Notes: generated from the sequence alone by a model not told the origin. Counted from the first letter of the stretch, positions 1-20,243 are shown. The stretch: 20,243 nt of DNA from Candidatus Woesearchaeota archaeon (GCA_016219865.1 JACRKF010000023.1:1-20243); one strand, 5' to 3'. Translations and numbers: made by a program.

Positions 1-43
1 CGCTCCGCTCACTCAGGAAAAGATTAAAGAGGAATATGAATAA
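1..43 (+). CDS. 3' end of a gene running off the window, probably the alpha subunit of 2-oxoacid:ferredoxin oxidoreductase (partial)
   Basis: The frame is open from the window edge (..APLTQEKIKEEYE) to TAA at 41-43. That stop overlaps the korB ATG (TAATG), which indicates translational coupling. The product is inferred only from its korB neighbour. Confidence 0.3.
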   Translation, partial: APLTQEKIKEEYE

Positions 44-969
44 TGGAACAAAAAAAAGATAAGAAAATTAAGACAGCTGAAAAAGAAACAGCAGCAATAA
101 AACTACCTCTTTTCACCCTAAAAGATTTAGCAACACCTGCAAAAATAAATTGGTGTCCTGGTTGTGGAGATTTTGGTATTCTGATGGGGTTAAAGAATGC
201 AATTGTTGAACTAGGCATACCCCAGCATGAACTCTTTTTGATTTCAGGCATTGGTTGTTCAAGTAAAACACCCTATTGGGTAAAATTATATGGATATAAT
301 GGCTTGCATGGCAGAGCTTTGCCTTTTGCAACAGGATTAAAGTTAGCAAATCACAAATTAACTGTTATTGTTGTTGGCGGCGATGGCGATGGTTATGCTG
401 AAGGCGGTAATCATTTCATGCATTCATGCAGAAGAAATATAAATATGACTTATATTGTCTTCAATAATCAAGTCTATGGATTAACAACTGGGCAAGTTTC
501 GCCAACAAGTGAAAAAGGATTCAGGACAAAAGCAACACCAGATCCTGTTATTGAAGAACCTATACATCCAATAGCGCTTGCAATTGCTTCTGGGGCAACA
601 TATGTTGCAAGAGGTTTTGCAGGAGATATGCAACATCTGAAAAAACTAATCATGGATGCAGTTAGCCATAAGGGATTTGCATTCATTGATGTTTTACAAC
701 CATGTATTACTTTTAATCACTTAAACACTTTTGATTACTTTAAACAACGAGTCTATAAATTAGAAGATGAACAATTTGATGCAAGCAATAAGATAAAAGC
801 ATTTGAAAAAGCACAAGAATGGGGAAATAAGATTCCAATCGGTGTTTTCTACAAAGAAAGCAAAGCAACATATGAAGAACAAGTTCCAGCTTTGCAAAAG
901 CAAGTTTTAGTGAAGCAATCTCTTGATGTTAAAACGCAGATGGAAAATGTTATGAAAGATTTTATGTAG
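43..969 (+). CDS. korB: 2-oxoacid:ferredoxin oxidoreductase, beta (TPP-binding) subunit
   Basis: 308 aa. It contains CPGCGDFGIL, the TPP motif VVGGDGDGYAEGGNHF, and NNQVYGLTTGQ, all typical of KorB/PorB-type beta subunits. Confidence 0.9.
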   Translation: MEQKKDKKIKTAEKETAAIKLPLFTLKDLATPAKINWCPGCGDFGILMGLKNAIVELGIPQHELFLISGIGCSSKTPYWVKLYGYNGLHGRALPFATGLKLANHKLTVIVVGGDGDGYAEGGNHFMHSCRRNINMTYIVFNNQVYGLTTGQVSPTSEKGFRTKATPDPVIEEPIHPIALAIASGATYVARGFAGDMQHLKKLIMDAVSHKGFAFIDVLQPCITFNHLNTFDYFKQRVYKLEDEQFDASNKIKAFEKAQEWGNKIPIGVFYKESKATYEEQVPALQKQVLVKQSLDVKTQMENVMKDFM

Positions 970-998
970 AGAATTTTGCAATTTTTGCAAAATTCTCT
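968..998. repeat. Palindromic intergenic repeat, copy 1: a perfect 14-bp stem AGAGAATTTTGCAA / TTGCAAAATTCTCT with loop TTT
   Basis: Read directly from the sequence. The left arm starts inside the korB stop codon (TAG 967-969). It belongs to the same family as the copies at 4158, 12958, 13048 and 16355. Confidence 0.85.
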
Positions 999-1060
999 CT
1001 GGGTAGTAATGTCTCAATTTAGTATATAGATTAAAAGATAGATTTCTAACTATAATAATC

Positions 1061-1068
1061 TTTATATA
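1061..1068 (+). promoter_or_regulatory. Candidate TATA box (TTTATATA) for the RNR gene, which also has a GGGTGAT Shine-Dalgarno at 1127-1133
   Basis: The consensus-like archaeal TATA lies about 72 nt upstream of ATG 1140. GGGTGAT lies 6 nt upstream of that ATG. Confidence 0.4.
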
Positions 1069-1139
1069 TCTTCAACTAACTTGATTTTTTATTATTTAGT
1101 CTTAATTAATTTTAATCTTAAAAAAAGGGTGATTATTAG

Positions 1140-4100
1140 ATGGAAAATGCAGCAACTTCTCAACATAGAAATATGAAGATTACACAAATAAAAAAACGCA
1201 ATGGTGTTATTGTTGCATTTGATGAGAGCAAGATAACTCAAGCAATTTTCAATGCTGCGCAGTCAGTAGGTGGAACTAATCTTGAGATTGCAAAACAGCT
1301 TACAGATAATGTCATAGAATTGCTTAATCTTAAGTCTTTTGAAAATAACACCCCTTCTATTGAAGAAGTCCAAGATACTGTTGAAACAGTTTTAATTAAA
1401 ATGGGACATGCAAAGACAGCTAAAGCATATATTCTTTATAGAAATGAAAAGAAACAGCTCAGAGAAGAGCAGGGTAAGGTTTTCCAAGAATCTCAGCCAA
1501 TAGAAAGCAAAGAGCGTGTAATTGCTGAAGAAGATGATCCTTATGAATTAATGTTTGCGCATAAAACAAAGATCCTCAAATTAATCTCATCTGAAGTTCT
1601 TGGTAAATATAAAGAATTATTGTTTATGTTAAGAACAATGCAAAAACAAGGAATTTTGCCTGTGCATGAAAACTACCTTAGTGATAATCTTTTAGCTAAA
1701 GATATTTATTTGCGAAAGTATTATGTAAAAGATCTTGATGGAAAATCAATTGAAACAAAACCAGAAGATGTATTTGCAAGAATTGCTGCATTCTTGGCTA
1801 CTGTTGAAGATTCTGAAGAAAACAGAAAAGAATATGCAATCAAATTTTATAATCATCTTTATCATGGTCATTATTTGCCAGGTGGAAGAGTAATCACAGG
1901 CGCAGGAGATTTATATCGATTAAAAACATTGGCAAATTGTTTTGTATCTATGATAGATGGAGATAATATAGAATCAATCTATAAAACCGCATACGAATGC
2001 GCAAGAACATATTCTTATGGCGGCGGTATTGGTGTAGACATCTCATCATTGCGTCCAAGAAATTCTATTGTTCATAATGCATCAGATTTTTCAACAGGGA
2101 GTGTTTCTTTTATGGAGTTATTCTCATTGACAACTGGATTGATTGGACAATCAGGAAGAAGAGGAGCACTGATGTTAACATTAGATGTAAAGCATCCTGA
2201 TGTTCTTGATTTTATCAATATAAAACAAATACCTAATTGGGTAACTCGTCAAATAGTAGATCAATGCAATTGGTCTGGACAGTTTAATAAATCACAATTG
2301 CAAGAAGTAGAAAAACAAGTCAGAGAAAATACTCAAGTTAGATTTGCTAATATTAGTTTAAAAATGAGTGATGAATTCATGCAGGCTGTTGATGAACAGT
2401 TTCATAATAATGTAAATACTATTTGTGTTTACAAAAGGCTTCATAATGATACTCCATTAAAAACAAAACAAAGTGAGATTCATTATTCTATCGGAATACC
2501 TTCGAAGGATATAAGTAATTATCAATTATTATTTGCATCAGCAGATATGACTGAGGTAAATGGTTTTTTACAAAATTATGGTGTTTCACTTAATGAAGAA
2601 GAATTAAAAAACCAAACTAAAAGAAACATTTTTGGTGATTATATATTAAATATTAATCAAACAGAAGCTCTTGCTTTACATTATGCTGGAGATTTCATGC
2701 TTTATTTTAATTCTGATCAAACAGGAGAGATTAAACGGTTAATAAAAGCAAAAGAATCTTGGAATCAATTTGTTGCAAGCAATTATAAGACTGCAGAACC
2801 AGGATTAATGTTCTGGTCAACAATGACAAAATATTCTCCAACAAATTATATTGGAAGACCAATCATCTCTACAAATCCATGCGGTGAAATCCCATTGCAA
2901 GATGGCGGAGCTTGTAACTTAGGAAGTTTGAACCTTTCTCGTTTTGTAAACAATGGATACACAGAGAAAGCTGCAATTGACTGGGATTTATTGAAAATAA
3001 CAATTCATGATTTTATCAGAATGTTAGATAATACAATCACTTGGAATGAACAACTTAATCCTCTGGAAAAACAGCGAGTTGCTGCTAATGAAACAAGAAG
3101 ACTTGGATTAGGTGTTATGGGTATAGCTGATATGTTTAATCAGTTAGGCATAGGTTATGATAGCGATGAAGGAATTGCATTAATAAAAATGATTATGGAA
3201 TTTATAGCAAATGAAGCTTACAGAGCATCAGCTTTATTAGCTAAAGAAAAATCACCTGCATCATTATGGAATTATGAGCAATATTCACAGAATCCATTCT
3301 ATAAAGAAATTATTTCTGATGATGTAAAACAATTAGTAAAAATAAATGGATTAAGAAACATAGCATTATTATCAATCGCGCCAACTGGGACAATATCAAA
3401 TGCAGTGCTTGGTTTTGTTGATCCACAAAATAAACATTATGTAGGTGTAAGTTCTGGTGTTGAACCTATATTTGCTTTATATTACAGAAGAAGATCAGAA
3501 ACATTAAATAAAGAAGAAAGCAGTAAATTTTATACAGTATATCATCCAACTGTGCAAGCATATGTTGATATGATGAAACTTCAAGATCATGTTCAGAATC
3601 TTGAAGATCTTGATGAAATGCGCACAATTTTGCCAGCGTTCTTTTTTAGAACATCTCATTTTATTGACCCAATGAAACGTGTTCAGATACAAGGGGTTTG
3701 TCAAAAATATATAGATCATAGTATTTCTTCAACAGTAAATTTGCCAGAGAGTATTGCACCAGAAACAGTATCGCAAATCTATTTTGAAGCATGGAAAAAA
3801 GGTTTAAAAGGAATTACTATTTACAGAGATGGAAGCAGATATCCTATATTAAGCGTTGCAACACAACAATCAGAATTCCAGAAAATAAAAGCAAAAACAT
3901 ACAAGATTATTTTAGAAAATGCTGAAATTACAGTAAAAGGTGATGAGGTATTTACTGCAGATGATGGCAGGATTACAACAGCTTTTCATGCAATGGAGAA
4001 CAATGGCAATAATGCTAGTCTGCAAATATTAGAGCTAGATTCAGTTACAATGAATCCAATTACTGTAACAATGCATACAACAGAAGTTTCAGAAAAAGAA

Positions 4101-4157
4101 GGCGTATGCAAGATTGAACTAAAAGATGGCAAGGTTATCAAAACTTGTGAAGAGTAA
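1140..4157 (+). CDS. nrdJ: Adenosylcobalamin-dependent (class II) ribonucleotide reductase with N-terminal ATP-cone; long form
   Basis: 1005 aa. The ATP-cone is KITQIKKRNGVIVAFDESKI...YILYRNEKK. Catalytic blocks present: LANC267FV, SYGGGIG, GRRGALM, KHPD, STNPC581GE583, GAC592NLGSLNL, APTGTIS and ITIYRDGSR. The C-terminal tail carries two Cys (C990, C1003). Confidence 0.95.
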   Translation: MENAATSQHRNMKITQIKKRNGVIVAFDESKITQAIFNAAQSVGGTNLEIAKQLTDNVIELLNLKSFENNTPSIEEVQDTVETVLIKMGHAKTAKAYILYRNEKKQLREEQGKVFQESQPIESKERVIAEEDDPYELMFAHKTKILKLISSEVLGKYKELLFMLRTMQKQGILPVHENYLSDNLLAKDIYLRKYYVKDLDGKSIETKPEDVFARIAAFLATVEDSEENRKEYAIKFYNHLYHGHYLPGGRVITGAGDLYRLKTLANCFVSMIDGDNIESIYKTAYECARTYSYGGGIGVDISSLRPRNSIVHNASDFSTGSVSFMELFSLTTGLIGQSGRRGALMLTLDVKHPDVLDFINIKQIPNWVTRQIVDQCNWSGQFNKSQLQEVEKQVRENTQVRFANISLKMSDEFMQAVDEQFHNNVNTICVYKRLHNDTPLKTKQSEIHYSIGIPSKDISNYQLLFASADMTEVNGFLQNYGVSLNEEELKNQTKRNIFGDYILNINQTEALALHYAGDFMLYFNSDQTGEIKRLIKAKESWNQFVASNYKTAEPGLMFWSTMTKYSPTNYIGRPIISTNPCGEIPLQDGGACNLGSLNLSRFVNNGYTEKAAIDWDLLKITIHDFIRMLDNTITWNEQLNPLEKQRVAANETRRLGLGVMGIADMFNQLGIGYDSDEGIALIKMIMEFIANEAYRASALLAKEKSPASLWNYEQYSQNPFYKEIISDDVKQLVKINGLRNIALLSIAPTGTISNAVLGFVDPQNKHYVGVSSGVEPIFALYYRRRSETLNKEESSKFYTVYHPTVQAYVDMMKLQDHVQNLEDLDEMRTILPAFFFRTSHFIDPMKRVQIQGVCQKYIDHSISSTVNLPESIAPETVSQIYFEAWKKGLKGITIYRDGSRYPILSVATQQSEFQKIKAKTYKIILENAEITVKGDEVFTADDGRITTAFHAMENNGNNASLQILELDSVTMNPITVTMHTTEVSEKEGVCKIELKDGKVIKTCEE

Positions 4158-4191
4158 GGAGAATTTTGCAAAGTTATCTATGCAATCTTTG
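4158..4191. repeat. Degenerate copy (copy 2) of the GAGAATTTTGCA palindromic repeat
   Basis: GGAGAATTTTGCAAAG begins 1 nt after the nrdJ stop (TAA 4155-4157). The right arm has decayed to TGCAATCTTTG. Confidence 0.45.
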
Positions 4192-4208
4192 ATTAAAGGA
4201 ATATAACA

Positions 4209-4619
4209 ATGGAACAAATATATAATCTTCAAATGCGTGGAAAAATATTATTTTATATTGCTGCATTTATATGTTTCATTAGTTTAATAGGGATTCCTGT
4301 TGGAATTCTATTTATTATTATGGCTTATCGGGCAAAGATTGTTATTTTAGACGATGCTGTTGTTTATACTATGTTGTTTACAAAAACTATTTGTTATAAA
4401 GATATTACAAAAATCATGTTGGCAAAACCAGTTAGTCCGCGGCTGTATATGGGAAATGCTGCGCCAGGTGTATTTATTAATGTGGTTACTGTAGTTCCAT
4501 TGATTATTGAGTCTAAAGATAAAAAAATAAAGTTCTCAGCTAATTTCTTTGACAATTCTGAAGAAGTTGTTTCAATCATCTTAAAGAAAACAAAATTAAA
4601 ACTTGAAACCCGTACGTAA
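4209..4619 (+). CDS. Small membrane protein, function unknown
   Basis: 136 aa. The N-terminal hydrophobic hairpin is ILFYIAAFICFISLIGIPVGILFIIMAY, followed by a soluble domain. AAGGA precedes the ATG. I recognise no family. Confidence 0.55.
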   Translation: MEQIYNLQMRGKILFYIAAFICFISLIGIPVGILFIIMAYRAKIVILDDAVVYTMLFTKTICYKDITKIMLAKPVSPRLYMGNAAPGVFINVVTVVPLIIESKDKKIKFSANFFDNSEEVVSIILKKTKLKLETRT

Positions 4620-4727
4620 TAAGTCTGTAGTTATTACATACAAGAATAGTAAAAATTTATAAAGAGTTGAATAAATTAATTATTAATTATCAGAATAATT
4701 TTAAATTGTTGAAAAAGAGGTGTATTT

Positions 4728-5981
4728 ATGAGAAAGATTACATTATTGATGATTTTATTAATTCTATCGAGTTTTTTGTTTGTTATTTCTTGCAGTAAAG
4801 AAGATTCATCTGAAACTAAAGTTGATAAAGAAGATTCAATTGATGATGACATTGCAGAAATTGAAGATGATATTGCAGAAGATGAAAGTGCAGCAGAAAA
4901 CAATATTGTGGAAACAAAATCACCAACTAATGCAAAAGATTCTTCAGCGGAAATTGAATTTATTGATGCAAATTACAAAGGTCCATTTCCAGCTCCAGAA
5001 GGAATTGTTTTAGTAGGGCTTTATGGAAAAGATATTTACAAGTCGCCTACAGGAAATGGAATGTATCGCTTTAATCTTCAAACAGCATGGCAAAAACATA
5101 TTTCTTGCTTAGATGATACTAGAACAATAATGGGCAGCAAAGGTAAGAATTGGGAGATTGGATTTGCTAATGGATATAATGTTGGAAGAAATGATCGTGA
5201 AGCAATTCCTCAATTAGCATATAATGATTATCCTCAAGGTGTAGATGCTGGAAATAAATTATACGATGAAGGATACAAACTAGGTTATGAAAGAGGATAT
5301 GATCTATCATCTTATTGGGGAGCGCAATATAGTTGTCCAGGACATGATGTAGATTTATCAGATTATGATTCAGATGGCTGGATGAAACTTTCTGAGATTG
5401 AAGATATGCCTGGAATTAAAACAATTTATATTCCGCCAACTCCTTATTCAGGCATGGGATATAGTTCACAAACAGCTTTAGGTTCAGATAGCAAATCGTT
5501 TTTGTTTGATACAATTGATAAAGAACGCATGGTTGAAAAAACTAAATTAAATAATGGAAAGCAAGCTCTTAATATTGATCGTATTGACTTTCTAGATACA
5601 GAGCAAGATGCAACTGAACAAAAGATGACTGAACTGCAGATAGCAGAAGAGATATATAAGATGTCAGCTAATCAAATAGTAAAGTATGGTCCATTATGTA
5701 AACTTAGTGATCCTAAATATGAGACTAAGACTTATGGTAAGAATACTTTTGTTCAACTCACATTTATGCAGATGTGTACTGCTGGAAGCGCTTCAGGTGA
5801 ACCTAATTGGAACATTCATGCTTATGCTTTTATGAAAAGCAGTGATAATAAAAGAATCTTAACATTCTTTTTCCATGTGCCTTTTAGTCTAAAGAAAAAA
5901 GGTGTTGATGAACTTGATTCAACAAAAGCACCTGGTGTTGACTTTATTTCGCAATTCCTTGAAAAAGTGGATTATCAATAG
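4728..5981 (+). CDS. Secreted or surface lipoprotein with an acidic linker, function unknown
   Basis: 417 aa. The signal peptide ends in a lipobox-like VISC. An acidic repeat linker follows (DDDIAEIEDDIAEDE). GAGGTG Shine-Dalgarno at 4717-4722 and TATA TTTATAAA at 4656-4663. Confidence 0.7.
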   Translation: MRKITLLMILLILSSFLFVISCSKEDSSETKVDKEDSIDDDIAEIEDDIAEDESAAENNIVETKSPTNAKDSSAEIEFIDANYKGPFPAPEGIVLVGLYGKDIYKSPTGNGMYRFNLQTAWQKHISCLDDTRTIMGSKGKNWEIGFANGYNVGRNDREAIPQLAYNDYPQGVDAGNKLYDEGYKLGYERGYDLSSYWGAQYSCPGHDVDLSDYDSDGWMKLSEIEDMPGIKTIYIPPTPYSGMGYSSQTALGSDSKSFLFDTIDKERMVEKTKLNNGKQALNIDRIDFLDTEQDATEQKMTELQIAEEIYKMSANQIVKYGPLCKLSDPKYETKTYGKNTFVQLTFMQMCTAGSASGEPNWNIHAYAFMKSSDNKRILTFFFHVPFSLKKKGVDELDSTKAPGVDFISQFLEKVDYQ

Positions 5982-6054
5982 AGAAAATACTAATTTGAAT
6001 CAAAACATTTTTAATCTAATAATAATTCCTCTTTTCTAAAAAGGGAAATTTATT

Positions 6055-6669
6055 ATGGTAACAAAACTGCGCGCGCCAATTATTGTTGAAGGTGACAGTG
6101 ATAAAACTAAACTTGGTCTAATTCATATCTATACTGGCGATGGCAAGGGTAAAACAACTGCTTCTTTAGGGCTGGCATTGCGCGCTTTAGGTTGTGGATA
6201 CAGAGTATATATGATACAATTTCTTAAATCAGGCAATACTGGCGAGTTGCATGCAATGGAGAAATTCACAGGTAATTTTGTAATTGAACAATTTGGCAGT
6301 GATGCAATCAAGGAAAGACAGCAAAAACTGCAAACATTCACTGAGAATATTGATACATTTCGGTTTAACGCAGATGAAATTGAGCGAGAAGCTTGCAGAT
6401 TAGGATTAGAAAAAGCTTTTTCTATTATTCAATCAAAAGAATATGAGATGGTTATTCTAGATGAAATTAATTGCGTATTAGACAAAGGTTTGATAACACT
6501 TGAAGAAGTTAAAAAATTATTTGATGCTCATGGTACAACAGAATTAGTATTAACTGGAAGAGATGTGCCAAAGCAATTGTTTGAGCATGCAGATTATATT
6601 TCTGTCATCTCTAGAGAAAAACATCCATGGCAAAAAGGAATAAAAGCAAGAAGAGGAGTTGAGTATTAG
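6055..6669 (+). CDS. cobO: Cob(I)alamin/cob(I)yrinic acid a,c-diamide adenosyltransferase (CobA/CobO/BtuR family)
   Basis: 204 aa. IHIYTGDGKGKTTASLGLALRALGCGYRVYMIQFLK, VILDEINCVL, LVLTGR and the C-terminal GVEY match the BtuR/CobO pattern end to end. Confidence 0.9.
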   Translation: MVTKLRAPIIVEGDSDKTKLGLIHIYTGDGKGKTTASLGLALRALGCGYRVYMIQFLKSGNTGELHAMEKFTGNFVIEQFGSDAIKERQQKLQTFTENIDTFRFNADEIEREACRLGLEKAFSIIQSKEYEMVILDEINCVLDKGLITLEEVKKLFDAHGTTELVLTGRDVPKQLFEHADYISVISREKHPWQKGIKARRGVEY

Positions 6670-6670
6670 T

Positions 6671-8704
6671 ATGGCATTAAAAGTACTCAAGCGGGATGGA
6701 AGACAAGTTGATTTTGATCAGCAGAAGATAGTGGAAGCTATTTTTGCAGCTGCGCATTCTGTTGGCGGCAATGATAAGGCATTATCAGAGCAACTGGCAG
6801 AAAAAGTAAAAACATCAGTTTATGAGAGATTCACAACAACAAATCCAACTGTTGAGGATATCCAAGATACAATTGAACGTATTCTCCTTGAAGAGCATCA
6901 TCTAAATACTGCAAAAGCATTTATTCTTTATAGAGAAAAAAAAGCAAAATTACGGAATTTAAAACATGCAATCCTTGGAAAAATGGTTGATAAAAGAATC
7001 TCATTGAATGCATTGAAGATATTAAAAGAACGTTATCTAAGAAAAGATGATAATGGTGTAATTATTGAAACTCCAGAGATGTTATTTAGAAGAGTTGCAA
7101 AAACAATTGCGCAAGCTGATAAATTATACGAAGTCGAACGCGCAGATTATAAAAAAATAGAAGAGCTATTTTTCCAATCAATGATGAGTTTTAATTTTGT
7201 TCCTAGCACGCCAATCTTAATGAATGCAGGCACAAAACTGCAGAACTTACATGCATCATATGTTCTTCCAGTAGAAGATAATTTAGATTGCATTTACAAT
7301 TCATTAAAAACATCAGCGATGATACATCAATCAGCTGGAGGCACTGGATTCTCATTCTCAAGATTGCGTCCAAAAGATGATTATATTAGCACAACGCAAG
7401 GATTTTCTTCCGGACCTATCTCATTTTTGCAGCTCTATGACAAATCTACTGAAATAATGAAAAAAGGTGGAAAAAGAAGAGGAGCAAACATGGCAATATT
7501 GCGTGTTGATCATCCTGATATTCTTGAATTTATCACTTCAAAAGAAGATCCAAAATCACTTGCAAATTTTAATATTTCTGTAGGCATCACAAAAGATTTT
7601 ATGGATGCAGTTGAAAAAGATAAACTCTATAATCTTATTAATCCAAGAACAAAAGAAGTTGTTAGAAAACTGCCAGCAAGAGAAGTATTTGATCTTCTTG
7701 CAACAATGGCATGGCGCAATGGAGAGCCTGGTGTTATTTTTATAGATAAGATCAATGATAAGAATGTTTTGCCAGAACTTGGTGAAATTGAAGCAACATC
7801 TCCATGCGCAGAAGCATTGCTTTATCCTTATGAAGCTATTAGTTTAGCAGCAATAAATCTTGCAAATATGGTTAAGGATAAGAAAGTTGATTATGATAAA
7901 CTTCGAGAAACATGCGCGCTTGTTGTGCATTTCTTAGATAACTGCATTGATCTAACAAAATATCCAACAAAAGAGACTGAAGAAGCAACAATAGCAAATA
8001 GAAAGATTGGTGTTGGTATAATGGGATTTGCTGATATGTTATTTCAATTGCAAATTCCTTATGACAGTGATTCTGGATTAGAAATTGCAGAAACTATAAT
8101 GAAATTTATTAATGAAGAAACAAAAAAAGCATCAGCTGATCTTGCTAAAGAAAGAGGAGCTTTTCCAAACTTTAAGAAAAGCATTTACGCTGAAAAGTAT
8201 GCAGAAAAAGGAATCAAACTGCGAAATGCAACAACAACTGCAATTGCGCCAACAGGAGCTACAAGCATGATTGCAGATGTTTCTTCAGGAATTGAGCCTA
8301 ATTTTGCAATTTCTTTTATCAAACGTGTTTTAGATGGAGAAGATTTTCTTTATGTCAACAAATATTTTGAACAAATTGCGCAAGAACGTGAGTTTTACAA
8401 CGAAGCATTAATGAAGTCAATTGCGAATAAAGTCAGTTTAAAAGAATTCCTTGAGATTCCAAGAGATATAAGAAAAGTGTTTGTTACATCTCATGAAATA
8501 TCTCCTGATTATCATGTCAAAATGCAGGCAATATTCCAGAAGCATTGTGATAATGGTGTTTCTAAAAGCGTCAATTTAAAATATACTTCTCATAAAGAAG
8601 ATGTTACAGATATCTATAAACTTGCATATAAACTTGGCTGCAAAGGAATTACAGTTTACAGACATAATTCAAGAGCAGAACAAGTGCTGACGCTGGAAAG
8701 GTAG
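6671..8704 (+). CDS. Class II RNR-like paralogue with ATP-cone (automated annotation would call it adenosylcobalamin-dependent ribonucleotide reductase); the active site is atypical
   Basis: 677 aa counted from ATG 6671. AGAGGAG lies upstream, and the ATG begins 2 nt after the cobO stop. The ORF track starts it at TTG 6659. It aligns collinearly with short T. maritima-type NrdJ (RYLRKDDNG, SAGGTGFSFSRLRP, GGKRRGANM, DHPD, GEPGVIF, SPC379AE381, IAPTGATS, ITVYRH). It has S196 and I390 where the redox cysteines belong, and S377 where the Asn belongs. Confidence 0.9.
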   Translation: MALKVLKRDGRQVDFDQQKIVEAIFAAAHSVGGNDKALSEQLAEKVKTSVYERFTTTNPTVEDIQDTIERILLEEHHLNTAKAFILYREKKAKLRNLKHAILGKMVDKRISLNALKILKERYLRKDDNGVIIETPEMLFRRVAKTIAQADKLYEVERADYKKIEELFFQSMMSFNFVPSTPILMNAGTKLQNLHASYVLPVEDNLDCIYNSLKTSAMIHQSAGGTGFSFSRLRPKDDYISTTQGFSSGPISFLQLYDKSTEIMKKGGKRRGANMAILRVDHPDILEFITSKEDPKSLANFNISVGITKDFMDAVEKDKLYNLINPRTKEVVRKLPAREVFDLLATMAWRNGEPGVIFIDKINDKNVLPELGEIEATSPCAEALLYPYEAISLAAINLANMVKDKKVDYDKLRETCALVVHFLDNCIDLTKYPTKETEEATIANRKIGVGIMGFADMLFQLQIPYDSDSGLEIAETIMKFINEETKKASADLAKERGAFPNFKKSIYAEKYAEKGIKLRNATTTAIAPTGATSMIADVSSGIEPNFAISFIKRVLDGEDFLYVNKYFEQIAQEREFYNEALMKSIANKVSLKEFLEIPRDIRKVFVTSHEISPDYHVKMQAIFQKHCDNGVSKSVNLKYTSHKEDVTDIYKLAYKLGCKGITVYRHNSRAEQVLTLER

Positions 8705-8727
8705 GCTTGTTGATGAATGTTTTGAAG

Positions 8728-8746
8728 TGTCCGAAAAAATCGGACA
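8728..8746 (+). terminator. Hairpin TGTCCGA-AAAAA-TCGGACA downstream of the second RNR gene
   Basis: A perfect 7-bp stem lies 24 nt after the stop codon. Its function as a terminator is inferred. Confidence 0.35.
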
Positions 8747-8891
8747 ACTGAAATTAATGAAATTATTCTGCAATATAATTTTATTGAAAAGCATACAACT
8801 ATTGAATCAACTACCTTATGCATGATGTATAAGATTAGAAATATGGTTCAATAGATTGTTAGTATTGATTAGATTAAATATTAAAATTTAA

Positions 8892-8944
8892 AAGGTATAA
8901 AGGGTAAAGTTATACTGGGTATAACTCCACTCTACCCTCTCCTT
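8892..8944. other. Compound nested inverted repeat in a 290-nt intergenic region
   Basis: Three nested pairs read by eye: AAGG/CCTT (8892-95 with 8941-44), AGGGTA/TACCCT (8901-06 with 8933-38), and AGTTATAC-TGG-GTATAACT (8908-8926). Confidence 0.4.
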
Positions 8945-8992
8945 AAACATTATATTATTATGAAGTCAAGACTAATATATAAACTTTTTGCC

Positions 8993-9283
8993 TTACTTTT
9001 CAGTGAATTTTATGTCATTAAATAAATCATCTAAATATATAATCTTATCCGCCGTAATCTTAATTTCTTTTGATAGACTATTTCTAAAAGAAGCAACCCA
9101 TATTTTTATTCCTGCATCTTTTGCGCATTCAATAGCATCTTTAAAATCTTCATCACCACTAACTATAATACATATATTACATGTTTTTTGCAGTGCATGG
9201 CGTAATATATCTGTTGCTAATGAAATATCTACTCCTTTTTGGATTTGTCTTTCATGAGTTGTAGAGCAATTAGGACATACCAT
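8993..9283 (-). CDS. NYN/LabA-like (DUF88) domain protein, C-terminal two-thirds; probably part of a frameshifted gene that starts at 9411
   Basis: 96 aa. It has CPNC followed by QKGVDISLATDIL and IIVSGDEDFKDAIE, which are hallmark NYN motifs. The N-terminal IDG strand is missing from this ORF but is recoverable upstream in another frame. Confidence 0.7.
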   Translation of the reverse strand: MVCPNCSTTHERQIQKGVDISLATDILRHALQKTCNICIIVSGDEDFKDAIECAKDAGIKIWVASFRNSLSKEIKITADKIIYLDDLFNDIKFTEK

Positions 9284-9431
9284 TTTTCTATTTTTTAGTA
9301 TTTTTGTTCTGATTTGTATTCCTTTTTCCTGTAATGCTTGTATAAAATTCTTCTTTTTTACAGGTATCTGCTCAGGAACACCACTATTAAAACTACTGAT
9401 TTCTCATCCATTTTTAGCAAAATATACCATC

Positions 9432-9440
9432 TTTATATAA
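9432..9440 (-). promoter_or_regulatory. TATA box (minus strand, TTATATAAA) about 20 nt upstream of ATG 9411
   Basis: Its position matches the leaderless spacing seen for other genes in this window. This supports 9411 as the true NYN gene start. Confidence 0.45.
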
Positions 9441-9462
9441 AGTTTTCTAAGAAAAAAATACC

Positions 9463-9470
9463 TTTATATA
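9463..9470 (+). promoter_or_regulatory. TATA box TTTATATA 24 nt upstream of the aRF1 ATG at 9494 (leaderless)
   Basis: Read directly. The same spacing is seen at 14541, 15186, 15862 and 19492. Confidence 0.55.
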
Positions 9471-9493
9471 CCATTACTTTTTCTATTAACGAT

Positions 9494-10600
9494 ATGTCAA
9501 TTACTGCAATGCAGCGTTTTAAGCTGCGAAAGATAATCAAGGAGTTAGAAACATATAGAGGAAGGCATACTGAATTAGTTACTGTGTACATTCCCAAAGA
9601 TTATGATCTCAACAAGATAATTAATCATCTTTCGCAAGAAGTAGGAACTGCTTCTAATATAAAATCCACAGCAACAAGAAAGAATGTAACTGATGCATTA
9701 GAAAAAATGATTCAGCATCTGCGTCTTTACAAAAGAACAGCTGAAAATGGATTAATGGTTTTCTCAGGAAATGTTTCAGAAAGAGAAGGACAAAGCGATG
9801 TTAAAGTTTGGAGCATTGAACCTCCTGTGCCATTAAATCAGCGATTATATCGATGTGATAAAGAATTTGTATTAGATGTGCTTCGTGATATGTGCGAGGA
9901 AAAAGAGGTTTATGCTTTTGTTGTGCTTGACAAACGAGATGCTCATCTCGCTTTGTTGAGAGGAAAAACAATTGTGCCTGTTGCAAAAACACATTCAGAA
10001 GTTCCAGGTAAAATGCGAGCTGGTGGACAATCATCAGTAAGATTTGAAAGAAACAGGGAACTTGCGCTCAAAGACCATCTCAAAAAAGTAGGAGATTATA
10101 TGAAAGATAATTTCTTGCCAATGATTGGGCAGATAAAAGGCATTATTGTTGGCGGTCCTGGACAAACAAAGTATGAGTTCGTTGAAGGAGATTATATCAC
10201 TGATCAAGTTCGCAGAAAGGTTATAGCAATTAAAGATATAGGTTATACTGAAGAAGTAGGTCTGCAAGAATTGCTTGATAGAAGTGATGATGTTTTAGCG
10301 CAAGAAGAAGTTGCAGACGAAAAAAGGATAATGAACAAATTCTTTTTATTGCTTTCAACAAAACCAAATATGGTATGTTATGGTGAGGCAGATGCAGCAA
10401 AATTTCTAGACATGGGTGTTGTTGATACATTGCTTTTATCTGAATCTTTGCCAGATGAAACAATCACAAAATTTGAAGAAAAAGCGCAGCAGTTTAATTC
10501 AATTGTTAAGATAATATCAACAGAAACAAGAGAAGGAGTGCAACTGCGAGATATTGGAAAAGCTGCTGCTATCTTGCGGTATGAAGTGCATCAGGAGTAA
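9494..10600 (+). CDS. prf1: Peptide chain release factor aRF1
   Basis: 368 aa from MSITAMQRFKLRK. It has TASNIKS, YRCDKEF and RAGGQSS. The 52 codons upstream (ORF-track start 9338) are low-complexity, overlap the divergent promoter region, and are rejected. Confidence 0.95.
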   Translation: MSITAMQRFKLRKIIKELETYRGRHTELVTVYIPKDYDLNKIINHLSQEVGTASNIKSTATRKNVTDALEKMIQHLRLYKRTAENGLMVFSGNVSEREGQSDVKVWSIEPPVPLNQRLYRCDKEFVLDVLRDMCEEKEVYAFVVLDKRDAHLALLRGKTIVPVAKTHSEVPGKMRAGGQSSVRFERNRELALKDHLKKVGDYMKDNFLPMIGQIKGIIVGGPGQTKYEFVEGDYITDQVRRKVIAIKDIGYTEEVGLQELLDRSDDVLAQEEVADEKRIMNKFFLLLSTKPNMVCYGEADAAKFLDMGVVDTLLLSESLPDETITKFEEKAQQFNSIVKIISTETREGVQLRDIGKAAAILRYEVHQE

Positions 10601-10606
10601 TATACC

Positions 10607-10616
10607 TTTTTTCTTT
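10607..10616 (+). terminator. Oligo-T tract (TTTTTTCTTT) 7 nt after the aRF1 stop
   Basis: Archaeal intrinsic termination typically occurs at T-runs. The function here is inferred from position only. Confidence 0.4.
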
Positions 10617-10776
10617 GCGCAGAGATTACAATGAAACCTAACTTATTGGATAAAAATTGGGAAAAAAGCGAAACCACCAACCAAATACTACTATTTAGTA
10701 ATTAACAGCTAAAGCTTTATAAATAACGTCCTCATAACAACCTGAAAACTTCAATTTAATGGAGATGTGATTAACA

Positions 10777-11025
10777 ATGGCAGAAAACTATGCAATGAGT
10801 CAAGTAATTCCTGTACGAAGATTTAAACCAATTCCTGTACGAAGATTTAAACCATTTGAAGGTCAAAATAGATTAAGGATGCAAGAACTTTTGACAGGAA
10901 AAAATCCAAAAACAGGTAAGCAAACTGATGTTCCAAGAGAATTAATCACGCCTGCGCAATTATTTGAACAAAGATTAACTGGAGAAAGTGGCGATAAAGC
11001 TTATTTAAGAGCTAATTTATGTTGA
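10777..11025 (+). CDS. Hypothetical protein, probable 5' part of a split gene
   Basis: 82 aa. GGAGATGTGA lies upstream and TATA TTTATAAA is at 10716-10723. It contains the duplicated IPVRRFKP. I recognise no family. Confidence 0.5.
   Translation: MAENYAMSQVIPVRRFKPIPVRRFKPFEGQNRLRMQELLTGKNPKTGKQTDVPRELITPAQLFEQRLTGESGDKAYLRANLC
10807..10854 (+). repeat. Perfect tandem duplication of a 24-bp unit (ATTCCTGTACGAAGATTTAAACCA x2)
   Basis: Read directly. The duplication is in frame and encodes IPVRRFKP twice. Confidence 0.95.
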
Positions 11026-11092
11026 TACACGTGTTTGTGTAGTTCCTAATCCGGATGCAAATGAGATCAAATTTACTCACGGTCATCCAGTA

Positions 11093-11557
11093 ATGGATGC
11101 TTTAAATGAAAAAACAAAATTAGTTAATGGAACAATTCTTGTTTCCAGCGAACAATATCATGCTATTGATGGATTAGTTCTGGTTGAGAGTGAACTTGTA
11201 GAGTTTAGAAATAATAATTATGCTCTGCCTACAAAAAGAGAAGAAGTCTGGGAATTTTTTGCAAGAGGAAATACAAACCTTACACAAAAATATAAAACTG
11301 ATGTTTGCGATTCATTAAATCTAACATTTAATTCAGTGATGGGTCTCTATATGCCTATGACATTTACTAAAGGAATGCGGTTTTTGTGTGTCGGCTCTGT
11401 TGACGACAACGATAGGTCTGATGCCTATGGCAACTACAATCTCGTCTACAACTGTGGTCGTCTGGTTGGGGTAGCGCCGGAGGCGCCAGTGTTAATTAGT
11501 GCGTGCGAAGCGCCACGCGAAAATGGGGCAGTTCCAGACCTTGAAAAGCTGTTATGA
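11093..11557 (+). CDS. Hypothetical protein, probable 3' part of the same split gene; the 3' end is anomalously GC-rich
   Basis: 154 aa. The reading frame stays open for 28 codons upstream of the ATG (back to TAA 11006-11008) with no ATG, GTG or TTG in that stretch. Confidence 0.55.
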   Translation: MDALNEKTKLVNGTILVSSEQYHAIDGLVLVESELVEFRNNNYALPTKREEVWEFFARGNTNLTQKYKTDVCDSLNLTFNSVMGLYMPMTFTKGMRFLCVGSVDDNDRSDAYGNYNLVYNCGRLVGVAPEAPVLISACEAPRENGAVPDLEKLL

Positions 11558-11677
11558 GCAGATTAGCAACTACTGGTTTACAAGGCAGAATGTTAGATTT
11601 AGTACTTTCTGAGCAACAGAAGAGAAAATATATATCTTGGAATGAATTTGAACGAAATAAAGAGTTTACATTATAAT

Positions 11678-12562
11678 TCAATTCCTCACTTCAAACAATT
11701 CTCCAATCTTTCTATATAATGTTTGATTGAATACTAATCTTTGATGTCCAACTCCTTTAATACCATAAGCAGATTCAATTTCAATATTTCTTGCTCCCTC
11801 TAAAATAGAACTGCTATAAGGAATTATGATTAAATCAGTTTTACTATAAAGATTAATTATCTTTGCTAATGTCTCATCTGTGTCTTTTTTTGCTAGTTCA
11901 AGTAGAAAAGCGCTGCCATAACGTAATTCTTCTACACATTTTCCACCCATGCCAAAGAGTTGGATAACTTTCATTGCAAATTCATGTTCAACCATTCTTG
12001 TTCTATGTTCAATATTTACAGCTGCAGTTGCTAATAATGTGCCAAAATGCGGCGCGCCAAGTGTAACTACATTATCAATTGATGATTTATCTTCTTGCAA
12101 TACTTTTCGTGCTTGTACTCCACCCATACTATATCCAAGTAATGAAACTTGTTGGTAGCCTGAGTTTCTTTTAATATAATCAATATCTTCTGCTAATCTT
12201 TCTGCATTTAATGAAATTCCATCATGCACTGGTAAATCAACAACAAATGTTTTACCTGTATGTCCATTGCTTCCAAAATATCTCTCAACACGTTCTAAGC
12301 ATTCTCTTTTCTGCATAAACCCTGGAAGAATTAACAATGGATTTGTTTCATCTTCTGTTTTTCTATCAACTATACCATCATAAAGTTTATGACGTAGATT
12401 TTCAGGAGTGCCAATTCTATTACCTGAAACCATTCTTTTTCCAAAACCATAAACATTATGCGTTAAACTTGGTAGTTCCTTTGCAATATGTGGAAGTGCT
12501 AATGTAATCTGAAGCAAAGTTTGTTTTAAGATTACGTATTCTTCTTGTAATAGAGTTTGCAT
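11678..12562 (-). CDS. Alpha/beta hydrolase, PGAP1-like / class 2 lipase-esterase family
   Basis: 294 aa. The nucleophile elbow is LLGYSMGGVQAR (GxSxG). VTLGAPHFGT follows downstream. On the minus strand a TATA lies 22 nt upstream of the ATG. Confidence 0.8.
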   Translation of the reverse strand: MQTLLQEEYVILKQTLLQITLALPHIAKELPSLTHNVYGFGKRMVSGNRIGTPENLRHKLYDGIVDRKTEDETNPLLILPGFMQKRECLERVERYFGSNGHTGKTFVVDLPVHDGISLNAERLAEDIDYIKRNSGYQQVSLLGYSMGGVQARKVLQEDKSSIDNVVTLGAPHFGTLLATAAVNIEHRTRMVEHEFAMKVIQLFGMGGKCVEELRYGSAFLLELAKKDTDETLAKIINLYSKTDLIIIPYSSSILEGARNIEIESAYGIKGVGHQRLVFNQTLYRKIGELFEVRN

Positions 12563-12603
12563 AAATAAATTACTAGAATAACTATATATAAAAAGTTAAT
12601 GAA

Positions 12604-12894
12604 TTATTTTTTCTGTTTGCCGCTAATATGCAGTCTAAAATTATCATCTTGTTCAACTTTCAGTGATTCTAGATTATTAATAACAAGATCATTTCCAGAT
12701 AATAAGTATGATATATCTAAATCATATATATCCATTCTATCAATTAAATCAAACTCAATTATCTTATCTGGCACTTTTCCTGATTTATGCGGATCATTCA
12801 TAGAGAATAAACTAATAAAACAAGGATGTTTTGTGTCTTCTTGATTGATTCTTTTCTTTCTTCCGATAATTGCAGATTTTGTTTTGTATTCCAT
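12604..12894 (-). CDS. Hypothetical 96-aa protein
   Basis: The ORF lies on the same strand as its neighbours, and the antisense ORF is less plausible. I recognise no motif. Confidence 0.45.
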   Translation of the reverse strand: MEYKTKSAIIGRKKRINQEDTKHPCFISLFSMNDPHKSGKVPDKIIEFDLIDRMDIYDLDISYLLSGNDLVINNLESLKVEQDDNFRLHISGKQKK

Positions 12895-12957
12895 TTTTAC
12901 TCACTTCGTTCGTAAAAATGAGATAACATAAGACTTTAAATATTTTCTTGTTTTTAA

Positions 12958-12995
12958 GAGAATTTTGCAAAAATAGCAATTTTTGCAAAATTCTC
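12958..12995. repeat. Palindromic intergenic repeat, copy 3: a 17-bp perfect stem GAGAATTTTGCAAAAAT / ATTTTTGCAAAATTCTC with loop AGCA
   Basis: Read directly. Confidence 0.85.
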
Positions 12996-13047
12996 CTCAG
13001 CAGGCAATCCGGACAATAGGGAATTAATAACATAAAGAACTTTGCAA

Positions 13048-13065
13048 AGAATTTTGCAAAATTCT
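13048..13065. repeat. Palindromic intergenic repeat, copy 4: loop-less 18-bp perfect palindrome AGAATTTTGCAAAATTCT
   Basis: Read directly. It lies 10 nt downstream of the DoxX stop on the minus strand. An adjacent palindrome CTTTGCAAAG is at 13040-13049. Confidence 0.85.
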
Positions 13066-13074
13066 CTAAAGAAG

Positions 13075-13479
13075 CTAAAACACTTCTTTCTTAAACAACA
13101 GATGATCTAATGACCATTTTCTAGCGCCAAATGCTGTTAGCACTAAAAATGCTGCAAGATACATTACTGCTAATTCTCCACCTGTTGCAAGTGGATTTAT
13201 TCCTAAATGAACCTTAATAAATGCGCTTGCCATAATCACAATTCCACCAAATGCAGCTAATCTTGTTAAGAATCCAAAGATAACAGCTAATCCAACTAAG
13301 AATTCTACTGTTCCAACAAATCCCATTAAGCCAACAAATCCCATAGCTTGTTTTGCTCCAAACCATCCAAATAGTTTTTGAGCTCCATGCATAAAAAACA
13401 TTGCTCCTATTAAAAATCTAAATAGCATGTATAATACATTTCCTAACATACCATCTATATATTTTCTTAAACATTCCAT
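13075..13479 (-). CDS. DoxX family membrane protein
   Basis: 134 aa with four hydrophobic segments. It carries the signature FFMHGAQKLFGWFG. Confidence 0.8.
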   Translation of the reverse strand: MECLRKYIDGMLGNVLYMLFRFLIGAMFFMHGAQKLFGWFGAKQAMGFVGLMGFVGTVEFLVGLAVIFGFLTRLAAFGGIVIMASAFIKVHLGINPLATGGELAVMYLAAFLVLTAFGARKWSLDHLLFKKEVF

Positions 13480-13561
13480 AATTTCACCCTTAAATTTTTA
13501 ATTATATGATATTATTTATAATTTATAGAATAATAATTCTAATTAATAAGGTTTTCGGATT

Positions 13562-14470
13562 TTATAACAACATTTTATAACAAACATCTGGAACTTGCAT
13601 TGAAGTATTACCGCTAACTACTGTTTGCAAATATTCTAAAAATTCTTGAACTAAATCACGAGCATATACAATTTTTGCAATCTTTCCATGACCTATCTCA
13701 ACTAGTTTTCCTGCTCTATCAACATTAAACTTAGCAGTTGAAATAACTCCAGCTAATCTATCATCAATAATTGCAGGTCCTCCACTTGCTCCAGGTTCAA
13801 CATAAATATTTGTTGCAAATAAATCTTTAAAATAATTTTGACTATCAATTCTAACTAATGAAACAGAAGCTTGCATTACTCTTCCGCGTGACATCAAAGG
13901 AGAATCTTTAGAAAATCCATATATTGAAACAAAATCACCTGTTCTAATTGGTTCATAATACATATCAAATGAATTTACTCTTTGTACGCCATTTCTAGTT
14001 ACAGCTTTAATCAAGGCAATATCATGTTCCACATCAATTGCATAATATCGAATATCTAGTGGATAGACTGTTCTTTTTTTTTCAAGTCTTTTCCTGATAA
14101 AATAGTTCTGACCAACTTTTTTTAATTCTTGTTCAGGATTTGATAAGAATGATAAATTTCTGCTCTCGACATATTTCTTTACAATATCTAATTCATTTCT
14201 AATGCAATGCGCAGCTGTTAATATCCATCCATCTGTTGTCAATAATAATCCTGTACCACTGCTATTATTAAAATTAACTTCAACTAAATTCTCAAGCACA
14301 AGATTAGCAGCGGATTCTTTTCTAGGTGTTTGACCAGGTGAGAAAATAAACCCTAGATTTTCTACAGTATTCTGTAATTGCATTGAAACAATACTTCTAT
14401 AATGAACATATTGCAAATTAGGGATACTATACTTTGGAACTTTTATTTCATCTGGTTGTTGTGCTGCCAT
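13562..14470 (-). CDS. Trypsin-like (S1 / chymotrypsin-fold) serine protease with no signal peptide and no PDZ domain
   Basis: 302 aa. The catalytic triad appears in canonical order: WILTAAHC (His), HDIALIK (Asp), EPGASGGP (Ser). The N-terminus is hydrophilic. Confidence 0.85.
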   Translation of the reverse strand: MAAQQPDEIKVPKYSIPNLQYVHYRSIVSMQLQNTVENLGFIFSPGQTPRKESAANLVLENLVEVNFNNSSGTGLLLTTDGWILTAAHCIRNELDIVKKYVESRNLSFLSNPEQELKKVGQNYFIRKRLEKKRTVYPLDIRYYAIDVEHDIALIKAVTRNGVQRVNSFDMYYEPIRTGDFVSIYGFSKDSPLMSRGRVMQASVSLVRIDSQNYFKDLFATNIYVEPGASGGPAIIDDRLAGVISTAKFNVDRAGKLVEIGHGKIAKIVYARDLVQEFLEYLQTVVSGNTSMQVPDVCYKMLL

Positions 14471-14492
14471 ATTGTTTAAGAAAAAGAGCCAG

Positions 14493-14501
14493 TATATAAA
14501 A
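14493..14501 (-). promoter_or_regulatory. TATA box (minus strand TTTTATATA) 23 nt upstream of the protease ATG
   Basis: Read directly. It is one half of a divergent promoter pair. Confidence 0.5.
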
Positions 14502-14540
14502 CTTAGTATATTTACTACTCCAAAGATATTAAAACACTAA

Positions 14541-14549
14541 TTTTATATA
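14541..14549 (+). promoter_or_regulatory. TATA box TTTTATATA 23 nt upstream of ATG 14572
   Basis: Read directly. Confidence 0.5.
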
Positions 14550-14571
14550 GTGAAGCAGATTTACCCATACT

Positions 14572-14859
14572 ATGCGTGAAGTAACTGATACTAAATTAGA
14601 GAAATACTTTGATGTAACAAAACGAGCATTAAACAAAGTAAAAATAGCTCAAGAAAAAAGGATTAATTGGAAAGCTTCTGCTGAGGATTTTCTAGATATG
14701 GCAACTCGCTATTATCAAGATGCTGAGCATTTTAAGAAAAAAGGCGATATTGTCACAGCATTTGCTGCATTAAACTATGCGCATGGCTGGTTAGATGCAG
14801 GTGCTAGACTTGGATTATTTGATGTAGATCATGATAATGAATTGTTTACAGTAAATTGA
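14572..14859 (+). CDS. Small helical protein, DUF357-like
   Basis: 95 aa. YYQDAEHF...ALNYAHGWLDAGARLGLF resembles the archaeal DUF357 signature as I remember it. Confidence 0.5.
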   Translation: MREVTDTKLEKYFDVTKRALNKVKIAQEKRINWKASAEDFLDMATRYYQDAEHFKKKGDIVTAFAALNYAHGWLDAGARLGLFDVDHDNELFTVN

Positions 14860-14896
14860 TCAAATTATTTACTTCAGCAATAAATTTAAGATAATA

Positions 14897-15008
14897 TGAG
14901 CAGCATTGGAATCGAACAAACTTTTTATTAAAAAGTTTGATCAAAAACATCCTAAGTACGGCATTCGCTTTGCTCAGCCGTACAACGAACTGCGTTCCTA
15001 CTGCTGAT
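14897..15008 (-). ncRNA. Unclassified tRNA-like structured element immediately 3' of tRNA-Lys
   Basis: On the minus strand it ends GTTTG-TTCGATT-CCAAT-GCTGCTC-A, a T-arm plus acceptor 3' strand resembling tRNA-Lys. It contains a 10-bp hairpin at 14917-14939 and a 7-bp hairpin at 14956-14983. I could not fold a complete cloverleaf. Confidence 0.25.
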
Positions 15009-15020
15009 ATCACATGGCAA

Positions 15021-15110
15021 TGAGCAGCACGGGATTCGAACCCGCAACCTTCCGGTTTCTTCGAAAAAACTTAAGAGCCGGATGCTCTAACCAGGTTGAG
15101 CTAGCTGCCC
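15021..15110 (-). tRNA. tRNA-Lys(CUU) with a 15-nt intron at the canonical 37/38 position
   Basis: Minus strand reading: GGGCAGC TA GCTC AACCTGGTTA GAGC A TCCGG CTCTTA[AGTTTTTTCGAAGAA]A CCGGA AGGTT GCGGG TTCGAAT CCCGT GCTGCTC A. All stems pair, with G-U at positions 2-71 and 49-65. The intron maps to 15057-15071. CCA is not encoded. Confidence 0.9.
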
Positions 15111-15135
15111 ATAATTTGGAAGATTAATCCAATCC

Positions 15136-15143
15136 TTTTTTAA
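15136..15143 (-). promoter_or_regulatory. Possible A/T box (TTAAAAAA on the minus strand) about 26 nt upstream of the tRNA 5' end
   Basis: Supported by position only. Confidence 0.3.
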
Positions 15144-15185
15144 GGTTGCGGTTGATTAATGGTATTGGAGATATTAATGCATAAC

Positions 15186-15193
15186 TATTTATA
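15186..15193 (+). promoter_or_regulatory. TATA box TATTTATA 24 nt upstream of ATG 15217
   Basis: Read directly. Confidence 0.45.
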
Positions 15194-15216
15194 CAAAAAG
15201 GATTATCATAATAAAC

Positions 15217-15786
15217 ATGGATATCTTACAAATAAACTCAAATAATAACAAAAATCAATATGATAAACAGTTGATTAATCTCATCGAGAAAAGAATTCGG
15301 AAGAATCTTCGATCAAAGGATATTTTAAAGAAAGATCAAACTATTTATGTAATTGATCCGTTGACAATGTTTTTCTTAGAGAGAATTGTAACACTTCCAG
15401 TAAACATTGTCAGACTTTCCAAAAAAGAACTAAATATTAAAGAATATAATTACACAATTTTTACAAACAAAGAAGTTAAACTATTCAGAAAAAAGATGAA
15501 GAAAAACGAAATCTTGTTCCTCCCGCTTTTATTAGATGATTATTGCGCACTATTTCTGCAATCGCATTTTGCAGACCAACAAATAAAAAAACAAGCTCTG
15601 CATTCATTATTTGAAACAATTACTTATGAAGAAATAAAAGTTATAGCTGAGAAATTCAAGCTAAAAGTTCCTTTCAACAGAAAAGATGATCTTTATCAAT
15701 TATTGGATGCTTTAGAAGCAAAATTCAATGGTACAAAGCATGCATTGTATAATTCGTTGCAGTTTTATAATAAAAATTTGATTTAG
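15217..15786 (+). CDS. Hypothetical 189-aa lysine-rich protein
   Basis: The ORF has a leaderless-type promoter. I found no convincing motif. Confidence 0.55.
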   Translation: MDILQINSNNNKNQYDKQLINLIEKRIRKNLRSKDILKKDQTIYVIDPLTMFFLERIVTLPVNIVRLSKKELNIKEYNYTIFTNKEVKLFRKKMKKNEILFLPLLLDDYCALFLQSHFADQQIKKQALHSLFETITYEEIKVIAEKFKLKVPFNRKDDLYQLLDALEAKFNGTKHALYNSLQFYNKNLI

Positions 15787-15816
15787 TCGTAGTTTCTTCT
15801 CTCCGTATTGCAGAGC

Positions 15817-15858
15817 TTAGTATTTCCTGAATGAGCGAAGCGAATTCGGAAATACTAA
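15817..15858 (+). other. Long hairpin: 11-bp perfect stem TTAGTATTTCC / GGAAATACTAA plus GAAT/ATTC, with an apical GAGCGAAGCGA
   Basis: Read directly. It lies between the stop of ORF 15217-15786 and the TATA box of the next gene. The apex contains GCGAAGC. Confidence 0.7.
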
Positions 15859-15861
15859 ATC

Positions 15862-15869
15862 TTTATATA
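15862..15869 (+). promoter_or_regulatory. TATA box TTTATATA 23 nt upstream of ATG 15892
   Basis: Read directly. Confidence 0.5.
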
Positions 15870-15891
15870 TCTCTTCATCTCAGAGCAAACT

Positions 15892-16353
15892 ATGAGCCTA
15901 TTTGGAAAGTTAGCATTTTGGAAGAAAAAAGATGATGATGCAAGATTAGGTATAGATACAAAAGGAGATTTTGCAGCATTAAACCTTAATGATCCGCAAT
16001 TAGGTAATGACTTGGGATTAAATAATGATCCAAACCTTAGTAATAATACTAATCTTGGTTTGGATTTAGATAATCAGCAACAGTCATTCAAACAATTTGG
16101 TTCGCAGAATTATTCACCAAAAAATCCAGGCACAGGCGCAGCTGTTGTGCGGCAAGTTGAACAATCACCTTTTCAGCAGCAGCAAGTTTCACAACATCAG
16201 ATGTTATACAATAAAGATGTAGAATTATTATATGCAAAGATTGATGCAATTAGAGCAAATATTGAGTCAATTAATCAGCGTTTATCAAATATTGAAAGAA
16301 TTCTGCAAGGGCAGCAAACTCAGTCACAGATTGATAGAAGAAGAGTTTATTAA
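15892..16353 (+). CDS. Low-complexity N/Q/D-rich protein with a C-terminal coiled coil
   Basis: 153 aa. The N-terminus is MSLFGKLAFWKKK. LGxD/N-type repeats follow. The C-terminal heptad-like segment is LLYAKIDAIRANIESINQRLSNIERIL. Confidence 0.6.
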   Translation: MSLFGKLAFWKKKDDDARLGIDTKGDFAALNLNDPQLGNDLGLNNDPNLSNNTNLGLDLDNQQQSFKQFGSQNYSPKNPGTGAAVVRQVEQSPFQQQQVSQHQMLYNKDVELLYAKIDAIRANIESINQRLSNIERILQGQQTQSQIDRRRVY

Positions 16354-16354
16354 A

Positions 16355-16412
16355 GAGAATTTTGTGGTAAAAGCCATAATTGTTTTGCAATTAATTTACC
16401 TGCAAAATTCTC
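16355..16412. repeat. Palindromic intergenic repeat, copy 5 (extended): GAGAATTTTGtGGTAAA ... TTTACCtGCAAAATTCTC
   Basis: Read directly. It starts 2 nt after the stop at 16351-53 and ends 15 nt before the stop of the convergent zinc-ribbon gene. Confidence 0.8.
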
Positions 16413-16426
16413 CAGATAAAGTTCTA

Positions 16427-16633
16427 TCAAGTTGTTCTGCTTCTGTACGGTGAATAATTTCCTTTTGCTTTCTGAGATGTCTTTTCTTCTGCAAGAAGTT
16501 GATATTTGCTGCTTGCATCATAGCCGCAATTATCGCAGATAAGATAATATTCTTTTAAGTATTTAACATAATCAATATTAGATGATTTGCATTTAGGACA
16601 ATTGCTTTTACGTTCCATTTCAGTTCTTATCAT
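16427..16633 (-). CDS. Zinc-ribbon miniprotein
   Basis: 68 aa with CPKC ... CDNC. On the minus strand a TATA-like ATATAAAT lies about 24 nt upstream. Confidence 0.6.
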   Translation of the reverse strand: MIRTEMERKSNCPKCKSSNIDYVKYLKEYYLICDNCGYDASSKYQLLAEEKTSQKAKGNYSPYRSRTT

Positions 16634-16679
16634 AAACCTGCTATAAAAATATTCTTATTTATATTAATCCCCAGAAAAG

Positions 16680-16710
16680 TTTATATACAAGATATATCTT
16701 ATGTATCTTG
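16680..16710 (+). promoter_or_regulatory. TATA box (16680-16687) followed by operator-like palindromes: AAGATATATCTT (16689-16700) and CAAGATA/TATCTTG (16688-94 with 16704-10)
   Basis: Read directly. The palindromes sit between the TATA box and the antitoxin ATG, the position expected for AbrB-type antitoxin autoregulation. Confidence 0.5.
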
Positions 16711-16719
16711 TGATTAAAA

Positions 16720-16986
16720 ATGAAACACATTATTGAATTAGGAACTATAAGCTCGCGAGGTCAGATTGCTATACCTTCTTCTGTAAGAAATAAACTAGGG
16801 TTAAATAAAGGACAGAAAATAATATTTTTCCTAAAAGATAATACTTTATTGATAAGGAAAGTAGATACATCTACCTTTGAAGAAATAACAAGGCCATTAC
16901 ATAAGCTAGCAGAAAAAGCAAACTTCAAAGAGTCTGATGTTCCACATATTCTAGAAAGATTCAGAAAAAGGAAGAATGGATTATGA
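16720..16986 (+). CDS. vapB: AbrB/SpoVT-domain antitoxin (VapB-like)
   Basis: 88 aa. It has the swapped-hairpin motif SSRGQIAIPSSVRNKLGLNKGQKIIF. Its stop overlaps the toxin start (ATGA). Confidence 0.85.
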   Translation: MKHIIELGTISSRGQIAIPSSVRNKLGLNKGQKIIFFLKDNTLLIRKVDTSTFEEITRPLHKLAEKANFKESDVPHILERFRKRKNGL

Positions 16987-17432
16987 GGATAACAGTAGAT
17001 ACAAATATTTTAGTTTCTGCAACCTTTTGGTATGGTGATTCTTTTAGAATAATAAAACTAGCTGAGAATAAACAATTAACTTTAGTTCTTTCTGATGAAA
17101 TACTTGAAGAATATTATGGAGTACTTAATTATGATGAAATAAAACAAAAAATAGAACTAAATAATCTTGAAGCAAAGTTTACTCTTATCAAACTAAGATT
17201 ATTATCAGAAATAGTAAAAAGCTTGAATAAGATAGATGTTATTAAAGATGATCCTGATGATAATATAATCTTAGAATGTGCAATTTCAGGTAATGTTGAT
17301 TATATTATCTCACATGATAAACATCTTCTTAATTTAAACAATTATAATAATATTAAGATAATAACAGCAAGAGAATTCTTAAAATTAATAATAATCTACT
17401 GCACAGCAACCCCTTTTTTATTCTTCATCTGA
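16983..17432 (+). CDS. vapC: PIN-domain toxin (VapC-like, TIGR00305-type)
   Basis: 149 aa. It has ITVDTNILVSA and KDDPDDNIILECAISGNVDYIISHDKHLL. The last roughly 12 codons overlap the convergent SBP gene. Confidence 0.85.
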   Translation: MRITVDTNILVSATFWYGDSFRIIKLAENKQLTLVLSDEILEEYYGVLNYDEIKQKIELNNLEAKFTLIKLRLLSEIVKSLNKIDVIKDDPDDNIILECAISGNVDYIISHDKHLLNLNNYNNIKIITAREFLKLIIIYCTATPFLFFI

Positions 17433-18535
17433 AACATTGATTCTTCGATTGTTCGTACAATCCCATCACTACTCATAGTTAAGGTTCCTGAGATTCCTTT
17501 TAATCCAGTAATCTTGTAGAGTTCATCTTTTAAAGGTTCTCCTGCATAATTACCTGATCTCATTGCTTGAGCAAGCACCATTACACTGTCATATCCTGTA
17601 GCTGAGTACAATGGTTGTTGCGGCAGCTCTTCAAACTTCTGCTTATAATCTTGCAAAAATTGTTTATATTCTGGAGTTTCAGGATTCCATGAACTGAAGT
17701 ACAATCCTTCTTCAGCTTCTGCAGCATTTTGAAAAAAATACTGGCTCATTACTGTATCAATCGCTAAAAATGTAACATTCAACTGCAATTCTCTTGCTTG
17801 CTTTACAATAAATCCAGATTCATCATAGCCAACAAATAATATTGTGTCAATTCCTTTATCTTTAATCTTTAACAATATTGTTCTGAAATCTGTGGTATCT
17901 GCAGCATAACCAAAAGCAGCAGATGAATCTCCTCCAAGAGATGCAAACTTCTGAGTAAATGCATCTTTTACAAGCACAGCAAAAGCATCGTTATTAAAGT
18001 AAATGATTGCGACATCTTTCTTTTGCAGCTTTTTGTCTGCAAATTCTGCCAATACATAACCAATTCCCTCATCATATACGCCAATTCCAAAGAGAAATTC
18101 TCCAGCTGCTGCAATCTCTTCGCTTGTATCCAAGCTGTCAACAATTACTCTTTTCGTTTTATCAGCTTCTGAAGCAATTGACAACAATCCAGAATAGCTT
18201 GGGGACAAGATTGCATTTGGATCATTGATTGAAGTTATTTTTTGGAACGCAACAATTGTTTGTTTTGCATCCAACTGATCATCTTCAACAAGCAATCTTA
18301 TCTGTCGATTATTAATTCCACCGTTCTTATTTAATTTATCAACCGCTAGTTCTACACCATGCAGATTATCTAATCCTAATGATGCAACTTGTCCAGTCAT
18401 CGGTCCAATCCATGCGAGAGTTATCTGTTCTTGTTCATTCGCTGTTTTCTGCTGAACTACTTTTCCTGTTGCTGTACAGCTTATGATTATTGCAATGGAT
18501 AGGAAAGCTACCGCTATATTTATTATTTTTTTCAT
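17396..18535 (-). CDS. ABC-transporter substrate-binding lipoprotein, LivJ/LivK (branched-chain amino acid, Peripla_BP_6) family; orphan
   Basis: 379 aa. The signal peptide has a lipobox-like IISC. ITLAWIGPMTGQVASLGLDNLHGVELAVDKLNKNGGINNRQIRLLVEDDQ is typical of the family. No permease or ATPase gene lies nearby. Confidence 0.85.
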   Translation of the reverse strand: MKKIINIAVAFLSIAIIISCTATGKVVQQKTANEQEQITLAWIGPMTGQVASLGLDNLHGVELAVDKLNKNGGINNRQIRLLVEDDQLDAKQTIVAFQKITSINDPNAILSPSYSGLLSIASEADKTKRVIVDSLDTSEEIAAAGEFLFGIGVYDEGIGYVLAEFADKKLQKKDVAIIYFNNDAFAVLVKDAFTQKFASLGGDSSAAFGYAADTTDFRTILLKIKDKGIDTILFVGYDESGFIVKQARELQLNVTFLAIDTVMSQYFFQNAAEAEEGLYFSSWNPETPEYKQFLQDYKQKFEELPQQPLYSATGYDSVMVLAQAMRSGNYAGEPLKDELYKITGLKGISGTLTMSSDGIVRTIEESMFQMKNKKGVAVQ

Positions 18536-18539
18536 AAAA

Positions 18540-19433
18540 TCACCTTGATTTACAACCCATTGGAACTGCTGAATCTAAGGGGATATCCCATTTTTGATAG
18601 ATAGTTTGTGAGGGTGTAATTATTAACTGTTGTTTACCATGCTGATAATGAAGCATGCAAAGCCAAATATGTGTAATCCCCTCATTATTTGCTTTTTTGT
18701 TTATATCTCTCAACTCTTCAGCAGTTACTCCTAATGCTGCAAATCGCTGCATAAAAAGAGGATATGCAACAGGCAATTGATTAACAACTAATTTTTTATT
18801 ACCACAACTATCTGCTAAAAGTTTTTGCAATATTATTGGTCCTTTATGATTGCCTACGCCATAGCATGCAATTTGTGCATAACCATTCGGAGCCATATAA
18901 TCACTAATCTCTTTCAATATCTTTTCCAATATATCTGTTCCGTAAACTCCCGCTGCTGAATGCATGTAATAATTAAATCCATGTGGTGTTGGCTCAAATG
19001 GGGGATTTGCAATAATGTAATCAAATGTTTTTCCTGTAACAGGTTTGAAGATTTCTTCAAGATTGCCCTCTTTTATCTCAATACAATCTTCTAATCCATT
19101 TTGCAAGATATTATAACCTACAAAAGTTATTGCTCTTGAATTAATTTCTAAACCAGTAACATGTTTTGCATCAAAAAATCTTCCTGCTGCTATTGACAAC
19201 ACTCCACATCCTATACCTATGTCAAGCACTGACGCGTTCTTCATTTTCCGTTCATCTATCTGCTCGATGAAAAATAAGTTTTCAGGATGTAAAGGCATAA
19301 CTTGATCTCTTTTAGCATATGCTACATGATCAGTAACTATTTTCATTGATTTACTTCTTCCTTTTATTTCAATTATTGTCTTCCTTTTCGTCTTCATTTC
19401 TGAAGTTTTGTAATATATTACTTTAATCTCCAT
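18540..19433 (-). CDS. Class I SAM-dependent methyltransferase, HemK/MTS-like with an NPPF motif
   Basis: 297 aa. Motif I is VLDIGIGCGVLSIAA and motif IV is YIIANPPFEP. The stop lies 4 nt before the SBP start. On the minus strand a TATA at 19456-19463 lies 23 nt upstream of ATG 19433. Confidence 0.8.
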   Translation of the reverse strand: MEIKVIYYKTSEMKTKRKTIIEIKGRSKSMKIVTDHVAYAKRDQVMPLHPENLFFIEQIDERKMKNASVLDIGIGCGVLSIAAGRFFDAKHVTGLEINSRAITFVGYNILQNGLEDCIEIKEGNLEEIFKPVTGKTFDYIIANPPFEPTPHGFNYYMHSAAGVYGTDILEKILKEISDYMAPNGYAQIACYGVGNHKGPIILQKLLADSCGNKKLVVNQLPVAYPLFMQRFAALGVTAEELRDINKKANNEGITHIWLCMLHYQHGKQQLIITPSQTIYQKWDIPLDSAVPMGCKSR

Positions 19434-19470
19434 CTAGTAGTAATCATTGCAGCAACTATAAAATTATTTG

Positions 19471-19488
19471 TCGCATCTAAAGATGCGA
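19471..19488. promoter_or_regulatory. Perfect inverted repeat TCGCATCT-AA-AGATGCGA in a divergent promoter region
   Basis: Read directly. It abuts the trmB-side TATA box (TTTTATAAA, 19492-19500), which lies 24 nt upstream of ATG 19524. Confidence 0.5.
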
Positions 19489-19523
19489 AAGTTTTATAAA
19501 CGAGTAATCTATCAATAGCTACC

Positions 19524-20243
19524 ATGTACGAACAACAACTTAAAGATCTTGGATTGACGAGTAATGAGGTAAGGATCTACTTATTGCTTCTCCAGCATGG
19601 GATGATGAATCCAGGCAAAATAAGCCAGAAACTTGGCTTGCATCGCGGCTATGTCTATGACGCATTAGAAAGGATGCAGGAGAAAGAAGTAGTAAATACC
19701 CTTTTGCAGAATGATAAAAAACATTATCAAGCTACTGCGCCTGAAAATATTGCAGAATTATTGTTATTGAAACTTGAAAATTTTAAAAAGATAGTTCCTT
19801 CTCTGCAGAAAATGATCACTTTTGAGAAAGAAGATACCAATGTGCAACTTCATAAAGGAAAAAGAGTCTACAGGATTTTGCTTAAGGATATTATTTCAAC
19901 TATCAAAAAGAATGAAACAGTTTACCTGATTGGCGTAGATGAAAACATACTGTTGACAGAAGTTGAACCTATCTACTTAAAGCAATATTTTACAATCATC
20001 AAGGAAAAAGGAATCAAAGAAAAAGTTATCATCAAGAAAGGCGCAGCAAAAGTTACTGAAAAGAATGTGCAGCACAAGGAGATTGACGCAAAATACATAG
20101 GCAATACTGAACAGATTATCTATGGCAATAAAGTTGCATTATTTCTGATTGGTAATCCTTATTATTTGGTTATAATTGAAAATAAGCAAGTTGCTGAAAC
20201 CTATAGGAAGCAATTTGAGTTATTATGGAGTGTTGCAAAATGA
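19524..20243 (+). CDS. trmB: TrmB-family transcriptional regulator
   Basis: 239 aa. The N-terminal winged HTH is LGLTSNEVRIYLLLLQHGMMNPGKISQKLGLHRGYVYDALERMQEKEVV. The TGA stop falls on the last three bases of the window. Confidence 0.85.
   Translation: MYEQQLKDLGLTSNEVRIYLLLLQHGMMNPGKISQKLGLHRGYVYDALERMQEKEVVNTLLQNDKKHYQATAPENIAELLLLKLENFKKIVPSLQKMITFEKEDTNVQLHKGKRVYRILLKDIISTIKKNETVYLIGVDENILLTEVEPIYLKQYFTIIKEKGIKEKVIIKKGAAKVTEKNVQHKEIDAKYIGNTEQIIYGNKVALFLIGNPYYLVIIENKQVAETYRKQFELLWSVAK

Follow-up and report, generated by a model that had tools for sequence, protein, structure and literature searches.

A maintained class II ribonucleotide reductase paralogue without the reducing cysteines, active-site asparagine and thiol tail in a Woesearchaeota archaeon

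The N-x-C-x-E finger loop and the Cys pair on strands βA and βF are held to be an invariant chemical core in class I and class II ribonucleotide reductases (RNRs). The E. coli class Ia R1 mutants C225S, C462S and N437X are reportedly inactive or self-destructive, and mutant data are said to agree that the finger-loop Asn is needed for class I catalysis. In sequence analysis, N437, C439, E441 and C462 are treated as essential (PASV preprint, 10.1101/2021.01.20.427478), and an NPCxE finger loop is found in 3,175 of 3,347 class II sequences (PMC9669993). Here we describe NrdJ2, a class II RNR paralogue encoded in a stretch of 20,243 nucleotides from a tiny symbiotic Candidatus Woesearchaeota archaeon (GCA_016219865.1, JACRKF010000023.1:1-20243; the whole stretch is referred to as the window). 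NrdJ2 is altered at the same three positions as the E. coli mutants, but it is natural and conserved and carries extra co-varying changes.

T. maritima NrdJ (1xje, 3o0o) has the same fold and domain order as NrdJ2, and the two proteins have in common the radical Cys, the Glu, loops 1 and 2, the APTG motif and βJ. They differ in that Asn320 is replaced by Ser, Cys134 by Ser and Cys333 by Ile in NrdJ2, which also lacks the C-terminal Cys pair and zinc finger. The catalytic chain of the split NrdJa/NrdJb enzymes likewise has no C-terminal cysteines, and Cys is absent from 26% of the class II tails that have no zinc finger (PMC9669993). Unlike NrdJ2, however, NrdJa keeps the Asn and both active-site cysteines. 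Formate-dependent class III NrdD also obtains reducing equivalents without the Cys pair and thioredoxin tail, but it uses a glycyl-radical cofactor, needs a βA Cys and a Met, and lacks the Glu that NrdJ2 keeps (PMC9669993).

Another set of comparisons is provided by paralogues that have lost their chemistry. Yeast Rnr4 is reportedly a catalytically dead RNR small subunit that serves as the partner of an active subunit, and formation of the Rnr2/Rnr4 heterodimer is said to have been shown. A clade of dead small-subunit paralogues, R2e2, is described for apicomplexans (PMC3824934). In both cases, as in NrdJ2, residues required for chemistry have been lost from a protein that is under selection and co-occurs with an active paralogue. 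However, Rnr4 and R2e2 are β subunits of eukaryotic class I enzymes, whereas NrdJ2 is an α-type chain of archaeal class II for which a partnership is only proposed here. The AdoMetDC prozyme of trypanosomes (PMC5201418) is similarly one half of a paralogous pair with one active and one conserved inactive member. It belongs to an unrelated fold and pathway, and its activation by heterodimerisation was shown structurally, whereas for NrdJ2 such an arrangement is conjectural.

NrdJ2, its active site and its neighbours

NrdJ2 occupies positions 6671..8704 of the plus strand, on which all features below lie unless stated otherwise. Translation is free of stops, with all 677 codons intact, and profile, structure and alignment evidence describe the 677-aa product as a full-length class II (NrdJ-type) RNR homologue that is tail-less and reduction-disabled. 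Pfam models match the ATP-cone (aa 4-92, 6680..6946; PF03477, E = 6.1e-21), in which the KRDGR...F...KI motif is kept here and throughout the clade, the RNR all-alpha domain (aa 110-190; PF00317, E = 1.8e-25) and the RNR barrel (aa 196-663; PF02867, E = 2.4e-126). NrdJ2 passes the TIGR02504 NrdJ_Z model with 677 bits (cut-off 400). Its score of 846 against the narrower equivalog NF006417 is under the cut-off of 961 and covers only model positions 9-575 of 759, so that NrdJ2 lacks the model's C-terminal part. By alignment, the segment K264-M274 (KKGGKRRGANM, 7460..7492) is as in canonical NrdJ; we take it to be specificity loop 2 from its pairing with T. maritima K202-L211, reportedly loop 2 in the T. 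maritima structures. The βJ strand, C657-K-G-I-T-V-Y-R, is followed by 13 residues and the stop codon (8639..8704), with neither a Cys pair nor a zinc finger. The protein ends in ...VYRHNSRAEQVLTLER, and C657 is its last Cys.

The fold of NrdJ2 was predicted with confidence (pTM 0.84). The best Foldseek matches of the prediction were to T. maritima NrdJ, with probability 1.00, a TM-score of 0.75-0.83 and 33-35% identity. Of 162 positions that are near-invariant in the family, 142 are retained, and the allosteric apparatus appears complete, with the ATP-cone and specificity loops 1 and 2 all present.

To assign active-site residues, we used the phmmer alignment of NrdJ2 to T. maritima NrdJ (1xje). 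LSAC134FVVPV of the T. maritima enzyme pairs with LHAS196YVLPV, STN320PC322GE324 with ATS377PC379AE381, and YEAC333NLGS with YEAI390SLAA. Thus, C134 corresponds to S196, N320 to S377 and C333 to I390, while C322 and E324 are retained as C379 and E381. Ser196 (TCA, 7256..7258) lies at the βA reducing-Cys position (E. coli C225) and Ile390 (ATT, 7838..7840) at the second, on βF (E. coli C462), leaving NrdJ2 without the redox pair; each of these codons is more than one substitution from TGY. Within the finger loop, T376-S377-P378-C379-A380-E381 (7796..7813), the class II motif N-P-C-x-E has become S377-P-C379-A-E381, with S377 encoded by TCT (7799-7801), C379 by TGC (7805-7807) and E381 by GAA (7811-7813). 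These results bear out the initial annotation, which had proposed the same residue mapping and the absence of a C-terminal Cys tail.

A search by sequence conservation for a substitute thiol was negative. C207, C415, C425 and C626 are all unconserved across the clade, and C207 (in NLDCIY), which had been suggested as a possible replacement, is Cys in only 2 of 26 members. Additional changes near the finger loop and βF are Pro to Ala, Gly to Ala, Gln to Val or Ala, and Asn to Pro or Ser. The class III arrangement of a βA Cys and a finger-loop Met is also absent, with Ser196 on βA and no Met in EATSPCAE. Thr182 of the SPT motif was rejected as the known phosphate-binding residue, as the class I alignment favours the Ser/Thr just before it, present in NrdJ2 as T180.

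Upstream of NrdJ2 lie two genes. NrdJ1 (1140..4157) is a canonical long class II RNR of 1005 aa with an ATP-cone, the residues C267, N579, C581, E583 and C592, and a C-terminal C990...C1003 pair, all as first annotated. A cobO/cobA-type ATP:cob(I)alamin adenosyltransferase of 204 aa follows (6055..6669; PF02572, E = 3.7e-53), although its TIGR00708 score of 150.8 bits is under the cut-off of 167.75. The cobO stop codon, TAG at 6667-6669, is 1 nt before the NrdJ2 ATG at 6671. On reading the sequence we noted a Shine-Dalgarno-like GAGGAG (6653..6658) inside the end of cobO, 12 nt 5' of this ATG, which suggests that cobO and NrdJ2 may be co-transcribed and translationally coupled. No NrdJb-like gene was found 3' of NrdJ2; this side contains just an NYN-domain fragment of 96 aa (minus strand) and an ORF of 89 aa that matches no Pfam model. 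A split NrdJb partner for NrdJ2 was ruled out, since no gene for a Cys-rich C-terminal chain lies downstream.

Orthologues, recurrence and selection

An orthologue with 92% identity and the same S/S/C/E/I pattern (βA position, finger-loop Asn position, radical Cys, Glu and βF position) was found in ENA, NCBI and JGI datasets, and an orthologue with 81% identity has the pattern S/S/C/E/C. A metagenome scan with the single protein returned only these two populations. The substitutions are therefore not unique to this assembly, a point on which the initial annotation had proposed a search for orthologues. Left out of that annotation was the breadth of the change: Asn to Ser together with tail loss is common to about 26 Woesearchaeota clusters and has at least two origins, and loss of the cysteines is variable among them. 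Monophyly of all Asn-to-Ser sequences was rejected (0/100 bootstrap), because P0006 and P0007 group with the canonical P0003-5 at 100/100.

Across the 26 clade members, the βA position is Cys in 16, Ser in five and Thr in five, and the βF position is Cys in 22, Ile in two and Ala in two, with both cysteines still present in 16. The reducing cysteines have thus been lost piecemeal within the Asn-to-Ser clade. I390 is a young change, seen only in NrdJ2 of the window and in the 92% orthologue. S196 predates it, and S377 and tail loss, which are clade-wide, go back further still. In contrast to this variation, T376, S377, C379 and E381 are each identical in 26/26 members, Ser377 being encoded by codons of either serine family (TCN or AGY), and the βJ motif CKGITVYR does not vary.

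Second NrdJ copies have degenerated independently in other DPANN lineages, which carry finger loops such as TDPCGD, where Glu is replaced by Asp, and TNQCGE, accompanied by Cys to Ile. The losses combine differently by lineage: Cys, Ser or Thr at βA; Cys, Ile, Ala, Val or Gly at βF; and Ser, Asp or Ile in place of Asn. One archaeal locus (L090) has the operon nrdR – dead NrdJ-like gene – canonical NrdJ – PduO adenosyltransferase, in which the dead copy no longer has the radical Cys or loop 2 but keeps an ATP-cone, while the canonical copy is without one. Additionally, two tandem fusions (P0140 and P0141) join two NrdJ catalytic domains to a single C-terminal zinc-finger tail. Among the matches listed from a clade-profile scan of GTDB species genomes, most were ordinary NrdJ (46-55% identity) and none was a close clade member, though other degenerate DPANN copies were found. 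Residue calls made with hmmalign on intein-containing homologues ('-NCEC', 'CNCDV') were artefactual and were left out.

Gene order is conserved as NrdJ1 (tail-bearing and canonical) – cobO – NrdJ2. No more than a few kb separate NrdJ2 from a canonical tail-bearing NrdJ in the window, in L001/L002, on the P0027 contig, and in L005, L006, L007, L008 and L099. Overall a canonical NrdJ adjoins in 8/9 of the clade contexts examined, the exception being L003/L004. Two unrelated types of NrdJ1 occur as this neighbour, with about 33% or about 52% identity to NrdJ2. In L009 the gene order is the same and NrdJ2 is still canonical. Around the 81% orthologue, neither NrdJ1 nor cobO occurs in the 7.6 kb upstream or the 10 kb downstream. 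In L008, a clade member of CSCEC type and a dCTP deaminase gene overlap over 4 nt. CobO adjoins in the window, L001, L005-L009, L031, L039, L043, L091 and L099, and the PduO type does so in L090. A canonical single-copy DPANN nrdJ is also followed by cobO (L013). Hence the linkage to cobO, which had been used as an argument about NrdJ2, holds as an observation but is a general trait of DPANN nrdJ and not specific to this paralogue. Beyond NrdJ1 and cobO, no conserved neighbour was found, as the flanking genes differ among the loci examined.

NrdJ2 is under strong purifying selection. Between the window and the 92% orthologue its dN/dS is 0.058; the same pair of genomes gives 0.047 for NrdJ1 and 0.076 for cobO, and three other pairs gave 0.08-0.09 for NrdJ2 (range over the orthologues 0.058-0.089). 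Its amino-acid divergence between genome pairs matches that of NrdJ1 (56-57% versus 56-58%, and 80% versus 79%). Conservation of loop 1, loop 2, the APTG phosphate motif and the βJ pocket equals that seen in active enzymes. Around the redox residues the picture is different: only 8/27 finger-loop and βF positions are at least 90% conserved within the clade, as opposed to 22/27 in canonical NrdJ, and clade-specific substitutions affect 12/31 conserved positions in βA, the finger loop and βF but 24/252 elsewhere (p = 7.7e-5). The scattered residue loss and low conservation here look like relaxed catalytic constraint and not like a new fixed constellation.

These data bear on the explanation that NrdJ2 is a decaying pseudogene or a sequencing or assembly error. 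Three to four residues held to be essential are missing, and RNR curation pipelines discard such sequences (10.1101/2021.01.20.427478). However, the ORF is intact, the dN/dS is low, synteny and orthologues are conserved, most near-invariant positions are kept in a confidently predicted fold, and three independent datasets contain the identical pattern at 92% identity, with TCA and ATT codons that no single substitution converts to TGY. We consider this reading effectively refuted and its probability negligible, in line with the earlier arguments against a base-call error and against gene decay, and with the proposal to look for purifying selection among orthologues.

A candidate partner of NrdJ1 and its alternatives

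Judged from its sequence, NrdJ2 is selectively maintained and is predicted to be unable to perform thiol-dependent two-electron ribonucleotide reduction; it probably has a different job. Our tentative choice among explanations is that NrdJ2 is a reduction-incompetent, nucleotide-binding α' partner of NrdJ1. Within the nrdJ1–cobO–nrdJ2 module it may support the tail-bearing, catalytic NrdJ1 allosterically or structurally, for instance as half of a heterodimer, and would then have both a physical partnership with NrdJ1 and a regulatory role. In such a history, the second copy would have become tail-less first, working beside a tail-bearing partner, and would have lost the Asn next and then the Cys pair that had become dispensable. 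Residue loss, purifying selection and co-occurrence with an active paralogue, as looked for in a pseudoenzyme partner, were all found. Because a canonical NrdJ nearly always adjoins NrdJ2 and degenerate second copies recur, the partner or pseudoenzyme role gains support and appears the best supported of the three options that the initial annotation had listed, though sequence cannot decide among them. The dead copy beside an active one in L090 shows that an NrdJ paralogue can persist without catalysis, and the tandem fusions indicate that two different NrdJ domains can work together sharing one tail, a weak Rosetta-stone hint of partnership. Relaxed catalytic constraint, and the lack at the loci examined of any further conserved neighbour able to handle an unusual product, also favour a partner. 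Several observations speak against an α' partner. The radical Cys and Glu have no obvious use in a purely structural partner, yet the four finger-loop residues are identical in every clade member, and conservation of loop 2, APTG and βJ fits a substrate that is still bound. Additionally, the two unrelated types of NrdJ1 argue against a tightly co-evolved heterodimer, the 81% orthologue has neither NrdJ1 nor cobO nearby, and the overlap with dCTP deaminase in L008 would also fit continued dNTP production.

Some room is left, at a probability we regard as low but not small, for an active AdoCbl thiyl-radical clade in which Ser377 was selected in place of Asn and which uses a small external reductant or carries out a redox-neutral nucleotide reaction such as 2'-dehydration. 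The redox-neutral form, for which a ribonucleotide 2'-dehydratase giving a 3'-keto-2'-deoxynucleotide is the obvious candidate, seems to us unlikely. In this scheme C379 would abstract the 3'-hydrogen, E381 would assist loss of the 2'-OH and the hydrogen would return from the top face, which is the first half-reaction of an RNR and resembles diol-dehydratase chemistry. Invariance of C379, E381, T376 and S377 in the 26 members, with a Ser that is convergent and codon-switched, is consistent with a dehydratase, as are the clustering of substitutions in βA, the finger loop and βF alongside retention of every nucleotide-binding motif, and the linkage to an adenosyltransferase gene; tail loss is expected where re-reduction is not needed. 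The class I Cys225 and Cys462 mutants, and 2'-halo substrates, are said to give a 3'-keto product exactly as a dehydratase would. That product is unstable, however: a 3'-keto-2'-deoxynucleotide breaks down into base, pyrophosphate and an alkylating furanone by which the class I mutants are inactivated, and in the loci examined no conserved neighbouring gene was found that would consume it. The poor conservation of the finger loop and βF and the related degenerate copies without the Glu or the radical Cys also argue against a dehydratase, and because cobO linkage occurs at canonical DPANN NrdJ too, it is not specific evidence for the use of AdoCbl by NrdJ2.

Improbable in our estimate is a genuine RNR in which a small external donor (formate, sulfide or a low-molecular-weight thiol) enters the α-face pocket and makes the Cys pair and tail dispensable. 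The retention of the ATP-cone, both loops and the phosphate motif, an evolutionary rate equal to that of the canonical RNR, the translational coupling of a clade member to dcd in L008 and the 16/26 members with both cysteines would suit such an enzyme, and class III RNR sets a precedent for a non-thiol reductant (PMC9669993). But the formate mechanism needs the βA Cys and the finger-loop Met (PMC9669993), where NrdJ2 has Ser, with Ile on βF, and no Met, which weakens the analogy to class III drawn earlier. The finger-loop Asn is required in class I (10.1101/2021.01.20.427478), and with C207 unconserved no α-face thiol is left to deliver the 2'-hydrogen. Moreover, the canonical RNR in the same cluster means that no reductase function need be assumed for NrdJ2. 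Still less probable is a role in handling cobalamin, with NrdJ2 as an acceptor, store or chaperone passing AdoCbl from CobO to NrdJ1, or as a protein that sequesters damaged cob(II)alamin. This could matter where scarce B12 is scavenged, and it would account for the tight linkage to an adenosyltransferase of either unrelated family, CobO or PduO-type, the start codon 1 nt after the cobO stop and the unvarying βJ motif; the gap between βJ and the finger-loop Cys is the adenosyl pocket in class II RNRs (PMC9531940). On the other hand, the canonical nrdJ that precedes cobO in L013 suggests that linkage may only reflect NrdJ as a B12 user, and conservation of the ATP-cone and specificity loops would be left unexplained.

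Implications for RNR families in DPANN archaea

DPANN archaea are organisms with very small genomes that rely on scavenging for nucleotides and B12. A set of 29,401 RNRdb representatives was reduced by 286 sequences for missing the residues discussed here (10.1101/2021.01.20.427478), and we found no literature on the Asn-to-Ser NrdJ2 clade. In DPANN archaea such discarded sequences form conserved, syntenic clades under strong purifying selection. The natural series CNCEC, CSCEC, TSCEC/SSCEC and SSCEI/SSCEA offers a ready panel on which the residue requirements of the RNR scaffold could be tested. If NrdJ2 is catalytically active, its chemistry would be new, either in where the reducing equivalents for ribonucleotide reduction come from or as an AdoCbl radical reaction. 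If it is instead a dead α' partner of NrdJ1, it would be the first prokaryotic α-type RNR pseudo-subunit described, as far as we could find, and would reveal a new route for the regulation of class II RNR.

Residues, fold and authenticity of NrdJ2

NrdJ2 (677 aa; 6671-8704, + strand) comprises an ATP-cone, an RNR all-alpha domain and an RNR barrel, and its score lies above the cut-off of the NrdJ_Z equivalog. In a phmmer alignment to T. maritima NrdJ, residues C134, N320, C322, E324 and C333 correspond to S196, S377, C379, E381 and I390 of NrdJ2, respectively, which confirms the substitutions proposed in the initial annotation; the codons and coordinates reported with them also proved correct. 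The protein ends only 13 residues past βJ, and its match to the longer NrdJ equivalog, NF006417, stops at position 575 of 759. The clade alignment was used to build an AlphaFold2 model (pLDDT 80, pTM 0.84), for which the best PDB matches were T. maritima NrdJ chains throughout, with TM-scores of 0.75-0.83 and a probability of 1.00. NrdJ2 is a member of the NrdJ family by fold and profile, yet three defining catalytic features are absent. The long NrdJ1 (1005 aa; 1140-4157, + strand) has the entire canonical residue set together with C990 and C1003, as previously described. C207, which had been suggested as a substitute thiol, is a Cys in just 2 of the 26 members of the NrdJ2 clade, and conservation over these 26 sequences revealed no other clade-specific conserved Cys.

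The earlier view that the substitutions are not an artefact and that NrdJ2 is not a pseudogene is borne out by a pattern shared among several assemblies, by a low dN/dS and by the positions retained. P0001, a homologue 92% identical to NrdJ2, carries the same S/S/C/E/I (βA, Asn, radical Cys, Glu and βF positions) and is found in ENA, NCBI (GCA_018303075.1) and JGI assemblies, while P0002 (81% identical) reads S/S/C/E/C. When the window was compared with the 92% relative by the Nei-Gojobori method, dN/dS was 0.058 for NrdJ2, 0.047 for NrdJ1 and 0.076 for cobO; for NrdJ2 against the 81% relative it was 0.089, and two further pairs gave 0.083 and 0.076. Divergence between genome pairs was equal for NrdJ2 and NrdJ1 (56-57% versus 56-58%, and 80% versus 79%), and NrdJ2 is unchanged at 142 of the 162 positions that canonical archaeal NrdJ conserves at ≥99%. 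NrdJ2 is still held by selection, even after the loss of each cysteine.

Distribution and origin of the Asn-to-Ser change

C/N/C/E/C occupies the five positions in 98 of the best 120 database clusters, and within these 120 every member of a tail-less group of 672-690 aa has Ser in place of Asn. Together with two more clusters from a profile search and the window protein, this tail-less group forms a clade of 26, in which the pattern is CSCEC in 16 members, TSCEC in five, SSCEA and SSCEI in two each, and SSCEC in one. T376, S377, C379 and E381 are invariant across the clade. None of the 26 proteins contains an intein.

The clade majority keeps 247 of the 283 positions with ≥90% conservation among canonical archaeal NrdJ proteins. 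Changes, 36 in all, are overrepresented in βA, the finger loop and βF (12/31, versus 24/252 elsewhere; Fisher p = 7.7e-5), and only 8 of 27 finger-loop/βF positions are ≥90% conserved within the clade, compared with 22 of 27 in canonical enzymes. The canonical consensus is retained in the motifs of the ATP-cone, loop 1, loop 2 (KQGGKRRGANM), APTG and βJ (CKGITVYR).

In neighbour-joining trees, a 29-sequence 'short NrdJ' clade from Woesearchaeota was recovered in 100/100 bootstraps, as was a subclade in which the Asn-to-Ser proteins P0006 and P0007 group with P0003-5, which are fully canonical and have CxxC tails. A single origin of all Asn-to-Ser sequences was rejected, with monophyly in 0/100 bootstraps. 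Thus, Asn-to-Ser together with tail-cysteine loss had at least two origins. Lineages differ in their Ser377 codon, which belongs to either the TCN or the AGY family. Variant lineages lie 0.67-0.74 from the outgroup and their canonical sisters 0.56-0.59, an only modest acceleration.

Gene neighbourhoods and other degenerate copies

The window is AT-rich (~32% G+C) and archaeal; it encodes aRF1 (9338-10600), and the nearest relatives of its proteins are from Candidatus Woesearchaeota, a DPANN lineage. A 2-oxoacid:ferredoxin oxidoreductase β subunit gene (43-969, + strand) precedes NrdJ1, and the gene for a CobA/CobO-type adenosyltransferase (cobO; 6055-6669, + strand) precedes NrdJ2, whose ATG lies 1 nt from the cobO stop codon (TAG, 6667-6669) and has GAGGAG 12 nt upstream. 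Two + strand ORFs that match nothing in Pfam, NCBIfam or PHROG separate NrdJ1 from cobO: one of 136 aa (4209-4619) with an N-terminal hydrophobic segment, and one of 417 aa (4728-5981) in which an acidic stretch comes after an initial lipoprotein-like signal (…LFVISC). The 92%-identical relative lacks the pair and has cobO immediately after NrdJ1, indicating that these ORFs were recently inserted into the nrdJ1–cobO–nrdJ2 cluster. Downstream of NrdJ2, a 96-aa ORF (8993-9283, - strand) aligns to just the C-terminal half of the NYN domain (positions 72-145 of the 145 in the profile). The corresponding site in a relative (L001/L002) holds a 182-aa NYN gene, and the window copy looks truncated or like a gene remnant. 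An Rfam tRNA match at 15021-15110 (- strand; 56.6 bits) spreads 71 model positions over 90 nt and is possibly an intron-containing archaeal tRNA; ARAGORN found no tRNA in the whole window.

In most contexts examined, both cobO and a canonical, tail-bearing NrdJ lie near NrdJ2. The order NrdJ1–cobO–NrdJ2 occurs on the P0027 contig (697 kb) and at L006, with a small reverse gene ahead of NrdJ2 at L001/L002 and with a zinc-finger NrdJ in first place at L007. L099 reads NrdJ1–NrdJ2–cobO. At L005, cobO is directly downstream of NrdJ2 on the opposite strand, and an intein-bearing NrdJ1 follows 2.4 kb further. L008 has NrdJ1, cobO, a reverse-strand AAA ATPase gene, NrdJ2 and a dCTP deaminase gene (12028-12585) that overlaps the end of the CSCEC-type NrdJ2 by 4 nt, which links this clade member, at least, to dNTP metabolism. 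At L009, also in Woesearchaeota, a still-canonical NrdJ2 (P0005) follows NrdJ1 and is flanked by cobO paralogues (6276-6929 and 9598-10191). Around the 81% orthologue (L003/L004), NrdJ1 and cobO are both absent within 7.6 kb upstream and 10 kb downstream. Among the matches listed from GTDB genomes, just 6 of 80 NrdJ loci have cobO nearby; at least three of these clearly belong to DPANN, and one of the six, L013 (a MAG named 'Nanobdellati archaeon'), has a canonical NrdJ copy.

NrdJ1 proteins fall into two unrelated types, one with a C-x12-C tail (~33% identity to NrdJ2) and one with a zinc-finger tail (~52% identity). In the former, which includes window NrdJ1 and its orthologues, an unusual C-x12-C-x-E at the extreme C-terminus (VCKIELKDGKVIKTCEE) replaces the common zinc finger and is conserved throughout Woesearchaeota, and there is an insertion of ~250 aa relative to standard NrdJ. 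A LAGLIDADG intein is frequent in canonical NrdJ1 genes (L005, 14400-18524; L008, 3153-7400; L009, 2689-6219), and no uninterrupted finger-loop motif was found in these three.

Tail-less, independently degenerated second NrdJ copies occur in other archaeal lineages, mostly DPANN among the matches listed. A TDPCGD family (L010, L011, L111, L162 and P0205), found beside canonical NrdJs, has Asn-to-Asp and Glu-to-Asp changes with S, I or C and A, S or G on the α-face. These copies (at ~7.9-10.1 kb in L010 and L011; 1561-3612 in L111) form a separate DPANN family, usually directly downstream of the canonical NrdJ, and those of L010 and L011 retain a C-terminal CxxC. A TNQCGE family (L015, L019, L031, L039) has Cys or Ile at βF. 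Single representatives are P0167 (S/D/C/E/T, then cobO) and L043 (C/S/C/E/V plus cobO). The most informative case is L090 (archaeon GCA_041599235.1, 2690-8759), where nrdR, an NrdJ-like gene, a canonical NrdJ gene and a PduO-type adenosyltransferase gene form a tight operon. The NrdJ-like protein (682 aa) has the finger loop TIPTGE, having lost both the Asn and the radical Cys, and lacks loop 2 and APTG but retains an ATP-cone; the canonical NrdJ (994 aa) bears a zinc-finger tail and lacks an ATP-cone. Two features are unusual here: an archaeon with an NrdR of bacterial type, and an ATP-cone that only the dead copy provides. In P0140 (1600 aa) and P0141 (1351 aa), one polypeptide carries a tandem pair of canonical NrdJ catalytic domains, both complete and 44-50% identical to each other, with a single C-terminal zinc finger and no ATP-cone; these proteins may act as covalent pseudo-heterodimers.

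Candidate roles for NrdJ2

Judged from its sequence, the standard mechanism would clearly be beyond NrdJ2, since the βA/βF cysteine pair, the tail and the Asn are required for it. The field holds N437, C439, E441 and C462 (E. coli NrdA numbering) to be essential, and sequences without them have been filtered out (10.1101/2021.01.20.427478). NPCxE is found in 3,175 of 3,347 class II sequences, and class II sequences without a tail were recorded earlier, unexplained (PMC9669993).

We tentatively favor, at somewhat less than even confidence, a role for NrdJ2 as a non-reducing α' partner of NrdJ1. This is suggested by the almost constant adjacency of a canonical NrdJ, by graded, lineage-specific residue losses with relaxed conservation in the catalytic stretch, by the retention of a fully dead copy in the L090 RNR operon, and by the lack near NrdJ2 of conserved genes able to handle an unusual product. 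Against such a partner stand the invariance of C379, E381 and S377, the convergent Ser, the intact substrate-side loops and an NrdJ1 type that differs between loci. These same observations keep alive two readings of NrdJ2 as a radical enzyme, of which one with redox-neutral chemistry appears unlikely and one with an external reductant distinctly improbable. For the latter, formate had been put forward by analogy to class III. A class III-type formate mechanism uses a βA Cys and a finger-loop Met (PMC9669993), and because NrdJ2 has neither, it is unlikely here. A cobalamin-handling role seems very doubtful.

Yeast Rnr4, a dead RNR β paralogue, is a near functional analogue of NrdJ2. Also among the nearest functional analogues are apicomplexan R2e2, another dead β paralogue (PMC3824934), and dead-paralogue activators (PMC5201418). 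A literature search returned no description of the NrdJ2 clade or its synteny. Should NrdJ2 prove catalytically active, it would be of high interest.
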